NCBI GenBank assembly: GCA_023213235.1 | Contig: CP096137.1 | Coordinates: 71,587 to 135,586 of the forward strand | Direction: 5' to 3' | Length of the DNA stretch: 64,000 bases | Origin: Elusimicrobiota bacterium | GTDB taxonomy: Bacteria; Elusimicrobiota; Elusimicrobia; UBA1565; UBA9628 | In this document: one piece after another, positions 1 through 64,000 of the stretch | Layout of the letters: each line of letters opens with the position of its first letter | Numbering within the stretch: position 1 is the stretch's first letter | The notes under the pieces: generated by a model | What the model saw: only the letters and a program-made list of their open reading frames with translations | What the model was told of the DNA's origin: nothing | Database searches by the model: none | Translations under genes and position numbers: made by a program

Positions 1-716
1 GCGGCGGCCCGCGTCGTGCAGGAGGCCGGCCGTGCGCGCGGCGTCCGGGCTCGCGCCGTGGCGGCGCGCGAGGGACTCGGCGAGGGCGGCGACGTGGACC
101 GTGTGTTCGAAGCGCGCGGGCGACAGGTCCTCGCGCAGCCTTTCGAGCGTCCGGAGGCCGTACAGGCGGCGCTTTTCGATGAAGCGGGCGACCGCCGGAG
201 CGAGCAGCCCCGACACGTCGCGCCCGAGCGCCAGCGCGGAACGGACCTCCGTCGAGGAGACGTCTCTCGGGCTGCCCGGCAGGGCGCGGAAGTGGGCCGG
301 CGGCCGCCCTCGGCGCCGGGGCGGCGCGCGTACCACCACGTCGCCATGCGCGCGAGCTTGCGCGCGTCCTTCCAGCGCGGAAACGAGCAGGCCGAGTCCT
401 GGCCGCACGCGAAATGCAGTTCGCCGTGCAGCGCCGAGAGGGTCTCGTACGTGTAGACCTGGCGGCGCGCGCGGACCTCGGTCAGGTTGAGGCGCGCGAC
501 CCGGCGCCAGTGCGCGGGCAGGCCCTCGAGCACGCCGGCGCGCGTCATCGCGACGCGTTCCGCGGTGCCGGCGGTGGCAGTCCCCTTGAACGGGGAACGG
601 AACGCCGGCACGATCTCGATGCGGTCGGGGCGCACGCGCTGCGCCGCGGCGTGGAGCACCGCGGAGTGGCCGAGATGCGGCGGATCGAACGAGCCGCCGA
701 ACACGAGAGTCTTCAC
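1..716 (-). CDS. nadD: Nicotinate-nucleotide adenylyltransferase (NadD) continuing in-frame into an HD-domain (YqeK-like) region. The 3' end runs off the window, and there is one apparent 1-nt frame break near 340-350.
   Basis: Absent from the ORF track because it has no stop inside the window. My minus-strand translation from GTG at 716 reads VKTLVFGGSFDPPHLGHSAVLHAAAQRV..IEIVPAFRSPFK. In the -1 frame it continues ..VVVRAPP..PRDVSSTEVRSAL..FIEKRRLYG and then ..RFEHTVHVAALAESLARRHG..AGLLHDAGRR (HD motif). Confidence 0.75.
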   Translation of the reverse strand, partial: MKTLVFGGSFDPPHLGHSAVLHAAAQRVRPDRIEIVPAFRSPFKGTATAGTAERVAMTRAGVLEGLPAHWRRVARLNLTEVRARRQVYTYETLSALHGELHFACGQDSACSFPRWKDARKLARMATWWYARRPGAEGGRRPTSAPCRAARETSPRRRSVPRWRSGATCRGCSLRRSPASSKSAACTASGRSKGCARTCRPRASNTRSTSPPSPSPSRAATARARTPRARPASCTTRAA

Positions 717-722
717 GGCGTC

Positions 723-764
723 ATTTTACCTCATCTTGACAACTCCCGACGGAAACGGGATGAT
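723..764. promoter_or_regulatory. Back-to-back divergent core promoters for nadD (-) and the DUF1015 gene (+).
   Basis: Plus strand: TTGACA (736-741), 17-nt spacer, GATGAT (759-764), 6 nt, ATG at 771. Minus strand: TAAAAT (728-723), 6 nt, GTG at 716. Confidence 0.45.
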
Positions 765-770
765 GGCTCC

Positions 771-1929
<1,159 letters not shown>

Positions 1930-1933
<4 letters not shown>

Positions 1934-2619
1934 AGTTCTCCGTCGTCGTCGCGGCGCGCAACGAGGGACCGCAGATCGGCTCCTCGCTCAAGCGCCTGCG
2001 CCAGATCTCCCAGACGAGCCCGATGGAGGTCATCGTCGTCGACGGCGGCTCCGACGACGGCACCGTCGAGGCCGCGCGCGAGTGGGCCGACGAGGTCGTC
2101 GCGCTCGGCAAGCCCAATCGCGGCGCGCAGTGGCACGCGGGCGCCGAGAAGGCGACGGGCGACCTGCTCTTCTTCCTGCGCGCCGACGCCCAGCCTCCGG
2201 GCAACTGGCAGCAGGCCCTCGAGCACTTCTGGCTCGCGACGCCGACGGGCGGACTCGCGGCGACGGCGTTCTCCGTCTCATACGGGAGCGGACTCGGCCT
2301 CAATATGCTCTCGATGTGGTCCAACGCGCGCGTGCGCTCGGGCCTCGCCTCCTCCGACCACGGGATCTGCACGACGCCGGAGATCTACAAGGCCGTCGGC
2401 GGCTTCCCCGAGTTCCCCGTGCTCGAGGACCTCGAGTTCTCGCGCCGCCTCACGGCGCGCGGCCGCATCGCGCTGCTGCCCGAGCGCGTCCGCCCCGCCG
2501 CCCGCCACGTGCACTCCGGCGGGCCGGTGTCCTACATGCTGCGCCGCCTGTGGCTCGAGACTCGCTACAAGGCGGGCGCCAAGCCCGAAGCCCTGCTGGC
2601 CGACGCCGCGTCCCTCTAG
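1930..2619 (+). CDS. Family 2 glycosyltransferase.
   Basis: GTG at 1930 overlaps the upstream stop (GTGA). VKFSVVVAARNEGPQIGSSL..VIVVDGGSDDGT..GDLLFFLRADAQPP is a GT-A fold with DxD-like motifs. It lies in frame within ORF 1693..2619. Confidence 0.8.
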
Positions 2620-2628
2620 AATCGTTAG

Positions 2629-2708
2629 AGGGTGTCAGGCCTAACAATTAACGATTCCAATGGATGCGCGCATTCCGGGGAATCGTTAATTGTTAGGCCT
2701 GACACCCT
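2629..2708. repeat. Hairpin element E1 of the GGTGTCAGGCCT family: 30-bp perfect stem with a 20-nt loop.
   Basis: Left arm is AGGGTGTCAGGCCTAACAATTAACGATTCC (2629-2658). The right arm is its exact reverse complement (2679-2708). The loop AATGGATGCGCGCATTCCGG contains the palindrome ATGCGCGCAT. I checked the pairing base by base. Confidence 0.9.
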
Positions 2709-2712
2709 ATAA

Positions 2713-3736
2713 CTATTCGGCCAACAAGACGGGCACGGTGGGGGAGGCGCGTCGGCGGGGAGCTGATCGAAGAAGTCCGAGATCAGCTTGGCGATGAGGT
2801 CGCAGTCCATCGTGTTGCACACGGCCACGCGCATCACCTTGTTGTGCGGCAGGCCCTGCGTGTACCAGACGGTGATGCGGCGCATGTTGAGCGCGGCGCC
2901 GCGGTCGCCGATCAGGGAGCGCTCGAGCGCGAAGTGCTTGAGCAAGGTCTCCTTTCTTTCCGCGACGGAGGGGACGTAGGGAGCGTCGATGCGTCCTTCC
3001 AGCCCGTCGTCGAGGTTCTTGTAGATCCACGGGTTGCCGAGGCCGCCGCGGCCGATCATGACGCCGTCGCAGCCGGAGACCTCGCGGATGCGCTTGGCGT
3101 CGGCGGCGGTGAGCACGTCGCCGTTGCCGATGACGGGGATCTTGACCGCGGCCTTCACCTTTCCGATGGCCTCCCAGTCCGAGCGGCCGGAGTAGCCCTG
3201 CGCCTGGGTGCGGCCGTGGATCGTGACGGCCGAGAGTCCCGCGGCCTCGGCCCGCTTCGCCAGCTCGACGGCCTCGTCGCCCGACGGGTCCTTGAAGCCC
3301 TTGCGCGTCTTCATCGTGACGGGAATCCTCGACGGGACGGCGTCGCGGACGGCGCGAAAAACCCTCTCCGCGCCGGCGGGATCCTTGAGCATCGCCGAGC
3401 CCTCGCCGTTGCCGACGACCTTCTTCACCGGGCAGCCGAGGTTCATGTCGATGAGGTCGAAGCCGAGCTCGACGAGGATCACGGCCGCGTCGGCCATCAT
3501 CTTGGGATCGCAGCCCAGCAGCTGCGCGCCGAGCGGCTTGTCGGCCTCGGTCGTGTTCAGCATGCGGCGCGTCTTGACGTTCTCGCGCGTCAGCGACTGC
3601 GCGGACACCATCTCGAGGTAGCACATGCCCAGCCCCTTCTCGCGCCCGATCAGCCGGAAGGGCAGATCGGAGCACGCGGCGAGGGGGATTGGATGATTCG
3701 CGACGGCAGCTCGAGGCTGCCGATCTTCAACGGCAT
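2713..3736 (-). CDS. dusB: tRNA-dihydrouridine synthase (DusB-like). There is a frame break at the G5 run 3683-3687. The 3' end is either 2713 (if the G5 run 2740-2744 is also undercalled) or 2625 as assembled.
   Basis: ATG at 3736 gives MPLKIGSLELPSRIIQSP, then after one added base ..LAACSDLPFRLIGREKGLGMCYLEMVSAQSL.. joins ORF 2625..3626 (DLIDMNLGCPVKKV, TIHGRT, IPVIGNGD). As assembled, the C-terminus reads through hairpin E1. The alternative frame ends ..PTVPVLLAE* at 2713. Confidence 0.8.
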
Positions 3737-3742
3737 GACCTT

Positions 3743-3830
3743 ATTTTAGCAATTCTCCGTCGAGGAATCAGCCCGCGCGAGCCGAGCTCAACGTTGAACT
3801 TTTGTGGATAACCCGGGCGAAAGCTATAAT
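3743..3830. promoter_or_regulatory. Divergent promoter region between dusB (-) and the 2-hydroxyacid dehydrogenase gene (+).
   Basis: Minus strand: TAAAAT (3748-3743), 6 nt, ATG at 3736. Plus strand: TATAAT (3825-3830), 6 nt, ATG at 3837. A 10-bp palindrome, TCAACGTTGA, also lies at about 3788-3797. Confidence 0.45.
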
Positions 3831-3836
3831 CGGCGC

Positions 3837-4798
3837 ATGAGCAAGCCGAAGATCCTCGTCACGCGCCGCGTCCCCAGGAGTGCCTCGACCTCCTGAAGCC
3901 CCATTTCGACATCGAGCACTACAACAAGGACACGGCGATCCCGCGCGCCAAGCTCTTGAAGTCGCTCAAGGACAAAGACGGCCTGCTGTGTCTGCTCACC
4001 GACAAAGTCGATCACGAGCTGCTGGACGCCGCGCCGAAGCTCAAGGCCGTGTCGACGTTCTCCGTCGGCTTCGATCACATCGACGTCCCCGCCTGCACGG
4101 CGCGGAGCGTCGCCGTGACCAATACCCCGGGCGTGCTGACCGAGTCGACGGCGGACTTCACGTGGGCGCTCTTGATGGCGGCGGCGCGCCGCGTCGTCGA
4201 GGGCGACGCGTACATGCGCGGCGGCAAGTATAAAGGCTGGGACCCGCTGATGATTCTCGGCACCGACGTGGCGGGCAAGACCCTCGGCGTCGTCGGCTTC
4301 GGCCGCATCGGACAGGCCGTGGCCAAGCGGGCGACCGGCTTCTCGATGAAGATACTTTACTACGACACGCGCCGCGCCGATCCGGCGCACGAGGCCGCGC
4401 TCGGCGCGAAGTTCGTCTCGATGGACGAACTGCTCGCCGAGTCCGACTACGTGAGCCTTCACACCGTGCTCGACGCGAGCACGCGTCACTTGATCGACGC
4501 GAAGGCCTTCGCGAAGATGAAGCGCTCCGCGTACCTGATCAACGCCGCGCGCGGGCCGATCGTCGACGAGAAGGCGCTCGTCAAGGCGCTCAAGACGAAC
4601 CGCATCCGGGGTGCGGCGCTCGACGTCTACGAGTGGGAGCCGAAGATGGCGCCCGGCCTGGCGTCCTGCAGAAACGCGGTGCTCGCGCCGCACCTGGCCT
4701 CCGCCACGCTCGAGACGCGGACCAAGATGGGGCAGATGTCGGCCCAGGGCCTCATCGACAGCTTGGCCGGAAGGCGCTCGCCGTACCGCGTGGCCTAA
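3837..4798 (+). CDS. D-isomer-specific 2-hydroxyacid dehydrogenase (glyoxylate/hydroxypyruvate reductase-like), with a frame break at the C4 run 3872-3875.
   Basis: MSKPKILVTRRVP.. needs one extra C to read ..QECLDLLKPHFDIEHYNKDTAIPRAKLLKSLKDKDGLLCLL, which joins ORF 3956..4798. NAD-binding motif GVVGFGRIGQAV. Catalytic region is INAARGPIVDE..DVYEWEP..LAPHLASAT. Confidence 0.85.
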
Positions 4799-5435
4799 AG
4801 AAAGCGCAACAAAGCGGCGATCGCGGCCTCGAGCCGCGTCAGCACGAACAAGGTGACGTCGTCGCGCAGGCCTTCCTCGCGGCGCGCGACCGATAGGAAC
4901 TCCCCGAGGTTGCGCCGGGCGCGCCGCACGATGTAGGCCCGGCGCCGTTCGCTGTTCTCGCCCCGCTCGAGCAGGGCCTTGAGCTCGTCCAGCCGCAGGC
5001 GCCCGGAGGTCTCCGCGACGAGCGACTCCCAGGGCTTGCCGCGCCGCTCCGGGGGAGCTTCTCGACGTCGAAGAGCGTCTTGGGCCGCGCCGCCGCGAGC
5101 ACCGCGGCGATCACCTCGCGGCGCGCCGCGGGATCGCCGCCGGGGGCGAGGTTGAACGAGAGGTCGGCGAAGTCGGCCGGGGTCAGGAGCTTCTCGAAGG
5201 TCTCCTTGTGGTCGAGGACCGCGCCCGGCTTGAGGAAGGAGTCCTGGAGGTCGCGCAGAAGCGCCGCGCAGGCTTCATCGTAGAGGGTCCGCTTGTAGGC
5301 GCGCAGAGGGTCCTCGCACTCGCCGAGCTTGCGGCGCAGGTAGCTCCAGGGGTCGCTCTCGTAGGCGCGGACGGCTTTCGGGAAAGTCGCGGCCTCGGCG
5401 AGGCGCGCGAGCAGGGGCAGGGCCCCGGCGCTCAC
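4795..5435 (-). CDS. Hypothetical protein, with a frame break at the run 5051-5055.
   Basis: ORF 4839..5435 degenerates after ..LFDVEKLP. Adding one C restores ..PERRGKPWESLVAETSGRLRLDELKALLERGENSERRRAYIVRRARRNLGEF..LEAAIAALLRFL* ending at 4795. Its start overlaps the upstream gene's stop (ATGA at 5432-5435). Confidence 0.5.
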
Positions 5436-6145
5436 TTCTTCTCCGCTTTGTCGGGGAGGTGGTGGTTGAAGTACTCGGCGGGGAAGCGGCCGCCGGGGGA
5501 GCTCTCGTCCCAGGCGGTGAAGGTGTAGACGTTGGGGCGGCCGTCGGCCCAGGGATCGAAGACGAGGCAGACCTTGGGATCGTCGACGGGCGTGCAGGCG
5601 ACGGCGGCGGTGTGGTACGGCCGCGCCGTTCTGCGCTCGTCTCGCACGGCCCAGTGCTCGAGCTCGAGCGCGACGAATTCCGACCAGACGAGGTCGGACC
5701 AGTCGCGGCAGATGCCCTTCTCGCGCTTGTTCTTCGACAGGAGGCGGGCCAGCTCCGCCTTCCTCTCGACGAGGACGGCGCTGATGCGCCGGTGGTTGTA
5801 GGGGTCGTCGTCGGCGACCTTGGCCAGCGCGGCCTGGACGCGCTCGACCTCTTTGCGGCGGCGCGCGATCATGTCGTCGACGAGGCGCGCGGGCTGGAAC
5901 GGCTCGTCGACGCCCTCGATGACCGCCTCGCTGAGCAGGCCGGTGGCCCAGCCGGCGTCGAGCTTCTTGGGGACGATCTCCTTGTAGCGCCGGTACATGC
6001 GCTTGAGCTCGACGCGGGCCTCCACGGGCTGCTCCTCGAGGATGTCGCGGGCCTTCTGCGCCCGGACGCCGACGTCGGGGTCGGTCGTCAGCTCGGCCGC
6101 GGCCGCGGAGCCGGCGAGCAGGGCGGCGAGCAGGAGGGGGCGCAC
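5432..6145 (-). CDS. Hypothetical secreted protein.
   Basis: ORF 5432..6232. I prefer GTG at 6145 because (V)RPLLLAALLAGSAAAAE is a signal peptide and a TTGACT-17-TATCCT promoter ends 6 nt upstream of it. Confidence 0.55.
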   Translation of the reverse strand: MRPLLLAALLAGSAAAAELTTDPDVGVRAQKARDILEEQPVEARVELKRMYRRYKEIVPKKLDAGWATGLLSEAVIEGVDEPFQPARLVDDMIARRRKEVERVQAALAKVADDDPYNHRRISAVLVERKAELARLLSKNKREKGICRDWSDLVWSEFVALELEHWAVRDERRTARPYHTAAVACTPVDDPKVCLVFDPWADGRPNVYTFTAWDESSPGGRFPAEYFNHHLPDKAEKK

Positions 6146-6151
6146 GACGAG

Positions 6152-6213
6152 AGGATAACGCGGTCCTCCGTCGGAGTCAAGCCCTTGGAGCGCCTTCCCA
6201 TAATAGGTAGAAT
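6152..6213. promoter_or_regulatory. Back-to-back divergent promoters.
   Basis: Minus strand: TTGACT (6180-6175), 17 nt, TATCCT (6157-6152), 6 nt, GTG at 6145. Plus strand: TTGGAG (6185-6190), 17 nt, TAGAAT (6208-6213), 8 nt, ATG at 6222. Confidence 0.5.
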
Positions 6214-6221
6214 GCTCGTCT

Positions 6222-8364
6222 ATGGTCACCACCGATTCCTACAATGAATGGCACCTCCCGGGCCGCCTCTCGCGCCTGAAGGATCTGGCGTACAACCTCT
6301 GGTGGAGCTGGCACCCCGAGGCGCGCGCCCTGTTCAAGGAGATCGACCGCACGCTCTGGGCCGAGACCCACCACAACCCCGTCTCGATGCTGCGCGCCGT
6401 GCCCCCGCGCGCCTGGAGGGCCTGTCGAAAGACGAGGCCTTCCTCGGGCGTCTCGACGCCGTCATCGGCGCCTTCGACAAGTACATGACGACGGACCAGA
6501 CCTGGTTCGCGAAGTCGCATCCGGAGATGAAGGGCAAGTCGATCGGCTACTTCTCGGCCGAGTTCGGCGTGCACAACTCGCTGAAGATCTACTCCGGCGG
6601 CCTCGGCATCCTGGCCGGCGACCACTGCAAGTCCGCCTCCGACCTCGGCGTGCCGCTCGTCGGCGTCGGCTTCATGTACCCCGAGGGTTACGTCGTCCAG
6701 AAGATCTCCTCCGACGGCTGGCAGCAGAACGTCTATGAGACCGTGAACTGGAACGTCTCGCCCGTGCGGCCCGTGTTCGGCCCGACCGGCGGGCGCGTGC
6801 TGCTCGACATCCCTCTCGGCCGCGGCACCGTCAAGGTCGCCGTGTGGAAGGTGCAGGTCGGCCGCGTGCCGCTGTACCTGATGGACACCAACGTCGACGG
6901 CAACTCGCCCCAGGACCGGGAGATCTCCGGCCGACTTTATGGAGGAGATCGTACGATGCGCCTGCGCCAGGAAATCCTCCTCGGCATCGGCGGCGTGCGC
7001 GTGCTGCGCGCGCTCGGCATGCACCCCGCCGTGTTCCACGCCAACGAGGGCCACTCCTCGTTCCTGTTCCTCGAGCTCGCGCGCGAGAAGGTCGCGGGCG
7101 GCTCCTCGCTCGACGACGCCCTGCGCCAGGTCGGCGAGAACGCCGTGTTCACGACGCACACGCCCGTCGAGGCCGGCCACGACGTGTTCGCCGAGGAGAT
7201 GATCGCGGAGTACTTCTCGTCGTATTGGCCGCAGCTCGGCGTCGACCGCGAGCGCTTCATGGAGTTCGCGCGCGTGCCCGGCCACTCCGGCTGGAACATG
7301 ACCGTGCTCTCGCTGAAGATCGCCCAGCGCCGCAACGCCGTCAGCCGCCGCCACGGCCAGGTCTCGCGCCAGATGTGGAAGGCGCTGTGGCCCTCGACTC
7401 CGGAGAACGAGATCCCGATCGGCCACGTGACCAACGGCGTGCACCTGCCGACGTGGGTGAACCAGGAACTGGGATCGCTGTACGACCGCTACCTCGGCGC
7501 CGACTGGCGCGAGCGCCAAGACGACCCGAAGATCTGGGAGAAGGTGACCGCGATCCCCGACGAGGTGCTCTGGCTTCAGCACAACCGCAACAAGAGCGCG
7601 CTGCTGCAGATGATGCGCGCGCGCGCCGCGCGCGCTGGATGAAGGAGAAGCACGACCCGGCGCAGGTGTTGGCCAGCGGCGCCCTCTTGGACCATCCCGC
7701 TCTCGTGATCGGCTTCGCGCGGCGCTTCGCCTCCTACAAGCGCGCGACTTTGATCCTCAGCGACGTCCCGCGCCTCAAGAAGCTCTTGTTCGACCCGTGG
7801 AGGCCCGTCCAGCTGGTGTTCGCGGGCAAGGCCCATCCCGCGGACGACGGCGGCAAGGCGCTGATCCAGCAGGTTTACCAGCTCGCGAAGAATCCCGAGT
7901 TCGGCGGCCGCATCGCCTTCATCGAGGACTACGACATGCACGTCGCGCGCTACCTCGTGCAGGGCGTCGACATGTGGCTCAACAACCCGCTCGCGCCTCT
8001 CGAGGCGTGCGGAACCTCCGGCGAGAAGGCCGGCGCCAACGGCGTGCCGAACTTCTCCGTGCTCGACGGCTGGTGGGAAGAGGGCTACAACGAGAAGAAC
8101 GGCTGGCCGATCGGCCAGGCCGGCGGACGCGGCTCCGGCCCCGAGGCCGACGCGGCCGACGCCGACGACATCTACCGCACGCTCGAGCAGAAGATCGTGC
8201 CGCTCTACTACGACCGCGACGACGTCGGCGTGCCGCGCGGCTGGGTCAAGGTCATGAAGGAGTCCATCCGCTCGGTCGCGCTGGAGTACGGCGCCGACCG
8301 CATGGTCAAGGACTACTCCAACATGCTCTACGCGCCGAAGCGGGAGGCCGTCGCCTCGCGGTGA
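6222..8364 (+). CDS. glgP: Alpha-glucan (glycogen/maltodextrin) phosphorylase, GT35, with two frame breaks: the C5 run 6402-6406 and the GC-repeat region at about 7612-7636.
   Basis: Three track ORFs (6222..6488, 6248..7642, 6844..8364) form one protein. Its sequence is MVTTDSYNEWHLPGRLSRLKDLAYNLWWSWHPEA.. / ..GGLGILAGDHCKSASDLGVPLVGVGFMYPEGY..FTTHTPVEAGHD.. / ..FAGKAHPADDGGK..EACGTSGEKAGANGVPNFSVLDGWWEEGY. Confidence 0.9.
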
Positions 8365-8372
8365 CCCAGGCC

Positions 8373-10544
8373 ATGGCCGTCGACCTCGACAAGCTCAACC
8401 CCGAGCAGAGGGCCGGGGCCACCCATCTCGACGGAGCGCTGCTCGTGCTCGCGGGCGCGGGCACCGGCAAGACGCGCGTGATCACGTACCGCATCGCGCG
8501 CCTCATCGAGACCGGCGTGCCGCCCGAGAAGATCCTCGCGGTCACCTTCACGAACAAGGCCGCCGGCGAGATGCGCAAGCGCATCGAGGAGCTCGCGCCG
8601 GGCAAGGGCGCGCTCGTCTGGGCGTTCACGTTCCACTCCTTCTGCGCGCGCATGATCCGCGAGCACCACGAGAAGCTCGGCCTGCCGCGGCACTTCACGA
8701 TCTACGACCAGAGCGACCAGAAGAAGCTCGTCTCCGAGTCGATGAAGGAGCTCGGCCTCGAGGACCAGAAGAGCAAGGCCGGCCTCTACGTGAGCATCAT
8801 CTCGCGCGCGAAGGACGACCTGCTCGACGCGGGGTCCTACGAGATCCACGCGATGAACTCCATCGACCAGTCGCGCCAGGTCGCCGCGCGCATCTACAAG
8901 CTCTACCAGGCGAAGCTCGACAAGGCCGGGGCGCTCGACTTCGGCGACCTCATGCTCAAGAGCTGCCAGCTCCTGCGCGACAACCCGGAGATCCGGGCGG
9001 CGTGGCAGGAACGCTTCACGCACATGCTCGTCGACGAGTACCAGGACACCAACCACGCGCAGTACATCCTGACGAAGACGCTCGCCCACAAGCACAAGAA
9101 CGTCTGCGTCGTCGGCGACGACGACCAGTCGATCTACTCCTGGCGCGGCGCGAACATCCGCAACATCCTGGAGTTCGAGCGCGACTTCCCGAACACGAAG
9201 GTCGTGACCCTCGAGCGCAACTACCGCTCGACGGGCCGCATCCTCGACGCCGCGGGCCTGGTCATCCACCACAACAAGACGCGCAAGCCGAAGAAGCTGT
9301 GGACCGAGGCCGCCGCCGGCGACGAGGTGCGCGTCCAGGAGCTCCCCAACGAGATGGAGGAGGCCACCTGGGTGGTGCGCCGCATCCAGGAGGAGATCGA
9401 CCTCGGCCGCTCGCTCAAGGACGTCGCGGTCTTCTACCGCACGAACGCGCAGTCGCGCTCCTTCGAGGAGTCGATGCGGCGCGCGCGCATGGCCTACAAG
9501 ATCGTCGGCGCGATGCGCTTCTACGAGCGCAAGGAGATCAAGGACGCGATGGCGTACGCGCGCGTCATCGTCAACCGCCGCGACTCCGTCTCGCTCGGGC
9601 GCGTCGTCGATTCCTTCCCGCGCGGCCTCGGCGCCAAGAGCCTCGAGCTCGCGGAGAATTACGCCAACCAGCACGGGCTGTCCTTGTGGGACGCCTTCTG
9701 GGCGCACGGGCAGATCGAGGGGCTCGGCGCCAAGGCGCACAGCGCGCTGGCCGAGCTGACCGCCACGTTCGACAAGATGACGGCGGTCGTCGAGAAGCTG
9801 CCGGCCGGCGGCGCGATGGCGCTGATCCTCGAGATGTCGGGCTACTGGGCGCACATCGAGGCGGAAACCGACCACGACCCCGAGGCCGCCGGGCGCCTGG
9901 CCAACCTTCAGGAGCTCCTCAACGCGATCAAGGAGTACGACGAGAAGGAGAAGGCCGCGGGCCGCGAGAGCACGCTCGCGCGCTACCTCGAGGAGATCGC
10001 GCTCGCCGCGAGCCTCGACGACTACGACGAGAGCGTCCCGGCCGTGACCCTGATGACGATCCACCTCGCGAAGGGCCTCGAGTACCCCGTCGTGTTCCTG
10101 ACCGGCCTCGAGGAGGGCCTCTTCCCGATCGGCGGCGGCAACGCCACGCCGGAGGACCTCGAGGAAGAACGCCGCCTCTGCTACGTCGGGATCACGCGCG
10201 CGCGAGAGCGGCTGTACCTGACCTACGCCGCGACGCGCCGCCTCTTCGGCCAGGTTCAGGCGAGCCTGCCGTCGCGCTTCATCATCGAGGCGAAGCTCTT
10301 CGGCTCGCGGCGCGAGCCCGTCCCCGGCGGGCCGCCGGCCGGCCGCCCGGGAATTCCTTCGGCGCCCGTGCGCCTCGTCGCGCAGGGCTTCAAGAACGGC
10401 CAGCGCGTCAAGCACCCGCAGTTCGGGCGCGGCGTCGTGGCCGACGTTTCCGGCGCCGGCGACACGATGAAGGTGACCGTGAGATTTGACGACGGGCGCG
10501 TGGCCAAGCTGCTCACCCGCTACGCGCCGCTGGAGCCAGCATAG
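8373..10544 (+). CDS. uvrD: UvrD/PcrA-type ATP-dependent DNA helicase (superfamily 1).
   Basis: In frame within ORF 7797..10544. ATG at 8373 (alternative GTG at 8361 overlaps the glgP stop). Motifs: AGAGTGKT, FTNKAAGEM, VDEYQDTN, TIHLAKGLEYPVVFL, ERRLCYVGITRARERL. Confidence 0.9.
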   Translation: MAVDLDKLNPEQRAGATHLDGALLVLAGAGTGKTRVITYRIARLIETGVPPEKILAVTFTNKAAGEMRKRIEELAPGKGALVWAFTFHSFCARMIREHHEKLGLPRHFTIYDQSDQKKLVSESMKELGLEDQKSKAGLYVSIISRAKDDLLDAGSYEIHAMNSIDQSRQVAARIYKLYQAKLDKAGALDFGDLMLKSCQLLRDNPEIRAAWQERFTHMLVDEYQDTNHAQYILTKTLAHKHKNVCVVGDDDQSIYSWRGANIRNILEFERDFPNTKVVTLERNYRSTGRILDAAGLVIHHNKTRKPKKLWTEAAAGDEVRVQELPNEMEEATWVVRRIQEEIDLGRSLKDVAVFYRTNAQSRSFEESMRRARMAYKIVGAMRFYERKEIKDAMAYARVIVNRRDSVSLGRVVDSFPRGLGAKSLELAENYANQHGLSLWDAFWAHGQIEGLGAKAHSALAELTATFDKMTAVVEKLPAGGAMALILEMSGYWAHIEAETDHDPEAAGRLANLQELLNAIKEYDEKEKAAGRESTLARYLEEIALAASLDDYDESVPAVTLMTIHLAKGLEYPVVFLTGLEEGLFPIGGGNATPEDLEEERRLCYVGITRARERLYLTYAATRRLFGQVQASLPSRFIIEAKLFGSRREPVPGGPPAGRPGIPSAPVRLVAQGFKNGQRVKHPQFGRGVVADVSGAGDTMKVTVRFDDGRVAKLLTRYAPLEPA

Positions 10545-10832
10545 ATGAGCGTTTCAGATGCCGACGTCAAGAAGATCGCCAAGCTCGCGCGCCTGCGCCT
10601 GACCGACGCCGAGGTCGCGCTGTACGGCGGCCAGCTGACGAAGATTCTCGACTCGATGGCCGAGCTGTCCAAGGCCGACACGAGCGCGGTCGCGCCGACG
10701 ACCTCGGTGCTCGGCGCCGTCAACGTGATGCGCGAGGACGAGCCGAAGCCCTTCGAGGACGTCGAGGCCCTGCTCGCCAACGCGCCCGAGCGCGACGGCC
10801 CCTACTTCAAGGTCCGGAAGGTCATCGAGTGA
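10545..10832 (+). CDS. gatC: Asp/Glu-tRNA(Asn/Gln) amidotransferase subunit C.
   Basis: 95 aa: MSVSDADVKKIAKLARLRLTDAEV..GGQLTKILDSMAEL..VNVMREDEP..FKVRKVIE. Confidence 0.9.
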   Translation: MSVSDADVKKIAKLARLRLTDAEVALYGGQLTKILDSMAELSKADTSAVAPTTSVLGAVNVMREDEPKPFEDVEALLANAPERDGPYFKVRKVIE

Positions 10833-12055
10833 GGTCCCTGCTCGCGGCGGGACTGCTGCTCTGCGCCCCGGCCGTCCGCGCCGCGGCGCCGGACGCGAAG
10901 GCCAAGCGCTCGCTCGCGGCCGCGTCCCGGCTGTACCACCGGCTCGACCTGGCCGAGGCCTCCGCGCGCTTCGACGAGGCGCTCGACGCCGCCCCCGGCT
11001 GGAAGACGGCCGCCGGCTTCCGCGCGACGTGCCGCTGGACCCTCGGCGACGCCGCCGGCGCCGCCGAGGACGCCCGCCTCGCGGCGAAGCTCAAGCCCAA
11101 CGACGCGCAATCGCACGCGGCCCGCGGCAAGGCCCGGCTGGTGCTCAAGGACCACGACGGCGCGCTGGCCGACTTCAAGGCGGCCAGCGAGGCCGATCCG
11201 CGCTCCATCGAGGGGCCGCTCGGCGAGGGCAGCGTGCTCTCCGCGCTCGGCAAATCCAAGGAGGCCTTGTTCCCGCTCAACGCGGCGGTCAAGCGCGACC
11301 CGAACTCGGCCGCGGCGCTGCTCATGCGCGGCTCGGTCAAGGACCGCCTGCGCGACTTCCGCGGCTCCGTGGAAGATTACGGCTCCATTCTGGAAATCAA
11401 CCCGAAGTTCTCGTGGGCGCGCTACTACCGCGGCAAGGCCCAGCGCGAGCTCAAGGACTACCGCGCCGCCGAGTCCGACTTCGCGGGCTTCATCGAGGCC
11501 AACCCCGACCACGAGGACGCGCACTACCTGCGCTCGAACGTGCGCTTCCTGCTCGGCGACTACCGCGGCGCCGTCGCCGACCTGACGAAGGTGATCTCGG
11601 TGAATCCGCGCAAGGGACTCGCCTACTCGAACCGCGGCCAGACGAAGGCGCTCCTCGGCGACAAGCCCGGCGCGATCGCCGACCTCAAGAAGGCGCTCGA
11701 GCTCGACCCTCAGCGCCGCGACAAGATCCAGGGGGCGATCGCCGCGCTCGAGTCCGACGAGGCTCCGGCCCCGGAACTCGAGCCCGAGCCCGCGCCGGCG
11801 CCCGAGCCGGCGCCCGCCCCGCGCCGCCGCGCGGAGGACCGCGACGCGCCGTCTTTCTCCGACGACGGGCCCGCCGTCTCCGTGCAGAAGGAGGGCTCGA
11901 TGCTGCCGCCGAAGAAGGTCAAGGCGCCCGAGCTCGACATCGACGACCTGCCGGCGAAGGAAAAACCCGAGCCGGGTCCCGCCCGCCGCGGCCGCAAGGA
12001 CGCGCCCGTCGAGCGCACCAGCGGCGAGGAAGAGCCTCTTTTTATAGACCGATAA
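10829..12055 (+). CDS. Secreted TPR-repeat protein with a Pro/Ala/Glu-rich C-terminus.
   Basis: ORF 10829..12055. Signal peptide is MRSLLAAGLLLCAPAVRAAA. Repeated 34-aa TPR-like units are present (..AHYLRSNVRFLLGDYRGAVADLTKVISVNP..). The GTG start overlaps the gatC stop. Confidence 0.75.
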   Translation: MRSLLAAGLLLCAPAVRAAAPDAKAKRSLAAASRLYHRLDLAEASARFDEALDAAPGWKTAAGFRATCRWTLGDAAGAAEDARLAAKLKPNDAQSHAARGKARLVLKDHDGALADFKAASEADPRSIEGPLGEGSVLSALGKSKEALFPLNAAVKRDPNSAAALLMRGSVKDRLRDFRGSVEDYGSILEINPKFSWARYYRGKAQRELKDYRAAESDFAGFIEANPDHEDAHYLRSNVRFLLGDYRGAVADLTKVISVNPRKGLAYSNRGQTKALLGDKPGAIADLKKALELDPQRRDKIQGAIAALESDEAPAPELEPEPAPAPEPAPAPRRRAEDRDAPSFSDDGPAVSVQKEGSMLPPKKVKAPELDIDDLPAKEKPEPGPARRGRKDAPVERTSGEEEPLFIDR

Positions 12056-12056
12056 C

Positions 12057-13507
12057 ATGGACTCCACGAAACTCTCCGCCGCACAGATCGCCGCCGCCGT
12101 CGCCAAGGGCGAGCTCTCCGCCGAGGCGGTCGCGCTCGCGCACTTCTCCCGGATCGAGAAGCTCGACGGTACCGTCAAAGCCTTCCTGACCGTCACGAAG
12201 GACTCCGCGCTCGCGCAGGCCAGGACCGTCGACGACAAACGGAAGAAGGGGAGACGCTCGGGCCGTTGGCAGGCGTCCCCGTCGCGCTCAAGGACAACAT
12301 CCAGGTCAAAGGCGTCGAGACGACCTGCGCGTCCAAGATTCTGAAGGGGCAGATCGCGGCCTATGACGCGACGGTCACGGAGCGCCTCAAAGGCGCCGAC
12401 GCGATCCTCATGGGCAAATGCAACCTGGATGAGTTCGCGATGGGCTCCTCCACGGAGAACTCCGCCTTCCAGAAGACCACGAACCCGTGGGACGCGGCCT
12501 GCGTGCCCGGCGGCTCCTCCGGCGGCTCCGCGGCGGCCGCCGCGGCGCGCTTCTGCTCGTTCAGTCTCGGCTCCGACACCGGCGGCTCGATCCGCCAGCC
12601 CGCGGCGTTCTGCGGCACGGTGGGCCTCAAGCCGACCTATGGCCTCGTCTCGCGCTTCGGCCTGGTCGCCTTCGCCTCCTCGCTCGACCAGATCGGCCCG
12701 TTCACGCGCACCGTCGAGGACGCCGAGCTCGCGCTGTCGGTGATCGGCGGGCACGACCCCAAGGACACGACGTCGGCGACCAACGAGCCCGCTCCGGTGT
12801 CCCAGACCCCGAAGGATCTCAAAGGCCTGCGCATCGGGCTTCCGCGCGAGTACTTCATCGACGGCCTCGACCCCGAGGTCGAAAAGGCCGTGCGCGCGGC
12901 CGTCGACGTCCTGAAGTCCATGGGCGCCGAGATCAAGGAGATCAGCCTCCCGCACACGAAGTACGCGATCGCGACGTACTACATCATCGCTCCGTCCGAG
13001 GCCTCCTCGAACCTCGCGCGCTTCGACGGCATCCGTTACGGATACTCCGACAAGGGCGCGACGAACCTCCAGGAGGTCTACGAACTGACCCGCGGCGCCG
13101 GCTTCGGCCCCGAGGTCAAGCGCCGCATCATGCTCGGCACTTACGCGTTGTCCTCCGGCTACTACGACGCGTACTACTCGAAGGCTCAGCGCGTGCGCAC
13201 GCTCATGGCCGACGACTTCAAGAACGCGTTCAAAGAGGTCGACCTCATCGCGGCGCCGACCACGCCGACGCCGCCGTTCCGCTTCGGCGAGAAGACGAAC
13301 GATCCGATCGCGATGTACCTGTCCGACATCTTCACGATCCCGTCGAACATGGCCGGCAACGCCTCGGTTTCCATCCCCTGCGGCACGAGCGCCAAGGGCA
13401 TGCCGCTGGGCCTGCAGCTGATCGCCGACGTGTTCCAGGAGAAGCGCATGCTCTCCGTCGCCAAGGCGTATGAGGCGGCCAAGCCGTTCGCTTTGCTGGA
13501 GAAATGA
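12057..13507 (+). CDS. gatA: Glu-tRNA(Gln) amidotransferase subunit A, with a frame break at the G4 run 12248-12251.
   Basis: ORF 12057..12344 and ORF 12266..13507 join when one G is added: ..[24 protein letters not shown]... Amidase signature: [29 protein letters not shown]. Confidence 0.9.
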
Positions 13508-13911
13508 GAGAGGCGAAGGAATACGCCGCCGGCGGGATCGTCGAGAAGAACGGGAAAGTCCTGCTCGTGCAGGTGACGAACCTCGAGGGGAAGGTCGTGT
13601 GGTCCTTCCCGAAGGGGCATCTCGAGAAGAAAGAGACTCCGCTGAAAGCGGCGCTGCGCGAAGTCGAGGAAGAGACGGGCTGGAAGTGCCGCAGCATAGG
13701 GCCTTTGGCGTTGATCCGTTATCGGTTCAACAGAAACGGCAGGCCCGTCGCGAAGAAAGTACGCTGGTACCGGATGGAGCCGATCGAGAAGACCGGGAAA
13801 CCCGACGCGGTCGAGATCATGAAGACCAAATGGGTCGCGCGGAGCATGGCCGATCGATCATTGACGTATCCAAGCGACCTTCGCCTGTTCCGCCGTTATA
13901 TAGGGAAGTGA
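13504..13911 (+). CDS. NUDIX hydrolase.
   Basis: Nudix box [26 protein letters not shown] overlap with the gatA stop. GC is visibly lower than in the flanks. Confidence 0.85.
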
Positions 13912-13960
13912 CCGTAGTCGCCTGGAAAAGACGCGGAATACGAAGAATAATGGGGATCGC

Positions 13961-15399
13961 GTGAAACAATACGAGCTCGTCGTCGGCCTGGAAGTCCACT
14001 GCCAGCTGGCGACCAAGACCAAGCTGTTCTGCTCCTGCGCCACCGACGGCTTCGGCACGACGCCGAACAGCCGCGTGTGCCCCGTGTGCACGGCCCAGCC
14101 CGGCGTCCTCCCGGTGCTCAATCGCCGCGCCGTCGAGCTCGCCTACCAGGCCGCGCTCGCGCTCGAGTGCCAGATCGCGCCGCAGTCGATTTTCGCGAGA
14201 AAAAATTACTTTTATCCGGACCTTCCGAAGGCCTATCAGATCTCGCAGTACGATCAGCCGTACTCGCAACATGGCAAATTGACCATGACGGTCAACGGCT
14301 CCCAGAAGACCGTCGGGATCACGCGTATTCACATGGAGGAGGATGCCGGCAAATTGGTCCATGATCAGGGCTCGGGGTCGTTGGTCGACCTGAACCGGGC
14401 CGGTATTCCGTTGATGGAGATCGTCAGCGAGCCGGATATCCGTTCCTCGGAAGAAGCCTACGCCTATCTGACGGCCTTGAAAGAGGTCATCCAGTTCGTG
14501 GGCTCCTCGCGCTGCGACATGGAGAAGGGCGAGATGCGCTGCGACGCCAACGTCTCCGTGCGGCCCGCCGGAACGAAAGAGTTCGGCACCCGCACGGAAA
14601 CCAAGAACCTCAACTCCTTCAAGAACGTCAAGGACGCCATCGACGCCGAGTTCCGCCGCCAGGTGGAGATCATCGAGTCCGGCGGCAAGATCGTCCAGGA
14701 GACGCGCCTCTGGGACGCCAACACCCAGTCCGGCCGCTCGATGCGCTCGAAGGAAGACGCGCACGACTACCGCTACTTCCCCGACCCCGATCTCGTCCCG
14801 CTCGTCGCCGACCCGCACTGGCTCTCCGGCCTGCAGGCGAATCTGCCGGAACTGCCGGCCAAAAAAGGGCTCGCTTTACCGGGGAATTGGGGCTATCCTC
14901 CTATGACTCCGAGGTTCTGACGGGCGACAAGACGTTGGCCGACTATTTCGAGAAGGCCGTCGCTTCCGCCCCCTCGGGCTCCGCGAAAACCGTGTCCAAC
15001 CTGCTGACCACCGAGATGCTGGGCCGCCTCAACGCGGAAGGCAAGTCCGCCGCCCAGTCGCCCGTTCCGGCCGCCCACCTGGGAGGCCTCGCCGCGCTCG
15101 TCGCGGGCGGCACCCTGTCGTCGAAGGGCGCCAAGGACGTGTTCGCGAAGATGTGGGAGACGGGCAAGGACCCCAAGGCGCTCGTGGCCGAGCTCGGGCT
15201 GGCCCAGGTCTCGGACGACAAGCAGGTGCTGGAGTGGGTCAAAGAGGCGCTCGCCGCCAACCCGAAGGCCGCCGCCGACCTCAAGGGCGGCAAGGACGCC
15301 GCGATCGGCTCGATCGTCGGCGCCGTCATGAAGCTCTCCAAGGGTAAGGCCAATCCCGCCCTCGTCAACAAGCTCATCAAGGAGGCCGTAAAAGCATGA
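13961..15399 (+). CDS. gatB: Asp/Glu-tRNA amidotransferase subunit B, with a frame break in the A6G3 run 14861-14869.
   Basis: ORF 13961..14920 ([45 protein letters not shown]) joins ORF 14887..15399. Adding one A gives ..[26 protein letters not shown]... Confidence 0.9.
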
Positions 15400-18300
15400 A
15401 TCGTCTGGTACCCCTCGCTCTCGCCGTCCTGCTCGCCGTCCCGGCGGGAGCCTACGACACGATCCGCTTTCTCGAGCCCATCAAAGGCGACGAGATGGCC
15501 AAGCCCGTCGCCGCGGCCGCGGCCTCGGACCGGCTCTACGTCGTCGACGAAAAGAAGAACATGCTCTTCCTGTACGACATGGGCGGCAAGCTCATCAAGT
15601 CGACGGGACGCTCCGGCGCCCAGACGGGGGCCTTCAACTCGCCGCGCGGCGTCGCGGTCGGGCCGAAGGGCAACGTGTACGTCGCCGACACCGGCAACCA
15701 CCGCGTGCAGATCTTCGACCGCGACGGGAACTTCGTCTACTCCTTCGGCGAGAAGGGCTCCGAGCCCGGCAAGCTGAAGTCGCCGGAGTCCGTCTCCATC
15801 GGCGCCGACGGCCGCATCTACGTCGCCGACACCGGCAACAACCGCATCCAGGTCTTCACGAACGAGGGCATCCTGCTCTTCCTGTTCTCCCGCTACGGCA
15901 AGGAGCCGGGCCTGCTGACCAACCCGACGCGCGTCGCCGTCGATCCGTCGGACAACGTCTTCGTCCTCGACAAGGGCAACGAGCGCATCCAGAAGTTCGA
16001 CTCCTCGGCCAAGTTCGTCAAAGAGTTCGCGCTGCTCGGCAACGACTTCACCGTCGACCAGTACGGCTTCCTGTACGTCCTCGACGGCCGCAACGGCAAG
16101 GTCATCGAGCAGAGCGGCGACGGCTTCATCATGGGCCGCTTCGGCTCGCTCGGTTCCGGCGTCGGGCAGATGAAGAAGGCCGAGGGGCTCGCCGTCACTC
16201 CCGAGGGCCTGATCGTCGTCCTCGACACGGGCAACGGGCGCATCCACCGCGTCGAGCTCGCGAACAAGCTCAAGATCCGGACGCTGCCGCTGAACCTGCA
16301 GACCAAGATGTCCGTCTCCGGCCCGTCGCGCGCGTGGCCGTACTCGGCCTCCGTGCTCGCGCCGTTCGGCGACGATCTCTACGCCTACCTCCCGAAGGAG
16401 GCCCAGTTCGTCATCATCGACGACAAGGGCAAGGAGAAGTCCCGCTTCGGCGCCTCGAAGGGCAAGGGCGGCGACGTGACGCGCGGCGTCGGCGGCATGG
16501 CCGTGGCCAAGACCCCCAAGGTCGACGGCCTCTACGTCACGGACAACCCGAACCACCGCCTCCAGCAGTTCGAGACCGACGGCAAGTGGAAGTCCAACGT
16601 CGGCGAGGCGCAGGGCTTCTTCGACAGCAAGAAGCGCGAAGGCCGCATGAAGAATCCCAACGGCGTCGCCATCAACGGCGAGGGCGTCGTCTACGTCGCC
16701 GACACCGGCAACCAGCGCATCGACGCGTTCAGCCCCGAGGGCGTGTTCCTGTTCGGCTTCGGCCCGAAGGTCGGCAACTACATGCTGCTCGAGCCCGTCG
16801 CCGTCGCCTGGGACAAGGCCGGCTTCATCTACTTCGTCGACAAGGGCCTCAAGCGCGTGTTCAAGTGCGAGCCTTCCGGCGCCTACATCGCCTCGTGGGG
16901 CGAGGACGGCGACGGCCCCGGCGAGTTCAAGTCGCCCGTCTCGATCGCCTTCGACGGCCAGAACTACCTCTACACGCTCGACTCGATCCTGCGCCGCGTC
17001 AGCGTCCACACCAAGGACGGCAAGTGGCTCGCGGACTTCTTCGCGGGCGGCAAGCAGGAGCGAGAGCTCCTGGATCCCGTCGCCGTCTCCGTCCAGGGCG
17101 ACAAGCTCGTCATCGCCGACAAGGGCAAGGCCCGCCTGGTCAGCTACGATCTCCACCCGATGCTGACGGCGCCCGCCTCCGTCTCGACGACCACCAAGGA
17201 CGGGATCGTCGCCATCTCCTGGGAGCCGGTCGCCGACCCGTGGACGGGCGGCTACGTCGTGACCCGCGCCACGAGCCCCGCCGGCCCGTGGGCGACCGCC
17301 GGCGAGACCAAGACCGAGACGTTCCAGGACTCCGAGGTCACGCCGTACGAGAAGTACTGGTACCGCGTCGCGACCAAGGCCAAGACCTCCGACGTCGGCC
17401 CCGCGGGCCGCTCGATCGACGTGTTCGTCTCGGGCTCCTTCAACCGGTCGCCCGTCGAGATCTCGACGGTCACGCTCGGCGACATCTTCGCGGCCAACTA
17501 CAAGTGGTACCTGCGCAACCCGATGGGCGTCGCGACCCTGACGAACAACGTCAACGCGCCCTTCGAGAACGTGAAGCTCACGTTCAAGCTCAAGGACTAC
17601 ATGGACTTCGGCTTCGACACCGAGATCAAGAAGCTCGCGGCCAAGCAGTCCGTCGACGTGCCTCTGATCGCGACGCTCAACAACAAGGTCCTCGAGATCT
17701 CCGAGGACACGCCGATCCAGGCCGAGTTCACGATGACGTACTTCGAGAGCGGCAAGCAGCAGACGGTCTCGATCACCAAGCCCCTGCGCCTGTACTCGAA
17801 GAACGCGATCACGTGGCAGGACCCGCGCCGCATCGCGAACTTCGTGACGCGCAAGGACCCGCCGGTGCGCGACTTCGTGCGCTCCGTCTCGACGCTCGAG
17901 TTCAAGAACCGCAAGGCGAGCGCGCTGAACACGCCGGCGCTCAAGGCGATGCGCCTGTGGAACGCGCTGTCGGAGTACGGGCTGAAGTTCGTCGCCAACC
18001 CGGCCAACCCGTTCGAGGCCGCGCACGACGACCCCAACTTCCCGGTCGACTACACGCAGTTCCCGCGCGAGACGCTGCGCAGCAAGTCCGGCCAGTGCTC
18101 GGACCTGACGTCGCTGTACGCCGCGATGCTCGAGGACAGCGAGGTCCGCGTCGCGATCCTCGACTACCCGGGCCACATGACGCTCATGTTCGACACCGAG
18201 GCCGAGGACGCGGCCGAGGCCGGCATGCCCGCCGACCTGCTCGTCGAGCACGACGGCACCATGTGGGTGCCCGTCGAGGTCACCTACATCGGCAAGCCGT

Positions 18301-18899
18301 TCATCGACGCGGTGTCGAAGGCGGCCTACGCCTACAAGGCCGAGGCCGACAAGGGCCGCGTGAAGTCCTACAGCCTGCACAAGGCCTGGGGCACCTACGA
18401 GCCCGTCACGATGCCGCCGACCGACTTCTCGCCGAAGTTCCCGGAGACGACGGGCCTCGAGCGCCGCTACGACGACCAGGTCAACGTGCTCGCCAAGGAC
18501 CGCTACAACTTCCTCAAGAAGCAGTATGAGTCCGACATCCGCCGCAACGGCAAGGATATCGAGGCTCAGCTGCAGCTCGGCATCATCGAGTACCAGTTCG
18601 GCAACCGCGAGGCGGCCGTCACCGAGTTCAACAAGGTGCTGTCCCTCGACCCGTCGAACTCGTCGGCGCTCAACAACCTCGGCTCGGTCGCCTTCCTCGA
18701 GGGCGACAACGTCGAGGCCGAGAAGCGCTTCACGCAGGCCTCCGAGGCCGAGCCCGAGGACCCGATGATCTGGCTGAACCTCGTGAAGACGTCGCTGCGC
18801 CTCAAGAAGGCCGACAAGGCGAAGGCGATGGGCGAGAAGGCCGTCGCGCTCGCCCCGTCGTTCAAGCCGGCCGTCGACAGCCTGATCAAGGGAAGCTGA
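15396..18899 (+). CDS. Large exported multidomain protein: about 12 NHL repeats, an FN3-like module, a transglutaminase-like Cys-His core, and C-terminal TPR repeats.
   Basis: ORF 15396..18899 (1167 aa) is intact. Signal peptide is [19 protein letters not shown]. The NHL signature recurs (P.GVAV...G.IYVADTGN.RIQ.F). The transglutaminase-like segment is SGQCSDLTSLYAAMLED..YPGHMTLMFD..WVPVEVT. The TPR tail is ..QLGIIEYQFGNREAAVTEFNKVLSLDPSNS... Confidence 0.8.
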   Translation: MNRLVPLALAVLLAVPAGAYDTIRFLEPIKGDEMAKPVAAAAASDRLYVVDEKKNMLFLYDMGGKLIKSTGRSGAQTGAFNSPRGVAVGPKGNVYVADTGNHRVQIFDRDGNFVYSFGEKGSEPGKLKSPESVSIGADGRIYVADTGNNRIQVFTNEGILLFLFSRYGKEPGLLTNPTRVAVDPSDNVFVLDKGNERIQKFDSSAKFVKEFALLGNDFTVDQYGFLYVLDGRNGKVIEQSGDGFIMGRFGSLGSGVGQMKKAEGLAVTPEGLIVVLDTGNGRIHRVELANKLKIRTLPLNLQTKMSVSGPSRAWPYSASVLAPFGDDLYAYLPKEAQFVIIDDKGKEKSRFGASKGKGGDVTRGVGGMAVAKTPKVDGLYVTDNPNHRLQQFETDGKWKSNVGEAQGFFDSKKREGRMKNPNGVAINGEGVVYVADTGNQRIDAFSPEGVFLFGFGPKVGNYMLLEPVAVAWDKAGFIYFVDKGLKRVFKCEPSGAYIASWGEDGDGPGEFKSPVSIAFDGQNYLYTLDSILRRVSVHTKDGKWLADFFAGGKQERELLDPVAVSVQGDKLVIADKGKARLVSYDLHPMLTAPASVSTTTKDGIVAISWEPVADPWTGGYVVTRATSPAGPWATAGETKTETFQDSEVTPYEKYWYRVATKAKTSDVGPAGRSIDVFVSGSFNRSPVEISTVTLGDIFAANYKWYLRNPMGVATLTNNVNAPFENVKLTFKLKDYMDFGFDTEIKKLAAKQSVDVPLIATLNNKVLEISEDTPIQAEFTMTYFESGKQQTVSITKPLRLYSKNAITWQDPRRIANFVTRKDPPVRDFVRSVSTLEFKNRKASALNTPALKAMRLWNALSEYGLKFVANPANPFEAAHDDPNFPVDYTQFPRETLRSKSGQCSDLTSLYAAMLEDSEVRVAILDYPGHMTLMFDTEAEDAAEAGMPADLLVEHDGTMWVPVEVTYIGKPFIDAVSKAAYAYKAEADKGRVKSYSLHKAWGTYEPVTMPPTDFSPKFPETTGLERRYDDQVNVLAKDRYNFLKKQYESDIRRNGKDIEAQLQLGIIEYQFGNREAAVTEFNKVLSLDPSNSSALNNLGSVAFLEGDNVEAEKRFTQASEAEPEDPMIWLNLVKTSLRLKKADKAKAMGEKAVALAPSFKPAVDSLIKGS

Positions 18900-18921
18900 T
18901 TTCCGTCGGAGGAGAAACATC

Positions 18922-19383
18922 ATGAAAACGCTGATCATCGCCGTGATCCTCGCCGCCTTGGCCGTGACGTCGCACGCCCAGGCGCAGGAGGCCAAGAAGA
19001 CCGGCTGGGGCGACTTCTTCAAGAATCTGAAGAACTCGCTGTCGCAGTCCGCCGTCAGCAGCGAGCGCAAGCGCGGCCGCAACGCGCAGGGCGTGGCCGC
19101 CGTCCGCGGCGACGACCAGTCCAAGAAGAACTTCGCCGATCCCAACGAGCCCGGGCTCAAGGGCGACGCCAAGAGCGCGAAGGTCCGCCGCGAGATGGCC
19201 TACGACCAGGAGCTCGAGGCCGCCATCGACCTCGTGAACAAGGGCAAGCTCGACGAGAGCCTCAAGGCGCTCGAGAACTTCAAGACGGCCCACCCGAAGC
19301 ACAAGACCGCCGACGTCGACAAGGCGATCGAGGGCGTCAAGGCGATGCAGGCCGAGAAGGCCGCCGCGCCCGCCGCTCAGTAA
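18922..19383 (+). CDS. Small secreted hypothetical protein (153 aa).
   Basis: ORF 18922..19383. A GGAGGAG Shine-Dalgarno lies 8 nt upstream. Signal peptide is MKTLIIAVILAALAVTSHAQA. No family recognised. Confidence 0.55.
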   Translation: MKTLIIAVILAALAVTSHAQAQEAKKTGWGDFFKNLKNSLSQSAVSSERKRGRNAQGVAAVRGDDQSKKNFADPNEPGLKGDAKSAKVRREMAYDQELEAAIDLVNKGKLDESLKALENFKTAHPKHKTADVDKAIEGVKAMQAEKAAAPAAQ

Positions 19384-19403
19384 GCCGCCGCTCCGCCGGA
19401 CAA

Positions 19404-19438
19404 CGGGCCCCCGCCGCGAGGCGGGGCCCGCTATTTTC
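19404..19438 (+). terminator. Rho-independent terminator.
   Basis: CGGGCCCCCGCC-GCGA-GGCGGGGCCCG gives 11 bp with one bulged C and a GNRA loop, followed by CTATTTTC. It lies 21 nt after the stop at 19383. Confidence 0.65.
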
Positions 19439-19481
19439 GCCGTATCCGGCGAGCGGCTCGACTTAAACACAGGCGCTCCGC

Positions 19482-19509
19482 TCTCAACTGTTGTCGACAA
19501 CAGTTGAGA
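19482..19509. repeat. 28-bp perfect palindrome with no loop.
   Basis: TCTCAACTGTTGTCGACAACAGTTGAGA. It is made of two sub-palindromes, CAACTGTTG and CAACAGTTG, around a central TCGA. Confidence 0.9.
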
Positions 19510-19543
19510 AGGACTTCCCGGTGAATAACACGGAGGCGTGGGG

Positions 19544-19572
19544 TTGACCTCGCTTCAGTTCGAGGCTACACT
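19544..19572 (+). promoter_or_regulatory. Sigma-70-type promoter of the islet operon, with leaderless geometry.
   Basis: TTGACC (19544-19549), 17-nt spacer, TACACT (19567-19572), 6 nt, ATG at 19579. Confidence 0.55.
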
Positions 19573-19578
19573 GTCGAA

Positions 19579-20163
19579 ATGCGACCATCAGTCGTATTGA
19601 CCCTGTTATTCGTCACTTCAGCTTCGGCTGCCGACGTAAAGCCGAACCTTTTGCGCGTCGGGTCGGACGTATATACTCTGAGTAGCGCGAGCAAAGGCCA
19701 GGGTCCCGTGACCGTGTCGAAGCAAGACGCCAGGGATAAGGCGCGCGTCTTCAAGAATTATCGCCTCGGCGTCGCCGCCGACGGGACGATCTCGGAGCTC
19801 GCGAATTGCGCGGAAACGGCGCTCGGTCCGAACTGCGTGGAGATCGAGACAGGCGGCGGCAAGTACATGCTTCCTTCCCTTGAATCCCTCTTCATCGGGG
19901 ATGAAAAGCCCTGGATCGCCGTCATGATCAGAGGCAAGCGCACGAAGATTCCGCTTCCGATGGACGCCGGAAGAATCCGATCCGTTGCGGCGACCTCGGG
20001 CGGAATACGCCTCGTCGTTTTTGCGCAGAAATCGCTCGGCCGCCGCAGCGAGGGCGGACGTGAGATGTTCGGGGTGGCGCACGGCGGCGTCTATAAGATC
20101 GTTGAAATAGCTGCCGACGCGGTCAAATCGGAATCGATCGCCAAGACGGAGCCGCGGCCATGA
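19579..20163 (+). CDS. Secreted hypothetical protein (194 aa).
   Basis: ORF 19579..20163. Signal peptide is MRPSVVLTLLFVTSASAAD. No recognisable family. It lies in the lower-GC islet. Confidence 0.55.
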   Translation: MRPSVVLTLLFVTSASAADVKPNLLRVGSDVYTLSSASKGQGPVTVSKQDARDKARVFKNYRLGVAADGTISELANCAETALGPNCVEIETGGGKYMLPSLESLFIGDEKPWIAVMIRGKRTKIPLPMDAGRIRSVAATSGGIRLVVFAQKSLGRRSEGGREMFGVAHGGVYKIVEIAADAVKSESIAKTEPRP

Positions 20164-20366
20164 AGCCGCACGGAAGAATTCTCATCCTAACCGCCCTGAC
20201 GGCGGCGACGATCTCAGCACTCAGTGTTAAGGCCGGCGAAACGAAAGAGGACTGCGCGAATTGCCAATACCGGCCGGGCGATCCTCCCTGCGCGTGTCTC
20301 GGCAGGATAGATCCAAACGGCTGTTGGTATTATCGCTGCGACTGCTGCATCGCGCGGAAGCCTTAG
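20160..20366 (+). CDS. Secreted cysteine-rich micro-protein (68 aa, with 8 Cys in a mature part of about 43 aa).
   Basis: ORF 20160..20366. ATGA overlap with the upstream ORF. MKPHGRILILTALTAATISALSVKA | GETKEDCANCQYRPGDPPCACLGRIDPNGCWYYRCDCCIARKP. Confidence 0.5.
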   Translation: MKPHGRILILTALTAATISALSVKAGETKEDCANCQYRPGDPPCACLGRIDPNGCWYYRCDCCIARKP

Positions 20367-20367
20367 G

Positions 20368-20841
20368 CTAGCGCTTGCCCTGTAGACGCTTGATCAGGCC
20401 CGTCGTCGAGTAGCCCTGCTTCAGCGAGACGATCACGACCTTGCCCGCGTATTTCGCTTCGGGAAGGTCTTTGGGCTTGTAGTCGCCGCCCTTCACCTGG
20501 ACGTCGGGACGCAGGCGCGACATGAGCTTCTCGGGCGTCTGCTCGCCGAAGGCGACGACGGCGTCGACGCAGGAGAGCGCGGCCAGGACCTCGGCGCGGT
20601 CGCGCCACTTGTTGATGGGCCGGCCCGGCGCCTTCTCCAATAAACGGACCGAAGAGTCGGTGTTGACGCCCACGACGAGCAGGTCGCCCTGGGCTCGCGC
20701 CTTCTCGAGCACCTTCACGTGCCCGGCGTGCAGGATGTCGAAGACGCCGTTGGTGAACACGACCGCGCGGCCCTCGAAGCGCCACAGCTCCCGCAGCGTC
20801 AAGAGCTTCTTGAGCGGGACGATCTTCGAGGAGGAGTTCAT
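20368..20841 (-). CDS. hldC: D-glycero-beta-D-manno-heptose-1-phosphate adenylyltransferase (RfaE domain II type).
   Basis: ATG at 20841 within ORF 20368..20973. MNSSSKIVPL..VVFTNGVFDILHAGHVKVLEKAR..VGVNTDSSV..VKGGDYKPKDLPE..STTGLIKRL. Confidence 0.85.
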   Translation of the reverse strand: MNSSSKIVPLKKLLTLRELWRFEGRAVVFTNGVFDILHAGHVKVLEKARAQGDLLVVGVNTDSSVRLLEKAPGRPINKWRDRAEVLAALSCVDAVVAFGEQTPEKLMSRLRPDVQVKGGDYKPKDLPEAKYAGKVVIVSLKQGYSTTGLIKRLQGKR

Positions 20842-21439
20842 CAGCCGTGGGCGAGCGGCGCGTTCGGGAACAGAGCGTCCTCGAGGATGCCGCACCAGAT
20901 CTGGATCACCGTGATGTGGGCCTCCTGGATGCGGGCGGTGGAATCGGAGGGAATGCAGACGCAGTGGTCGCACAGCGCCTTGAGCTTGCCGCCGGAGCGG
21001 CCCGTCAGGCCGATGACGGTCATGCCGAGCTCGCGCGCGGCCATGGCGGCGTTGAGCACGTTCTTCGAGTTCCCGGAGGTCGAAATCGCGACTGCCACGT
21101 CGCCGGCGCGGCCGAGCGCGCGCAGCGGGCGCTCGAAAACGAACTCGAAGCCGAAGTCGTTGGCGATCGAGGTCAGGTCGCCCTGGTTGGCCGCGAGCGA
21201 GATCGCCGGCAGGCCCGGGCGGTTGCGCCGGTAGCGGCCGGTGAGCTCGTCGGCGAAGTTCGAGGCGTCGCAGGAGGAGCCGCCGTTGCCGAAGGAGAGC
21301 AGCTTGCCGCCGTTGCGGTAGGAGCGCAGGAGGTCGGCCGCCGCCGCGTCGATGACGGGGAGAGCTTGGCCGTCGCGTTGAGGACCTTCGCCGATTCCCT
21401 CAGCTGATCTTGGATCGTCTTCTTGAAGTTGTCAGGCAT
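20841..21439 (-). CDS. gmhA: Phosphoheptose isomerase (SIS domain), with a frame break at the run 21357-21360.
   Basis: ORF 21173..21439 ([20 protein letters not shown]..) joins ORF 20841..21098 (..VAISTSGNSKNVLNAAMAARELGMTVIGLTG..). Adding one base restores ..SPVIDAAAADLLRSYRNGGKLLSFGNGGSSCDASNFADEL... Confidence 0.85.
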
Positions 21440-22792
21440 GAGCGGGCTTTTTCTCCACGAGGATGTTGTTCTTCTCGATGAAATGCGTGTCGAAGTCCCC
21501 GCCGATGAAGACGGGGTGCGCGACGACCCGGGCGTGCAGGCCGGCGGTGGTCTTGAGTCCGCCGACCTTGAGCTCCGACAGCGCGCGCAGCGAGCGGCGC
21601 AGGGCGGAGGGGCGGTCTCCGGCGGAGATGATGAGCTTGGCGATCATCGAGTCGTAGTAGCTGGGGATCGTGTAGCCGGCGTAGACGTGGGTGTCGACGC
21701 GCACGCCGGCGCCGCCGGGCAGTTCGAGCGACTCGATGCGGCCGGGGCAGGGCATGAACCCGTTGTCGGGGTCTTCCGCGTTGATGCGATGTTCGATCGC
21801 GTGGCAGCGGATCTCGCTGGCGCGCGTCTGATCGAACGGAAGCTTCTCGCCCGCGGCGACCTTGATCATCAGCTCCATCAAGTCGACGCCCGCGACCAGT
21901 TCGGTGACGGGGTGCTCGACCTGCAGGCGCGCGTTGACCTCGATGAAGTAGAACTTGCCGTCCTGGAAGAGGAACTCGACGGTGCCGACGTTGGAGTAGT
22001 TCGCGGCCTTGGCGAGGCGGATGGCGGCGGCCTGCATCTCCTTGCGGATCTCGGGCGTGAGCGCGGGGGACGGGGACTCCTCGACGAGCTTCTGGTGGCG
22101 GCGTTGGACCGTGCAGTCGCGCTCGGGGAAGGCGACGACGTTGCCGTGCTTGTCGGCGATGATCTGGATCTCGACGTGGCGCGGACGCTCCAGGAGCTTT
22201 TCGATGAAGACGGAGCCGTCGCCGAAGGCGGCCTTCGCCTCGTTGGCCGCGGCCTCGAGCTGCGGCTTGAGCTCGTCGGGAGTTCGGACGATTCTCATAC
22301 CCTTGCCGCCGCCGCCGGCGGAGGCCTTGATGAGGACGGGGTAGCCGATCGCGGCGATCTCCTTGGGATCGACGGTCGAGATGTCGCCCTTCGTGCCGGG
22401 CACGCACGGGACGTTGGCGGCCGTCGCGACGGCTTTGCCCGCGCTCTTGAAGCCGAGCTTTCGGCTGGCCTCGGGGGCGGGCCGATGAAGGTGATGCCGC
22501 GCTTGGCGCACAGCTCGGAGAAATCGGCGTTCTCGGAGAGGAAGCCGTACCCGGGATGAATCGCGTCGGCGCCGGTGTTCTTGGCGGCGGAAAGGACCGC
22601 GTCCTGGTCGAGGTAGGAGAGCTTGGAGGGGCCGGGGCCTATACAGACCGCCTCGTCCGCCATGAGGACGTGGCGGGACTCGCGGTCGGCCTCGGAGTAG
22701 ACGGCGACCGTCTGGATGCCGAGCTCGCGCGCGGCGCGGATGACGCGGACGGCGATCTCGGAGCGGTTGGCGATCAGGATTTTCTTGAACAC
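21432..22792 (-). CDS. accC: Biotin carboxylase (acetyl-CoA carboxylase subunit), with a frame break at the run 22473-22477.
   Basis: ORF 22295..22792 ([37 protein letters not shown]) joins ORF 21432..22511 (..[35 protein letters not shown]..). A GAGGA Shine-Dalgarno lies 8 nt before the GTG. Confidence 0.9.
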
Positions 22793-22802
22793 GGGGTTGT
22801 CC

Positions 22803-24283
22803 TCATTGGGGCGGAGCGTTGAGCTCGCGGCGGAGCTTCTCGATGTAGACTTGGTCCTGCGGGCGGACGCAGAGCTGGGAGGCGCGGTTGGCGTCGGCGA
22901 GGGCCTCGCCAGGGCGGCTCAAGGTGATGTAGGCCTCGGAGCGCGCGAGAAGGATCTCGCACTGGTCGGCAGGCGAGATGCTGGGGAAGGCGAGCATCTG
23001 CGCGAACTGGTCGAGCGCCAAGTCGGGCTTCTGCAGGGCGTTCTTGTACGTGTCGGCGAGGATCGCGTGGAGGTGGTAGAGGCTCTTGAGGTCGAGGTTC
23101 GACGGGTACACGCGCGCCAGGTCGATGGCGGCGAGGCACTGGCGCTCGGTGTCGGCGGCGGATTTGCGGTAGTAGGCGGCCTCGCAGAGGTAGCCGCGCG
23201 CCATCGGGTCGCGCGGGTTGACCGAGGCCGCGGCCTGCGCGAGCACGAGGCCCATGTCGGCGTTGTTCTTGTCGAAGTGCTCCTCGATCTTCTTGAGCAG
23301 CGCCCAGCTGTACGGGCGGACCCACTTGCCGTTCTCCTCGACGAAGAGGACGCGGTCGGTTTTCGGCGCGGAGCCTTCGACCTTGAGCTCGTAGGCCAGG
23401 AGGATCGCTCCGGGCTCCTGGTGCTCGATGCGCAGGTCGGACCAGGTCCAGGTCGAGGAGTCGCGCGTCGCGACGAACTCGTCGAGCGTGCAGTACTTGC
23501 GCGCGGCGTCGGAGAACTGGGCGTAGGCGGCCGGATAGTCTCTGCGGCGAAGCGACTCGAGGTACTGGACCGCCGCGCGCTGGACCGCGCTCTCGGGCTT
23601 GGCGTTCTCGTTGAAGTACCACGCGCCGATGACCGAGGCCATGACCGCGAAGGTCACGAAGGCCGCCGTCAGCGCCCGGCGCAGCGGGCCGATCCACGCG
23701 GGGACCTTGGGCGCGTCGTCGACGGGAGCGACGGGCGGAGACCACAGGTCGCCCGAGACCGGAGCGGCGAAGGGGTCCGGCGCCTGGCGGCCCGCGGACG
23801 GCAGCGGAGAGGCGGAGAGGCCGCCGGGGGCGGCAAGGTGTTGCCGAGGCTTTGGCCGGGCTCGAAGGCCTTGATCTTGGCGGGCGGAAGGACGGGGGCG
23901 GGCTCGGGGGCGGGCGGCGGCGCGGGCTCGGAGGCCGGCTTCGCCGGTTTGGCGCCGAGCTTGGCGGCGGCCTTCGGCGCGGCCGCGGGTTTATCGGCGG
24001 GCTTGTCCTTCTTCTTTCCGCCGAAGAGCCGCTGGACGATCGTCTTGGGGATTTCGGCCTTCGGCGCGCCTTCCGGAGCGGGCTGAGTCGGCGGGGCGAT
24101 GACGGGCGCCAGCTCCGCGACCGGGTTGCCGCACTTGTCGCAGTAGTTCTTGGCCAGCGAGTTCTGGAACCCGCAGCCGCCGCAGACGCGCGCGTTCTTG
24201 CCTCCGCATGCGGCGCACAGCGAGAGCGGGGCCGCCGAGGCGGCCCTGCACTGCGTGCACAGGATGGAGGCGTTTGCGGCCAT
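22803..24283 (-). CDS. Double zinc-ribbon / Pro-rich linker / single TM / TPR-like domain protein, with a frame break at the run 23827-23831.
   Basis: [46 protein letters not shown].. (tail of ORF 23669..24481) joins ORF 22803..23657 (TM segment [16 protein letters not shown]) after one added C. Confidence 0.65.
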
Positions 24284-24675
24284 CAGTCCTCGAGCAGGAG
24301 GAGCGGCTGGCCGTACTCGACCGCCTGGCCCGCGTCGATGAAGAGCTTGGCCACGCGGCCGGCGGAGGGCGCCTTCACCGGCTTCGACGCGCCGGAGCCG
24401 GTGACGATCACGCCGAGCACGTCGCCCTCGGCCACGCGCGCGCCCTCGTCGGCCTTGCGCGCCTTGCCCGGCTCCGACCACTGGAACACGCCGACGGCCT
24501 CGCTGGCCACGGGCGTGTAGCGGCCCGCCGGCATCGGCGGGGCGGCGAGCGTCGCGGGATCGTTCGCGCCGGCGGCCGTCAGCGCGAAGCCGCGGCCCTC
24601 CTTGCGGTAGACGACCTCGGCGAGGTCGGAGGACTTCATCCAGTCGGCGACGGCTTTGAGGTCGGGGGCGTTCAT
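24283..24675 (-). CDS. Biotin/lipoyl-attachment-like domain protein (BCCP-like). I do not see the canonical AMKM biotinylation motif.
   Basis: MNAPDLKAVADWMKSSDLAEVVY..GDVLGVIVTGSGASKPVKAPSAGRVAKLFIDAGQAVEYGQPLLLLED (tail of ORF 24283..24987). Confidence 0.55.
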   Translation of the reverse strand: MNAPDLKAVADWMKSSDLAEVVYRKEGRGFALTAAGANDPATLAAPPMPAGRYTPVASEAVGVFQWSEPGKARKADEGARVAEGDVLGVIVTGSGASKPVKAPSAGRVAKLFIDAGQAVEYGQPLLLLED

Positions 24676-25166
24676 CGGCGGCTCCTCTTCTTGGTCTTGG
24701 CGGCGCGGCTGCGCAGCAGATTGCGCGGGTTGGCGGGCAGCAGGCCCGAGGCGAGCGGATCGAAGGCCAGCGGCAGCAGCTTCCAGACGGTGGTCTTCAG
24801 CGTCTTGCGGCGGCCCGTCGTGGGATTGAGGTCGACGAGGTAGAGCGCGGTGTCCTTGTCGCTGAACTCGAACATGACCTGGCGGCACGCGCCGCAAGGC
24901 TTGGCGGCCGCGCCGACGACGGCGACGGCCGCGATCGAGTCCGCGCCCGAGGCGACCGCGTGGTAGATCGCGGAGCGCTCCGCGCACATCGCCAGGCCGT
25001 AGGACGCGTTCTCGACGTTGCAGCCGGGGAACACGCGCCCGCCGTCGGTGATGACGGCGGCGCCGACGGGGTAGCGCGAGTACGGGCAGTAGGCGCGCTT
25101 CTGCGCCTGGACGGCCGTCTCGATCAGGCGCTCGACGGCGCGCGCGGCTTTCTGGGTCTTGGCCAT
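24672..25166 (-). CDS. cdd: Cytidine deaminase.
   Basis: MAKTQKAARA..AYCPYSRYPVGAAV..NVENASYGLAMCAERSAI..PCGACRQVM (zinc-ligand motifs CAE and PCGxCR). Tail of ORF 24672..25553. Confidence 0.85.
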   Translation of the reverse strand: MAKTQKAARAVERLIETAVQAQKRAYCPYSRYPVGAAVITDGGRVFPGCNVENASYGLAMCAERSAIYHAVASGADSIAAVAVVGAAAKPCGACRQVMFEFSDKDTALYLVDLNPTTGRRKTLKTTVWKLLPLAFDPLASGLLPANPRNLLRSRAAKTKKRSRR

Positions 25167-26042
25167 TACAGGTATTTCCTCACGAGCAGATCCAACTTCT
25201 TGAGAGTCGTCTTGTTCCGAGCCTCGGGAGCCGTGAAGAGCGCCCCCTTGAGCGCCTCGGAGAAGGCGGGCTCGAGCGGCTGGGAGGCGATGAGGGGGAC
25301 GGCCGCGCGCATGAGCTTCTGCGCGTTGGCGGAGTTCGCGTGGAGGTTGGCCACGACCATCTCGGTGTGGACCTCCTCGCCCTCCTTCCAGCAGTCGTAG
25401 TCGGTCACCATCGCGACCTGGGAGTACACCAGCTCGGCCTCTCGGGCGAGCTTGGCCTCGGTGGCGGCGGTCATGCCGATCAACGACCAGCCGAAGGAGC
25501 GGTGCATCTCGGACTCCGCCTTCGTCGAGAACGCGGGGCCCTCCATGCAGCAATAGGTGCCGCCGAACACGGCCTTGATCCCGAGCTTCACGGCGCAGTC
25601 GAAGACGAGCTTGTTCTGCACGGGCGCGAACGGGGGTTCAAGGCGACGTGGGCGACCACGCCGTTGCCGAAGAAGGTCTGCACGCGGTCCTTCGTGCGGT
25701 CGACGAGCTGGTCGGGGAACACGAAGGTGCGCGGGGGCAGCTCCTCTTTGAGGGAGCCGACGGCCGAGAACGCGAGCACCCGTTCCACGCCGAGGGACTT
25801 CAGCGCCCACATGTTGGCGCGCTGGTTGATCTCGGTCGGGGTCACGACGTGGCCCTTTCCGTGGCGCGGGAGGAACGCGCACGGGACTCCCTCGAGCTCG
25901 CCGAGGACGATCGGGCCGGAGTGGGCGCCGAAGGGGTCTTCAGGCGCAGCTCGCGCGGGTTCTTGATCGCGTCGGAGCTGTAGAGGCCGCTGCCCCCGAT
26001 GATGCCGACCTTCGCGTGGTTCTTGGGCGTCTTCTTCGTCAC
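25166..26042 (-). CDS. mtnP: S-methyl-5'-thioadenosine phosphorylase, with two frame breaks at runs 25933-25936 and 25632-25636.
   Basis: ORFs 25842..26042, 25588..25845 and 25166..25882 join into one protein. Its sequence runs [114 protein letters not shown]. Confidence 0.85.
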
Positions 26043-26422
26043 GGGCAGTAGCCTCCGAGAGGGAGCAGTTCCTTGATGACGGCCTCGAGCGACTCGAGGT
26101 TGACGGGCTTCTGCACGAAGCGCGTCTTGGGATCGTTCGGCAGCAGCTTCGCGAGCTTTTCGCGGTGGTGGGCGGACATGAAGATGACGGGAATGCCCTT
26201 GGTCTTCTCGTCCTTCTGCAGCACCGCGTACGCGGAGTTGCCGTAGGCGCCGGGCATCTGTATGTCGGTGATGATCAAATGCGGAATATATTCGCCCGCC
26301 TTCTGCGCGAGCTGGAATCCGTCGTTGACGACGACGATCCGGTGGCCCTTGCTCGACAGGTAGTCGTTGAGCAGGCCCGTGATGTCCGGGTTGTCGTCGG
26401 CGATGAGGATTTGCGCGATCAT
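26039..26422 (-). CDS. Stand-alone response-regulator receiver domain (CheY-like).
   Basis: [43 protein letters not shown]. Tail of ORF 26039..27496. Confidence 0.8.
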
Positions 26423-27687
26423 CTCTGGGCGAGCAGCTTCTCCATCGTTCCGGGATAGATCGGGAAGCGGCGGCACAGCGCGGTGACGCCTTCCTTGACG
26501 CGCTTGAGGGCGGCGTCGTCCCCGCGGACCTTGAGGGCTTCGTCGATGAAGGTCGCGACCTCGTCCATCTCCTTCTCGCCCATGCCGCGCGTGGTGATCG
26601 CGGGCGCGCCGATGCGAACGCCGGAGGCGATGAAGGGCTTCTGGGGGTCGTAGGGGATCGCGTTCTTGTTGACCGTGATGCCGGCCTTGTCGAGCGCCTC
26701 CTCGGCCTCCTTGCCCGTCGCGTTCTTGGGGCGCAGGTCGAGGGAGAACACGTGGCAGTCGGTGCCGCCGGCGACGATGCGGAAGCCGCGGTCCTGCAGC
26801 GCCTTGGCCAGGCGCCGCGAGTTGGCGAGCGTCTTCTGCTGGTAGACCTTGAACTCGGGCTTGAGCGCCTCGCCGAAGCAGACCGCCTTCGCCGCGATCA
26901 CGTGCATGAGCGGGCCGCCCTGCTCGCCGGGGAACACGCTCGAGTCGAGCGCCTTGGCGTGCGCCGTCTTGCACATCACCATGCCGCCGCGCGGGCCGCG
27001 AAGGGTCTTGTGCGTCGTGGTCGTCGTGAAATCGGCGAGGCCCACGGGAGAGGGGTACACGCCGGCCGCGATCATGCCCGCGTAGTGCGCGATGTCGGCC
27101 GCGAAGAGCGCTCCGATCTCGTCGGCGATCTTCTTGAGGCGCGCCCAGTCGATGACGCGCGAGTAGTTGGAGGCGCCGACGAAGAGGATGCGCGGCTTGT
27201 GCTCGCGCGCGTCCTTCTCGGCCTTCTCGTAATCGATCAGCTCGTCGTCTTTGCGGACGTCGATCGGGATGATCTTGTAGTACTTGCCGGAGAAGTTCAT
27301 CGGGTGGCCGTGCGACAGGTGGCCGCCGTGCGCGAGGTTGAGGCCCATCACCCCGTCTCCGGGCTTGAGCACCGAGAGGTACATGGCCATGTTGGCCTGC
27401 GAGCCGGAATGGGGCTGGACGTTGACGTGCTCGGCGCCGAAGAGCTTCTTGGCGCGGTCGATGGCGAGGACTTCCACTTGGTCGACAAATTCGCATCCGC
27501 CGTAGTACCGCTTGCCCGGGTAGCCCTCGGCGTACTTGTTCGTGAGCAGGGAGCCCTGGGCCTCCATGACGGCCTCGGAGGTGTAGTTCTCGGAGGCGAT
27601 CAGCTCGAGGTTGTCGGATTGGCGGCGCGCCTCGCGGGCGATGGCGGCGTAGAGCTCGGGATCCAGATCGGCGAGGGTCTTAGACAT
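26419..27687 (-). CDS. glyA: Serine hydroxymethyltransferase.
   Basis: ORF 26419..27687 is intact. [46 protein letters not shown]. Confidence 0.95.
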
Positions 27688-28120
27688 GGGATTGACTCCG
27701 TGCGGAGATGATGTTGAGAGCCTCTTCGATCGAAGAGGCGCAGGCTTGATACTCCGCGGGGCCGGCCCCGACGGGGTCGGCGACCTCCGCGGGGGTGAGG
27801 CCGGCGGCCTCGCGCAGCAGGAAAATCTTGGCGGCGGACTCGGGGAAGCGCCGCGCGAGCTCGTCGCGGTGCGCGCGCTCCATCACGTACACCGCGGAGG
27901 CGTCCTTGAGCATGGCCGCGTCGACGCGGCGGGCGCGGTGCGCCGGCAGGCCGAGGCCGCGCGCCTCGAGGACGGCCGCCGCGCCGCGCGACAGCGGCAT
28001 GCCGGCCGCGGCGGCGGTTCCGGCGGAGGAAGCCCCGCCCTTGCCGAGGGCGTTGTAGAGCGCCTCGGCCATCGGCGAGCGGCAGGTGTTGCCCGTGCAG
28101 ACGAAGAGGATATTCCTCAA
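27680..28120 (-). CDS. Low-molecular-weight protein-tyrosine phosphatase family protein.
   Basis: (M)[18 protein letters not shown] carries the CX5R(S) P-loop, and ..DPVG.. follows. I propose a TTG start at 28120 overlapping the upstream stop. The start is uncertain. Confidence 0.7.
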
Positions 28121-28715
28121 ATCTTCTGGATGTCCTCGGCGGGGATCAGGCCGACCTTGGTGACGCGGGCCTTCTCGCCCGTCGCGTCGACGAGCGTCGG
28201 GTCGCCCGCGGGGACCGTTCCGCCGTCGACGACTCCGTCGAGCGCCGCGCCGAGCTCGGCGGCGACGCCGGCCGCGTCCGTCTTCGGCGGCTGGCCGGAC
28301 TTGTTGGCGCTCGTGTAGACCCACGGCACGCCGGAGGCGGCGATCATCGCGCGCGCCCCTCGTGGCCCGGCACGCGGATCGCGACGGTCGGGTACTCGGG
28401 AAAGGTCAGCAGCCGGCCCTGGGCCGTCGGCTTGAGCAGCAGCAGCAGCGGGCCCGGCCAGAACTTGGCGGCGAGCTTGTCGGCCAGCGGCGTCCACTCG
28501 ACCCACTTCTTGGCCTCGTCGACGGAGGCGACCATGACGGCCAGCGGCTTGAGCGTCGAGCGCTCCTTGATCTGGAGGACGCGGCGCGTCGCGGCCTTGA
28601 TCAGGCCGGTCGAGCCGACCGCGTAGGAGGACTCGGTCGGGAAAGCGACGATCTTGCAGGCCTTGCCGAGGGCTCCGGCCTTCGCGGCGTCCGACGGGGT
28701 CAAAGTCTCAGGCAT
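28117..28715 (-). CDS. tsaC: L-threonylcarbamoyladenylate synthase (TsaC/YrdC/Sua5 family), with a frame break at the run 28356-28359.
   Basis: ORF 28344..28715 (..VAFPTESSYAVG..KFWPGPLLLLLKP..AIRVPGHE) joins ORF 28117..28506 (..PWVYTSANKSGQPP..). Confidence 0.8.
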
Positions 28716-29391
28716 GGGAGGGCTCCGGGTCGGGATGGAACAGGATGACGAACTCGCCGAGTATCTCGGCGCGCGCCGCGAGGTTCGCGCGGACCGAGGC
28801 GACGGTCCCGCGCAGCCACTCCTCGTGGAGCTTGGAGAGTTCGCGCGCGGCGACGCATTGCGCGGCGGGGCCGAGCGCGGCCTCGGCGTCCTCGAGCAGT
28901 TCGACGACGCGGAACGGAGACTCGTAGACCGCGATGGTCCGTTCGAGCGCCTTCGCGGCCTCGAGCGCCTTGCGGCGCTTGGAGGCGGTGCGCGGCAGGA
29001 AGCCGAGGAAGACGAACGAGTCGCCGGGCAGGCCGGAGCCGGCGACGGCGGCGGCCACCGCGCAGGGTCCGGGGATCGTCGTGATCGGCAGGCCCTCGCG
29101 GCGGGCGGCGGCGACGGCCTTGCGTCCCGGGTCGGACACTCCGGGCAGGCCGCCGTCGGAGACCAGGCTCACCGCGTCGCCGCGGCGCACGCGCTCGAGC
29201 AGCTTCTCCACGGAACGGGGATCGTTTTCATCATACCGCTCGAGCGGCGCCCCGAGCCCGAAGTGGCTCATGAGGTTGCGCGTGCGGCGCGTGTCCTCGC
29301 AGAACACGACCTTCGACTCCTTGAGCGCGCGCAGGGCGCGCGGCGCCATGTCCTCGAGGTTGCCGAGAGGCGTGGGGACCACGAACAGCAT
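28708..29391 (-). CDS. rsmI: 16S rRNA (cytidine1402-2'-O)-methyltransferase.
   Basis: MLFVVPTPLGNLEDMAPRALRALKESKVVFCEDTRRT..LVSDGGLPGVSDPG..IPGPCA..FLGFLP. Tail of ORF 28708..30357. Confidence 0.85.
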   Translation of the reverse strand: MLFVVPTPLGNLEDMAPRALRALKESKVVFCEDTRRTRNLMSHFGLGAPLERYDENDPRSVEKLLERVRRGDAVSLVSDGGLPGVSDPGRKAVAAARREGLPITTIPGPCAVAAAVAGSGLPGDSFVFLGFLPRTASKRRKALEAAKALERTIAVYESPFRVVELLEDAEAALGPAAQCVAARELSKLHEEWLRGTVASVRANLAARAEILGEFVILFHPDPEPSHA

Positions 29392-30722
29392 CAATGGGCC
29401 GCCGGTTCCTTGGACCACTCGGACAGCTCCAGGCGCATGAAGACCTCGACGACCTTCGGGTCGAACTGGGTGCCCGACCCCTTCTTGAGCTCGCCGAGCG
29501 CGATGTCGCGCCCGAGGGACTTGCGGTAGGGCCGGTCGCTCATCATCGCGTCCCAGGCGTCGAGGCAGGCCACGATGCGCGCGCCGAGCGGAATCTGGTC
29601 GCCCTTGAGGCCCTCGGGGTAGCCGCGGCCGTCGTACCACTCCTGGTGGTAGAGGACCATCTGCGCGACGGGGCCGAGGTATTTCACGGGCGCGAGGATC
29701 TGGTGGCCGATGATCGGGTGCTTCTTCATCTCCTCGTACTCCTCGGGCGTGAGCTTCCCGGGCTTGAGGAGGATCGCCTCGTCGATGCCGATCTTGCCGA
29801 TGTCGTGCAGCAGCGCGGCGTACTCGACGTGGCGCACCATCGGGTCGGGCAGGCCCATCTCCTGCGCGACGCGGCGCGCCTTCACGCGGGCGCGGTCGCT
29901 GTGCTCGTGCGTGTAGGCGTCCTTGCTGTCGACGGCGCGCGCGAGCGTCTGGACCATCTCGAGGTAGAAGGTCTGCAGGTTGTCGAACATGTCCATGTTG
30001 TGGAGCATGACGGCCGCCTCGCCCGCGAGGATCGACAGGAACTTGACGTTGTAGTCGGAGAACGGCTCCGCGCCGTCCTTGGCGTGCAGGTTCAGCACGC
30101 CGATCGGCTTGCCTTTGACGAGCAGCGGGATCGAGACGAAGGGTTCGACGTCGCCCTTGGACGGCGCCACGTAGCGCGGGTCCTTCGAGGGCTCGGCGAT
30201 GAAGATCGGGGTGGCGGAGGCGAACGCCTTGCCCGCGACGCCCTGGCCGGGCTTGAGGAAGAGCTTCTGCGCGTCCTCGCCGACGAGGCTGCGCGCCGCG
30301 ACGATCTTCAGGCAACCCTCGCGCTCGTCCCAGGTCATCACCGAGCCGCGGTCGCACTTCATGAGCCCGCAGGCGCAGTCGAGCACCGCGCGGCCGAACT
30401 CCTCGCGCGAGATCGCCCCGGAATGGGAGACGCCGTTCTCCTGAAGGGCCAGCAGCATCGTCAGCAGCTCGTCGAGCTTGGTCCAGCCCTCCGGGGCGCG
30501 GGCCGCCGGGGCCTGCTCCCGGCCCGGGCGCGACGCTTCTAAGGAATAGAGCCGGCGCAGAGTCAGCGCCAGAGCGGCCAAAGGGCGGCGCAAAGCGCCG
30601 CGGCGCACCAGAATAAGGCTGCCATAGGCGGCTATTTTACTTCTTTTTTCGCCGTCGATGAGCGCCTGGGCCTCGGCTTCCCCGAGCATGTCGGCGAGCT
30701 GGCCGGCGGCGCCCCGGCTCAT
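29391..30722 (-). CDS. GAF-domain / HD-GYP-domain protein (putative c-di-GMP phosphodiesterase).
   Basis: ATG at 30722 within ORF 29391..31202. The GAF-like segment is ..VAGKAFASATPIFI..VSIPLLVKGKPIGVLNLH... The HD-GYP motifs are HSDRV.., LLHDIGKIG, HHPIIGH and HQEWYDGRGYPEGLKG. Confidence 0.85.
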   Translation of the reverse strand: MSRGAAGQLADMLGEAEAQALIDGEKRSKIAAYGSLILVRRGALRRPLAALALTLRRLYSLEASRPGREQAPAARAPEGWTKLDELLTMLLALQENGVSHSGAISREEFGRAVLDCACGLMKCDRGSVMTWDEREGCLKIVAARSLVGEDAQKLFLKPGQGVAGKAFASATPIFIAEPSKDPRYVAPSKGDVEPFVSIPLLVKGKPIGVLNLHAKDGAEPFSDYNVKFLSILAGEAAVMLHNMDMFDNLQTFYLEMVQTLARAVDSKDAYTHEHSDRARVKARRVAQEMGLPDPMVRHVEYAALLHDIGKIGIDEAILLKPGKLTPEEYEEMKKHPIIGHQILAPVKYLGPVAQMVLYHQEWYDGRGYPEGLKGDQIPLGARIVACLDAWDAMMSDRPYRKSLGRDIALGELKKGSGTQFDPKVVEVFMRLELSEWSKEPAAH

Positions 30723-31653
30723 GACGGGGTCGGAGGTCTTTGGGCGTAGCGGACGAGGAGAGGGACGGCCTTCGGGCTGCGGGAGACGAACACGGCGGTC
30801 GCCCAGTACAGGCGCTCCGCGTCGTTGGGCGCGGCGTCGTGCTTGACGATCAGCTCCTCGATCTCGTCCTGGCTCGAGGAGAGCCCGATCTTGAGCGCGA
30901 GCTGGCGGCGGATCTCGGTGTCGGCCTTGGAGTCGCCCAGAATCGCGATCATCTGGTCGCGCGTATCGCGCGCGTCGGCGACCTCGATCGGCGCGGCCGC
31001 GGCGACTGCGGCCCTTTCGGCGTCGCCGAGCTTTCCGGACGTGGACCATTCCCGCAGCCGCGGCAGAGTCCTCTTCCAGTAGTAGCGGCCGAGCAGTTCG
31101 GCCACGCGCGGGCTCTCCTGCGCCTTGGCCTCGACGAGCGCTTGCGATTTCTCGTTTTCCCACTGCGCCAGCACCGAGAGCGCCTCGTACTGCGTCCACC
31201 ACGAGTTGCGCTCGGAGAGCATGCCGGTCTCGCTGCCCTCCTTCGTCTTCATCGGGCGCGAGGCGATCTCGCGGATGGCCGGCAGGGCCGCGCGCGAGCG
31301 CAGGCGAAAGGCGCCGTTGACGCCGAAGATCTGGGAGTCGGGCTCGGGCTGCTTGAGATAGGTCAGAAACAGCGGCTCGAGCTGGGGGCTGCTGGGGTGA
31401 TCCTCGCCAGCGAGTCCATGATGCTCCGGCGGGTGAAGGCGTCGGAGTAGCGCGAGAACAGGTCGAGCAGGTTGGCGACGTCCTGACCCGTGCGCGGCGC
31501 CGTCTTGGCGAGCTCGCCGAGCAGCGCGGTCTTGTGGGCGTTGCTCGTCGTCTCGAGGAATCGCTCGGTGAGCTGCGAGACCGTGCCCGTCGAGACGGCG
31601 GGCGTCTGCGCGGCGGCGGGCAGGGACAGGACGAGGAGCAGGGCGGCGATCAT
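30719..31653 (-). CDS. Hypothetical secreted protein (possibly HEAT/ARM-like helical repeats), with a frame break at the run 31384-31388.
   Basis: MIAALLLVLSLPAAAQ.. (tail of ORF 31363..32271) joins ORF 30719..31252 after one added C: ..ITPAAPQLEPLFLTYLKQPEPDSQIFGVNGAFRLRSRAALPAIREIASRPMKTKEG... Confidence 0.5.
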
Positions 31654-33111
31654 GATTTTCTCCGGGCGAGGACGCGGTCGAGCGCGGCCTTCAGGCTGAC
31701 GAGGCGGTAGCCGCCCGCGTCGACGACGGTGGTCTCCTTCGGCAGGAGCTCGAGATCCCACGACGAGCGGATCAGCACGGCGACGGTCTTCGCGGCGTGC
31801 CGCGAGAGCGTCTTGAGGGCGGCGGCCTGCCCGGGGAAGCGGCGGGCCTCGAAGCACAGGAAGACGATCCGGTCGGCGGCCTTCGCCCGCGCGGCGAGCG
31901 CGGAGGCGTCCGTCGACGCGACGGGCGCCGCGGCGACCGCGCAGCCGCGCGCCAGCCGGCGGATCAGCGCGAGCGGACCGGCGTGGCCTCCTCGAAGGTG
32001 AAGCGCTCGCGGACCTCGGCGAAGTCCGGGACGACGACGAGGGTGCCGGTACCCGCGGGCACGGGCAGGGACGTCCTTCCGCGGCGCGCGACGACGACGG
32101 CCTTCGCCGCGATCGCGGCGGAGAGGCGCTCGCCGGCGGCCAACGTCGTCTTGGGGCCGCGGCGGCGCGCGAGCAGGCGCGTGATGCGCGCGTCGGCGGC
32201 GGCGAGCTGGGCCTCGGGCGCGCCGGCCTCGCGCAGCAGGTCGACGGCGTCCTCCATGCCCTGCTCGTCATGAGCGATCATCAGCATGTCGTGCCCCGCG
32301 TCGAGGCACTTGAGCGTCGCCTCCGCGACGGGCCAGCGCCTGGTGATCGCGCCCATGCACAGGTCGTCGCTGACGACGAGGCCGTCGTAGCCGAGCGTCC
32401 CGCGCAGCACGTCGCCCACGGCCTTGCGCGAGAACGTCGCGATCTCCCTGTCGTAGGCCGGGAAGCGAACGTGGGCCGTCATCACCGAGTCGACGCCGGC
32501 GGCGCAGGCGTCGCGGAAGGGGGCGAGATGGGTCTTCTCGAAGGGGGCGCGGGGGAGCTTGATCGTCGGCAGATCGACGTGAGGATCGACGGAGGCCGCG
32601 CCCATGCCCGGGAAGTGCTTCGCGCACGCGGAGACGCCGGCGTCCTGCATGCCGCGGATGAACGCCGCGCCGAGACGGCCGGCGAGCCGCGGGTCGGAGC
32701 CGAAGGACCTGATGCCGATGCCGGGATTGTAGGTCTTCGCCGCCACGTCGAGCACGGGCGCGAGGTTCATGCGGATGCCGAGGGGGCCAGTTCGCCCGCC
32801 ATGTGCCGGCCCACGGCGTACGCCAGCTTCGGGTCCCTCGCCCGGCCGAGCGCGATGTTCCCGGGAAAAGGCGTGATGCCCGTCTTAAATCGCAGGACCC
32901 AACCGCCCTCGTGATCGATCGCGACGAGAAGCGGCCGTCCGAGGCGCTGCTCGAGCTCGTCGACATAGGCCTTGGTCTGCGCGGGAGTGTCGATGTTGCG
33001 CGACAGCAGCAGCACGCCCGAGGCTGCGGAGCGACGGAAGAGGGACACGGTCTTGGCCGACGGCTTGAGGCCGTAGACGCCGAACATGAACAGACGGCCG
33101 GGGTCGGTCAC
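31650..33111 (-). CDS. nagZ: Glycoside hydrolase family 3 beta-N-acetylhexosaminidase (NagZ-like), with two frame breaks: run 32782-32786 and about 31976-31984.
   Basis: ORF 32767..33111 (..LLVAIDHEGGWV.RF..) joins ORF 31964..32770 (MNLAPVLDV..KHFPGMGAASVDPH..LVVSDDLCMGAI) and a third-frame tail ending ..LKAALDRVLARRKS*. The start is GTG at 33111. Confidence 0.8.
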
Positions 33112-33117
33112 GCCGGA

Positions 33118-33152
33118 AGTTTAACAAAGCCCGGCGTCGCTTTTGTTAAAGT
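33118..33152. promoter_or_regulatory. Inverted repeat carrying the two divergent -10 boxes of nagZ (-) and the first cNMP-domain gene (+).
   Basis: TTTAACAAAGC-N8-GCTTTTGTTAAA (33120-33150). The arms differ by one A/T in a homopolymer. Minus strand: TAAACT (33123-33118), 6 nt, GTG at 33111. Plus strand: TAAAGT (33147-33152), 6 nt, ATG at 33159. Confidence 0.5.
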
Positions 33153-33158
33153 ACGCCG

Positions 33159-33566
33159 ATGGACGCGTTGACCTTCCTCCGCGATCACACGCCCCTGTTC
33201 GCCGGCGTGCCCGAAGACCAGCTCACGCCGCTGGCGGTGAGCTCGGCCGTGGAGCAGTTCAAGAACGGACAGACGATCATGTTCAAAGGCACGACCGTCG
33301 ACGGCCTGCACGTCATGTGCGCGGGCTCGGCGGGCGTGTGGGTCAAGACGCCGAAGGGCGTCGTCCAGGTCGCCGAGCTCGGCGCCGGAGACGTGTTCGG
33401 CGAGACCTCGATCTTCGAGATGGGCACCGCGGGCGCGACGATCAAGTCCGCCGCCGACGGCACCGTCGTGCTGACGATCCCCCAGGACTCCTTCCGCGGC
33501 CTGCTTGCCGGCAATCCCGAGTTCGTGGCGCGCGTCCAAGCCTTGATCGCCGCCCGCAAGGCCTAG
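33159..33566 (+). CDS. Stand-alone cyclic-nucleotide-binding (CAP effector) domain protein, copy A.
   Basis: ORF 33159..33566 (135 aa): ..LFAGVPEDQL..FKNGQTIMFKGTTVDGLHVM..ELGAGDVFGETSIFEMGTAGATIKS.. No DNA-binding or catalytic domain is attached. Confidence 0.75.
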   Translation: MDALTFLRDHTPLFAGVPEDQLTPLAVSSAVEQFKNGQTIMFKGTTVDGLHVMCAGSAGVWVKTPKGVVQVAELGAGDVFGETSIFEMGTAGATIKSAADGTVVLTIPQDSFRGLLAGNPEFVARVQALIAARKA

Positions 33567-33622
33567 GCCTCCGGGGGACCAAGGGCCCTCGTCTTCTCGC
33601 CGGGACGTGCTACCATAAGGAC

Positions 33623-34057
33623 ATGGACGCCATGACCTACCTGCGCGAGCGGGTCGCCCTCTTCGCCGGAGTCTCCGACGAGAACCTCGCCTCCCTGGCG
33701 CAGACCTCCGAGCTCCTGACCTTCTCCGCGGGCCAGACGATCCTCTTCAAGGGCGCGACCGTCGACGGCCTCCATGTCGTCGCGTCCGGCAAGGTCGGCA
33801 TCGTGATCAAGGTCCCGAACAAGCCCGCCGCCCAGGTCGCCGAGCTCGGCGCCGGCGAGGTCTTCGGCGAGATGTCGATCGTCGAGATGGGAACCGCGGC
33901 GGCCACGGTCAAGTGCCTCGCCGACGACACGATGGTGCTCGTGATCCCGCAAGAGTCCTTCCGCCGCGTCCTGCAGGAAGACGAGGCCTTCGCCGTCCGC
34001 GTCAACGAGCTGATCGCCTCGCGCCGCGCCGCCGCTCCCGCGCCCGTCACTCGCTGA
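33623..34057 (+). CDS. Stand-alone cyclic-nucleotide-binding domain protein, copy B (tandem paralog).
   Basis: ATG at 33623 within ORF 33143..34057, preceded by TACCAT (33611-33616) and 6 nt. MDAMTYLRERVALFAGVSDENL..ELGAGEVFGEMSIVEMGTAAATVKC.. By eye it is about half identical to copy A. Confidence 0.75.
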   Translation: MDAMTYLRERVALFAGVSDENLASLAQTSELLTFSAGQTILFKGATVDGLHVVASGKVGIVIKVPNKPAAQVAELGAGEVFGEMSIVEMGTAAATVKCLADDTMVLVIPQESFRRVLQEDEAFAVRVNELIASRRAAAPAPVTR

Positions 34058-36352
34058 AGGCGACCTCGACGTCCCGCGCGTCCGCGCGTCCCTGATCGTC
34101 GACCACTCTCACCGTGCTGCGTCCCGGCCGCGGCGTCCAGAAGAACGGCTTGCCCGACGCGGATTTCCCGATCAGCGCCCCGTCGGAGAACCACCACAGC
34201 TCGCGCGCGTCGGCGTCGGCCACGGCCGACAGCGCGATCGCGCCGGGATCGGCCGCGCTCGCGTGGTACGTGACGCCGGCCAAGGGCGACGTGATCTTCG
34301 GCGGCAGGCCGCGCCCCGAGCGGTCGGTCAGGCCGCACGCGGGGTCGTAGGGCGGCGGCGATCGGCGCGGAATCCCCGCCATGCGGAAGATGCGCAGCAG
34401 GTCCGAGGGCCAGAACTCGTAGGTTTCGGCCCGCGCGCCGTCGCGCGCGCAGGCGCGCCTGCCGGTCTTCGCGTCGACGAGGATCTCGCGGTGGACGTCG
34501 CAGGCGGCGATCGGCGAGACGCCCGGGATGAACCAGGTCTTTCCGCGCGGGCAATGGGGGCCCGGAGCGGCGCCCGAGACGGCGCAGACGTCGAGCCGGA
34601 CGACGCCGAGGCCTTCCTGGCCGAGCGCGTAGGCGTCGCGCAGAGGGCCGCGGGCGGCGACGGCGTCGACGACGTCGAAGAACAACGGGGCGGCCGCGTC
34701 GGCTCCCACGTAGGCCGGGTTGCCCTCGCCGCGGAAATCGCCGATCCACACGACGAGCGCGTATTTGCCGAACACGCCCGCGGTCCACGCGTCGCGGAAC
34801 GCCCACGAGGTGCCCGTCTTCCAGTAGACCGGCGGCCCGCCGGCCCGCCACTCGTCGCGAAACGTCTGGCGCGGGCGCGGGGCGGACTTGAGCGCGTCCA
34901 TCGTCAGGAACACGGCGTCCGCCGACAGCAGGCGCGCGCCGGGCTCGCGGGGCGCGGAGGCGAGCAGCCTCAAGGGCTTGAGCAGTCCCCCGTTGCCGAG
35001 CATCGCGTACAGCCGCGCGAGGTCCTCCATGCTCGTCTCGCCCGTGCCGAGGACGAGGCCGAGCCCGTAATGCTCGGCCGGACGGTCCAGTCCGACGCCG
35101 GCGGCCCTCAGGAATCCGTGAAGACCCGGAGCGGCAAGCCGGGAGGCCAGGGCCACCGCCGGCACGTTGCGGCTCCTGGTCAGGGCCTCCCGCGCGGACA
35201 GCGGGCCGGCGAAATCTCCGTCGAAATTCTCCGGGTCGTAGGCGCCGAAGGCCGTCGGCGAGTCCTTGAGCAGGGACGCGGGGTGGATCAATCCCTGCTC
35301 GAAGGCCAGCGCGTACGCGAACGGCTTGAGTGCCGAGCCGGGGAGCGGCGCGCCGTCAGCGCGCTGACCTCGCCCTGGATCGACGCGTCGCGCCAGTCCG
35401 CGGAGCCGACGGCCGCGACGACCTCCATCGACGTGAAATCGACGAGCATCGCGGCGGCGTTGCGGATTCCCTGGTCGCGGCGCCGCTCGACGTAGCGGCC
35501 GACGAGGCGCTCAAGGAGCCGCTGGAGGTCCAGGTCGAGCGTCGTGACGACGCGCCCGTCCCTCGTCGCCGCCAGCGCGCGGCGCGCGAAGTGCGGCGCC
35601 TCGACCGGCAGCGCGCCGCGGGCGAGAACCTCCCAGGGCGCCTCGATCGCCGCGCCGCGCCCCGCGTCCTCCGGATGCGCCGCGAGCCAGCGCTTGAACA
35701 GCCTTTTGCGCGCCTCCTGGAGGTCCCGGCCGGCGGCCTTCGCGCCGCCGGTCATCGTGCGGCGCAGCGGGTTCTGGGGGATCACGCTCAAGGTGATCGC
35801 CTCGCTCAAGTCGAGGCGGCCGACGTCCTTGCCGAAGTAGACGAAGCTCGCCGCGCCCGCGCCCTCGATGTTGCCGCCGTAGGGCACGAGGTTCAGGTAC
35901 GCGGCGAGGATCTCGTCCTTCGTGTAGAACAGCTCGAGCTGGAGCGCGCGGAGGATCTGCAGCGCCTTGCCGCGCGGGCGGCTGGAATCCATGCCGTAGC
36001 GCAGGCGCGCCAGCTGCATCGTGATCGTCGAGCCTCCGCGCCGCCGCTCGCGCGAAACGTAGGTCGTCCAGACGGCCTTAGTCAGCGACGCGGGATCGAC
36101 GCCGGGATGCAGCCGGAACCGGCGGTCCTCGTTGAGCACGGTCGCCTCGACGAGGAGAGGCGACATCTCGTGGAGCGGCACCCAGAGGCGGTGCCGGCCG
36201 TCGGGAGCGAGGATCACCCGCAGCAGGCGCCCGTCGCGCGCGTAGACGGCGCGCGAGAAGGCGACGCCCTCGCGCAGCGGCTCGGGGCGCAGGAGAGGGA
36301 AGCACGCGGCGAGCGCGGCGAGCGCGGCCGCGGCGAGAGGCGCCCGCCTCAT
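34047..36352 (-). CDS. pbpC: Penicillin-binding protein 1C (bifunctional transglycosylase/transpeptidase), with a frame break at the run 35340-35343.
   Basis: MRRAPLAAAALAALAACF..NEDRRFRLHPGVD..GGSTITMQLARL.. (glycosyltransferase 51 motifs, read at the end of giant ORF 35288..41998) joins ORF 34047..35291. Adding one C gives ..RRSPGSALKPFAYALAFEQGLIHPASLL.. (SxxK). The ATG overlaps the alpha-2-macroglobulin stop. Confidence 0.85.
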
Positions 36353-39300
36353 CGGACCTCGATCGTTCCGGGCGCGCCGAACGCGGAGTAGGAGCGGTCG
36401 TACATCGACTCGGCGTAGGCGGGGGGACGGCGAACTTTCCGCGGCTGGACGCCTTGATCTTGTAGTCGAGTTCGAGCGCCCGGCCGCCCGCCGAGCCGAA
36501 GAAGAGGACGCGGTCCTCACGGACATCCTCGTAGTCGGCGCCGCGCGGCCCTCGCTCTCGCCGGACTTCTCCTTCCACACCGGCTCGAAGCCGCCGGGGA
36601 CGAGGTCGACGACGGCGAGGTTGGGCGCGTGGTCGCCGACAAGCGTGCGCAGGCGCAGGCGCACCGTGTAGTCCTTGCCGAGCTCGGCGACCGTCACCGG
36701 GCTGCCCTTCTCGTCGACGATCTCGCGCCAGACCTCGAGCTTGCTCTTCACCGGCTCCTGCGGCGCCTCCATGTCGAAGCCGCTCTGATTGGTCTGCCAG
36801 AACAGGCGCCGCTCGGAGAGGTTCTCGATCGAGATCGCGTCCGCGGCGGGCGTGAACTCCGCCTTCGAGAACATCCCCGGCGGCATCACGAGCGCCGCGC
36901 GGCCGCCGTCCTCGCGGACCTCCTCGACGCGCGACTCCCCGGGTCGCAGCTCCCCGGCCGCCGTCGCGTAGGCGTCGAGCGCCAAGATCGAGTAGGCGGA
37001 GGACAGCGAGTTGTAGCTTCCCTGTTCCAGGGGCCCGACGACGCGCAGGATCGCGTCCGCCTCGAGAGCGGCGAGCCTCTTGGGGAAGTGCAGGGCCAGC
37101 AAGTAGACGTACTGCGCCTCGTGGATCGCGCCGTCGTAGAACCAGTTCCAGTCGGCGAGGACGGGCTCTCCGGTCGCGACGCCGCCGATCAAGTCCTGGG
37201 CCTCGGCGTCGAGGTGCAGGAGCGAGTACGAGGCGGCGAGATAGGCGCCGGTGAGGTCCTTGCGCCAGAGCTTATCCTCGGCCTTCTCCAGGCGCGCGCG
37301 CAAGGTCCGGATGAGCGGCGTCGTCACGCGGCCGTTGCGGGTCAGGATGTAGATCGCGTAGGCCTGCACGCGCGGGGGCGCCTCCGCTTCGGGCGCTGCC
37401 AGCGCGACCTTGTTCAGGTAGGCCAGGTCGCGGTCCAGCAGCTCCGCGGGTATCGAATACCCCTGTTCTTTGGCCATGGTCATGAAGTGCGCGGCGTAGA
37501 CGGCCTGGAACGGCGAGACGTGCGAGTTGGACGCCCACATGCCGAAGGCCCCGTCGTCGTTCTGTCGGGAGCGCAGGACGTCGATCGCGGCGGCGAGGCT
37601 CGTCTCGACGGTCTTCGGCGCGTAGCCGAACTCCGGGCGCTTGCGCAGAATGAGGGCGGGGAACGCCTGGCTTATCAATTGCTCGGTGCAGCCGTACGGG
37701 TACTCCTGAAGATATTTCAGAAGGCCCTTGGCCAGGCCCAGCGGCAGGGGCGAGAGCGAGGCCTCGAGCGTTCGGTACGCGGGGTACATCCGGCGCGGCG
37801 TCGGCGACGCGACGCGCCCCTTCTTGAGGCTCCCGGTCTTGAGGCGCACCATGTACGGCGTCGGCGGGCGCACGCTCAGCGAAGTTTCGCGCCGGGCGGT
37901 CTCGGAGGAAATCCGCGTCTCGAAGGCGATCGTCGCGGCTCCGAGCGACCGGCGGGACTTGAAGCGGAAGACGGCGACCGACTCGCGGTTCTCGCCGACG
38001 GGGATCGTCTTGACCCCTTCCCCGACGAGCTCGAGATGGCCCGAGGTCTTGGCCTCGACGCGCGCCGCCGCCCCGGGCCCCGAGCCCTTGACCCCGTTGG
38101 CGACGGCCACGCTGGCTTCGAACTCGTCGCCGGGCGCGACGAACAGCGGAGCGTTGGGATTCAAGACGATGTCCTGACGCACGAGCACCTTCCGGTCGGC
38201 CGTCCCGATCGAAGCGGGCTCCGCGCCGACGGCGGTGATCCGCAGCGTCCCGGCGAAGGAGTCGGGAACCGGAATCATGATCTCCCTGCCCTCGGGGCCG
38301 ACGTCGAAAAGGCCGGACCAGAACACCGCGGGCTTGTCCCGCTTGCGCTTGAACGGGTTGAGGTTTTTGCCCGCCGCGTCCCAGCCCTTGTCTCCGCCGG
38401 GCGCCATCAGCGCCATCGACAGCCGGTACTCGGGCAGGAGCAGGTCGAGGATCTGGTAGGTGCGCACCTCGAGCGCGCGCTTGCGCAGGAAGTGCGCCAG
38501 CGGGTCGGGGAGCGTCCAGCCCGCGACCTGCAGGATGCCCTCGTCGGCCGCGAACACGACGACGCGCGCGCGGCGCGCCGCGGAAACGCGGACGCGGCAG
38601 GGCGTCCCCGGCCGCATCGTCTCGGGAGCCTCGAGCGTCAGCGGCAAGGTGCGTCGCGAACGGGAGACCGTGAACGGAGCCACTCCGTGGCTGAGCGGGC
38701 TCATGAAAATCTCGCGAGAGCCCGGGTCGCGCAGGAAGCTGACGGTCACATACGCGTTGCCCTCGACGCCCTCGGGCAGGCGGATGCTCTGCGTCGACGC
38801 CGTCACCCCCGAGCGAAACCACTTGTGCGCGTAGACCTTGTCGCGCTCGATCGAGATCAGGCCGGCGCCCGCGTAAGGCGCCTTGATCTGCAGCTCGATC
38901 AGCGAGCCGGGCGCGTAGTCGGACTTCTCCAGGCGCACCTGCAGCTCGGCGTTCTTATCCAGGCTGCGCGAGATGTTGCCGTGGCCGGCCACCGAGTAGC
39001 GCGCGCGGTTGAGCTCGACGCCGGCGGCGTCGCGCAGCACGAGCGCGAAGTCGCCGGGCGCGGAGGTGTCCAGGCGCAGGGAGCGCGGCGCGGCGGGGAA
39101 GCTCAGCGTCCTCGACGACACGAACAGCTCCTTGAGGACGGACTGGTAGCGGTACAGCCCGTCGGGACCTTTCACGATCGCGGAGACCCAGCGCTGCTCG
39201 AGCAGCTGGACCGCGATCGAGGACGCCGCGACGGCTCGGCCGTCGGGACCGACGGCCGCCGCCGTGATCGAGCGCGAGCTGCCCTTCGTCACGTAGTTCA

Positions 39301-41998
39301 GCGCGCCGTCCGACTTCCAGCCGATCAGGTACGGCCGCGGCGAGACGAGCACGGCGGCTCGCGCGACGACGCCGCGCCCGCCTTCGGCCTCGTAGCCCTC
39401 GGCCGTCAGCTCGAGGCGGTAGGTGCCCTCGGCGAAGCGCTCGAGCGGCATGTCGAAGGAGGCGGAGCCGTCCGCGTCGGTCGTCGCGTCGTCGAGCGCC
39501 TCGGAAAAGCTCTTCTTCGCCTCGAGCGGATCGTGGAACGACCAGTCCGCGAAGTCCTTGAACCGCGGCGCCGCCGGCGTCAGGCGGATTCCCGCGGCGA
39601 CGCGCCGGTTCTCGGCCGGCGTGCCGAACAGGTTGCGCAGGCTGACGGAGGCCTTCAGTTCCTTCGGCGAGACCCAGCCGCCGCCTTCGGCTTCTTCCCT
39701 CGAGAAGCGGGCGTCGATCCGAAGGCGGTCGGGGAGAAATTCCTCGACGCGCGCCGAGGTCGAGCCGAGCAGGTGCGCGCGGCGGCCGTCCTTGACGAGA
39801 TAGACGGAGACCGAGTAGCTCCCGGTCGGGCCGTTCTCCTGCGTCCGGTACTCGACGGCCTCGAAGGCGGCCGACGACAGCGCGAGCTTGAACTTCTTGA
39901 CCTCCATGCCGCGCGGGTCGTGCACCGAGACCTCGACCGGCACGCCGGCCAGGTCCTGGCCCCACACCATCGGGCGCACGAAGAAGCCGACGTGAAACGT
40001 CTCGCCGGGCCGGTAGATGCCTCGATCGGTGAACGCGTACGCCGACAGTTCGCGCTCGCGGCCCTGCGTCGTCTCCCCGCCGACGTCGAAGCGCGAGACG
40101 TCGAGGCGGCGGTCATCGCGGTCGAACGGAAGGAAGGCGAGGTCCTCGTCTTTGCGCACGACGACGGCGGTCGGCCGCCTCTCGCGCGTGTAGCCCGTGA
40201 AGTCGGGCAGCCGCGCCCGCCCGGCGCCGTCGGTGAAGGCGCTGGCGACCGGCACCCCGTTGAGGCCGACGGCCTCGACGCGCGCGCCGGCCACGGGCGA
40301 GCCGTCGGCCAGCGACTGCACGAACACGTCGCGCGTCCGATCGGCGTTCTCCTTGATCAGCACGCCGAGGTCGGTGATCAGGAGGAAGCGCGTGTCGGCG
40401 CCGCACGTCGCGCGGTTGTTCTTGATGTCCCAGCCCTCGGCGCGCAGGAAGAACAGGCCGTTGCGCGTCCCGGAGCCGGGGGCCTGCAGGCGCGGGGCGA
40501 AGTCGTAGGAGAAGAACTTCAGGCGGTCGGGCTCAACCTTTCCGAAGTCGCGCACCTCCTCGAAGCGCTCGGTGATGTTGTCCTGGCCGAACGACCAGCC
40601 CTGGAAGCGCGGATTCGAGAAGTCCCCGGCCGTCTGGCTGGCGAGGTCGTTGATCTCGCCCGGGCGCACGCGCCCGACCTCGAGGCGGACGGCGCTCTCG
40701 CCGAGAGAGTACAGCGACAGCTTCTTGTCGCCGGACAGGCGCAGCAGGGCGCCCTCGTGCAGGATCTTGATCTCGCGCGGGAACGCCGGCAGGGTCGTGA
40801 TCGCGTCGAACTCCTTGGCCTGCACGTAGCCTCCGTACGCGACGAGGCCGCGCGGGATGCGCGCGTAGAGCCTGCGTCCCTGCGGCGCGCGCAGCTTGAA
40901 CGTGTGCACCGCGGGATGTTCGCGCTCCGCGGGGACCGGCGTGAGCGCCACGGGCGTCGAGAGCGCGATGACCTCCTTGCCGACCTCGGCGGGATCGCGC
41001 CAGCCGTAGTTCTTCACGGCCTCCTGGCGACCGATCTTCGGCTTGTCCAGGGGCAGCAGCCAGACCTTCAGCGCGGCGGCGAGATTCTTCTCGGACACGC
41101 CGCCCGACGCGCGGATGATCAGCACCTGCTCGGGCTCGAGCCGCTCGTTGCGCACGAGCGCCGCGTCCGCCTCCTCCACGCGGAAGTAATCGTACATCCC
41201 GGGTACGCGCACGGAGGCGACGTGGTCCCCGCCGGTCGGCGGCCCGCCGCGCAGCGGCTTGATCCCGCGTCCGGCGCGGATCTCGAGCATATAGGGCTCG
41301 AGCGGGATGCCGAGCGGCTCGGAGACGACGTAGGCCTCGCCGTGAAACTTGTCGTAGGACACCGTGAAGCGGCGAAGCTTGTTTCCGCTGCCGATGATCC
41401 CGCGCTTATTGGGCCCCAGTTCGACGACGGTCAGCGCCTTCTCGAAGGAGTCCGTGTCGACGGCGTGGCTGAATTTGAAGGTCGCCGCGGCCCGCTTGAG
41501 GGACGGGTCCTTCGGGTCCACGTGGAACTCCGACGAGGCCAGCGACGCCGAGAACCCGGGCGTGCGGAAGGTTCCGGCGGCTTTCTCCGGACGCAGGTGC
41601 TTCGGGAAGAACGCGGGGGCGAAGCGGACCGTGTATTCGGCGCCCGCGGGCCAGTCCTCGGAGGGAGTGAAGGTCAGCTCCGAGTCGCCGGTCCACGTCC
41701 AGCCGCCTTGGATCCGCGGGGAGAGAACGACGCCCTTCTTGACCGGCTTGCCGATGTCCTCGAGCTTGGCGGCGGAGTCGTTGAACGTGATCCGCAGCGG
41801 GTCCGGACGCGCCCCGTCGACGAGCGCCGCGGACGCCGGCGACGACGGGTTCCAGGTGACGACGCGCGGCTTGGGTCGCGACGCGTCCCATTCGTGGAAC
41901 GCGACGATCGCCAGGAACAGGAAGAGGAGGCTCGCGAGCGAGCGGAACGGGCCGCGCGGTCCTTGGAACCAACGGCGCAGCCCGTCGAGCTTGTCCAT
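36349..41998 (-). CDS. Bacterial alpha-2-macroglobulin (thioester-containing, membrane-anchored), with two frame breaks near the 3' end: about 36541-36556 and the G6 run 36421-36426.
   Basis: ORF 35288..41998. N-terminal anchor is FRSLASLLFLFLAIVAF. Thioester motif is YPYGCTEQLISQ. The true C-terminus is recovered from two other frames: ..SGESEGRGADYEDVREDRVLFFGSAGGRALELDYKIKASSRGKFAVPP / AYAESMYDRSYSAFGAPGTIEVR*. Confidence 0.9.
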
Positions 41999-42087
41999 GT
42001 GGCGTCCCCCTTTCGGGATACGCCGGCGGCCCGGTTTAACTTACAGCCAAAAAAGGGGCGCGTGCCGGAGCTATCCTGCGTAGCCCG

Positions 42088-44742
42088 TTGGACGCGCGTC
42101 GAGAAATTGTATATTCGTTTAATTCGCGTCCCTGCGGCATGCGCCTAAGATCAAAAGCGACGCTGGCCTTTTTGCCCTTGGCGGCCGCTTTTATCGTCGT
42201 CGTCACGGTCGCGTCGCGGCGCGGCATCGAGGGCATCGTGCTCGAGGAGGCCGTCAGCCGCGTCCGTCCGCAGGCCGTCGAGCTGGCCGCGCGGTTGGCC
42301 CCGCATTTCGCCGCGCGCAGCGAGAGGTCGCTGCTGCCTCCGCTGCAGGCGGCGCAGTCGCAGACGGGCGCCGAGTTCGCGGCGGTGCTCGACGCCGCGG
42401 GACGCGTCCTCGCCCACACCAATGTCCTCGAGGTCGGCAAGATCGCGGACGCGTCGCCGCGGGCGGACGGCCCTCAGTCGGACTCCCAACGAGTTTCTGT
42501 CCGAGGCGTCGAGTGCCTGGTGCTGTACGTGCCGATTCGGGAGCCGTTGGGCGACTTACTGCTGGATTCCCGCCCGGGCCGGCGGTTGGGGGAGCTGCGC
42601 ATCGGCCTGCCGATCGCGCACTCGCTGAACTCCGCCCGCCGGATCGCGGACGTCGTCGCGGCGCTCGTCGCGCTTTTCTGCGTTCTTTCGCTTGCTGCGG
42701 CGCTCGGGGTGCTGCAGTGGCTGCTGGGGCCGGTCCGGCAGATGTCGGACGCCACGGTCCGGGTCGCGAGCGGGGACTACGAGGTCTTGGTCCCCGTCGA
42801 TACGAACGACGAGGTGGGCGAGCTCGCGGCCTCCTTCAATCGGATGAGCGCGACGCTCGCGCGGACGACGGTCTCGCGCGACCAGCTCGCGCGCGCTCTC
42901 GGAATCGCGAGCGCGACGATCGAGGCCTCCTCGGACGGCATCCTCGTCTACGACCTGGAAGGATCCGCCTTGACGCACAACCGCCGTTTTCTCGAGATGT
43001 GGGACCTCACGCCGGAGCTCGTCGCCCAGGGCCGCGCGGCGATGATGGCCCATGTGGTCGACCGCGCCGCGGATCCTCAGGCCTTCCGGGAGCGCGCCGA
43101 CGAATTGAGTCAACTGCTCGACCAGGAGCACGTCGATGAGATCCGCCTCAAGAGCGGCCGGGTCTTCGAGCGAACCGTGCGGCCGCTGCTGTTGAACGGA
43201 GCCGTCTTCGCGCGCGTGCTGAGGTTTCGAGACATGACCGCGATCAACGAAAGCGCTCAGGTGCTCGAGCGCGCGCGCGACGCGGCCGTCCAGGCCGCGC
43301 GAATCAAGTCGGAGTTTTTGGCGAATATGAGCCACGAGCTGAGGACGCCGCTGAACGCGGTCGTGGGTTCGGCGGAGCTCCTGCGCCATAGCGAGCTGTC
43401 GCCGGACCAGCGCGAGCGGGTCGAGGTCGTGTCGAAGTCCGCCGGCGCGCTCCTCGATCTGGTCAACGGGGTCCTGGACTTCTCCAAGATCGAGGCGGGT
43501 CGCATGACGGCCGAGCGCATCCCGTTCCGTCTCCGGGAGCTGCTCGAGAACGCCGCGACGATCGCCCGCTCGCGCGCCGCCGAGAAAGACCTTGAGCTCG
43601 CGTGCGATCTCGTCGTGGACGCCGGCGAGGTCCTCCTCGGAGATCCCCTGCGCCTGCGTCAGATCCTGCTGAACCTGCTCGACAACGCGGTCAAGTTCAC
43701 CGAAACGGGCCATGTCCGGCTCGGCGCGAAGCTCGCGGAGGTCGAAAAAGGCGTCCTCCTCGAGATCGCCGTCGAGGACAGCGGCATCGGGATCGATCCC
43801 GAGGCGCTGCCCCGCCTCTTCACCGCGTTCACCCAGGCCGACAGCTCGACGACGCGGCGCTACGGCGGCACCGGGCTCGGGCTGACGATCAGCAAGAGCC
43901 TCGTGGAGCTGCTCGGCGGGAGCATCGGCGCCGAGAGCGCTTTGGGCGTCGGCTCGACCTTCCGGCTCCGCATTCCGTTCGAGCGGGCGGGGCCGGGGAC
44001 CGTTCCGGGAGGCGTACCGTCGCGCGCGGGGGCCGCCGCCCGCCGCGACCGGCAGCGCGTGCTCGTCGTCGAGGACAACGCGATCAACCGGAATCTGCTG
44101 CTGATGCAGATCGAGAAGCTCGGGCGCCCGGTCGCGGCGGTCTCGGACGGAGCCGCCTTCCTCGAGGCTCTGGGGCGCGAGGACTACGGCATGGTGCTCA
44201 TGGACTGCCAGATGCCGGGGCTGGACGGCTATGAGGCCACGCGGCGGGTGCGTGAGCGCGAAGGCGGCAAGAGGCGCGTCCCGATCGCCGCGTTCACGGC
44301 CCACGCGGGCGAAGCGGATAGGGCGATGTGCCTGGCCGCGGGCATGGACGACTACCTCGCCAAGCCCGCGACGCTCGAAGACTTGGCCGTGATCCTCGAT
44401 CGCTGGGACCGGCCGTTCGACGAGGTCGCCTTCCGCGCCTACGCCGGCCTGGCCGCTCCCGACCCCGCCGCGCTGCGCGCGCTCGTCGACGGATTCGTGC
44501 TCGACGCTTCCGCGCGGCTCGACAGGGCGCGCGCGGCGTACGCGTCCGGCGATCGCGCGTCGGCCGACGCGGAGGTTCATGCTCTCAAGGGCGCGGCGGC
44601 GTCGCTCGGCGCTCGGGGCCTGCGCGAGCTCTGCCGCCGGCTCGAGGCTTCCGCTTCCGGGACGGAGACGGGCCTTCTCTTGAGCCAAGCGGACGTCGAG
44701 CTCGACCGGATCCGCCGCGCCGTCCCCTCGATGCATGCGTAA
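42088..44742 (+). CDS. Hybrid sensor histidine kinase (TM-HAMP-PAS-HisKA-HATPase-REC-HPt).
   Basis: ORF 42088..44742 is intact. The start is TTG at 42088 or ATG at 42139. Motifs: FLANMSHELRTPLN (H-box), DSGIGI, GGTGLGLTISK, REC VLVVEDNAINR..VLMDCQMPGLDG, HPt HALKGAAASLG. Confidence 0.85.
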   Translation: MDARREIVYSFNSRPCGMRLRSKATLAFLPLAAAFIVVVTVASRRGIEGIVLEEAVSRVRPQAVELAARLAPHFAARSERSLLPPLQAAQSQTGAEFAAVLDAAGRVLAHTNVLEVGKIADASPRADGPQSDSQRVSVRGVECLVLYVPIREPLGDLLLDSRPGRRLGELRIGLPIAHSLNSARRIADVVAALVALFCVLSLAAALGVLQWLLGPVRQMSDATVRVASGDYEVLVPVDTNDEVGELAASFNRMSATLARTTVSRDQLARALGIASATIEASSDGILVYDLEGSALTHNRRFLEMWDLTPELVAQGRAAMMAHVVDRAADPQAFRERADELSQLLDQEHVDEIRLKSGRVFERTVRPLLLNGAVFARVLRFRDMTAINESAQVLERARDAAVQAARIKSEFLANMSHELRTPLNAVVGSAELLRHSELSPDQRERVEVVSKSAGALLDLVNGVLDFSKIEAGRMTAERIPFRLRELLENAATIARSRAAEKDLELACDLVVDAGEVLLGDPLRLRQILLNLLDNAVKFTETGHVRLGAKLAEVEKGVLLEIAVEDSGIGIDPEALPRLFTAFTQADSSTTRRYGGTGLGLTISKSLVELLGGSIGAESALGVGSTFRLRIPFERAGPGTVPGGVPSRAGAAARRDRQRVLVVEDNAINRNLLLMQIEKLGRPVAAVSDGAAFLEALGREDYGMVLMDCQMPGLDGYEATRRVREREGGKRRVPIAAFTAHAGEADRAMCLAAGMDDYLAKPATLEDLAVILDRWDRPFDEVAFRAYAGLAAPDPAALRALVDGFVLDASARLDRARAAYASGDRASADAEVHALKGAAASLGARGLRELCRRLEASASGTETGLLLSQADVELDRIRRAVPSMHA

Positions 44743-44749
44743 AGACCGC

Positions 44750-46669
44750 ATGAAGGTTCCCCGTCTCGCCGCCCTGCTCGTCCTGCTGGCCGCCTCCACG
44801 ACCGCGGCCGCGGAGCCGCCCTCCGGGGAGGCCGAGGCCTTCCGCTTCTTCGCGGAGGAAGGCCGCTCGTCGACGGCGCTGCGCCGCGTCGCGCCGACGC
44901 AGGGCTCTCCCGTGCCGGTCGACGTCGTCACCGCCGAGGAAATCCGCGCCTCGGGTGCCGTGAACCTCTGGGACCTGCTGCGCTTCCGCGTAGGCCTCGA
45001 CGTGATCGAGGGCCGCTCGAGTGCCGGCTCGAATCGAGCCGTGGTGTCCGTGCGCGGCATACCGCGCGACAACACGCACGAGCTCCTCGTGCTTCTCGAT
45101 GGACGCAGCCTGTACGATCCGCTCTCGGGCGTGACGCTTTGGGAGCGCATCCCGGTCCAGCTGCAGGATATCGAACGCATCGAGATCGTGCGTGGCCCCA
45201 ACGCCGCGCTGTACGGGTCCAACGCCGGGCTCGGCGTCATCAACATCATCACGCGCCGGCCGTCCGCGCGCGCGGCAGGAGATGTCTCTTTCCGCGGCGG
45301 CACGGGACGCCTGGCGGAGGGCTCGGTCGCGGCGGAGACGGCCCGGGAGCGCGCGGGCCTGCGGCTGAGCGCGACCTCGAGGACGCAGGCCGGCGCGCCC
45401 ACCGCCGCCGACCCGAAGACCGAAGGCCAAGACTTCTTGCGCGATCATACGGGCGGCTTGAGCGCCTGGATGAAGGCCGGAGAGAGCACGATCGAGCTGC
45501 TCGCCGGCGTCACGCGCAACGACTTCGGCAAGCCGATCGCCGGCAATCCGCAGGGCCACGTGTTCACGCACTTCCAGTACGCGCGACTCGAGCGCGCGAC
45601 CGGGCCGGACTCGAGCGTCGAGTTCAAGGTTTCCCGCAACGACGCGATCTCGATCGACACCCCGGGCCCGGCGGGCCTCGATACCTCCGCGCGCTTCTGG
45701 CAGTACGACGCGGAGGGCCTGCACACCGTGGTGTGGGGCAACGGGCGCATGCACACCACCTACGGCGCCGCGTGGCGCTATGCGGCGGCCTCCTCGAGCT
45801 ACCTCTTCGGCGCGAGCCCGCTGCAGACCAACCGCACCGTGCGCGGCTATCTGCACCAGTCGATCGAGATCCTGCCGACGCTCAGCATCATGGGCGGACT
45901 CAACCACGAGACCGCCAACGCGGGCGGCTATCACAAGGACTTTCAGACCGCCCTGCTCTGGGCTCCGGCGCCCGAGCACGCGCTGCGGCTCTCCTACGCG
46001 CGAGCGAACACGAAGCCCCAGCTGCTCCACCGCTACTCAAATTTCAACGCGAACGCGTTCGTGCACGTCGCGGGAAACCGAAACCTTTATCCCTCGCCGC
46101 TGACGAGCTATGAGGCGGGGTGGCGGGGCCTGTTCGCCGAAAGCGCAGTCCAGCTCGAGCTCACCGGCTTCTATACCGAGATCCGCGACCATATCAATCT
46201 CGACAGGACCTCCGGCCCCGCCCCGGTCAGCCTGACCTACGACAACACCAATACCGTGATCCTGCGAGGGCTCGAGGCCGCGCTGCGCTGGCGCTTCGCC
46301 CCCGGCCGCACGGTCTATGCGAATTATACTCAGGAGACCGTCGCCGACCAGGACGCGCACGCGATCTACCTGAACACGACTCCGCGCCACAAGACGAACG
46401 TCGGCTTCGACTGGGCGTTGCCGCTGCACTTGCGCGCGTCGATGAACGCCGGCTGGAAGGACGCCTACATGGCCGATTCCACGTCCGGCGCCGCGCAAGA
46501 GGCCGTGCCCGCGTTCTGGCGCCTGGACGCGCGCGTCTCGTGGTCCCCGGCCGCGTGGCTCGAGATATTCGTGGCGGGCCAGAATCTCGAGCAGCCCTAT
46601 CGACGGGAGTTCGTCGACGGCTTGGTCGTCCCGCGCCGGGTCCAGGCCGGCGCGGTGATGAGGTTCTGA
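44750..46669 (+). CDS. TonB-dependent outer-membrane receptor.
   Basis: Within ORF 44735..46669. Signal peptide is MKVPRLAALLVLLAASTTAAA. The plug region is ..VDVVTAEEIRASGAVNLWDLLR..IEIVRGPNAALYGSNA. The protein has a beta-barrel-like body and ends ..GAVMRF with a terminal aromatic residue. Confidence 0.85.
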   Translation: MKVPRLAALLVLLAASTTAAAEPPSGEAEAFRFFAEEGRSSTALRRVAPTQGSPVPVDVVTAEEIRASGAVNLWDLLRFRVGLDVIEGRSSAGSNRAVVSVRGIPRDNTHELLVLLDGRSLYDPLSGVTLWERIPVQLQDIERIEIVRGPNAALYGSNAGLGVINIITRRPSARAAGDVSFRGGTGRLAEGSVAAETARERAGLRLSATSRTQAGAPTAADPKTEGQDFLRDHTGGLSAWMKAGESTIELLAGVTRNDFGKPIAGNPQGHVFTHFQYARLERATGPDSSVEFKVSRNDAISIDTPGPAGLDTSARFWQYDAEGLHTVVWGNGRMHTTYGAAWRYAAASSSYLFGASPLQTNRTVRGYLHQSIEILPTLSIMGGLNHETANAGGYHKDFQTALLWAPAPEHALRLSYARANTKPQLLHRYSNFNANAFVHVAGNRNLYPSPLTSYEAGWRGLFAESAVQLELTGFYTEIRDHINLDRTSGPAPVSLTYDNTNTVILRGLEAALRWRFAPGRTVYANYTQETVADQDAHAIYLNTTPRHKTNVGFDWALPLHLRASMNAGWKDAYMADSTSGAAQEAVPAFWRLDARVSWSPAAWLEIFVAGQNLEQPYRREFVDGLVVPRRVQAGAVMRF

Positions 46670-47442
46670 TGAGCCTCGCCTTCGTCCTCCTCTTGGCCGC
46701 GGCGCCCTTGCCCGCGCGGGCCGCGAAAATCCTCGTGGTGGCGAGCGAGCCGATCTCGGTTTCGTCCGAAGAAGCGATCGAAGGGCTGCGGTCCGGATGC
46801 ACGGAGGCGATCACCGTCGTCTCCGCCGGACGGCCGCTCCCGCCGGGTCCGCACGGCGTGATCGTCGCGTTCGGCGGGCGCGCCGCGCGACGGGCGCGCG
46901 AGGGCGCGGCGCCGACGGTGGTCGCTCTGGCGCCCGCGTTCCGCGATGAAGGGCCGAGTCTCGTTCGCGTGGCGATGACCCCTTCACCCGAGCGCTTCAT
47001 CGAGCTCCTGCAGGCGGCGGGAGCGCGTCGCCTGCTCGCGGTCCGCGGGACGCCCGCGGATTCGGATTTCGTCCGGCGGGCGGCCATCGCGGGCAAGGCC
47101 GCCGGCATCGTGATCGACGACAGGCTTCTCTCGTCTCCGGACCGCCTTCCGGGCCTGCTGCGCCGCGTCGGTACGCTCGCCGACGCGGTCTGGCTCGCTC
47201 CCGATCCGGCCGCGGTGACGCCCGAGACCTACGGCGTGATCAGGGAGTTCTCCCGCGCGCGCTCGATCCCTTTCTTCGCTCCCACGGAGGGCCTCGTGGC
47301 CGACGGCATCCGCTCCGACCTGACGGTCTCCTTCCGCGAGTGCGGACGCGAGGCGGCGCGCGCCGCCGTAAATCTTCTCGCCGGCCGCTCCGTGCCGAAG
47401 GTCGTCTACGCGGACCCGCGCCTCGTCAGCGAGGCGCGGTAA
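46669..47442 (+). CDS. Secreted periplasmic-binding-protein-like protein (ABC_sub_bind-type fold suspected).
   Basis: ATG at 46669 overlaps the receptor stop (TGATG). MSLAFVLLLAAAPLPARAAKILVVAS.. Tail of ORF 46120..47442. The family call is tentative. Confidence 0.5.
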   Translation: MSLAFVLLLAAAPLPARAAKILVVASEPISVSSEEAIEGLRSGCTEAITVVSAGRPLPPGPHGVIVAFGGRAARRAREGAAPTVVALAPAFRDEGPSLVRVAMTPSPERFIELLQAAGARRLLAVRGTPADSDFVRRAAIAGKAAGIVIDDRLLSSPDRLPGLLRRVGTLADAVWLAPDPAAVTPETYGVIREFSRARSIPFFAPTEGLVADGIRSDLTVSFRECGREAARAAVNLLAGRSVPKVVYADPRLVSEAR

Positions 47443-48483
47443 GCCGGCCGAGGCGCCCGTCGTCCGTGCTGAAGTAGAGGAAGCCGTCGGGGCCGGAGCG
47501 CACCATCCGGAAGCGCCAGCCCCGGTCGTCGAGCAACGACTCCTGCGCGCCGGGCTTGCCGCCCTCGAAGGACACGCGCCGCAGTTCCGAGCCCGAGAGG
47601 CAGGCCAGGAACGCCGAGCCGCGCCACGCCGGGAACGCCTTGCCGTCGTAGAACGCGAGCCCCGAGGGAGAGATCGAGGGCACCCAATGGACGGCGGGCG
47701 GCTCCGTGCCCTCTTTGAGCGGCGGCGCGATCTTGGGTCCGTAGTACTCGCGCCCGTAGGTCGCGACGGGCCAGCCGTAGTTGGCGCCCTTCTTGACGAG
47801 GTTCAGCTCGTCGCCGCCGCGCGGGCCCATCTCGGCGTTCCACAACTCCTTCGTGCCGGGGCGCATCGCGAGGCCCTGAGGGTTGCGGTGGCCGAGGCTC
47901 CAGACCTCGGGCGGCGCGCCCGGGATGGCCGCGCCCGCGGGCTTTCCGTCGTGCGTCAGGCGCACGATCTTTCCGTTGTGGCGCGAGGGGTCCTGGGAAT
48001 CCTCGCGCCGGCCGCGCTCGCCGAGCGAGAGATACACGTGGGGACCGTCGAAGACGATGCGGGCGCCGAAGTGCTCGCCCCTGCCGCCGCCGGCGTTGGA
48101 CAGGAACAGGCGCTCGAAGCCCGCGAGCGCTCCGCCCTCGAGGCGCCCGCGGCCCAGCGCCGTCGCGGCCCCGTCCTCGACGGGGTGCGACCACGCGAGA
48201 TACACGAGCTTGTTCTTCGCAAAGTCCGGGTGCACCTTCACGTCGAGCAGGCCGCCCTGGCCGCGAGCCCAGACGGCGGGGGCGCCTGCGATCGCGACGG
48301 AGTCTCGCGTCTTCGGGTCCCAGGCGGCGAGCCGGCCCCGCGCTCGGTGAAGAGTATGCGCCCGTCGGGCAGGAAATCGAAGCCCCAGATGACGTCGGTC
48401 CGTTTGGCCAAGGTCTCGACCTCGAAGCGCGCGGACGGCGCCGCCTGCGCGGAGAGCGCGGCCGCGAGGAGCAGGGAGAGCAT
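47426..48483 (-). CDS. PQQ-dependent soluble sugar dehydrogenase (YliI/GDH-B-like beta-propeller), with a frame break at the run 48336-48339.
   Basis: MLSLLLAAALSAQAAP..DFLPDGRILFTERG (tail of ORF 48238..49041) joins ORF 47426..48241 (..GHRNPQGLA..GPRGGDELNLVKKGANYGWP..). Confidence 0.8.
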
Positions 48484-49202
48484 CAGCGCTTCGGCGGCGC
48501 CGGCGCCTTCGGAGCGGGAGGCGTCAGCTTCGCGGCGGCGATCCAGTCGAGCACGCGCTTGCGGGTGCCGGCGTCGGCGAGCATGCGCACCCCGTGCCCG
48601 GTGGGCGCGTAGTGGACGGCGGCGGTCTTCTCCGCCTCGGCGCGGCGCGCGGCCATGTAGGCGTAGCCGTCGTCGGGGGCGGCGGCGACGAGCGCGGGCA
48701 GCCCCTTGCGAAAGGACATCGGCACGCCGCGGTAGTTCTCGGCGGGCGACAGCATGAGGACGAAGGGCGCGGACTTGCGCTCGACGGCGACGGCCGCGGC
48801 CAGGTTCGCGCCGATCGAGGCGCCGCCGAAGGCGATGCGCCAGTCCGGGACGCCCTTTCTGCTCAGCCAGGCGGCCGCCGCGCGCAGGTCCTCGGCGGAG
48901 CCGGGCCAGGAGCCCGTCGCGTCGAACCCGGCCCAGCCCGTCGAGCCCGGAGGACCCGAGAGGCTGCCGGCGTGGCCGCGCAGGTCGACGGCGAGCGTGC
49001 CGATCCCGCGGCGCGCGAGGTCCTCGGCGAGGCCGTTCCACTCGTCGCCCGCGCTCCCGACCCCGTGGGCGAGCACGACGACCGCCTTGCCGGAGGCCGC
49101 GGGACGGTACTTGGCCTGGATCGTCCAGCCGTCCTTCGTCGCGAACGAGACGGCCTGCGCGGCCGCGAGCGCGACGGCGGCCGCCGCGGCGGCTACCGGC
49201 AT
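48483..49202 (-). CDS. Alpha/beta-fold hydrolase.
   Basis: Tail of ORF 48483..49760: MPVAAAAAAVALAAAQA..VVVLAHGVGS..IAFGGASIGAN (GxSxG)..TGHG. Confidence 0.7.
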   Translation of the reverse strand: MPVAAAAAAVALAAAQAVSFATKDGWTIQAKYRPAASGKAVVVLAHGVGSAGDEWNGLAEDLARRGIGTLAVDLRGHAGSLSGPPGSTGWAGFDATGSWPGSAEDLRAAAAWLSRKGVPDWRIAFGGASIGANLAAAVAVERKSAPFVLMLSPAENYRGVPMSFRKGLPALVAAAPDDGYAYMAARRAEAEKTAAVHYAPTGHGVRMLADAGTRKRVLDWIAAAKLTPPAPKAPAPPKR

Positions 49203-49837
49203 CGCATCGCGAGCTCGTAGCCCGCGTTGTAGACGGAGAAGACGGAGTCCTGCACGCGCACGACGGAGCGCATGAGCTCCTCGGTCTTGTGCGTGAAGTG
49301 CTTGTCGTTGGCCCACTTGTTCTCGCCGACGACGCCGCGCACGGAGGTCGTGTCGAGGTAGAGCGCGTTGAGCGTGAGCTGGAGCTGCTGGACCTGGCCG
49401 AGGATCAGAAGGCCGGCCTGGTACATCTCGGGATCCGGCAGCGCCTGCGACTGCGCGATGCGCTGGCGCGCCGTCAGATAGTAAAGGTTCTGTCGCACCT
49501 GGTCGCAGCCGGTCGTCAGGGTCTCGAAGTTGTTGAGGATCGTGTCCAGGCTCGGCTGGGGATCGGGCTGGGCGTAGGCGTAGCGCAGGTTGTCGCCCTG
49601 CGCCTTGACGTACTGATGGATCTGCCCGAGGTTGGCCACCTGCTGGGCGACCTGCCCGGCGATGGCCTTCATCACCGGGATCATCATCGGGTCGCTCTGC
49701 TGGCGGGCGAGCCGGTCGCGCGCGGTCAGCAGGGCGTCCCAGAAGAAGCGCTCCTGCCACAGCGTCGGGGCCTGGTCGATGGCGGCCGCCGGAAGGGCCG
49801 TGCCGGCCAGGAAGAGGACGAGGAGCGCGCGCCGCAT
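49193..49837 (-). CDS. Hypothetical secreted protein (214 aa).
   Basis: ORF 49193..49837. Signal peptide is MRRALLVLFLAGTALPAAA. TATACT (49849-49844) lies 6 nt upstream of the ATG. Confidence 0.55.
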   Translation of the reverse strand: MRRALLVLFLAGTALPAAAIDQAPTLWQERFFWDALLTARDRLARQQSDPMMIPVMKAIAGQVAQQVANLGQIHQYVKAQGDNLRYAYAQPDPQPSLDTILNNFETLTTGCDQVRQNLYYLTARQRIAQSQALPDPEMYQAGLLILGQVQQLQLTLNALYLDTTSVRGVVGENKWANDKHFTHKTEELMRSVVRVQDSVFSVYNAGYELAMRCR

Positions 49838-49856
49838 TCCTTTAGTATACCCGATC

Positions 49857-49934
49857 TGGTGTCAGGCCTCCCACTTTCCCACTTTTCTAGGGGGAGTATT
49901 CTGGAAAAGTGGGAAAGTGGGAGGCCTGACACCA
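49857..49934. repeat. Hairpin element E2 of the GGTGTCAGGCCT family: 31-bp perfect stem with a 16-nt loop.
   Basis: TGGTGTCAGGCCTCCCACTTTCCCACTTTTC (49857-49887) pairs exactly with 49904-49934. The loop is TAGGGGGAGTATTCTG. I checked the pairing base by base. Confidence 0.9.
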
Positions 49935-49949
49935 CAGGGCGTCTTTTGG

Positions 49950-49955
49950 TACCAT
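49950..49955 (+). promoter_or_regulatory. -10-like hexamer of the DoxX gene, with leaderless geometry.
   Basis: TACCAT, 6 nt, ATG at 49962. CTGACA (49926-49931, inside the E2 right terminus) lies 18 nt upstream. Confidence 0.4.
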
Positions 49956-49961
49956 CCGCGA

Positions 49962-50338
49962 ATGGACACCGACGACGCGCTGGCCCTCGTGGGACGCCTG
50001 TTCGTCGCGATCATCTTCCTGGCGTCCGCGTTCGGCAAGATCACGAACTTCGACGGGACGCTCCAGTTCATGGAGTCCCACGGGATGCCGGCGGCCAACC
50101 TGCTCTGCGTCGCGTCGATCGCGATCGAGGCCCTCGGGGCGATCTCCATCATTCTCGGCTACAAGTCGCGCTGGGGGCCGCCGCGCTGGCCGCCTTCCTG
50201 ATCGCGGCGACGTGGGTGTTCCACACCGCGCCCGACCAGCGCATCCAGCTCCTCAAGAACCTCGCGATTCTCGGCGGCCTGCTCAACCTCATCGCGCACG
50301 GCCCCGGCGACATCAGCCTCGAGGGGAGGAAGGCGTGA
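49962..50338 (+). CDS. DoxX family membrane protein, with a frame break at the G5 run 50173-50177.
   Basis: MDTDDALALVGRLFVAIIFLASAFGKI.. (tail of ORF 49632..50201) joins ..GAAALAAFLIAATWVFH..LKNLAILGGLL.. (tail of ORF 49289..50338) after one added G. Confidence 0.75.
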
Positions 50339-52022
50339 GCGAGAAGAAGACCGCCGCGCACCAGGTTCTCGCTCGCAAGTACCGCCCGCAGGGCTTCGAG
50401 GAGCTCGTCGGCCAGCCGGCCGTCTCGCAGACCCTGTCGAACGCGCTGACGACCAAGCGCGTCCACCACGCCTACCTGTTCACCGGCCCGCGCGGCTGCG
50501 GCAAGACGACCTCGGCCCGCATCCTCGCGAAGGCGCTGAACTGCGAGAAGGGGCCGACGCCGACCCCGTGCGACGAATGCACGTCGTGCCGCGAGATCGC
50601 GCTGTCCTCCTCGCTCGACGTGCTCGAGATGGACGCCGCCTCGCATACCGGCGTCGACGACGTCCGCCAGGTGATCATCGAGACCGTCGCGCTCGCGCCC
50701 TCGCGCGACCGCTACAAGGTCTTCATCATCGACGAGGCGCACATGCTCTCGAACTCGGCGTTCAACGCCCTGCTCAAGACCATCGAGGAGCCGCCGCCTC
50801 ACGTCGTGTTCATCCTCGCGACGACCGAGGTGCACAAGGTCCCCGCGACGATCGCCTCGCGCTGCCAGCGCTTCAAGTTCCGTCCGGTGGCGCCGGAGCC
50901 GCTCGCCGAGTATCTGGCGGTGATCGCGAAGAAGGAGAAGGTCGCCGTCGAGCCGGAGGCTCTGTCCCTGCTCGCGCGCGCGGCCGAGGGCTCCCTGCGC
51001 GACGCGATCAGCCTGCTCGACCAGTGCCGGTCCGCCTCCGACGGCAAGGTCACCGTCGAGAGCGTGCGCGAGATGTTCGGCTTCGTCCCTCAGGACCTGC
51101 TCGTCGGCGTCGCGAAGGCCCTGCTCGACCAGGACGCGAAGGCGCTCGCGAAGTGGCTCAAGACGATCTATGAGGAGGGTGTGGAGCCCGCCCAGCTGCT
51201 CAAGGACCTGCGCGCCGCGATCGAGAGCGTCTACCTCGAAAAGCTCGGCGCCGGAAGCGGCGCGGAGCCGGCCTGGCAGAAGGCGCTGTCCGGCGCCTCC
51301 GCCGAGAGCCTCGGCTTCCTGCTCAAGCGCCTCAACCGGGCGCTCGAGGAGCTCCGCTACGGAGACTCCCCGAGGCTCGCGCTCGAGCTCGGCCTGTTCT
51401 CCGCGCTCGAGGCGGCGCACGACCTCGGCGCCTGGGTGGCGCGCCTCGAGGCCCTCGAGAAGCGCCTGGTCGCCGGCGGCGGGGAAATCCCCTCGCGCCC
51501 GCGCCGTCGGTCTCGCCGTCGCCGCGCCCCGCGGCCGCGCCTTCGGCGCCGGTCCCGGCTCCGTCCGCGGCGGAGCGTCCGCTCGACGTGGTCGCCTCGG
51601 GGCCCGTGTCTTACTCCGCTCTCATCGAGGCGGTGTCGCGACAGAAGATCACGCTCGGCTCCGCGCTCGAGAAGGCGAAGGGAGAGGCGCGCGGCTCCGG
51701 CTACGTGATCCGCTTCGCGAAGGCCTTCGACCTCGACATGGCCAAGCGCTCCGCCGCCCTCCTCGAGGGCGCGCTCCAGGCCCTCGCCGGACGTCCCGTC
51801 GCGCTCGAGCTCGAGCTCGGCGCCGCGGAGGCGCCGCCGACCGACATCGTCGACGCCGGCGCGCCCGAGCCCGTGACGGGCGCCGAGGCCCCGCCCGGCA
51901 CGCGCTGGAAGGACATCGCCGAGCCCGCGCCCGGCGGCGCGCCCGCCGCCGGCGCGCTCAAGAGCGCCGAGGGCGTCTTCGGCGGCAAGGCGCGGATCGT
52001 CAAGAAGAAGAGCGGCGAATGA
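50335..52022 (+). CDS. dnaX: DNA polymerase III subunit gamma/tau, with a frame break at the G4 run 51481-51484.
   Basis: GTG at 50335 within ORF 50212..51708. YRPQGFEELVGQ..HAYLFTGPRGCGKTT..IIDEAHML..ATTEVHKVPATIASRCQRF. The C-terminal part continues in ORF 51588..52022. Confidence 0.9.
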
Positions 52023-52605
52023 AGGGCTTCGAGCGTCTGATCGGGGCGCTCAAGCGCCTTCCCGGCGTCGGCCCGAAGCAGGCCGAGCGCTTCGCGATCC
52101 ACCTGCTGCGCGCGCCGCGCACCGAGGTCGAGACCTTGGTCGAGGCCCTTCGCGAGGCGAAGGCCGCGATGCGTCTGTGCGCCCGCTGCTTCGATTTCGC
52201 GGACCGCGAGGTCTGCCGGCTGTGCTCGGACGCGGGCCGCGACGCCTCCATCCTCTGCGTCGTCGAGGAGACGCAGGATCTCGCGGCCATCGAGCGCTCG
52301 CGGTCCTTCACCGGCCACTACCACGTCCTGCACGGCTCGCTCTCGCCCCTCGACGGGATCGGCCCGGACCGCATCAAGGCCAAGGAACTCGTCGACCGCG
52401 TCGCCGCCGGCGGGATCAAGGAGATCGTGCTCGCGACCGATCCCGACACCGAGGGCGAGGCCACCGCGCTCTACCTCGCCCAGATTTTGAAGCCCTATCC
52501 GGTCAAGGTCACGCGCATCGCTCACGGCGTGCCGCTGGGGGCGATCTCGACTACCTCGACGAGCGCACCTTGTCGTACGCGCTGTCGGGACGGCGCGAGG
52601 TCTAG
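52019..52605 (+). CDS. recR: Recombination protein RecR, with a frame break at the G5 run 52537-52541.
   Basis: MKGFERLIGALKRLPGVGPKQAERFA..CARCFDFADREVCRLC..Toprim ILCVVEE..ATDPDTEGEATA... Adding one G gives ..[26 protein letters not shown]. Confidence 0.9.
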
Positions 52606-52615
52606 GAGAAAAGTC

Positions 52616-54008
52616 ATGCGCTACGAAAACGTGCTCGAGGCCATCGGCAACACGCCGCTCATCAGGATCAACGCGCTCGCGAAGGGGCTCAAGCCCAAGA
52701 TCTACGCGAAGGCCGAGTTCATGAACCCCGGCGGCTCGGTGAAGGACCGCATCGGCGTCGCGATGATCGACGCGGCCGAGAAGTCCGGCCAGCTCAAGCC
52801 CGGCGGCACGATCGTCGAGGGGACCTCGGGCAACACCGGCATCGGCCTGGCGCTCGTCGCCGCGCTGCGCGGCTACAAGCTCATCTTCACGATCACCGAC
52901 AAGCAGTCGCGCGAGAAGATCAACCTGCTCAAGGCGCTCGGCGCCGAGGTCATCGTCTGCCCGACCAACGTCGAGCCCGAGGACCCGCGCTCCTACTACT
53001 CCGTCGCCGACAAGATGACCGAGGAGATCCCCGGCGCCTTCCATCCGAACCAGTACGAGAACCCGGAGAACCCCAAGGTCCACTACCGCACGACGGGCCC
53101 CGAGATCTGGAAGGACACCGAGGGCAAGATCACGCACTTCGTCGCCGGCATGGGCACGGGCGGCACGATCTCGGGCGTCGCGAAATACCTGAAGGAGAAG
53201 AACCCGAAGATCAAGATCATCGGCGCCGACCCCGTCGGCTCCCTCTACTACGACAAGATCGTCCACAACCGCATCGGCGTGGCCAAGCCCTACGTCGTCG
53301 AGGGCGTCGGCGAGGACTTTTCCCGGGCACGATGGACCTCAAGTGCGTCGACGACGTGATCGTCACGCCCGACAAGGACTGCTTCCAGATGACGCGCAAG
53401 CTCGCGACGATGGAGGGCATCCTCACCGGCGGCTCCGGCGGCTCCGCGGTGTTCGCCGGCCTGCAGTACGCGAAGAAGCTGACCGAGAAGGACTACATGG
53501 TCATCCTCGTGCCGGACACCGGCATGCGCTACCTCTCCAAGATCTACAACGACGAGTGGATGAAGGAAAACCAGTACTTCGAGAGCGAAGTGCACCTCAA
53601 GGTCGCCGACATCCTGTCCGCCAAGCGCAAGCACAAGGCCCGCGGCAACGGGAAGCTCGCGACGGCCAAGCCGACCGACACGCTCTTCGGCGCGATGGGC
53701 GTCATGCGCAAGAACGACATCTCGCAGCTGCCCGTCTTCGAGAAGAACAGGGTCGTCGGCACCGTCATGGAGGACGCCGTCCTCGGCATGATGCTCAAGG
53801 GCCGCGACATCAAGAAGATGATCGTGCGCGAGGCGATGACCCAGCCTCTGCCGGTGATGACCCCCGAGGCGCGCGTCGAGTCCGTGCTGCGCTATTTCAC
53901 CCCGACCGCCCCGCCGTCCTCGTCAAGACGGGCAAGTCCTCGTTCGACATCGTGACGAAGTACGACGTCGTCAACGCCGTGTCCCGCGCCTCGGAGGCCC
54001 GTAACTAA
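52616..54008 (+). CDS. Cystathionine beta-synthase-like enzyme (PLP cysteine-synthase fold plus tandem CBS domains), with two frame breaks: 53318-53327 and 53900-53913.
   Basis: An AGGAGA Shine-Dalgarno lies at 52604-52609. MRYENVLEAIGNTPLIRI..MNPGGSVKDRIG..GTSGNTGIGLA.. (in ORF 51170..53359) joins ORF 53332..53955 and the tail of 53343..54008 (..VLVKTGKSSFDIVTKYDVVNAV..). Confidence 0.85.
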
Positions 54009-55466
54009 ATGAAGACCCCTCTTCTTCTGCTCCTGCTCGCCGTTCCCGTTCTCGCGCAGGAGGAAGCGCCCGCTTCCGCCGACAGCGCTCCCGCCGCCGC
54101 TCCGGCCGCGCCTCCCGCCGACGTGATCGAGGCGCCGAAGGCCGAGCCCAAGAAAGAGGAACCGAAGGAAGAAGCCCCGAAGGCGTTGCCGAAGCCGTCT
54201 CTCGCGCCCGAAGAGCCGAAGCCGGAGCCGAAGCCGGAGCCTAAGCCGGAGGCGAAGCCCGAGCCGAAAGCCGCCGCCAAGGCCGGCCCCTCCGACGAGT
54301 TCGCCTTCGCCAAGTCCGCCGCCGAGGACGCCGACGGCAAGGTCTCCGAGGCGTCGATGGAGGAACTCGCCGTCTTCGTGCGCCGCCACCCGAACTCCGC
54401 CCAGGCCCCCGAGGCGATGCTGCTGCTCGCCGGCCTCAAGCAGAAGAACGGCGACTGGCAGCCCGCGACGGCGTCCTTGCTGCGCCTGCTCTACGAGTAC
54501 CCGGAGACGAAGATCGGCCTGCGCGCCAAGTCCGACTACCTGACCCTCGTCGACAAGAAGGCCTCGCGCAAGCACCGCCAGACGCTCAACGACCTCGTCA
54601 GGCTCCCGGAGACCGCGGACAAGGCCGACCGCCTCTCCGCGCTGTGGCGCAGGGTGGCCGAGCAGGCGCCCGACGCCCTCTACGAGCCCGTCGCCGCGGA
54701 GATCCGGGACTTCTCCGTGCGCTTCCCCGAGCACAAGGACGGCGACAGGCTCCAGGCCGCGCTGGCCAGGCTTCACGCCGCCAACGACAAGCCCGCCGCG
54801 GCGATGCTGTCGTGGCGCAAGCTGCTCGCGCTCTTTGCCGACAGCCCTCTTCGCCCCGAGGCGCAGATGGCCGTCGGCGACCTGTACGCCGACGCCCTTC
54901 GCGACCCGAAGAAGGCCATCGACGCCTACCAGGAGCTCGTCGAGAAGTACCCGAAGGCGCCCGAGGTCCAGGCCGCGCTCGAGCGATCCGCCCAGCTCTT
55001 CGACGACAAGCTGCGCCAGTACGCGCTCGCCGTCGAGATGCACGAGCGCGTCGTGACCCTGTTCCCGAAAACGCCCGCGTCGCTCAAGGCCCTCAAGTCG
55101 GTCGCCAAGCTCCAGCGCGACCGCCTCGGCTCGCCCGGCGACGCGGTCAAGACGCTCCAGCGCCTGTCCTCCATGCACGGCGGCCAGGACGGCGTCGACG
55201 CGCTGCTGCAGGCGGCGGACTTCGCCAAGAGAGATCTCAAGGATCCGGCGCGCCAGGCCGAACTCCTGCGCAAGGTCAGCGACGACTACGCGGGCGCCAA
55301 GGAGGCGCCTCAGGCGCTGTACGATTCCGCGGAGGTCTACGAGAGCACGCTCAAGGACAACGCGAAGGCGATGGAGCTCTACAAGGAAGTCGTCAGCAAG
55401 TTTCCGTCCCACAAGCTCGCCAAGCGCGCCGGCGACCGCGTCGCCAAGATCGAGCAGGCGAACTGA
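54009..55466 (+). CDS. Secreted protein with an EPKP-rich linker and TPR-like helical repeats (YbgF/BamD-like architecture).
   Basis: ORF 54009..55466. Signal peptide is MKTPLLLLLLAVPVLAQE. Repeat-like helices are present (..AIDAYQELVEKYPKAPEV.., ..AMELYKEVVSKFPSHKLA..). Confidence 0.6.
   Translation: MKTPLLLLLLAVPVLAQEEAPASADSAPAAAPAAPPADVIEAPKAEPKKEEPKEEAPKALPKPSLAPEEPKPEPKPEPKPEAKPEPKAAAKAGPSDEFAFAKSAAEDADGKVSEASMEELAVFVRRHPNSAQAPEAMLLLAGLKQKNGDWQPATASLLRLLYEYPETKIGLRAKSDYLTLVDKKASRKHRQTLNDLVRLPETADKADRLSALWRRVAEQAPDALYEPVAAEIRDFSVRFPEHKDGDRLQAALARLHAANDKPAAAMLSWRKLLALFADSPLRPEAQMAVGDLYADALRDPKKAIDAYQELVEKYPKAPEVQAALERSAQLFDDKLRQYALAVEMHERVVTLFPKTPASLKALKSVAKLQRDRLGSPGDAVKTLQRLSSMHGGQDGVDALLQAADFAKRDLKDPARQAELLRKVSDDYAGAKEAPQALYDSAEVYESTLKDNAKAMELYKEVVSKFPSHKLAKRAGDRVAKIEQAN
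54213..54269 (+). repeat. In-frame 12-nt tandem repeat, (GAGCCGAAGCCG)n, about 4.7 units.
   Basis: gagccgaagccg gagccgaagccg gagcctaagccg gaggcgaagccc gagccgaaa, encoding EPKPEPKPEPKPEAKPEPK. Confidence 0.85.
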
Positions 55467-55520
55467 CGGCCTAAAGCCTGGCACCGGGGCCCTATTGAGG
55501 GGGGCCCCCGATTTCCTAGA

Positions 55521-56579
55521 ATGGCGCCGATGCCCACCGCGAAGTCCGCCCCCAAGCCCGCCGCCTCCGGCGACGCCTACAAGAAACTCGGCGCCGCCAA
55601 GCTGCTCAAGATCCACGAGCTGATGGTCCGCGCCCGCCTCCTCGAGGAGCGGCTCATCAAGATGAGCAAGGGCGGAGACGGCTTCTTCTGGATCGGCGGC
55701 CCCGGCGAGGAGGCGTTCAACGTGCCTCTCGGCCTTCAGGTCAAGAAGGGGCACGGCGTGAACTTCGACTTCCTTCACCTCCACTACCGCTCGGCCGCGA
55801 TCGTGCTGTCGATGGGCGCCAAGCCGATCGACTCCCTGCGCCAGATGCGCTCGGTCGCGACCGACGTCTACTCCAAGGGCCGCAACTTCGTCAACCACTA
55901 CGCGATCCCCGAGCACAACGTCGTGCCCGTCTCCCCGACGATCGAGACGCAGTACGCGACCGCGATCGGCACGGGCATCGCGCAGGCGCGCGCCAAGACC
56001 GACGCGATCACGATCGTCAACGGCGGCGACGCCGGCACCGCCGAAGGCGACTTCCACTCCTGCCTCGTCTGGTCCAATCGCCCCGTGCGCCCCCTGCCGG
56101 TCCTCATGATCGTCGTCAACAACGGCTGGGGCATCTCGACGAAGGGCGAGACCCAGCACGGCGAGAAGAACATTTCCGACTGGGCCAAGCCCTTCCCCGA
56201 CATGCCGGGCCGCACGATCGACGGCAACGACGTCGCCGAGTCGTGGGCGGCGCTCGAGGAGGCCTTCGCGTACGTCCGCAAGAACCGCAAGCCCTACCTG
56301 CTCGAGGCGCGCTGCTCGCGCCTGTACGGCCACTCCTCCTCGTCGGGCGCCAACCGCCTCGCCGAGCCCGACTGCATCGAGATCCTCGAAAAGAAGATGA
56401 TCGAGCGCGGGCTCGCGAAGGCCCCCGATTTCAAGAAGGTCTGGGAGCGCGAGGCCGCCGAGCTCGACGCCGCCCACAAGCAGGTCAAGGCCGAGCCCTT
56501 CCCCGAGACGAAGACGGTCTGGGAGGACGTGTTCGCCGACGGCCTGCCGCCCTCCTACCCGACGAAGGGAGGCTCCTGA
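55521..56579 (+). CDS. Thiamine-diphosphate-dependent 2-oxoacid dehydrogenase E1 component, alpha subunit.
   Basis: ORF 55521..56579. The TPP-binding region is ..IVNGGDAGTAEGDFHSCL..MIVVNNGWGIST... Confidence 0.85.
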   Translation: MAPMPTAKSAPKPAASGDAYKKLGAAKLLKIHELMVRARLLEERLIKMSKGGDGFFWIGGPGEEAFNVPLGLQVKKGHGVNFDFLHLHYRSAAIVLSMGAKPIDSLRQMRSVATDVYSKGRNFVNHYAIPEHNVVPVSPTIETQYATAIGTGIAQARAKTDAITIVNGGDAGTAEGDFHSCLVWSNRPVRPLPVLMIVVNNGWGISTKGETQHGEKNISDWAKPFPDMPGRTIDGNDVAESWAALEEAFAYVRKNRKPYLLEARCSRLYGHSSSSGANRLAEPDCIEILEKKMIERGLAKAPDFKKVWEREAAELDAAHKQVKAEPFPETKTVWEDVFADGLPPSYPTKGGS

Positions 56580-56580
56580 C

Positions 56581-57636
56581 ATGGCCAACATGGCGCAGGC
56601 CATCCGCATGGCCCTCCACTACGGCGAGAAGAACCTGGGCGTCACCGAGATCTTCGGCGAGGACGTCGGCGCGCCGCTCGGCGGCGTGTTCACCGCGACG
56701 CAGGGCTTGGACAACGCCTGGAACTCTCCGCTCGATGAGCGCGGAATTATCGGAGCAGCCCTCGGCTTGGCCTGGGCCGGCGGCCGCCCCGTCGCCGAGA
56801 TCCAGTTCGTCGACTACATCTTCAACGTCGTGGACATGCTCAAGCTGTGCGCCAACGGCCACTGGGGCTCCGGCGGGCGTTACAAGACGCCGATGGTCGT
56901 GATGACCCCCACCGGCTCCGGCATTCACGGCAGCATGTACCACTCCCACTCCTTCGACTCGATCGCGACCAAGCTGCACGGCATGAAGGTCGTCTGCCCC
57001 TCGACGCCGCTCGACGCGTACGGCCTCATGATCGCCGCGATCAAGAGCGACGACCCGGTGCTCTATCTCAAGCCCAAGGCGCTGCTGCGCTCGAAAGGCG
57101 AGGAGCTCATCCCGGGCGAGCCCGACGAGAAGACGCTCCACGACATGATCGACGCCCCGCTCGGCGACCGCACCAAGTGGAAGGCCAAGTGGCCCAAGCT
57201 TCAGGAGTACGTCGTCGAGATCGGCAAGGCGAAGATCAGCCACCCCGGCTCCGACGCGACGGTCGTGACCCACGGCCGCATGGCTCCCATCTGCCTCGAC
57301 GTCGCGCGCCGCTTCGCCAAAGAGGGCAAGGGTGCCGTCGAGGTGATCGACCTGCGCTCCCTCGTGCCCTACGACTGGGACGCGATCAAGGCCTCGGTCA
57401 AGAAGACCGGACGCGTCCTCTTCGTCAACGAGGAGACCGAGATCACCAATTTCGCCGAGCACCTGATCCGTCGCCTCGTGGACGAGTGCTTCTACGAACT
57501 GAGAGTCCGCCCGCGCCTTCTCGCGGGCAAGGCGACGCCCGGCATCGCGCTGTCGCCGAACCTCGAGTACTTCATCCAGCCGCAGACGAAGGACGTCGAG
57601 CGCGCGCTGGGCGAGCTGCTCTCCGACCCGGCCTAG
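56581..57636 (+). CDS. 2-oxoacid dehydrogenase E1 component, beta subunit.
   Basis: ORF 56581..57636: ..FGEDVG.PLGGVF..EIQFVDYI..HSHSFDS..VIDLRSLVPYDWD... Confidence 0.9.
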   Translation: MANMAQAIRMALHYGEKNLGVTEIFGEDVGAPLGGVFTATQGLDNAWNSPLDERGIIGAALGLAWAGGRPVAEIQFVDYIFNVVDMLKLCANGHWGSGGRYKTPMVVMTPTGSGIHGSMYHSHSFDSIATKLHGMKVVCPSTPLDAYGLMIAAIKSDDPVLYLKPKALLRSKGEELIPGEPDEKTLHDMIDAPLGDRTKWKAKWPKLQEYVVEIGKAKISHPGSDATVVTHGRMAPICLDVARRFAKEGKGAVEVIDLRSLVPYDWDAIKASVKKTGRVLFVNEETEITNFAEHLIRRLVDECFYELRVRPRLLAGKATPGIALSPNLEYFIQPQTKDVERALGELLSDPA

Positions 57637-58424
57637 CGCCGCTCCCCGCGCCGCTCGTCGCCCGGCCAGGGGCGCGTCACTCCGACCCACGCGCGCGCGA
57701 TCTCGGCGCTTTCGAGCGGCCGCATCTCGGCTCCGACCTCGAAGCGCCCTCCGCGCAGCAGCTCATACGCGGGCGTGGCCGAGTACACGACGGCGACCTT
57801 GCTCTTCTCGTAGTCGCCGTGAGGACGCACGCGCACGCGCAGGCGCCGCGCCGTCGAGGAGACGGTCGGCTGGGCGGCCGTTCCTCCGCGGCTCGAGCCG
57901 CGGAAGCGGTCGCGGAAGAAGTCGTCGACGTCGGCGCCGAGCAGGTCGAACTGGCCGCTGTCCACCTTTTCGGCGAGCTCCATCGTGCCGACGAGATAGG
58001 AAACGAGGCGACCGGTGAGCGGCAGCCTCTCCACGGTCCGGGTTCCGTTGAGCGGAGTGATGACCGCGTCGAGCATGGCGGCGGCGACGCGGCCGTTCAT
58101 CTTGCCGAGATAGGCGGCCTCGTTGTCCTTGTACTTGAGCCTCAGGCCCGGGTCCTCGTTCCAGCGCCGGTACAGCTCGGCGTGGCGTTCGAGCGCCTTG
58201 CGCGAGAGCGTCATCGTCAGGTTCTTCTCATCATCTTCGAAGTCCCAGCGCAACGCGTCTTCTTCGGAGACGGCGGGGCGAAGCTTCTTGTCCTCTTCAA
58301 AGCGCTTGGCCCAGTACGCCCGGCGTTCCGGATCCGAGAAGTCGCGCGAGAGGGCCTCCCGCCAGCCGTCGGCGGAAGCGGTCAGCGGCAGGAGGAGCAG
58401 GGCGGCGGTAAGAGAGTTCTTCAT
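57633..58424 (-). CDS. Hypothetical secreted protein.
   Basis: ORF 57633..58466. I prefer ATG at 58424 (MKNSLTAALLLLPLTASA) because TATCCT (58436-58431) lies 6 nt upstream. Its stop overlaps the E1-beta stop (CTAG). Confidence 0.55.
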   Translation of the reverse strand: MKNSLTAALLLLPLTASADGWREALSRDFSDPERRAYWAKRFEEDKKLRPAVSEEDALRWDFEDDEKNLTMTLSRKALERHAELYRRWNEDPGLRLKYKDNEAAYLGKMNGRVAAAMLDAVITPLNGTRTVERLPLTGRLVSYLVGTMELAEKVDSGQFDLLGADVDDFFRDRFRGSSRGGTAAQPTVSSTARRLRVRVRPHGDYEKSKVAVVYSATPAYELLRGGRFEVGAEMRPLESAEIARAWVGVTRPWPGDERRGERR

Positions 58425-58597
58425 GGAGACAGGATAGCGCGCCGGCGCGCGCGCCGCCTGGGGCAAGGGCTCCAGACCGCCGCCCGGCGTAAGCCCGCGG
58501 TTTAGCGGCCGGTCCGGTTGCTAGCGTGCCCAATGTCACGTCGCGCGCCCTGCCGCAGAAGGTCCAAGAAAAGGAGAAGTCCAAGCCCTAGGACAGT

Positions 58598-58630
58598 CCA
58601 TGGGCGGACATGGCATAATGTCCGCCATGG
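58598..58630. promoter_or_regulatory. Inverted repeat overlapping the promoter and start of the cystathionine lyase/synthase gene.
   Basis: CCATGGGCGGACAT-GGCATA-ATGTCCGCCATGG (14/13 nt arms, differing by one G in a run). The extended -10 TGGCATAAT (58611-58619) lies within it and is followed 7 nt later by ATG at 58627. Confidence 0.5.
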
Positions 58631-59796
58631 ACGACAAGGACCTCGGTTTCTCGACGCGCGCCGTGCACGCGGGCCAGCAGCCCGATCCCTCGACGGGCGC
58701 GATCATGACGCCGGTCTACCTCACCTCGACCTACGTCCAGGAGTGGCCCGACAAGCATAAGGGCTACGACTACGCGCGCACGGTGCATCCCACGCGCGAT
58801 GCCCTGCAGAAGAATCTGGCGTCCCTGGAAGGCGCCGCCTTCGGTCTGTGCTTCGGCTCCGGCATGGCCGCGACGTCGACGATCATCGAGGCGTTGAACC
58901 CCGGCGACCACGTGGTCTGCGGCAACGATCTCTACGGCGGCAGCTACCGCGTGTTCACCAAGGTGTTCGCCCGCTTCGGAGTGAAGTTCACGTTCGTCGA
59001 CTCGACGGACCTCAAGGCCGTGGAGGCGGCGTTCACGTCCGCCACCAAGCTCGTCTGGATCGAGTCCCCGTCGAATCCTCTCCTGCGCATCACCGACATC
59101 CGCGCGATCTCCAAGCTCGCCCATTCGAAGAAGGCCAAGGTCGTCGTGGATAACACGTTCGCCTCGCCGGCGCTGCAGCGTCCGCTTGAACTCGGCGCCG
59201 ACGTGGTCGTGCACTCGACGACGAAGTACATCGGCGGCCACAGCGACGTCGTCGGCGGCGCGATCCTGACGAGCGACGAGGCCCTGCACAAGGAGTACAA
59301 GTTCCTTCAGAACGCCGTCGGCGCCGTGCCCGGCCCGCTCGACTGCTTCCTGCTGCTGCGCAGCACGAAGACGCTCGCGCTGCGCGTTCAGCGCCACTGC
59401 GAGAACGCGGCCGTCGTCGCCAAGCACCTGCTCGCCCACCCCGAGGTCGCCAAGGTGCACTACCCGGGCCTGCCCCAGCACCCGGGACACGAGATCGCGA
59501 AGGCTCAGATGTCGGGTTTCGGCGGGATGATCTCGCTGGAGCTCAAGGGCGACCTCGAGCGCGCCAAGCGCATGATCTCCTCGTGCAGGATCTTTTCGCT
59601 CGCCGAGAGCCTCGGCGGCGTGGAGTCTTTGATCAGCCACCCCGCGTCGATGACGCACGGCAGCATCCCGCGCGAGGAGCGCCTGAAGGCCGGCCTGCAG
59701 GACGGCCTCATCCGCCTCTCCGTCGGCGTCGAGGACGCGAAGGACCTGATCGCGGACCTCGACTCGGCCCTGACGAAAAGCCTGACGGCGAAGTAG
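58627..59796 (+). CDS. Cys/Met-metabolism PLP enzyme (cystathionine gamma-lyase / gamma-synthase family).
   Basis: ORF 58600..59796. In-frame ATGs lie at 58600, 58618 and 58627, and I prefer 58627 on promoter geometry. ..FSTRAVHAGQ..SNPLLRITDI..VVHSTTKYIGGHSDV (PLP lysine)..ESLISHPASMTH. Confidence 0.85.
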   Translation: MDDKDLGFSTRAVHAGQQPDPSTGAIMTPVYLTSTYVQEWPDKHKGYDYARTVHPTRDALQKNLASLEGAAFGLCFGSGMAATSTIIEALNPGDHVVCGNDLYGGSYRVFTKVFARFGVKFTFVDSTDLKAVEAAFTSATKLVWIESPSNPLLRITDIRAISKLAHSKKAKVVVDNTFASPALQRPLELGADVVVHSTTKYIGGHSDVVGGAILTSDEALHKEYKFLQNAVGAVPGPLDCFLLLRSTKTLALRVQRHCENAAVVAKHLLAHPEVAKVHYPGLPQHPGHEIAKAQMSGFGGMISLELKGDLERAKRMISSCRIFSLAESLGGVESLISHPASMTHGSIPREERLKAGLQDGLIRLSVGVEDAKDLIADLDSALTKSLTAK

Positions 59797-60713
59797 CTAC
59801 CAGCTCCCAGACGCCCCGCCGCCGCCGAAAGACCCGCCGCCGCCGGAGAAGCCGCCCCCGCCGCCCGACGACCAGCCGCCGCCTCCGCCTCCGCCCGAGT
59901 CGTGGGTGGAATACAGGAAGGTCTTGCCCCAGTACACCTTCTTCTTGCGGATCACGATCTTGCGCCCCCAGTCCGTGTTCGAGAGGAGGTACTTGAGCAC
60001 CGGGACGCCGAAGAGATGGAGGAGGATCGCGGGGACCGCGTGCTCGGCTCCGATGGTCATGGCGCAGACGAGCAGCCAGCCCGGGATGAGCATGAAATAC
60101 ATTCCCAGCTGGTCCGGCTCGATGATCGCGCGGACCTCCATGAAGAGGACCATCCAGATGATGAACAGCATCCCGAGCCAGGACTTCACGCCTTCCCAGG
60201 GTCCCTCGTCGAAGTGCGTGCGCCACGGGGCGCGCGGCCCGGGCACGGAGTAAGTTCCCGCCGCGGAAGCGAGGATCGCGTCGACGCCCGCGTTCACGCC
60301 GCCCGAAAAATCACCCGCGCGCAAGCGCGGGGCCATCTCGTCCGAGATGATGCGCCCGGCCAGCGCATCGGGCAGCGCGCCCTCGAGCCCGTGGCCGACC
60401 TCGATGCGGACCCGGCGGTCGTCCTTGCTGATGAGCAGGAGGACGCCGTCGTTGACGCCCTTGCGGCCGAGGCCCCACGCGCGCGCGACCTTCAGCGAGT
60501 AGGCCTCGAGGTTCTCGCCCTGAAGCGACGGGATGATGAGCACGGCGACCTGCCGGCCGGTCTTCGCCTCGTCGGCGGCGAGCTTGGCCGTGAGGTCGTC
60601 GGCCTGGGTGGCGGTGAGAAGCCCGTGGCCGTCGACGACGCGCGCGGCGGGGGGACGTCGAGCGCGGTCGCCGGGGCCGCGGCGAGGAGGACGGCCGCTA
60701 CCAGCTTCCGGAT
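59797..60713 (-). CDS. TPM-domain protein (YgcG-like) with TM segments and a Gly-rich C-terminal tail, copy B. There is a frame break at the G6 run 60649-60654, and the start is uncertain.
   Basis: C-terminal third of composite ORF 59797..62283: ..VVDGHGLLTATQADDLTAKLAADEAKTGRQVAVLIIPSL..GVLLLISKDDRRVRIEVGHGLEG..GGGGGFSGGGGSFGGGGASGSW*. The signal-peptide-like ..RKLVAAVLLAAAPATALDVPP is in another frame and lacks a clear ATG/GTG. Confidence 0.65.
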
Positions 60714-61629
60714 GAGCCGCCCCCGCCGAAGGATCCGCCGCCGCCGGAGAAGCCGCCTCCTCCTCCCGACGACCAGCCCGAGGACGAGGAGCCGCCCGAC
60801 GTCTGCGTGAACAGCAGCGAGTCGCCGTAGTAGGTCTTGTTCCCGACCGTCCGGAACTTCTTGCCGAACGCGGTGTGGGGAGAAGGCTCTTCACCATCGG
60901 GAAGCCGATCAGGTGCGTCAGCAGGCAGCCCATCCCGATCTTGGCGCCCCAGATCGCCATCGGGAAGGCGGCCCAGAACGGGATCAGGAAGAAGTAGAGG
61001 AACCAACCCATGCCCGGGGTCAGCACGCCGATGATCTCGAAGAGGCCGAGGATGCCGAAGACGAAGGCGCTGATGAGCAGGCGCTCGAGGATGCTGTCGC
61101 CGAGGCCGTTGAAATTCTCCTTGTTGCCCTCGAACGGCGAGGACGGCGCGGGAGGCGGGGTGTAGGCGCCCTCGCCGGCGGCCATGATCGCCTCGGCGCC
61201 CGCGATGACGCCGCCCTCGAAGTCGCCGGCGCGGAAGCGCGGCACGACCTCGTTCGAGATGATGCGTCCGGCGAGCGCGTCCGGGATCGAGCCCTCGAGC
61301 CCGTGGCCGACCTCGATGCGCAGCTTGCGGTCGGCCTTGCTGACGAGGAAGAGGACGCCGTCGTTGACGCCCTTGCGGCCGAGCTTCCACGTGCGGGCGA
61401 CCTCGAGCGAGAACTCCTCGAGGGACTCGCCCTCGAGCGAGGGGATCGTCAGCAGCACGACTTGATGGCCGGTCTTCGCCTCGTACTGCTTGAGCTTGGC
61501 GTCGAGGGTGTCGGCGGCCTGGGGAGACAGCAGCCCGGCCTGGTCGTTGACGCGCCCGCCGAGGTACGGGACCTCGAGGGCCGCCGCGGGCGCGCAGAGA
61601 ACGAGCGCGAGGGCGAGGGCGCGCGTCAT
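60698..61629 (-). CDS. TPM-domain protein (YgcG-like), copy A, with a frame break at the run 60877-60880.
   Basis: MTRALALALVLCAPAAALEVPYLGGRVNDQAGLLSPQAADTLDAKLKQYEAKTGHQVVLLTIPSL..GVLFLVSKADRKLRIEVGHGLEG... After one added base it reads ..MVKSLLPHTAFGKKFRTVGNKTYYGDSLLFTQTSGGSSSSGWSSGGGGGFSGGGGSFGGGGSSGSW*. Confidence 0.75.
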
Positions 61630-62264
61630 CGCCCGTGCCCCGTCAGCGGGTCGTCGCCGAGTTCGTTGGCGTCGGATGCGCCGCCGGAGAAGCCGGCGGC
61701 CTTCAGGGTCGCCGAGACGCTCGCGATCGCCGCGCACAACCCGCCCGGCACGTCGCCCTTGGCGGCGAGCGTCGTCATCGCCGCGGCCGCCTCGTCCCAC
61801 TTCGAATCGGGTATCTTGCCGCGCACGCCCTCGTCGGCGAGCACGACGACCCGCCGCTCGAGCAGGCTCGCGAAGATCAGCACGCCGCGCCGGGTCGCGG
61901 CCCGCGCGACGCCGTGGTCGAAGAAGACCTCCTTCGCCCGCCGCTCGACGGCGGCCTTCATGCGGGTCCCTCCGATCAGCCCGCGCTTGAGCGGCGCGAA
62001 CCAGCGCCCGAGGAGGGCGCCCGCCAGGCCGGCGGCCGGGACCCACAGGATCTGCCGCGCCAACGGCTGCCACGGAGGCGCGTACACGTCGGCGAGGAAC
62101 AGGACCGCGACGGCGAGGCTCATGCCCACGCCCGCGCCCGCCCAGATCGACTCCGGGTAAGGGCTGCTCTGCGCGAACACGCAGGGCACGATCTCGGCGG
62201 CCAGCCCCGCCTCCGCCTTCTTCACGGCATCCTTCACCCGCTCCCGTTCTTGATCGGTCAGCAT
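61626..62264 (-). CDS. Membrane protein with a split TPM/DUF477-like domain.
   Basis: ORF 61626..62264: MLTDQERERVKDAVKKAEAGLAAEIVPCVF.., two TM segments, then ..RRGVLIFASLLERRVVVLADEGV... Confidence 0.55.
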   Translation of the reverse strand: MLTDQERERVKDAVKKAEAGLAAEIVPCVFAQSSPYPESIWAGAGVGMSLAVAVLFLADVYAPPWQPLARQILWVPAAGLAGALLGRWFAPLKRGLIGGTRMKAAVERRAKEVFFDHGVARAATRRGVLIFASLLERRVVVLADEGVRGKIPDSKWDEAAAAMTTLAAKGDVPGGLCAAIASVSATLKAAGFSGGASDANELGDDPLTGHGR

Positions 62265-62271
62265 GTCGTGA

Positions 62272-62300
62272 AGGATGCCTCATGGCGGCGACCCCGTCAA
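62272..62300 (-). promoter_or_regulatory. Candidate promoter of the TPM operon, abutting hairpin E3.
   Basis: Minus strand: TTGACG (62300-62295), 17 nt, CATCCT (62277-62272), 7 nt, ATG at 62264. Confidence 0.35.
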
Positions 62301-62384
62301 GGTGTCAGGCCTTGCACTCTTGCAAACTTGGCCGCTCCGTTCCGCATAAGACCGGAACTTTGCAAGAGTGCAAGGCCTGACACC
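62301..62384. repeat. Hairpin element E3 of the GGTGTCAGGCCT family: 26-bp perfect stem with a 32-nt loop.
   Basis: GGTGTCAGGCCTTGCACTCTTGCAAA (62301-62326) pairs exactly with 62359-62384. The loop is CTTGGCCGCTCCGTTCCGCATAAGACCGGAAC. Confidence 0.9.
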
Positions 62385-62394
62385 GAGAGGGGAC

Positions 62395-62403
62395 TGGTAT
62401 AAT
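62395..62403 (+). promoter_or_regulatory. Extended -10 promoter element of the ABC exporter operon, with leaderless geometry.
   Basis: TGGTATAAT, 7 nt, ATG at 62411. CTGACA (62377-62382, inside the E3 right terminus) lies 15 nt upstream. Confidence 0.5.
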
Positions 62404-62410
62404 CGACCGC

Positions 62411-63238
62411 ATGGCGGTGCTCGAGGCGCGCAATCTCTTCAAGCGGTATCCGAAGGCGAAGGTCAACGCCGTCGACGGGCTGTCGCTGTCGGTGGGGGAG
62501 GGGACGTGCTTCGGGCTGCTCGGGCCCAACGGGGCGGGCAAGACGACGACCGTCGAGATGATGATGGGCATCTCGCGGCCGGACAAGGGCGAGATCCTCT
62601 ATAGAGGAAAGCCGGCCGGCGCGGAGTTTCGCGAGCGCACGGGCATCCAGTTCCAGGACACCGCCCTGCAGGATCACTTGAAGGTCGGCGAGCTGCTCGA
62701 TCTCTTCGGAGCCCTGTACCCGCGGCGCCTGCCGACGGCCGAGCTCGCCAAGCTCTGCGATCTGGGCGAGCTGCTCGACAAGGACCCGGAGAAGCTGTCC
62801 GGCGGCCAGCGCCAGCGCGCGCTGCTGGCGCTCGCCCTCGTCAACGATCCCGACGTCGTCTTCCTCGACGAGCCGACGACCGGCCTCGACCCGCAGGCGC
62901 GGCGAAACTTCTGGGGCCTGGCGCGCTCGATCAAGGCGCGCGGCAAGACGTTGATCCTCACGACGCACTACATGGAGGAGGCCTACGCGCTGTGCGACGA
63001 GGTCGCGATCGTCGACCGGGGGCGCATCATCGCGCAGGGCCGGCCCGACGCGCTGCTCAAGGAGCACTTCGACGGCGTCACCATCGAGCTCGAGGGAGAA
63101 GAGATCATGACGAGCGACGTCGAGGCGACGCTCGACGAGCTGCGCCGGAAGGGGCGCAGCCTGGCGCACCTGCGCGTGCGTCCCCGCACGCTCGAGGACC
63201 TGTTCCTGCGGCTGACCGGCCGGGAGCTGCGCGAGTGA
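62411..63238 (+). CDS. ABC transporter ATP-binding protein (ABC-2 / DrrA-like exporter type).
   Basis: ORF 62411..63238. Walker A is GPNGAGKTT, the signature is LSGGQRQR, and Walker B is VVFLDEPTTGLD. Confidence 0.9.
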   Translation: MAVLEARNLFKRYPKAKVNAVDGLSLSVGEGTCFGLLGPNGAGKTTTVEMMMGISRPDKGEILYRGKPAGAEFRERTGIQFQDTALQDHLKVGELLDLFGALYPRRLPTAELAKLCDLGELLDKDPEKLSGGQRQRALLALALVNDPDVVFLDEPTTGLDPQARRNFWGLARSIKARGKTLILTTHYMEEAYALCDEVAIVDRGRIIAQGRPDALLKEHFDGVTIELEGEEIMTSDVEATLDELRRKGRSLAHLRVRPRTLEDLFLRLTGRELRE

Positions 63239-64000
63239 TCCGCCGCTTCTGGGCCGTCCTGATCGGACGCAACAAGGAATTCCTGCGCGACCGCGGCGCG
63301 CTGAGCTGGAATCTCCTGTTCCCGTTCTTCGTCGTCTTCGGCATGGCCTTCGCGTTCTCCGACAAGGGGCAGGACGTGTTCAAGGTCGGCGTCGCGGGCG
63401 AGGTGTCCGCCCTGCCGCCGGGCTTCGCGGCGACCAGGCATCTGAAGTTCGTCCCGATCTCGGACGAGGGCGAAGCCCTCGGCAAGCTGCGCCATCACCA
63501 GCTCGACATGCTCGTGCGCCCCGGCCGGCCGCTTTCCTACTGGGTCAACGAGAACGCCCCGAAGGGCTACCTCGTCGAGAAGATCATGCTCGGCACCGAC
63601 GCGGCCAAGCCCGCGCCGGAGCGCAAGGCCGTCGAGGGCAAGGCGATCCGCTACGTCGACTGGCTCGTCTCCGGCCTGCTCGGGATGAACATGATGTTCT
63701 CCGCCCTGTTCGGCGTGGGCTACAACCTCGTGCGCTACCGCAAGAACGGGGTCCTCAAGCGCCTGAAGGCGACGCCGCTGCGCGCCGCCGAGTTCCTGAC
63801 CGCGCAGATCGTCTCGCGCCTGATCCTGATCATGGGGGTGTTCACCGTGGTCTACCAGGGTTCGGACTTCTTCCTTCACTATCAGCGGCTCGGTTCCCTG
63901 CTCGACCTCTACCTGATCTTCGCGCTCGGCTCGGCGAGCATGATCGCGCTCGGCCTGCTCGTGGCCGCGCGCGTGACGAGCGAGGAGCTCGCGGGCGGCG
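63235..64000 (+). CDS. ABC-2 type transporter permease. It is partial, with the 3' end beyond the window.
   Basis: Not in the ORF track because it has no stop in the window. GTG at 63235 overlaps the ATPase stop (GTGA). My translation reads VIRRFWAVLIGRNKEFLRDRGALSWNLLFPFFVVFGMAFAF..VDWLVSGLLGMNMMFSALFGVGYNLVRYRKNGVLKRLKATPL... Confidence 0.8.
   Translation, partial: MIRRFWAVLIGRNKEFLRDRGALSWNLLFPFFVVFGMAFAFSDKGQDVFKVGVAGEVSALPPGFAATRHLKFVPISDEGEALGKLRHHQLDMLVRPGRPLSYWVNENAPKGYLVEKIMLGTDAAKPAPERKAVEGKAIRYVDWLVSGLLGMNMMFSALFGVGYNLVRYRKNGVLKRLKATPLRAAEFLTAQIVSRLILIMGVFTVVYQGSDFFLHYQRLGSLLDLYLIFALGSASMIALGLLVAARVTSEELAGG

Follow-up and report, generated by a model that had tools for sequence, protein, structure and literature searches.

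We found that three perfect hairpins in the 64-kb window (the whole stretch of DNA analysed), here named E1, E2 and E3, are a new and well-defined member of a known, neglected class of repeats, and not a new programmable hairpin. Because the same termini flank transposase-bearing elements of the TIRYT type, the hairpins are assigned to the TIRtron family, as dimers of its terminal inverted repeats (TIRs). The whole model, in which E1-E3 are TIRtron TIR dimers whose stem would be cut by an HUH domain and whose arms would be bound by a helix-turn-helix (HTH) domain, and which in Elusimicrobia form an old, vertically inherited population, is in our estimate about 82% probable.

Each of the three hairpins begins with the 12-mer GGTGTCAGGCCT and ends with its reverse complement AGGCCTGACACC, as the earlier note on this DNA had reported. 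Next to the 12-mer, E1 (2631..2706) has the inner arm AACAATTAACGATTCC, a 20-nt loop and a 28-bp perfect stem, E2 (49858..49933) the inner arm CCCACTTTCCCACTTTTC, a 16-nt loop and a 30-bp perfect stem, and E3 (62301..62384) the inner arm TGCACTCTTGCAAA, a 32-nt loop and a 26-bp perfect stem; no strand is assigned to any of them. The perfect stems are therefore 26-30 bp long when counted from the 12-mer, and up to 31 bp with flanking bases: positions 2629-2630/2707-2708 bring the E1 stem to 30 bp, within an imperfect palindrome that reaches 2619-2718, and 49857/49934 bring that of E2 to 31 bp, while at E3 a weaker complementarity extends out to 62293-62392. E1 had been placed at 2629-2708 because these extra complementary bases were counted. 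The exact 12-mer is found on the plus strand at 2631, 49858 and 62301, and its reverse complement at 2695, 49922 and 62373; an exact search of the 64-kb window gave no further copy of either, as had been claimed, the chance expectation being about 0.008 in 2 x 64 kb (calculated for uniform base composition). E1, E2 and E3 are the three longest inverted repeats of the window, lie 47 kb and 12 kb apart without forming arrays, and fold as single-stranded DNA at -41 to -42 kcal/mol (z = -12 to -15 with respect to shuffles).

Several details of the interiors were also as first described, namely the direct repeat GAATCGTTA at 2619-2627 and 2680-2688 of E1, the palindrome ATGCGCGCAT in its loop and the AT-richness of the inner stems (37% GC over all copies, as compared to 69% for the window). 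The proposal that the inner stems are tandem half-repeats finds weak support, with a best self-match of 0.52 vs. 0.42 in shuffles and a period of 7-8 nt. By eye, the layout of the E3 arm, TGnnnnnTTGnnAAA, looks like that of the TGAAACTTGACAAA arms of full-length elements.

Each of the three hairpins lies either immediately behind a stop codon or shortly before a start codon. E1, which had been called intergenic, is not strictly so: a Dus-family (dihydrouridine synthase) ORF (2625..3626, minus strand; PF01207, E = 1.2e-71, domain end at residue 267/333) spans the whole hairpin. The last ~27 codons of this ORF are encoded by E1, its stop codon TAA is at 2625-2627 and its translation ends in ...YRVSGLTINDSPECAHPLESLIVRPDTL. 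By hand translation, the orthologous ORF at locus L082 also enters its own, different hairpin. From the opposite side, a GT2 glycosyltransferase ORF (1693..2619, plus strand), whose family assignment was confirmed, converges on E1; its stop codon (2617-2619) precedes the 12-mer by 11 nt, as had been stated.

At E2, a promoter-like site (49926..49955, plus strand) is made up of a -35-like CTGACA from the right 12-mer, an 18-nt spacer and TG-TACCAT, and ends 6 nt upstream of the ATG of a DoxX gene (49962). Across the family, -10-like hexamers at 16-18 nt from CTGACA are not enriched and E2 alone fits, so that a general outward hybrid promoter was rejected. An intrinsic terminator function was likewise rejected, since no T-run or other terminator-like site follows the stem at E1, E2 or E3. 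On either side of E3 there is one copy of an imperfect 11-nt direct repeat on the plus strand, with a left copy CCTCATGGCGG (62278..62288) and a right copy CCGCATGGCGG (62407..62417) located 12 and 22 nt from the hairpin, respectively. The right copy holds the ATG of an ABC-ATPase gene (62411-63238) downstream of E3, and the extended -10 sequence TGGTATAAT lies between E3 and this ATG. Long flank duplications like that of E3 were seen at loci L001 (26 nt) and L038 (17 nt).

The termini of the window hairpins were found at both ends of a complete element in a Planctomycetota MAG (L051). This 1,043-bp element carries the exact 12-mer and the arm TGTTTTTTGTTTT at each end and contains a 336-aa ORF, which matches Pfam Y1_Tnp (E = 8.5e-11), scores 75.2 bits against NCBIfam NF047646 (REP-associated tyrosine transposase; cutoff 80) and shows a weak DnaA C-terminal match. 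The ORF terminates at the TGA contained in AGGCCTGACACC, and the right repeat supplies the codons for its last residues, K-T-K-N-K-A. A hairpin of 82 nt on the same L051 contig is an internal-deletion derivative, because it has the same arms and its loop is homologous to the arm-adjoining sequence of the full element. When metagenomes were scanned for the exact 12-mer followed, after 30-60 nt, by codons for the conserved N-terminus R-P-L-R-I-E-x-x-G-A, 94 contigs matched, all of them left ends, with ORFs of ~322 aa. The right end AGGCCTGACACC (0-1 mismatch) was present on 30 of the 94, mostly at 1,015-1,052 bp from the left end; the element size is about 1.02-1.05 kb, and the TIRs of the full-length copies that were scored are perfect over 14-22 bp. 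The idea of a conserved base serving as a recognition site for a recombination enzyme gains from these data, in that the termini are the TIRs of a Y1-transposase element, and the expected HUH/RAYT-type partner was found as a Y1 HUH transposase between the same termini.

The HUH motifs NHFHL / NHYHL and the tyrosine motif RYVHLNPV are visible in the translations, and the C-terminus of the transposase matches the DnaA domain IV structures 3PVP and 8BTG. Thousands of homologues carry PF01797 and PF08299; at 90% identity the family splits into thousands of clusters, spread over many phyla, and many of the homologues bear the JGI name 'REP element-mobilizing transposase RayT'. Homologues elsewhere are flanked by GGGGTCAGACCT with TGTTATTTGTT or by GGGGTCAGGCCC with GGTTTTCGGTTTTC, with tandem half-repeats. 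In the left arms of the metagenome elements (TGAnnnTTGACA...), a -35-like TTGACA precedes a -10-like hexamer, and the two would make up a putative promoter of the transposase gene.

Some full-length copies have subfamily-specific motifs of 5-8 nt in their left flanks, such as AAGCTAG, CAATT and GAATTCTT. The junctions of several full-length copies are stuttered: on the left, units of 5-10 nt of flank plus the first 4-8 nt of the element (GGTGTCA) are repeated (L113, L130, L133, L141, L186, L124, L128 and L192), and on the right, units of the last 6-13 nt (TGACACC) plus flank (L157, L168, L143, L160 and L192). Successive rounds of cutting and rejoining at the element ends may have left these stutters behind. 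At L110 (2835-2905) the left terminus GGGGTCAGGCCC occurs three times in tandem upstream of a single TIRYT gene, and an IS21-like istA/istB pair is present ~1.8 kb downstream.

Full-length elements with the exact 12-mer are on contigs of 39-57% GC, as compared to 65-70% GC for the Elusimicrobia. No TIRYT gene was detected, by tblastn or by profile HMM on six frames, in the window or in the hairpin loci (at least 104); the hairpin-bearing MAG loci searched amount to ~0.7 Mb, mostly from Elusimicrobia and corresponding to ~1-2% of each genome. A metagenome pattern for full-length elements with Elusimicrobia-type arms (12-mer, N10-11, CAGTATT and the N-terminal motif) gave 0 matches, and the best 120 TIRYT protein matches came from Nitrospirota, Thermodesulfobacteriota, Nitrospinota and similar groups, with none from Elusimicrobia.

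These features agree with what has been described for the TIRtron/TIRYT class, i.e. RAYT-like genes flanked by long TIRs with GGGGWSAS, where the TIRs exist in dispersed form as well, be it singly, as dimers or in groups (Di Nocera, De Gregorio & Rocco 2013, PMC3733652). The class is the same as subclass 2.1 of Quentin et al. 2018, which has Bac_DnaA_C/HTH C-termini (PMC6006769). The two papers found under the TIRYT/TIRtron name are both computational (PMC3733652, PMC6006769), and a literature search for the 11-mer gave unrelated primer matches only. Here, as in the published examples, a Y1 HUH gene lies between long TIRs rather than REPs (in L051 and the 94 contigs, E1-E3 containing no gene), the 3' repeat overlaps the gene end, the C-terminus is Bac_DnaA_C/HTH-like and TIRs are dispersed, in our case as dimers, with three in the window and at least 104 loci from the genome scan. 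The window termini GGTGTCAG match GGGGWSAS at 7 of 8 positions (T for G at position 3), and GGGGTCAG is found around homologous genes (L105, L109, L110). On the other hand, the published set consists of 26 examples without a sequence-level model, whereas here the terminus is an exact 12-mer. Also different are the abundance of perfect hairpin dimers of 26-32 bp in groundwater Elusimicrobia, where no TIRYT was seen in the loci searched, and the arm families, which are genome-specific and replaced at orthologous sites.

Among other known systems, REPIN-RAYT (Bertels & Rainey 2011, PMC3116915) shares with the present family the non-autonomous hairpin doublets of inverted repeats, in which a long hairpin arises from two units in inverted orientation around a variable, less conserved spacer, as well as the association with a RAYT-like Y1 transposase and a largely vertical inheritance with long persistence at conserved sites. 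However, the arms described here are not REPs (20-40 nt imperfect palindromes with GTAG), since the 6-nt AGGCCT is their sole palindrome and they are not tagged with GTAG, and the transposase has an extra HTH domain and is multicopy and IS-like in other lineages. The IS200/IS605 elements (IS608, ISDra2; 'peel and paste') have in common with ours the Y1 HUH catalytic domain and the lack of a regular target-site duplication, and the subfamily-specific motif in the left flank is reminiscent of their insertion 3' of a tetra- or pentanucleotide. Their ends, though, are distinct subterminal hairpins without TIRs, whereas the two ends found here are complementary and would pair with each other; perfect inverted repeats at the termini thus rule out ends of the IS200/IS605 type. 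DDE-derived MITEs (Correia/NEMIS, RUP, ERIC) are likewise short, gene-less, intergenic TIR pairs capable of forming hairpins, but depend on DDE transposases and have fixed target-site duplications and conserved interiors, in contrast to the HUH enzyme, the absence of a fixed duplication and the non-conserved loops of the present family.

Very stable hairpins with compensated stem variation, in which all four pair types occur at most inner positions, might also be expected of a structured RNA with a programmable stem, of an attC-like recombination site or of a bidirectional terminator, none of them connected with a transposon. We consider this very improbable, since the same termini bound a transposase gene on ~95 independent contigs and the hairpins lack T-runs and arrays. 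A programmable RNA stem, one of the initial suggestions, is unsupported: Rfam gave no match at gathering thresholds anywhere in the window, and terminal inverted repeats produce such stem covariation anyway. As to integron attC sites, the conserved ends, the variable self-complementary interior and the recognition as folded single strands are shared, but the resemblance is superficial, as the present hairpins have no R''/R' core (RYYYAAC / GTTRRRY), extrahelical bases, cassette arrays or integrase. An attC site was ruled out on the basis of the termini (GGTGTCAGGCCT / AGGCCTGACACC), the perfect stems and the distances of 47 kb and 12 kb between copies.

The TIR-dimer reading was extended to the wider population by a scan of one genome per species for GGTGTCAGGCCT-N40-70-AGGCCTGACACC, which gave at least 104 hairpin loci in more than 25 independently assembled MAGs. 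At least 84 of the listed loci were contributed by 15 Elusimicrobia MAGs from groundwater or sediment, with 65-70% GC, and seven other lineages are represented among the listed loci: Omnitrophota, Acidobacteriota, Planctomycetota, Chlamydiae, Desulfobacterota/Deltaproteobacteria, Anaerolineales and a Gammaproteobacteria MAG. At least 8 lineages share the 12-nt terminus without any change. Every copy was retrieved by exact 12-mers, which inflates the apparent conservation; sampling came to ~10 copies for each genome. An assembly or vector artefact has a negligible probability, considering that the loci come from MAGs of different studies and that many are orthologous with diverged sequence.

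The hairpins of this population have perfect stems of 26-33 bp and a bimodal total length (~64-68 and 76-82 nt). The earlier note had found the interiors unrelated, and this holds among E1, E2 and E3; more widely it does not, as the E2 arm recurs exactly, with different loops, in L006, L009, L033 and L095 (MAG GFS_2774), and close relatives of the E1 arm are present in other MAGs. The more general claim of hypervariable interiors, and hence of no REP/REPIN/MITE family, fell with the >100 copies, which show recurring, genome-specific inner-stem families: ATAGTTACTTCAATT..., AACGGTAATGACAGTATT, ACCGGTAGTTACAGTATT, CCCGTTGTTGCAGTATT, CCCACTTTCCCACTTTT (that of E2), AACAATTCGACGAATT (close to that of E1) and, in Omnitrophota, CCCCATTGGACAAAA. 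By our own tally there are 1-3 arm families per MAG. Two outcomes named beforehand as speaking against the original proposal, interiors conserved genome-wide and termini corresponding to IS inverted repeats, are essentially what was found.

At position 18, six bases past the 12-mer, 101 of 107 copies have a T, although any of the four bases is found at the neighbouring inner-arm positions; the recognised sequence may therefore be longer than the 12-mer itself. In the loops, motifs containing GGAAT/ATTCC are weakly enriched (17 of 105 vs. ~4 expected), for example in L014, L080, L002, L093, L103 and in E1 and E2 of the window; they are GGAATCTCCYC-like or resemble the palindrome GAATCCGCGGATTC, and recur across arm families and genomes. 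Regular target-site duplications, which had been proposed as a sign to look for, are absent: 72 of 105 hairpins have none, and in the remainder they are ≤4 nt. The flanks of the Elusimicrobia hairpins are AT-rich only (AAAAT on the left and ATTTT on the right). Long imperfect flank duplications with a score ≥ 9 were observed at 3.8% of the hairpins as compared to 0.4% of controls, with an overall p = 0.08. A few solo or partial ends also occur (L021, L094). L094 (1330-1386) holds a tandem of two partial right ends, CGGTAGGTCTGGCACC and CGGTAGGCCTGACACC, separated by 11 nt and lacking a left arm in the vicinity; these remnants adjoin a host gene with a CPCQSKKPYTSCC motif.

The arms of a copy resemble each other more than they resemble those of other copies of the same subfamily (1.0 vs. 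3.7 mismatches per 16 nt). This is in favour of the copy-the-other-arm mechanism considered in the earlier note, in which the second arm is synthesised from the first by snap-back or template switching, with perfect arms and a fresh loop as the outcome. Template switching during replication is well known as a mutational process that corrects quasipalindromes. Templated writing would agree with the seven copies in which identical CCCGTTGTTGCAGTATT arms enclose unrelated loops, as well as with the flips of loop orientation between L060 and L080 and between L052 and L053. As an account of the whole family it is nevertheless distinctly unlikely. The loops are no closer to their own flanks (6.76) than to those of other copies (6.73), so that copying of loops from nearby flanks was rejected; in about half of the copies, the inner 16 nt of the two arms are mismatched at 1-10 positions; and in lower-GC lineages the loops are inherited with the arms (L013/L049, two L021 copies, L051). 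With ~10 copies sampled per genome, sister copies would rarely both be seen. The similarity of arms within copies is a part of the proposal that stood, and it may reflect some copy-the-other-arm correction. Whole-hairpin mobility, in turn, is real in the lower-GC lineages, because there the loops travel with the arms; copying of entire hairpins predicts shared loops, and the seven CCCGTTGTTGCAGTATT copies speak against it.

The history of individual insertion sites was followed in 15 orthologous-site pairs, with flanks 67-95% identical across MAGs. The arm family was kept in 7 of the 15 (arms 81-100% and loops 25-82% identical), whereas the other 8 have unrelated arms despite flanks 71-95% identical, as in L023/L055/L093. 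The E1 site itself is orthologous to L082:4791-4869 (Elusimicrobia MAG STA_59), where the arm is different. Compared with the L082 site, the E1 flanks contain short duplications, TAGA-atcgt-TAGAg on the left (2617-2630) and CTAT-aa-CTAT on the right (2707-2718), which resemble the junction stutters of the full-length elements. The loops of L060:2291-2368 and L080:4754-4831, and those of L052 and L053, align best when one is reverse-complemented, and this suggests that the loop inverts between perfect arms.

True empty alleles were recognised in three comparisons (L011 vs. L038, L054 vs. L029, and L029 vs. L043/L054). At L043 (~1877-1940) there is a degenerate hairpin, GGTGCCAGGCCT...AGACCTGGCACC, at a site that is filled, with an exact terminus, in L029 and empty in L054; this hairpin is taken as evidence for decay in place. 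A hairpin with variant termini, GGGGTCAGGCTT...AAGCCTGACCCC, is located at L059 (~7446-7506), the same site in L040 being occupied by an exact-12-mer hairpin. At the corresponding site of L081 (~7040-7047) only GGTCGCGGGCCTGAG is left, which looks like termini fused at the palindromic AGGCCT and is possibly an excision footprint. In 1.26 Mb searched, no fused-termini footprint GGTGTCAGGCCTGACACC with <3 mismatches was found, and L081 is the single suggestive empty site.

The persistence of hairpins at orthologous sites raises the possibility that they are domesticated relics, derived from TIRtrons and now immobile, with stems kept for host use as has been proposed for REPs; they could act as 3'-end mRNA stabilisers, as transcription or translation punctuation, or as protein-binding sites. 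This reading, which we hold to be possible although somewhat unlikely, would account for the lack of a transposase near the hairpins, both in the window and at the hairpin loci, for the copies shared across MAGs at sites with 67-95% identical flanks and for the location next to stop and start codons. It is also in line with the better conservation of arms with respect to loops and flanks, best seen in L060/L080 (arms 100%, loops 72%, flanks 81-84% identical), even if conservation is inflated by the exact-12-mer ascertainment. However, E1-E3 have no terminator-like T-run and the family no general outward promoter, and the unrelated arm families at 8 of the 15 orthologous sites mean that ongoing replacement is needed and passive conservation does not suffice.

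The mobile TIR-dimer model does not fully explain the mix of conserved sites, genome-specific arms and drifting loops in Elusimicrobia either; there, conserved target sites may be re-used, the 12-mers may serve for exchange, and quasipalindromes may be corrected. A more far-reaching version, which we regard as speculative and unlikely, is that the TIRYT uses the conserved 12-bp base as a site-specific exchange point, so that resident hairpins would be conserved landing pads whose interior, arms as well as loop, is time and again excised and overwritten in place by the arm family that currently suits the transposase of the genome, with arms kept perfect by template-switch correction. If true, an HUH enzyme would drive a system of rewritable loci defined by their structure, unlike ordinary cut-or-copy transposition.

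In the mechanism that we propose for the TIR dimers, each hairpin represents the two TIRs of an IS-like element of ~1.02-1.05 kb, facing each other across a loop of 16-32 nt, with the transposase gene missing. The autonomous element encodes the TIRYT, a RAYT-like Y1 HUH transposase with a C-terminal helix-turn-helix like DnaA domain IV. On single-stranded DNA the two repeats would pair, enclosing a loop of 1 kb in the autonomous element and of 16-32 nt in the miniature form. This is the simplest model, given that the two ends complement each other and that Y1 enzymes work on single strands in folded form. The HUH domain would cut and rejoin the stem, with its conserved 12-bp base, as its substrate, and the junction stutters at both ends are a hint that cleavage may take place near the GGTGTC/AGGCCT boundary. 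The HTH domain would bind the inner repeats, which are natural candidates because they are AT-rich, lineage-specific and weakly tandem-repeated with a period of 7-8 nt, and each arm family would in this way have its own cognate enzyme. The loop is presumed to be unconstrained and to drift. In Elusimicrobia the hairpins would constitute an old, mostly vertical, REPIN-like population, in which conserved sites may be re-occupied or overwritten by the arm family active in that genome.

TIRYTs are a very large transposase family, present in many phyla and almost unstudied, and they pose a puzzle, since Y1 HUH enzymes work on ssDNA hairpins and yet these elements have terminal inverted repeats. The hairpin family described here offers a concrete substrate model, paired repeats with an invariant 12-bp base, together with a 12-mer consensus that is a precise handle for finding members and with natural minimal substrates of 64-85 nt. 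For the organisms themselves, TIR dimers explain the conspicuous perfect palindromes of groundwater Elusimicrobia MAGs, which can break assemblies and extend ORFs, as is the case here for the Dus gene.

Follow-up and report, generated by a model that had tools for sequence, protein, structure and literature searches.

The interval between the small secreted-protein gene P153 and the hldC-like heptose-1-phosphate adenylyltransferase gene of this Elusimicrobiota bacterium holds two small genes, orfA and orfB (encoding products A and B), and the question raised by this locus is where these genes came from and what they might do together. The favoured answer is that they constitute a horizontally acquired cassette encoding two exported proteins that work as a pair, and the probability of this cassette-and-pair model as a whole is put at roughly 0.55. 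Features of the locus are listed in Table 1, with positions given for the window, namely the whole stretch of 64,000 nucleotides that was analysed. The islet at 19440-20366 contains orfA and orfB and no other genes, and its gene neighbours in the window are P153, an NHL-TPR protein gene, hldC and gmhA.

Table 1. Features of the P153-hldC interval and its borders (positions in the window)
Feature	Position	Strand	Length	Basis or remark
P153, small secreted-protein gene, conserved	18922-19383			Upstream of the cassette
Intrinsic terminator 3' of P153	19404-19438	+		Hairpin and T-run; inverted repeats 19404-19415 / 19420-19430
Imperfect palindrome	19463-19528	none	66 bp	TTAAACACA, 10 nt, 28-bp perfect core, 10 nt, GGTGAATAA
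Predicted sigma-70-type promoter	19544-19572	+		TTGACC-17-TACACT; only sigma-70-like match in 18800-20900 (0.2 expected)
orfA	19579-20163	+	194 aa	ORF call; exported all-beta protein (predicted)
Predicted Shine-Dalgarno sequence of orfB	20148-20151	+		GGAG, 8 nt upstream of the orfB ATG, within the last orfA codons; acGGAGccgcggccATGA
orfB	20160-20366	+	68 aa	ORF call; exported Cys-rich peptide (predicted)
Cys-rich core of orfB	20253-20348	+		CxxC-x8-CxC-x8-C-x4-CxCC; regex scan and alignment
hldC-like heptose-1-phosphate adenylyltransferase gene	20368-20841	-		PF01467 (2.3e-16), TIGR02199 (6.5e-52)

The GC content was computed to be 59.7% for 19440-20366 and 60.0% for 19561-20340, against 69.0% for the whole window, which bears out an earlier, sequence-only reading of this DNA in which a hand count had given about 61% against about 70%. 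The immediately neighbouring genes have a GC content of 65.6-66.7%, and 0.14% of 927-bp windows were found to match the low GC of the islet, the only other low spot being located near 13.0-13.9 kb. GC at third codon positions was 0.72 for orfA and 0.68 for orfB versus 0.97, 0.93 and 0.98 in the neighbours. On a CAI-like index built on 42 genes of the window, both orfA (0.415, z=-3.0) and orfB (0.379, z=-3.4) fell beneath the lowest reference gene (0.491). Windowed GC and codon usage, which that reading had named as a check on its islet, are thus both atypical. The hairpin (19404-19430) and T-run that it had placed upstream were also found, as was its 1-nt spacing of convergent stops, with that of orfB ending at 20366 and that of hldC starting at 20368. 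A GC-skew flip at 19.4 kb was considered as a sign of a replication origin or terminus, which was ruled out as the skew tracks gene orientation window-wide.

Both products are predicted to be exported by the Sec pathway with cleavage of their signal peptides. A heuristic check of n-, h- and c-regions identified, in all 12 proteins of the two families, one to four Lys or Arg residues, a 10-residue stretch with a Kyte-Doolittle value of at least 2.4 and small residues at positions -3 and -1, that is, the tripartite N-terminal signal and signal peptidase I site of a Sec-exported protein. By this heuristic, the Sec-type signals previously proposed for A and B are features of all their homologues as well. 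Neither product has a lipobox, and a consistent twin-arginine motif is absent.

The predicted signal peptide of the orfA product spans approximately residues 1-17, leaving a mature protein of about 177 residues (18.8 kDa, pI 9.5). Its AF2 model (pLDDT 84.9, pTM 0.79) contains 16 strands, for which the best Foldseek matches in PDB and BFVD were propeller blades, and weak ones (E of at least 5e-3, TM of at most 0.38). A phmmer search against 1.84 billion representatives matched P0002 (1e-28, full length) and P0003 to P0006. The family has seven members, orfA and six distant relatives, with no known domain, every database member being a singleton. A word-indexed protein search returned only orfA itself, and a metagenome scan with a three-sequence orfA alignment gave no confirmed matches. 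No match was found for orfA or its family in Pfam or NCBIfam (E<=1), PHROGs or PADLOC, nor in PDB sequence-profile searches with the orfA and orfB families. As the all-beta model is confident while having no structural homologue, and as the invariant residues of the family are just L, P, G, I and V, the product, judged from its model, looks like a binder more than an enzyme.

For orfB, a signal peptide of approximately residues 1-25 and a mature peptide of about 43 residues (4.8 kDa, pI 6.2) with eight Cys were predicted. These residues (C32, C35, C44, C46, C55, C60, C62 and C63) are invariant in the five aligned orfB sequences, and an aromatic block, GCW[YF]Y, is conserved. The mature peptide is near neutral and lacks the cationic or amphipathic character of typical antimicrobial peptides. 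A weak single-sequence AF2 model places a beta-hairpin at residues 44-50 and 56-62 (pLDDT 75-84 there), and Foldseek of this low-confidence model returned noise only. There was no match for orfB in Pfam or NCBIfam (E<=1), PHROGs or PADLOC, none in Pfam or NCBIfam at E<=10 for orfB together with four aligned homologues, and not even a self match in a collection of 5.8 billion proteins. The earlier expectation that the two proteins would be of no recognisable family, housekeeping families included, was upheld by these searches.

An orfB homologue was found directly downstream of an orfA homologue, on the same strand, in five other contigs (L039, L040, L041, L042 and L044, the last by a DNA motif scan), and the suggestion that the two ORFs be sought together in other genomes was in this way answered. 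These contigs are metagenomic and unrelated, and come from organisms of 37-63% GC. The neighbours of the cassette differ in every contig (GreA-like, SIS-domain and others), and a gmhA-type context shared by L040 was ruled out, its SIS-domain gene being unrelated to the gmhA of the window. As the contigs are short (1.2-3.3 kb), more distant accessory genes may be present there. The two genes overlap by 4 nt in four cases, while the remaining ones have a spacing of 1 or 6 nt. Short and long A subfamilies pair with short and long B subfamilies, respectively, with 40-50 residues separating the signal peptide from the Cys core in the long B subfamily. Counting against the pair model, an A homologue in L043 has no B and is coupled to a retropepsin-like gene. 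In L039 the A copy is apparently disrupted with B intact, which, if real, makes it less likely that A is an antidote the cell cannot do without. One of two metagenome motif matches (L045) was rejected as a spurious Cys run. Neither protein gave a tblastn match in phages or plasmids, and a viral motif scan was likewise empty. In all, six copies were found, making the cassette very rare.

The signals for expression of the pair recur in these contigs. The near-consensus promoter noted earlier was recovered at the same place, and just 6 nt, with no Shine-Dalgarno sequence among them, separate the end of its -10 element from the ATG of orfA, a geometry that implies a leaderless orfA mRNA with a predicted transcription start. 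L042 has an identical arrangement (TTGACT-17-TATACT at 753-781, with the ATG at 788 following after 6 nt), which supports the view that the promoter travels with the gene pair. This layout, common to two cassettes, is that of leaderless bacterial mRNAs, unlike the ordinary leaders of the cassettes in L040 and L041. The Shine-Dalgarno layout of orfB is the same in L042 (AAGGAGccgaagccATGA) and L039 (GAGGAGccccgtccTTGA), and this sequence and the stop/start overlap are conserved in three cassettes, in agreement with the translational coupling previously proposed from the ATGA at 20160-20163. Comparison of the cassettes showed orfA and orfB to be a conserved unit, with a putative promoter of its own, an internal Shine-Dalgarno sequence and an ATGA stop/start overlap.

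Co-inheritance and this predicted coupling show that A and B are likely to act together, and they probably do so as an extracytoplasmic pair. As no maturase or exporter travels with the cassette, the window neighbours being conserved backbone, the orfB product would need no dedicated enzyme or transporter of that kind, and its 43 residues could fold into a disulfide-braced hairpin mini-protein by means of the general disulfide machinery of the host. With modest confidence, the basic all-beta A (about 19 kDa) may form an approximately 1:1 complex with B, either in the periplasm or extracellularly, where B could be an effector, most likely antagonistic to competitors or active on the envelope, and A its carrier or a neutralising, immunity-like partner. 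The roles of effector and carrier or immunity protein in particular are offered tentatively and are open to considerable doubt. A Sec signal takes a protein of a diderm only to the periplasm, which counts against the effector reading, as does the near-neutral pI of B, and no route for B across the outer membrane was identified.

Systems of a secreted toxin or bacteriocin with periplasmic immunity, such as those with Tsi-type immunity proteins and Sec-dependent bacteriocin operons, are likewise of two tightly coupled genes, accessory, mobile and placed at variable spots of genomes. In these the partner is sent to wherever the small product accumulates, and both evolve fast and diversify together. 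The cassette differs in having the partner gene first and a peptide that is not cationic, with no sequence or fold similarity to known toxin or immunity families (PADLOC gave 0 matches). A second comparison is with methylamine dehydrogenase (MauB/MauA) and quinohemoprotein amine dehydrogenase, which have a periplasmic beta-propeller heavy subunit and a Cys-rich light subunit. Here too an exported, all-beta and possibly propeller-like protein adjoins a small, exported, Trp-containing product that would be rich in disulfides or crosslinks. However, A has only about 177 residues with no confident propeller match, the cassette has no mauD/E/F or radical-SAM qhpD, and neither MauA nor QhpC has a homologue in it.

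The eight Cys of B are just as compatible with a role in metal binding or redox chemistry. It is conceivable, though we regard it as unlikely, that B is a thiolate-rich metal-binding (Cu, Zn, Cd) or redox-active peptide that buffers the periplasm, with A as its carrier or chaperone, in the manner of a bufferin without enzymatic Cys modification. A CxxC among the invariant Cys lies at a predicted helix N-terminus, B is not cationic, and accessory, horizontally mobile cassettes are typical of metal-resistance determinants. Many groundwater Elusimicrobiota are anaerobes, and periplasmic thiols could stay reduced if this host is one. In bufferins, BufA precursors are accompanied by the MNIO (DUF692) protein BufB and the DUF2063 protein BufC (PMC11626156, PMC12452194), the precursor being a DUF2282 or BUF_6/12Cys member with a Sec signal peptide (PMC11626156). 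B is, like bufferins, small, Cys-rich and provided with an N-terminal Sec signal for periplasmic export (PMC11626156), is encoded in a small accessory operon and has a similar predicted mini-protein fold, a two-stranded sheet with a short helix. Unlike bufferins, it lacks an MNIO enzyme, a DUF2063 partner and a DoxX protein, its eight Cys follow a different pattern, and its partner is itself exported and all-beta. It also lacks a match to DUF2282 or any other family in libraries that are not known to cover BUF_6/12Cys. Neither MNIO nor DUF2063 was found in the orfA family, among the window neighbours or among the neighbours in the homologue contigs, and neither protein matched a bufferin or metallothionein family. 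Further points against a metal or redox role are the absence of conserved His or Met and the resemblance of the GCW[YF]Y block and tight hairpin to the structural core of a disulfide-rich fold. The sole copper-related match was CopK at E=1.3, from one member, which is noise.

A small Cys-rich peptide beside a conserved partner of unfamiliar fold also recalls a RiPP precursor, the Cys of which would be modified or cross-linked either by A, then a maturase or scaffold of a new kind, or by an enzyme whose gene lies elsewhere. RiPP precursors with a Sec signal exist (bufferins), and the residues that precede the Cys core in the long subfamily might be a leader. This explanation is considered very improbable. 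A has a signal peptide of its own and would meet B only once both had been exported, in a compartment in which maturases dependent on ATP, SAM or iron are not active. Moreover, it has no invariant residues of catalytic type and no similarity to RiPP enzymes or an RRE domain, and a maturase gene is adjacent neither in the window nor in any homologue contig.

As to origin, homologues of orfA or orfB were found in none of 38 related Elusimicrobiota loci, so that the genes are not conserved at this place in the clade. In 9 of the 26 relatives holding both flanks, nothing but a gap of 7-105 bp separates P153 from hldC, the arrangement that the sequence-only reading had proposed to look for. These empty junctions occur in close (86-88% NHL-protein identity) as well as distant (61-72%) relatives. 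Among the remaining 17, at least 10 unrelated kinds of content were counted, and the P153-hldC junction is therefore a hypervariable insertion hot spot. The hldC gene, with orthologues 70-89% identical in the relatives, is host backbone and forms the right boundary of the insertion. Together with the outlying GC, GC3 and codon adaptation, the absence from related loci and the empty junctions indicate that a segment of about 0.85 kb (approximately 19529/19544 to 20366) was very probably acquired horizontally as a compact two-gene module, much as had been surmised. Its accessory character follows from the rarity of the family, in which all database members are singletons, and from the GC of the orfA homologues of L042 and L044, which is lower than that of the remainder of their contigs. 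Of the features of genomic islands, the islet has an unusual composition and is missing from relatives in which the locus itself is conserved, but it shows no integrase or transposase, no tRNA or att target and no direct repeats on its flanks. No integrase lies beside it, the window has no tRNA genes and the islet borders no direct repeats, and none of these accounts for the movement of the cassette.

The same absence of mobility genes, tRNA gene and flanking repeats, and a comparison set that contained no same-species genomes, would suit an origin or decay on the spot, without transfer, of orphan genes that evolve fast and are specific to the lineage, their low GC reflecting weak selection. 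This is highly improbable given that homologous cassettes, alike in promoter and in coupling layout, occur in contigs of quite different GC without the flanking genes of the window, and given that the junction is empty in relatives near and far. The eight Cys and the core of A are also conserved at 34-54% identity, implying purifying selection. Its absence from the protein collection, its mere 68 codons and the frequency of chance ORFs in high-GC genomes could suggest that orfB is no gene and arose by chance in the untranslated 3' region of the orfA transcript, which is effectively refuted already by five homologues at the same place relative to orfA homologues (tblastn E of 2e-24 to 4e-8), with invariant Cys, a conserved signal peptide, Shine-Dalgarno sequence and overlap.

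The cassette formed by the pair is rare and had not been described before. With it come two protein families without a match in current domain libraries, one of them represented by a small gene missing from the searched protein database, and orfA and orfB are a conserved mobile pair and not isolated orphans. To our knowledge, Sec-exported Cys-rich bacterial peptides are few, and bufferins were recognised only in 2024. Another such family, independent of a maturase, would be a useful addition, and that of orfB would offer a compact scaffold for peptide engineering. It would also be a candidate determinant of antagonism or metal stress in a phylum without cultivated members. With six copies found, the immediate importance is limited.

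The junction itself is a clean natural case of an integrase-free hot spot flanked by convergent genes, and across 27 genomes its contents are of at least 11 kinds. A GC-rich hairpin and T-run homologous to the 19404-19438 terminator follow the P153 orthologue in relatives, empty junctions included, and this terminator is host backbone, outside the cassette. Within the palindrome listed in Table 1, the perfect 28-bp core reported earlier was confirmed at 19482-19509 (14+14 nt, spacer 0), as a single copy in the window and with none in 100 shuffles. Its assignment to the islet did not hold. Related palindrome cores occur only in the equivalent gap of three relatives (L001, L002 with two copies, and L033), and no copy was found in the other cassette loci. 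Since the junctions of these relatives hold other cargo or none, the palindrome is part of the host junction and not of the imported cassette. It follows that, of the edges proposed for the islet, the right one at hldC stands, while the foreign segment most likely begins between 19529 and 19543 and not at 19440. REP or MITE identity was ruled out, with no further copies in 64 kb or in the 38 loci (up to 23 kb), and no known RNA families or tRNA genes were found at the junction. The cargo of L001, coupled secreted proteins at the equivalent site, was considered as a relative of orfA and rejected (hhalign probability <1%).

Genomic islets and integron cassettes are likewise atypical units of one or two genes at a reused junction, with cargo that differs among relatives and a palindrome beside it. 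Unlike integron cassettes, the present one has its own promoter, usually lacking in those, and neither an attC/attI pair nor an adjacent integrase, tRNA target or direct repeats. Its single palindrome lies upstream of the cargo, with none, and no attC, after orfB. A bolder and rather improbable proposal is that the cassette represents a new class, a maturase-independent, Sec-exported, disulfide-knotted peptide with an all-beta partner (bacteriocin/immunity or metallophore/carrier), spreading between phyla as a self-promoted leaderless mini-operon, and that the 66-bp palindrome with its DnaA-box-like ends would act as a cruciform or hairpin capture site creating the integrase-free hot spot. The arms of the palindrome co-vary, 8 of 13 pairs being changed on both sides, a number reached by 0 of 500 shuffles, and in L001 and L010 its outer 9-mers match the DnaA box perfectly.

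In the islet between P153 (a gene for a 153-aa secreted protein) and hldC (a convergent heptose-1-phosphate adenylyltransferase-like gene), all elements described in the sequence-only reading were found to be present, namely two ORFs joined by an ATGA stop/start overlap, convergent stops, a 28-bp palindrome and a promoter. The stops of orfB and hldC are separated by 1 nt, and the promoter is the sole sigma-70-like match in 18800-20900, where 0.2 would be expected. The low GC content was likewise borne out, being 59.7% at 19440-20366 versus 69.0% window-wide, with just 0.14% of 927-bp windows as low. GC3 was 0.72 for orfA and 0.68 for orfB (0.93-0.98 for neighbouring genes), and a codon-adaptation index trained on 42 genes of the window gave z scores of -3.0 and -3.4, respectively, both lower than those of all reference genes.

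Features of the islet, copies of the junction palindrome and examples of filled junctions in related loci (L numbers)
Feature	Sequence	Position	Strand	Remark
orfA	window	19579-20163	+	194 aa
orfB	window	20160-20366	+	68 aa
hldC-like gene	window	20368-20841	-	convergent with orfB
Perfect palindrome	window	19482-19509		14+14 nt
Promoter TTGACC-17-TACACT	window	19544-19572		sigma-70-like
Imperfect palindrome	window	19463-19528
Imperfect palindrome	L001	14066-14125
Imperfect palindrome	L002	14119-14188
Imperfect palindrome	L010	4619-4656
Imperfect palindrome	L033	4137-4187
Imperfect palindrome	L036	3911-3948
Filled junction	L001	14001-15725
Filled junction	L006	9791-12069
Filled junction	L013	14004-19861
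Filled junction	L038	1567-2379

With the 1167-aa NHL/TPR protein conserved upstream as query, 38 related Elusimicrobiota loci were retrieved, whose own versions of it are 58-91% identical; none of these loci was found to hold a relative of orfA or orfB (tblastn, E<=1e-3) or the orfB cysteine motif. Among the 26 loci holding both P153 and hldC, the stop-to-stop distance between these genes spans 7 to 5858 bp. In nine of these the genes are adjacent without the islet, the junction (7-105 bp) being mostly a bidirectional terminator hairpin alone. As empty junctions occur in both close (86-88% identity) and distant (61-72%) relatives, the empty state is likely to be ancestral. The junctions of the other 17 are filled with at least ten mutually unrelated contents. 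Among these are response regulators and a receiver-domain protein, secreted proteins (one of 728 aa, and coupled sets of small ones), a PEBP-like protein, sulfatase-like genes, and a fatty-acid hydroxylase gene with its stop overlapping that of hldC; none matches the content of the window. The P153/hldC junction is thus a clade-wide insertion hot spot, and the islet a strain- or species-specific acquisition. No integrase was identified at the islet or seen in the junctions of relatives, no tRNA gene was found in the window, and no flanking direct repeats were found at the islet borders. Synteny breaks past P153 in two loci (L011, L019). The cassette (promoter, orfA and orfB) has no terminator of its own (20366-20841), and its mRNA would extend into hldC in antisense orientation. 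The bidirectional terminator that hldC and P153 share in relatives whose junction is empty is lost to hldC in the window, as it now lies approximately 0.93 kb away (19404-19438).

An exhaustive phmmer search of orfA against 1.84 billion representative proteins showed its family to be very small, comprising P0002 (193 aa, E 1e-28, 34% identity over the full length), the fragment P0003 (E 6e-21, 54% identity by phmmer and 51% by BLASTP), P0004 (231 aa, E 4e-8), P0005 (215 aa, E 7.5e-5) and P0006 (221 aa, E 1.2e-4); a cadherin-like repeat protein that also scored was regarded as spurious. Four members, that of the window included, were re-found in a collection of 5.8 billion proteins, each as one sequence on one contig. 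On four contigs (L039-L042), the next same-strand gene after the A homologue encodes a signal peptide and a Cys-rich domain homologous to orfB. A sixth cassette was identified on the minus strand of a JGI metagenome contig (L044) using a DNA pattern for GCW[YF]xxCxCC[VI]A, a second match of which was spurious. Eight cysteines are invariant in the orfB alignment (CxxC...CxC...C....CxCC). The A and B genes share a 4-nt stop/start overlap in the window, L039 (TTGA), L041 and L042, with spacings of 1 nt in L044 and 6 nt in L040, and the codons for the conserved A C-terminus (E-P-[RK]-P) of the three closest cassettes supply a GGAG Shine-Dalgarno sequence, placed 8 nt ahead of the B start. Short A proteins (~193 aa, with a Cys pair) are paired with short B proteins (59-68 aa, 8 Cys), and long A proteins (215-233 aa) with long B proteins (101-114 aa, 9-12 Cys, with a 40-50-residue spacer). 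A and B constitute a conserved, very rare and previously undescribed two-gene cassette. Together with the atypical codon usage, the absence from all 38 related loci and the nine empty junctions, this recurrence supports the earlier proposal that the islet is a horizontally acquired two-gene module.

One A homologue, in L043 (403-1526), was found without any orfB-like peptide; it is translationally coupled, through a 4-nt overlap, to an upstream retropepsin-like aspartic protease gene, and a gene for a fatty-acid desaturase comes next. The A copy of L039 seems to be disrupted at both of its ends with B intact, and may be a pseudogene or an assembly error. In a public Elusimicrobiota MAG, orfA is already annotated (M0D55_00510, 3.8-Mb contig). 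The 5.8-billion-protein collection contains orfA but not orfB of the same record, so that this small gene seems to have escaped public annotation; the orfB homologue in L039 is likewise uncalled.

Flanking genes are different in each cassette contig, the hosts span 37% to 63% GC, and the GC of the A gene is below that of the remainder of the contig in L042 and L044, as in the window. In L042, TTGACT-17-TATACT ends 6 nt ahead of the ATG of the A homologue, a geometry identical to that of the window, and the promoter thus belongs to the cassette. No Shine-Dalgarno sequence lies between promoter and A start in either, an arrangement implying that the orfA mRNA would be leaderless; the L040 and L041 cassettes have ordinary leaders. 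In the window, conserved backbone surrounds the cassette, which therefore has no maturase, exporter or regulator with it and is self-contained.

The palindrome had been read as part of the imported module, but was found to belong to the host. Cores related to it (ACTGTTGTCGACAACAGT with at most 3 mismatches) lie in the P153/hldC gap of L001, L033 and, in two copies, L002; the core was not found elsewhere in these loci or in the other cassette contigs, and is unique within the window. Foreign DNA therefore most likely begins to its right, between 19529 and 19543. Inverted 9-mers on either side extend the core to a 66-bp imperfect palindrome in the window. In L001 and L010 these 9-mers match the DnaA box perfectly (TTATCCACA / TGTGGATAA), and the window copies (TTAAACACA at 19463-19471, GGTGAATAA at 19520-19528) are degenerate. 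The arms co-vary yet stay complementary, with 8 of 13 pairs changing on both sides and 86% of cells paired, a result reached by 0 of 500 shuffles. The palindrome has cargo on its right in L001, L010 and the window and on its left in L033; in L002 and L036 it stands without cargo. The element could possibly form a hairpin or cruciform promoting illegitimate insertion, or may be a DnaA- or LexA-type (CTGT-N8-ACAG) site. The shape of the core is compatible with CTGT-N8-ACAG and with an 11-6-11 layout.

Signal-peptide-like N-termini were identified in all 12 family proteins. Mature A (~177 aa, pI 9.5) was modelled by AF2 from a six-sequence alignment as a confident all-beta protein of 16 strands (pLDDT 84.9, pTM 0.79), for which Foldseek returned no real structural homologue, the best matches being partial beta-propeller overlaps (E>=5e-3, TM<=0.38). 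Its invariant residues are just L, P, G, I and V, which suggests a scaffolding or binding role for A rather than a catalytic one. For mature B (~43 aa, pI 6.2, 8 Cys), the single-sequence model was weak overall (pLDDT 66), with a short helix at CxxC and, at pLDDT 75-84, a beta-hairpin (44-50 / 56-62) centred on a DPNG turn. The absence of a recognised family, remarked on previously, was upheld by HMM, PDB and Foldseek searches; neither family was matched in Pfam, NCBIfam, PHROGs, PADLOC, PDB sequences, phages or plasmids, and both are new.

In the mechanism proposed, A would be translated from a leaderless mRNA with translation of B coupled to it, both would be exported by Sec, B would be folded through disulfides by host machinery, and the two would form a roughly stoichiometric complex outside the cytoplasm. 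The favoured biochemical role, held tentatively (probability about 0.3), is that B is a disulfide-rich effector peptide and A its carrier or neutralising partner. That A and B are instead a metal- or redox-buffering pair is considered unlikely; bufferins are the closest described analogue of B as Sec-exported Cys-rich peptides, but the MNIO and DUF2063 genes by which they are defined, and the DUF2282 domain (PMC11626156), are absent from the cassette. A RiPP system is very improbable, as A is itself exported and has no catalytic-type invariant residues, and no maturase accompanies the cassette. The protein families are new and the architecture is tidy, but small accessory operons that encode exported proteins and sit at hot spots are familiar in kind.

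GC skew across the window was found to follow the coding strand, which is C-rich on both strands, and not position. In this genome the extremes of skew thus mark switches of gene orientation, and a replication origin or terminus at the 19.4 kb skew flip was rejected. The second-lowest GC spot of the window (13504-13911, ~59% GC, codon index z=-2.6) encodes a 135-aa NUDIX-box protein between gatA (12266-13507), whose stop its start overlaps, and gatB (13961 onward); this gene, too, may have been acquired, splitting a normally contiguous gatA-gatB pair.

Follow-up and report, generated by a model that had tools for sequence, protein, structure and literature searches.

A cysteine-dense mini-protein gene in a low-GC islet

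The window, a 64,000-nucleotide stretch of contig CP096137.1 from an Elusimicrobiota bacterium, carries on its forward strand a 68-aa open reading frame (ORF) that runs from an ATG at 20160 to a TAG at 20364-20366. The ORF is present, and its sequence is exactly as quoted, in the initial annotation of this DNA. The N-terminal part of the encoded mini-protein (MKPHGRILILTALTAATISALSVKA, 20160..20234) is predicted from its sequence features to be a signal peptide: a basic n-region and a hydrophobic core are followed by V-K-A and then Gly26, a Sec-type layout that agrees with the export signal proposed earlier. The remainder of the ORF, including the stop codon (20235..20366, same strand), encodes a mature domain of 43 aa with a neutral net charge and Cys residues at positions 7, 10, 19, 21, 30, 35, 37, and 38. 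The resulting spacing is C-x2-C-x8-C-x-C-x8-C-x4-C-x-CC, with eight Cys in ~32 residues. The initial annotation had counted the Cys of the mature part correctly and had all other gaps right, but had given the fifth gap as x9 where the sequence has x8.

A Shine-Dalgarno element (GGAG, 20148..20151, forward strand) is located 8 nt upstream of the mini-protein ATG, within the last codons of a second gene (19579..20163, forward strand) whose 194-aa product we refer to as the partner. At the junction the mini-protein ATG overlaps the partner TGA in an ATGA tetranucleotide (20160-20163). The two genes make up a cassette that occupies a low-GC islet of ~926 bp (19442..20367), between a shared terminator and the stop codon of hldC. 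The left border of the islet is a terminator-like, GC-rich hairpin (GGGCCCCGCC-GCGA-GGCGGGGCCC, then GCTATTTTCG; 19407..19441, forward strand), which we identified by eye after a core gene of 153 aa; a consensus terminator scan did not list it because its T-run comprises only four T. The homologous hairpin abuts the hldC stop codon in the sister species G001 and G005, in which the corresponding intergenic site measures only 67-78 nt and is empty. Other species of the genus carry unrelated cargo at this site. The GC content of the islet is 0.58-0.62 compared with ~0.67 in the flanks, and the GC3 of the cassette is 0.68-0.72 compared with 0.97-0.98 in the neighbouring core genes. In all seven loci (7/7), the cassettes are 7-15 GC points lower than their flanks.

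A promoter scan placed a sigma-70-type promoter (TTGACC-17-TACACT; 19544..19572, forward strand) in front of the partner gene. Because its -10 box ends 6 nt before the partner ATG, the cassette mRNA is apparently leaderless. Three homologous loci (L014, L018, and L015) share this layout, with TTGACN-17/18-TATACT or TATAGT followed after 0-7 nt by an ATG. Located 35 nt upstream of the -35 box is a 28-bp perfect palindrome (TCTCAACTGTTGTCGACAACAGTTGAGA, 19482..19509) with the core ACTGT-N8-ACAGT, and a similar palindrome is found upstream of the cassette promoter in G024. The palindrome contains CTGT-N8-ACAG, the E. coli-type SOS box, and an SOS box at this place would have suggested a colicin-like bacteriocin. 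We rejected control by LexA and the SOS response because it is GAAC-N4-GTTC that separates the -35 and -10 boxes of the host lexA, and because ACTGT-N8-ACAGT is a repeated host palindrome, with nine copies in the genome, several of them just after terminators, and none in Markov simulations. An Rfam search over 19300-20500 returned no RNA family.

Homologues conserve the cysteine framework

Cys-rich open frames can arise by chance in GC-rich DNA. The host genome (68.6% GC) contains 105 open frames with at least eight Cys within 40 aa among 35,397 frames of at least 50 aa, and by itself the Cys density of the mini-protein is not beyond chance in such a genome. Most of these 105 frames are arginine/serine-rich off-frames. 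The mini-protein has a normal amino-acid composition that is not Arg/Ser/Pro-rich, and the third codon position has the highest GC in the annotated frame. It is conservation in homologues, and not Cys density, that identifies the ORF as a real gene. We found 12 distinct homologues in public data (~31-57% identity), in which the Cys framework, the signal peptide, the location behind a partner gene, and the Shine-Dalgarno element (GGAG, GGAGG, or AAGGAG at the equivalent place in L012 and L018) are preserved. Because of this conservation the reading of the ORF as spurious is effectively refuted, and we give it a negligible probability.

Conservation of the framework in relatives was the first of the points on which the initial annotation had let its proposal stand or fall, and here the proposal stands. 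Seven of the eight Cys are invariant across the 12 homologues; the first is missing from L042 and present in the other 11. The family consensus (C..Ck...G...p.CgCl...d....C.yY.C.CCva.) includes a Gly, an Asp, and a Tyr that are each present in 11/12 homologues, and the C-x-C-C motif is found in every one (12/12). The invariant segment is C-[WL]-[YF]-Y-x-C-x-C-C-[VI], in which Leu replaces Trp in 5/12 homologues. Conserved aromatic or hydrophobic residues adjoin the Cys, namely W/L-Y/F-Y and an L/F after CxC, whereas two of the inter-Cys loops vary in length (x7-10 and x6-10). No Met or His is conserved among the 12 homologues. The proteins occur as short forms of 59-72 aa and long forms of 106-114 aa; in the latter (L015, L021, and L043), a pro-region of 40-50 aa separates the signal peptide from the Cys domain, and two of the long forms carry a ninth Cys in this pro-region.

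An equivalent hydrophobic N-terminus is found across the homologues, except that no signal peptide was called in L020, possibly owing to a frameshift. A twin-arginine is present in 6/12 members and is absent from the window protein (HGRILIL), L015, L021, L041, and L042. Since the twin-arginine is not conserved, we rejected Tat export, and the N-termini make Sec export the likelier route; the protein is likewise no match for a Tat-exported cofactor protein. Anchoring as a lipoprotein was rejected as well, as there is no lipobox Cys.

Several further candidates did not belong to the family. The exhaustive-search matches P0002, P0005, and P0006 proved, on reading their sequences, to be repetitive proteins that lack the Cys framework, and the matches to P0003 and P0007, both very long proteins, comprise several short stretches that we took as chance. 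The pattern hits L016 and L017 (Pseudoalteromonas and Oscillospiraceae) fall within or antisense to unrelated genes, and L004-L008 are likewise spurious. The host genome encodes other exported Cys-rich proteins, and for two of these no homology to the mini-protein was found.

Searches of Pfam, NCBIfam, and the PDB sequences gave no match to the mini-protein, and none of six homologues matched Pfam or NCBIfam at E <= 1. This bears out the initial annotation, to which no named family with this pattern was known. The top PDB sequence hit, an EGF-like module of MAp19, was non-significant (E = 0.35). The AlphaFold2 model of the mini-protein was poor (pLDDT 58), and a fold search with it returned no match. 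In the literature, no paper was found that jointly mentions Elusimicrobia, groundwater, and cysteine-rich proteins.

A predicted exported all-beta protein accompanies every mini-protein

The partner has a predicted signal peptide (MRPSVVLTLLFVTSASA|AD). Its AlphaFold2 model (pLDDT 84.6, pTM 0.78) shows beta strands throughout. Fold searches against the PDB and BFVD gave only propeller-type matches, which were weak and partial (E >= 0.0085). On the strength of this model, we confidently predict that the partner is an all-beta, propeller-blade-like protein, with a mature part of only ~170 residues that does not amount to a full seven-bladed propeller. It matched nothing in Pfam, NCBIfam, or the PDB sequences and, judging from these searches, belongs to an undescribed family. 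The alignment of its homologues contains no invariant His, Asp, Glu, Ser, Cys, or Lys, and the protein lacks domains for membrane insertion or signalling.

Every mini-protein gene that we found is directly preceded by a partner homologue and never occurs without it. The initial annotation had overlooked both the ATGA overlap with this upstream exported-protein gene and its constant presence. Among the ten junctions for which DNA was available, five show the 4-nt ATGA overlap (gap of -4), and the other five have gaps of -1 to +17 nt; the P0015 contig, outside these ten, also has a 4-nt overlap according to its gene table. Moreover, the two proteins co-vary, dividing into two matching subfamilies: in one, the partner is short and has a Cys pair, and the mini-protein has PGDPPCAC; in the other, the partner is long and has a YWTD-like tail, and the mini-protein has GENGPCGC. 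We take the mini-protein gene to be the downstream member of a two-gene cassette whose halves always occur together, are coupled in translation, and were acquired by horizontal transfer. We regard membership of this cassette as the main clue to the mode of action of the mini-protein.

The cassette is rare and found at a variable site

Within the searched collections, the cassette is known only from groundwater Elusimicrobiota, with about a dozen sequences that derive from groundwater MAGs and from the metagenome of a Hainich well. It is carried by 4/101 genomes of the order and by 2/401 of the phylum sample. The copy in G068 adjoins a fragment that had no Pfam match and that we regard, judging by sequence alone, as a putative IS transposase; the copy in L019 adjoins PIN/AAA genes. 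Taken with the empty sites and the composition, these contexts indicate a rare, patchy, and mobile element that is foreign in composition and located at a variable insertion hotspot. Peptidase genes also occur nearby: two S8 subtilases lie beside the copy in G024, and a weak M91-like peptidase beside that in G068. The remaining copies have housekeeping or mobile-element neighbours, and we rejected a call of protease inhibitor from the neighbours, as the peptidases are too inconsistent among copies. The cassette encodes no outer-membrane export system, which leaves an extracellular role of the mini-protein unsupported.

A proposed exported binding pair

We favour, with moderate confidence, the reading that the mini-protein is a Sec-exported, probably four-disulfide protein that forms a binding pair with its partner, in an accessory and possibly antagonistic or inhibitory module. 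The sigma-70 promoter would yield a leaderless bicistronic mRNA from which the partner is translated first; ribosomes would then re-initiate at the ATGA overlap, aided by the GGAG, so that both proteins are produced jointly. With their Sec-type signal peptides, both would reach the periplasm. There the host DsbA/DsbB system, for which the genome encodes a dsbA-dsbB operon (DSBA 85.9 bits, DsbB 44.5 bits), would oxidise the 43-aa domain to a compact, probably four-disulfide, beta-rich fold. The C-[WL]-[YF]-Y-x-C-x-C-C-[VI] segment may form the core of this fold, leaving the two inter-Cys loops free to vary. We infer that the resulting stable binding peptide forms a physical complex with the non-enzymatic, propeller-blade-like partner, which could be its carrier, receptor, or neutraliser.

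The initial annotation had offered three options: a four-disulfide toxin or inhibitor, a metal chelator, and a Sec-exported bacteriocin-like peptide. Several features make us lean towards a disulfide-stabilised binding peptide: the aromatics and the Gly and Asp turn residues of the family are conserved, its loops vary between fixed Cys, the host genome has dsbA-dsbB, and no metal-resistance genes adjoin any copy. The loss of the first Cys in L042, which would leave an odd cysteine over, counts against the formation of disulfides, as does the ninth Cys of the two long forms, and CxxC, CxC, and CxCC are also typical of metal ligands. The neutral mature peptide, unlike most membrane-active antimicrobial peptides, counts against the binding-pair proposal. 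From the rarity, patchy distribution, and foreign composition of the cassette and its location at a variable hotspot, we infer that its role is most likely accessory and not housekeeping. The mini-protein could be antagonistic or inhibitory, and the partner the binding or immunity protein that matches it.

More speculatively, the cassette may represent an undescribed two-component extracytoplasmic system, in which a four-disulfide mini-protein with hypervariable loops is made in a fixed ratio with a miniature beta-propeller, which would carry, present, or neutralise it. The pair would then be an inter-microbial weapon/immunity module or a protease-inhibitor module that moves horizontally among groundwater Elusimicrobiota, and both proteins would be new folds or families. 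We put this forward tentatively. In such a system, the mini-protein would correspond, in bacteria, to scaffolds of the venom or defensin type.

Comparison with known systems and alternative explanations

The biogenesis that we propose has a precedent in the heat-stable E. coli enterotoxins STa and STb, the mature parts of which are folded by DsbA in the periplasm with two to three disulfides (PMC6356903). As a model for biogenesis only, the likeness extends to the ~70-aa precursor, the Sec signal peptide, an optional pro-region, and the C-terminal, Cys-dense mature part; the mini-protein forms of 59-72 aa and of 106-114 aa parallel the ST pre- and pre-pro-layouts, respectively, in a host that has dsbA-dsbB. 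However, the mini-protein has no sequence similarity to these toxins and no Pfam hit (Enterotoxin_ST), its family has eight Cys where they have four or six, and its partner is obligatory and co-translated whereas ST genes lack one. Its hosts are groundwater Elusimicrobiota, with no evidence of TolC-type export or an animal target. With knottins, defensin-like peptides, and EGF-like modules, the mini-protein shares a high Cys density, an even Cys count, conserved Gly and aromatics beside the Cys, and variable loops on a fixed scaffold. Its C-C-C-C-C-C-CC order with a C-terminal doublet differs from both the six-Cys knottin pattern, C-C-CC-C-C, and the CS-alpha-beta pattern; in its framework the mini-protein is no knottin, contrary to one option of the initial annotation. 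It differs further from cystine-stabilised mini-proteins in its bacterial host, its obligatory partner, and the lack of a significant sequence or fold match. The SCIFF/ranthipeptide RiPPs are not matched either, as no radical-SAM gene lies beside any cassette and the N-termini are Sec-like and not leader peptides.

A serious rival to the disulfide-stabilised binding pair, though one that we consider rather unlikely, is a periplasmic peptide that binds soft metals (Cu(I), Zn, Cd, or Hg) through eight thiolates in one or two clusters, with the partner as scaffold or chaperone, in an acquired metal-tolerance module. CxxC and CxC are classical thiolate motifs, metal resistance is typically found on mobile, patchy cassettes, and a metal cluster would tolerate the loss of one Cys in L042 more easily than a set of disulfides would. 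The invariant C-x-C-C motif is shared with periplasmic CopG (DUF411), in which it ligates a tetranuclear Cu4 cluster (PMC7558416). However, CopG is a thioredoxin-fold domain of ~15 kDa with a pair of adjacent Met ligands, and its gene is linked to cop/cus genes. The domain of the mini-protein comprises 35-45 aa, of which the Cys part takes ~32 aa; it has neither the thioredoxin fold nor a conserved Met or His, and matches no DUF411/CopG or metallothionein model. Among ~10 cassette contexts, none has a cop, cus, mer, czc, or metal-sensor neighbour, and no copA, cus, or multicopper-oxidase gene is found beside the copies in the window, L012-L015, L018-L022, and L041. The bacterial metallothioneins SmtA/BmtA gave no Pfam or NCBIfam match for the window protein or six homologues (E <= 1). 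Metallothioneins of this type have few or no aromatics and are cytoplasmic, and classical ones are not known to contain aromatic residues; the mini-protein family has a near-invariant Tyr and signal-peptide-like N-termini. The conserved W/L-Y/F-Y, the L/F that follows CxC, and the Gly and Asp of turn type suit a folded core, and these also argue against a metal cluster, as do the variable ligand spacing (x7-10 and x6-10) and the oxidising DsbA/B system.

Two further readings appear improbable to us. The light chain of methylamine dehydrogenase (MADH) and the gamma subunit of quinohemoprotein amine dehydrogenase (QHNDH) are small, cross-linked, Cys-rich periplasmic polypeptides bound to a beta-propeller protein, and the mini-protein could be such a subunit of a redox enzyme, with a Tyr- or Trp-derived cofactor in the CWYY segment; its pairing with a protein that yields propeller-type fold matches only and the conservation of Tyr and the adjoining aromatics point in this direction. 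Against it stand the ~170-residue, partial-propeller-like partner with no invariant catalytic-type residue, the replacement of the Trp by Leu, the lack of a sequence match to the MADH/QHNDH families, and the absence of a MauG-like haem protein, a radical-SAM QhpD, or an electron-acceptor gene in or near any cassette. Similarly low is the probability we assign to a diffusible signal or pheromone-like peptide that the partner would bind or process in the periplasm. A small, stable, exported peptide would suit this role, and the pro-region of L015, L021, and L043 resembles those of pre-pro-peptides, but none of the contexts links the cassette to a sensor kinase, regulator, or exporter, the partner lacks a membrane or signalling domain, and the cassette promoter looks constitutive.

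Implications

Animals, plants, and fungi commonly make Sec-exported mini-proteins that are of ribosomal origin and contain multiple disulfides. Bacterial families of this kind are, to our knowledge, few, and little is known of the envelope biology of the Elusimicrobiota, an uncultured phylum. The cassette offers a clean, conserved bacterial example of an eight-Cys mini-protein with an obligatory partner, a defined promoter, and clear signs of horizontal transfer, in a family that is very rare. A metal-binding role would make the mini-protein a periplasmic thiolate-cluster protein of a new kind. If, instead, it binds its target as a disulfide-locked peptide, it would offer a new, very small, stable scaffold with naturally variable loops, and the pair would constitute a new type of accessory envelope module.

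A conserved eight-cysteine mini-protein of Elusimicrobiota

The mini-protein ORF runs on the forward strand of the window from ATG 20160 to TAG 20364-20366 and encodes 68 residues, identical to those of the initial annotation. The N-terminal 25 residues (basic start, hydrophobic core and V-K-A ahead of Gly26) look like a Sec signal peptide, and the remaining 43 residues carry cysteines at 7, 10, 19, 21, 30, 35, 37 and 38. Re-translation of 20160-20366 therefore bore out the ORF, its signal-peptide layout and its eight cysteines in 43 residues, but the framework reads C-x2-C-x8-C-x-C-x8-C-x4-C-x-CC, so that the x9 gap originally described was off by one (the fifth gap is x8). Taken alone, the cysteine density does not stand out against this 68.6% GC genome. 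Among its 35,397 open frames of 50 aa or more, 105 pack 8 or more Cys into a 40-residue stretch, and almost every one of those is an Arg/Ser/Pro-rich off-frame. The status of the ORF as a gene must therefore rest on other evidence.

A single-sequence word search found no mini-protein homologue. We then combined six-frame searches of related genomes, an exhaustive phmmer search over 1.84 billion representatives, scans with back-translated patterns through 185,579 species genomes and JGI metagenomes, and a profile search over 5.8 billion clusters, which together yielded 12 distinct sequences of roughly 31-57% identity; several further database matches were dropped as compositional or chance. Conservation across these sequences, a check proposed in the initial annotation, excludes a spurious ORF. 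Seven cysteines are invariant, and the first is missing from only one of the 12, where Tyr replaces it (locus L042). One Gly, one Asp and one Tyr are each kept in 11 of 12, and the conserved core is C-[WL]-[YF]-Y-x-C-x-C-C-[VI]. The two long inter-cysteine loops (x7-10 and x6-10) differ in sequence and length. Short forms have 59-72 aa, and long forms (106-114 aa) have a spacer of 40-50 aa between signal peptide and Cys domain. At locus L020 (Logan SRR24269688 contig, 751-1097), the signal-peptide-like part (751-900) is read in a different frame from the Cys domain (849-1097), so that either this copy is frameshifted and decaying or the contig is misassembled.

Every host that could be identified is an Elusimicrobiota MAG from groundwater or a similar site. 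One homologue contig comes from a Hainich well, and one short contig encodes HisRS and GreA 74% and 59% identical to those of this genome. The family is rare, with members in 4 of the 101 genomes searched in the order.

The mini-protein gene is always paired with a partner gene

The mini-protein ATG overlaps the TGA of a 194-aa partner ORF (19579-20163) as ATGA, with GGAG 8 nt upstream of the ATG. A partner homologue is the immediate upstream gene at every other mini-protein locus found. Among 10 junctions with DNA, five have the ATGA overlap and the rest are spaced by -1 to +17 nt; the gene table of a further contig, that of database homologue P0015, gives a 4-nt overlap. The two proteins also split into matching subfamilies, the short partners, which have a Cys pair, accompanying mini-proteins with "PGDPPCAC" and the long partners accompanying those with "GENGPCGC".

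The partner also carries a signal peptide. It had no match in Pfam, NCBIfam or PDB sequences, a profile search of the whole collection returned six proteins only, and in a phylum-wide sample of 401 genomes it turned up in 2. Its AlphaFold2 model, built from an eight-sequence alignment, is confident and entirely beta (pLDDT 84.6, pTM 0.78). Foldseek gave weak partial matches only, all to beta-propellers (neuraminidase, Kelch, WD40, BNR; best E = 8.5e-3, TM about 0.35), and long partner forms terminate in a YWTD-like strand pair, "VFWxxxxRLFRVD". Only Gly, Pro, Ile and one Arg are invariant among the aligned partners. No position is always His, Asp, Glu, Ser, Cys or Lys, which suggests a scaffold for binding and not an enzyme.

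An acquired islet that carries its own promoter

GC falls to 0.58-0.62 over 19500-20400, and GC3 of both cassette genes is 0.68-0.72 versus 0.97-0.98 in adjoining core genes; wherever flanks are available (seven loci), the cassette lies 7-15 GC points below the DNA around it. Upstream is a 153-aa gene (18922-19383) present in 38/38 genomes of the genus. In two sister genomes with an empty site, just 67-78 nt separate this gene from hldC, a spacer taken up by a terminator hairpin set directly against the hldC stop. In the window, the homologous counterpart of this hairpin occupies about 19407-19441, followed by the islet at 19442-20367, whose right end is one base short of the hldC stop. The mini-protein TAG (+) and the hldC CTA (TAG on the - strand) lie one base apart (20364-20370) with no terminator between them, so transcripts should run antisense into each other's gene.

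This convergent intergenic site (19384-20367) is a hotspot for variable cargo in the genus; other species hold unrelated cargo there, be it response regulators, sigma-54-type activators, a membrane hydroxylase-like gene or small secreted proteins. Elsewhere, cassette neighbours include a putative IS transposase fragment (named from sequence, without a Pfam match), a PIN/AAA pair and a PDDEXK gene. Farther upstream in the window, a large exported protein (15396-18899) has about 12 NHL blades, a weak transglutaminase-like core and a TPR tail; its residues 714-976 weakly match the anti-phage ProA model, scoring 33.6 bits where the cut-off is 1500.

The cassette promoter (TTGACC-17-TACACT, 19544-19572) ends 6 nt ahead of the partner ATG, and the same layout at three other loci argues for a leaderless bicistronic mRNA. 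No Rfam family was found around the cassette. A perfect palindrome with an ACTGT-N8-ACAGT core lies at 19482-19509. Nine such palindromes occur in the genome versus none in Markov simulations, the others at genome positions 524046, 678431, 1063971, 1778178, 2047266, 2454391, 2723382 and 3430154, several just past terminator hairpins. Of three inner variants, TAGCCGGCTA is commonest, TTGTCGACAA occurs twice, its second copy ahead of an unrelated 192-aa secreted ORF (1778247), and TTCCCGGGAA once; ACTGTCGGCGCCGACAGT precedes the promoter of the homologous cassette in genome G024. Possible readings of the palindrome are a repeat of the host genome, a site for a regulator or a target for insertion. 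Although similar to the SOS box of E. coli, it is not the LexA site of this organism: lexA (genome 3038174-3038260, -, outside the window) carries a Cheo-type GAAC-N4-GTTC box between the -35 (TTGACA) and -10 (TATCCT) of its own promoter, suggesting that this lineage uses a Gram-positive-type SOS box.

Disulfides or metals

We favour a disulfide-locked fold used in binding, because the aromatic and hydrophobic residues beside the cysteines are conserved, Gly and Asp are of turn type, the core cysteine count is even and the loops vary on a fixed scaffold. The genome carries a dsbA-dsbB operon, so exported cysteines can be oxidised. Among the copies whose context was examined, none lies beside a gene for metal resistance or metal sensing. 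A soft-metal binder is less likely but a serious rival: CxxC, CxC and the invariant CxCC double as metal motifs, CopG binding a Cu4 cluster through CxCC (PMC7558416); the first cysteine is missing in one homologue, and the AlphaFold2 model of the mini-protein is poor (pLDDT 58). A small subunit of the quinoprotein type is unlikely, since Trp is not conserved among homologues and maturation genes are absent near the cassettes.

Other exported Cys-rich proteins are encoded in the same genome. In a 223-aa secreted protein (genome about 3229491-3230159, +, outside the window), an N-terminal 8-Cys module, C-x5-C-x3-CC-x9-C-x-C-x2-CC (CQGNDSCAYRCCRGNPGPGHPCICSLCC), precedes a fused domain of about 170 aa; in HMM tests this protein showed no homology to those of the cassette. 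A lipoprotein (genome 3370885-3371355, +, also outside the window; lipobox LALAC, native codon usage, GC3 0.93) has four tandem knottin-like repeats, C-x6-C-x6-CC-x4-C-x4-5-C (e.g. CQSSGDCCGVLTCNSNKVC), a bacterial case of true ICK-type spacing.

Proposed role of the cassette

We propose that a leaderless transcript would be produced, followed by coupled translation of partner and mini-protein and Sec export of both, steps for which there is sequence-level support. From there, we infer that the mini-protein would be cut after VKA, oxidised by DsbA/B into a four-disulfide beta-rich mini-domain and complexed with the propeller-like partner. The accessory, mobile nature of the cassette and its variable loops suggest that the mini-protein may be an antagonistic or inhibitory peptide, and the partner its cognate binding, carrier or immunity protein. 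E. coli heat-stable enterotoxins are made by a route like the one proposed, through Sec, an optional pro-region and DsbA (PMC6356903), but are not homologous, and the likeness implies no target.

The initial observation is confirmed, and its interpretation is partly supported. The cassette is a real, conserved, unannotated two-gene unit, clean and testable, yet rare and found only in uncultured bacteria. The mini-protein constitutes a new family among exported cysteine-stabilised mini-proteins, distinguished by its obligatory partner from a second new family.

Follow-up and report, generated by a model that had tools for sequence, protein, structure and literature searches.

The hairpin E2, which lies between two divergent genes of an Elusimicrobiota MAG (locus-tag prefix M0D55), is very probably a non-autonomous TIRtron miniature that is made of the ends of a Y1 transposase element, landed between two promoters older than itself and may, through the hexamer CTGACA in its right terminus, aid the promoter of the DoxX-dnaX operon. 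The window, which is the whole stretch of DNA that was analysed, covered 64 kb of a 3.8-Mb contig. Comparison of E2 within the window and with other genomes showed that it is not a locus-specific regulatory palindrome and that it is one member of a dispersed repeat family. E2 was identified as a TIR dimer because its ends are identical with the ends of elements that encode a TIRYT transposase.

Anatomy of the E2 hairpin and its dispersed family

Reading of the sequence returned E2 as given in the preliminary description, with the same coordinates and a perfect stem of 31 bp with a loop, and a repeat search extended the stem to 34 nt at 97%. The 12-mer GGTGTCAGGCCT produced six matches in the window compared to 0.3 expected. 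These matches were arranged as three inverted pairs, which justified both the label E2 and the mention of a conserved right terminus in that description. The parts of E2 and its two sister hairpins are as follows:

49857-49934, strand not applicable, complete E2 hairpin (TIR dimer) with edges T/GGTGTC…GACACC/A (slash at the edge), taken from a five-copy alignment
49857-49887, left arm of the E2 stem, TGGTGTCAGGCCTCCCACTTTCCCACTTTTC
49858-49869, plus strand, left universal terminus (hairpin foot), GGTGTCAGGCCT, the core of a TIRYT-type TIR
49870-49887, plus strand, left inner arm of E2, CCCACTTTCCCACTTTTC, lineage-specific, with two tandem 8-nt units TCCCACTT
49888-49903, loop or spacer of E2, 16 nt, TAGGGGGAGTATTCTG, with little conservation among copies
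49904-49934, right arm of the E2 stem
49904-49921, plus strand, right inner arm of E2, GAAAAGTGGGAAAGTGGG, the reverse complement of the left inner arm
49922-49933, plus strand, right universal terminus of E2, AGGCCTGACACC
2631-2706, sister hairpin E1, same termini as E2, inner arm AACAATTAACGATTCC, between convergent genes
62301-62384, sister hairpin E3, same termini as E2, inner arm TGCACTCTTGCAAA, between divergent genes

The predicted fold of E2 as RNA was -75.2 kcal/mol (z = -11.6), with very high stability on both strands, while the fold as DNA was -41.5 kcal/mol (z = -11.5), and none of the 200 shuffles folded as well. The stems of E1, E2 and E3 were entirely Watson-Crick paired and strand-symmetric without any G·U pair, as is expected of DNA-level inverted repeats. 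A function as structured RNA, be it an sRNA, a terminator or an mRNA-stabilising stem-loop of the kind known for REPs (PMC3733652), would be in line with the stable fold of both strands and with the location of E1, which is between convergent genes and hence within both 3' UTRs. However, E2 and E3 are upstream of both flanking starts and are therefore probably not transcribed, the arms of the three window copies have the strand symmetry described above, and the E2 region had zero terminator-like sites, no T-tract and no Rfam match at gathering thresholds. An intrinsic terminator or a known RNA family was rejected on the latter results, and a structured RNA in general is highly improbable.

The part common to E1, E2 and E3 was the outer 12 bp only, while the inner stems were mutually unrelated and each self-complementary, giving the three arm types CCCACTTTCCCAC, AACAATTAACGATTCC and TGCACTCTTGCAAA in the 64-kb window. 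All three copies were intergenic, and the pairing of E1 reached outward to 2619-2718. A scan with one genome per species found the paired termini GGTGTCAGGCCT…AGGCCTGACACC at no fewer than 107 genome loci. The majority of the loci listed belonged to high-GC Elusimicrobia MAGs; the other hosts were Omnitrophota, Desulfobacteraceae, Planctomycetota, Chlamydiae, Acidobacteriota, Anaerolineales and one gammaproteobacterium. Up to 14 copies were sampled per related MAG. These repeats also break MAG assemblies. A literature search with the 12-mer matched unrelated eukaryotic primer sequences only.

Dissection of 110 copies showed a universal 12-bp foot followed by an inner arm of 13-20 bp and then a loop of approximately 2-30 nt. 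The inner arm was genome- or lineage-specific; each MAG had one to three arm types and a dominant type of its own. The loop varied even among copies with identical arms, and as the loops diverged the arms stayed perfect over 30 bp in most copies, with compensatory changes. The arm of E2 (CCCACTTTCCCACTT…) was present in five copies, which were the one in the window and four loci of the Elusimicrobiota MAG GFS_2774. All five were identical from T/GGTGTC to GACACC/A and had unrelated flanks, which indicated that the boundaries are sharp and the loci non-homologous. Their loops shared a weak …AGtAtTCaGG before the right arm and nothing more.

The flanks of the 110 copies contained no direct repeats and no target-site duplication, and a MITE of a DDE-type insertion sequence was rejected for this reason. 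The first five flanking bases on each side were A/T-biased, and the flanks sometimes prolonged the palindrome. Stop-free frames spanned 47 of the 110 copies, E2 included, although such frames are spurious at 66-70% GC.

The inner arms produced a tandem sub-repeat score of 2.5 compared to 1.0 ± 0.18 in shuffles (shuffle maximum 1.66). The arms were enriched in two tandem units of 7-9 nt, which were cleanest in E2 with TCCCACTT present twice, and the sub-repeat was absent in 10 of the 44 arm types. Single Elusimicrobia arms folded with only -2.4 to -6.0 kcal/mol, were without GTAG and paired only with each other. The arms of the mid-GC full-length elements could each form a TGTCAGG/CTTGACA stem of their own (-9.1 kcal/mol).

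Transposase elements bracketed by the same termini

L057, a contig of Planctomycetota, had the same termini and arms at a distance of 1 kb (2155-3197), with a 336-aa ORF between them. The ORF matched Pfam Y1_Tnp (8.5e-11, above the curated cut-off), reached 75.2 bits against a cut-off of 80 with NCBIfam REP_Tyr_transpos (REP-associated tyrosine transposase) and had a DnaA-like C-terminus. A short hairpin 1.3 kb from this element had the same arms and a loop that matched the first ~20 nt of the long interior, which identifies the short form as an internal-deletion derivative of the long one.

The protein family of this ORF comprised 4432 clusters at E ≤ 1e-10 and more than 7000 by profile search, with members annotated by Pfam as Y1_Tnp plus Bac_DnaA_C. 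Five homologs inspected in their genome context (P0019, P0048, P0088, P0359 and P0287) all had a core-type arm upstream that began with GG(G/T)GTCAG(G/A)CC or a close variant. An inverted downstream partner was clear in four of the five, the right arm being degenerate in the locus of P0048 (L111). In addition, a metagenome scan for the exact 12-mer and then for the conserved N-terminal YHxxxRGN codons at a fixed distance found at least 120 loci. The typical metagenomic element had an ATG at +53, a 322-aa ORF and an inverted terminus approximately 1026 bp away, and 27 elements were complete with the exact 12-mer at both ends. Overall, the elements bracketed by these termini are about 1 kb long and encode a Y1/HUH transposase of approximately 320-330 aa with a DnaA-C-like tail, and the HUH histidines and catalytic Tyr were invariant in the transposase alignment. 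Comparison with the TIR motif GGGGWSAS showed that GGGGTCAG in the planctomycete loci matched 8 of 8 positions, while GGTGTCAG in E2 matched 7 of 8 with one departure.

For 25 complete elements, the divergence of the arms tracked that of the C-terminal domain when the catalytic domain was controlled for (partial rho 0.47; reverse 0.24), in a test that is confounded by the faster evolution of the C-terminal domain. This correlation and the tandem sub-repeats are only suggestive of an inner arm that may be read by the helix-turn-helix (HTH) tail of the transposase.

Neither the window nor ~0.8 Mb of Elusimicrobia loci yielded a TIRYT, with tblastn and the family HMM run on six-frame translations of the window and 118 loci, and no Elusimicrobia label was present among the top 120 family members of the profile search. 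Two contigs examined in the hunt for an Elusimicrobia transposase were from hosts of 45-51% GC. Among the matches listed, the hosts of full-length elements with the exact 12-mer all had 39-57% GC, so the hairpins of the window could be orphans. Furthermore, the three different inner arms in the window imply more than one transposase, or else that only the foot is recognised.

These results bear on whether the lineage has since lost the transposase that spread the hairpins, which would then persist passively as neutral extragenic palindromes. The missing transposase in the Elusimicrobia sequence examined is what such a loss would leave behind; TIRtrons and TIR families are often not in the same genome (PMC3733652), and the remnants and scar described below indicate ongoing decay. 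However, the arms are perfect over 30 bp in most copies next to scrambled loops, and the dominant arm type differs from MAG to MAG, which argues for recent or continuing copying or homogenisation and not for passive decay. The search also covered a small fraction of each genome, and a purely passive relic is considered unlikely.

Promoters and turnover at the E2 site

The gap between the start of the minus-strand gene (CAT at 49835-49837) and the ATG at 49962 was 124 nt. This length, both -10 boxes, the position of CTGACA and its 18-nt spacing agreed with the preliminary description. The features of the site are as follows:

49193-49837, minus strand, left flanking gene (M0D55_00660), 214 aa, a conserved Elusimicrobia protein of unknown function
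49844-49849, minus strand, TATACT (AGTATA on the plus strand), predicted native -10 of the 214-aa gene, 6 nt before the ATG at 49837
49926-49931, plus strand, CTGACA within the right terminus, a candidate -35 with an 18-nt spacer to TACCAT
49947-49955, plus strand, TGGTACCAT, TG-extended -10 predicted as native to the DoxX-dnaX operon, followed after 6 nt by the ATG at 49962
49950-49955, plus strand, TACCAT hexamer, predicted -10 of the rightward promoter
49962-50338, plus strand, right flanking gene of the DoxX family, frameshifted in a G5 run and followed by dnaX

Synteny of dnaX-DoxX divergent from the 214-aa gene was kept in relatives, whereas the spacer between them was not. Comparison of this intergenic region showed that the relatives had another arm type, a remnant, a scar, another palindrome or no element (identity to the 214-aa protein in brackets):

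L115/L116 (88%), hairpin with the same foot and the arm GCGAATTCGTTGAATTC, with a second unrelated palindrome nested in the loop
L243 (94%), two termini with a single inner arm (one-armed remnant)
L244/L245 (90%), two termini alone, fused via a shared AGGCCT (aaAGTCAGGCCTGACACtt)
L113/L114 (92%), a different palindromic element in the spacer
L117 (87%), empty spacer of 100 bp

In the window, L115, L243 and L244, the right end of the element was at the same position, 27-28 nt ahead of the ATG. Fused termini were found nowhere else, with one true case in 1.56 Mb, which was the E2 orthologous site of L244. For this reason, L244 is read as a deletion scar left by slippage from one AGGCCT repeat to the other at the hairpin base. 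By the same count, GGTGTCAGGCCTGACACC was rejected as a palindromic target with a 6-bp AGGCCT duplication, a reading that is also contradicted by the 12-mer ending transposase elements at unrelated loci. A 325-aa ORF in the orthologous spacer of L118 was rejected as a transposase, as it encodes a membrane or secreted protein with no Pfam match. Turnover was also seen at the E1 orthologous site of the MAG STA_59 (flanks with 76% nucleotide identity), where a hairpin at the same position and with the same foot had an unrelated arm.

The AGTATA box was invariant in all five orthologs at 6-7 nt from the start codon. The right -10 was conserved as TTTGTTAACAT in four of the five (TTTGGTACCAT in the window), 6-7 nt before the DoxX ATG, and this conservation was independent of which element fills the spacer. 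Judged by these alignments, both -10 boxes are older than the element. In addition, both starts look like the leaderless type since there is no room for a Shine-Dalgarno sequence.

The preliminary description had listed extrusion as a cruciform and binding of a symmetric regulator of both operons as options, and these were weighed together as co-control of the two divergent operons by a regulator or a cruciform switch. E2 is positioned exactly between the two -10 boxes, its perfect 31-bp arms could extrude under negative supercoiling, and its tandem sub-repeats resemble protein-binding sites. However, the same termini are present at more than 100 unrelated loci of many phyla, including between convergent genes (E1), the orthologous promoters have other arms, a scar or no element, and no regulator gene is adjacent. 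Any protein that binds these hairpins would be genome-wide, e.g., a transposase, and not operon-specific. Co-control of the two operons by a dedicated regulator or cruciform is thus very unlikely, and nothing was found in support of a bespoke regulator. The option in that description that held was a mobile insertion that brought promoter parts with it, which is supported by the dispersed copies, the ends shared with Y1 elements and the turnover at the site.

A consensus scan identified CTGACA-18-TACCAT, with a TG-extended -10, as the sole sigma-70-like match in the region, with 9 of 12 positions matching and approximately zero expected in shuffles. In the window, L115, L243 and also the L244 scar, CTGACA preceded the extended -10 by 17-18 nt, and relatives without the element had a TTG-type hexamer at its place, which makes a local donation of the -35 by the hairpin plausible. 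Across the family, TANNNT was present at 16-18 nt in 15 of 217 flanks, which is no more than at other offsets. Without such a peak, donation of a -35 as a family function was rejected, and the fit at E2 is better explained as an accident of its insertion. The earlier suggestion that the hairpin supplies the -35 therefore stands as plausible for the E2 locus in four lineages and falls for the family as a whole.

A further step would be that the element, mobile in origin, is now kept by selection as the -35 source of the DoxX-dnaX operon. The uniqueness of the sigma-70-like match, the presence of the hexamer at 17-18 nt even in the L244 scar, which has lost the remainder of the element, and the TTG-type hexamer in element-free relatives are consistent with such exaptation. 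However, the spacer is 18 nt and the -10 is TG-extended, and promoters with such a -10 usually depend less on a -35. Loss of the sequence between the AGGCCT repeats would leave the termini in the scar without selection, the 217 flanks showed no -10 enrichment, and the spacing was 15 nt at E3 and 10 nt on the left side of E2, the latter having already been described as unfit. Maintenance by selection is therefore a possibility that is put forward tentatively, and the preferred reading remains that of a miniature which landed next to an older promoter.

Relation to known systems and proposed mechanism

TIRYTs are RAYT-like genes flanked by long terminal inverted repeats, and the elements are named TIRtrons. 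Their TIR motif is GGGGWSAS, and moderately abundant families of TIR repeats are present as singles, dimers and groups (Di Nocera et al. 2013, PMC3733652). Most TIRYTs belong to Y1 subclass 2.1 and have Bac_DnaA_C or HTH tails, the role of which was left open, with subclass 2.1.2 combining the Y1 domain and a Bac_DnaA_C tail (Quentin et al. 2018, PMC6006769). The E2 family shares with this class the GGGGWSAS-type termini (GGGGTCAG in the planctomycete loci, GGTGTCAG in the window), ends that in other genomes bracket a Y1/HUH transposase with a Bac_DnaA_C-like tail, and gene-less repeats in the form of inverted dimers, of which the 64-kb window has three. It differs in that GGTGTCAGGCCT is one position off the published consensus, and its conservation extends further along the sequence and to more phyla than described. 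In addition, Elusimicrobia are not among the reported hosts, dimers are abundant here with no transposase seen in the window or ~0.8 Mb of Elusimicrobia loci, and the tandem sub-repeats of the inner arms and the turnover of arm types at fixed sites are undescribed for the class.

REPINs are characterised by ill-conserved spacers, compensatory changes in the arms and excisions that leave few conserved bases (Bertels & Rainey 2011, PMC3116915). Among 20 conserved extragenic spaces, 13 have REPINs of a different type from strain to strain, in line with the RAYT that predominates (REPORTH 2024, 10.1101/2024.10.14.618302). The hairpins described here are similarly dispersed and extragenic, with two inverted conserved ends, a variable spacer and compensatory arm changes. 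They are likewise tied to a Y1 transposase of the RAYT clade, leave few conserved bases on excision and occupy orthologous spaces with different repeat types. However, each arm of a REPIN is itself a palindromic REP headed by a conserved GTAG (or CGTC), whereas self-complementarity is missing from the Elusimicrobia arms (-2 to -6 kcal/mol), as is GTAG, and the cognate transposase of E2-type ends has an extra DNA-binding tail. E2 is therefore REPIN-like and a functional analogue of a REPIN, while its arms are not REPs.

The IS200/IS605 elements have in common with the E2-type elements the Y1/HUH catalytic domain with an invariant HUH motif and catalytic Tyr, an expected action on single-stranded hairpin DNA and the lack of target-site duplication. 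They differ in that the subterminal hairpins of their two ends are unlike and terminal inverted repeats are lacking, and their transposase, which has no HTH tail, is approximately 130-150 aa long. Correia/NEMIS elements of Neisseria and insertion sequences with outward -35 hexamers are comparable as small inverted-repeat elements in which an end hexamer can complete a promoter with a resident -10; however, these depend on DDE enzymes, have target duplications and show promoter activity in experiments, while the activity of E2 is predicted. An integron attC site (R''/R' core RYYYAAC/GTTRRRY with extrahelical bases) was rejected due to the termini GGTGTCAGGCCT, the perfect stems and the solitary copies. 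No integrase or reverse transcriptase was found near E2, and CRISPR-like or retron-like elements were rejected since there were no core sites, no arrays and no nearby reverse transcriptase.

In the proposed mechanism, the parent of E2 would be a TIRtron of approximately 1 kb encoding a Y1 (HUH) transposase with a DnaA-C-like helix-turn-helix tail (TIRYT, RAYT-related, subclass 2.1), with terminal inverted repeats starting GG(G/T)GTCAG(G/A)CC. E2 would have retained the two inverted ends and a short spacer alone, so that its single strand could form one long hairpin. On the model of IS200/IS605 and REPIN-RAYT systems, a TIRYT whose gene lies at another place in the genome would recognise this hairpin on single-stranded (lagging-strand) DNA, cut at or near the conserved foot and move or copy the element in trans into A/T-rich extragenic sites. 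The variable inner arm, often composed of two tandem 7-9-nt units, may be the address for the variable HTH tail. A family element would have landed between two pre-existing leaderless-type promoters, either before the split of the lineages of the window, L115, L243 and L244 or repeatedly at the same spot, and its interior would later have been replaced in some lineages and reduced to half or lost in others. Incidentally, the insertion would have brought the outward-facing CTGACA to a -35 distance from the extended -10 that is native to the DoxX-dnaX operon.

A more far-reaching version, which is speculative and rather doubtful as a whole, is that of a two-module substrate in which the foot would be the cut or recognition site of the HUH domain and the arm the address read by the HTH tail, with interiors swapped at AGGCCT, a REPIN-like partnership in Elusimicrobia and E2-like copies as -35 donors. 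Swapping of interiors between feet would explain the kept foot, the changed arms and the fused-foot scar. If this version is true, old insertion sites would be re-used by the transposase, a vertically inherited REPIN-like partnership would exist in the Elusimicrobia phylum, from which none is known, and some copies such as E2 would have been co-opted as donors of promoter -35 elements.

For the genes of the dnaX region, a TIRYT-type transposon-end hairpin replaces the reading of E2 as a bespoke operator or cruciform switch. The TIRtron/REPIN world now includes Elusimicrobia, the 12-bp terminus is common to at least eight phylum-level groups, and GGTGTCAGGCCT…AGGCCTGACACC provides a simple sequence handle for annotating such repeats in MAGs. 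The series of full, other-armed, one-armed, fused and empty sites is a natural experiment on hairpin turnover, and whether the end of a Y1 transposon can be co-opted into a promoter could be tested cleanly with the conserved CTGACA at its -35 spacing. Finally, with a foot that is conserved, an arm that varies and a transposase of two domains, the question raised in PMC6006769 about what the DnaA-like tail does becomes directly testable.

Occupants of the E2-orthologous spacer

The spacer that holds hairpin E2, between the divergent 214-aa gene and the DoxX gene, was found to carry other occupants in related genomes:

L115/L116, 1810-1937: a second perfect palindrome, unrelated to the TIR hairpin that occupies this spacer and nested in that hairpin's loop
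L113/L114, 1768-1988: a different palindromic element of ~200 bp
L118, 992-1969: an additional gene, in one relative

The nested palindrome of L115/L116 had arms of 28 bp each (GGGGGCGGAGAGACGATGTCCGGCGGGG) separated by 72 nt. Other palindromic elements apparently use the loops of hairpins as landing pads. The ~200-bp element of L113/L114, the closest long-contig relative, showed an 8-nt periodicity in its arms (ACCACAAAGACACCAAGACGCAAAGAG) and did not contain the terminus GGTGTCAGGCCT. The extra gene of L118 encoded a 325-aa, Ala/Gly-rich secreted or membrane protein with no match in a Pfam search.

The DoxX ORF (49962-50338) was split by a 1-nt frameshift inside a G5 run (50170-50210), while the frame of its orthologs was uninterrupted at this position (RWGAAALAA…). 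In a 3.8-Mb single-contig MAG, the break probably reflects a sequencing error in the homopolymer; alternatively, the gene could be a genuine pseudogene.

E1 flanks and full-length elements

Pairing of hairpin E1 ran 12 bp past its termini (2619-2630 and 2707-2718), and its outer left flank GAATCGTTA duplicated a stretch of the inner right arm. These extra bases, 7 on either side, were absent from the E1 ortholog in the MAG STA_59. The extended pairing is possibly the leftover of an earlier copy, or the result of insertion into a pre-existing palindrome.

Among metagenome loci L119-L238, many full-length elements of TIRYT (the Y1/HUH transposase bracketed by E2-type terminal inverted repeats) were carried on contigs of ~1.0-1.5 kb, and in many with identical ends the ORF was truncated at 20-250 aa. 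The entire element seems to be insertion-sequence-like in mid-GC hosts, the likeness being its apparently multi-copy and decaying state, whereas the Elusimicrobia sequences examined showed only gene-less hairpins and no full-length element. The inner arms of the full-length elements contained an inward-facing TTGACA about 29 nt upstream of the ATG, which is likely the -35 of the transposase gene.

Start sites of hairpin-adjacent genes

Four genes adjoining hairpins had a -10-like hexamer 6-7 nt upstream of the ATG:

Gene start 49837, - strand, beside E2: TATACT
Gene start 49962, + strand, beside E2: TGGTACCAT
Gene start 62264, - strand, beside E3: CATCCT, with TTGACG 17 nt upstream
Gene start 62411, + strand, beside E3: TGGTATAAT

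Both E2-side hexamers were kept in orthologs. Since this spacing leaves no room for a Shine-Dalgarno sequence between hexamer and ATG in these four genes, the arrangement is suggestive of leaderless mRNAs being common in this Elusimicrobiota lineage.
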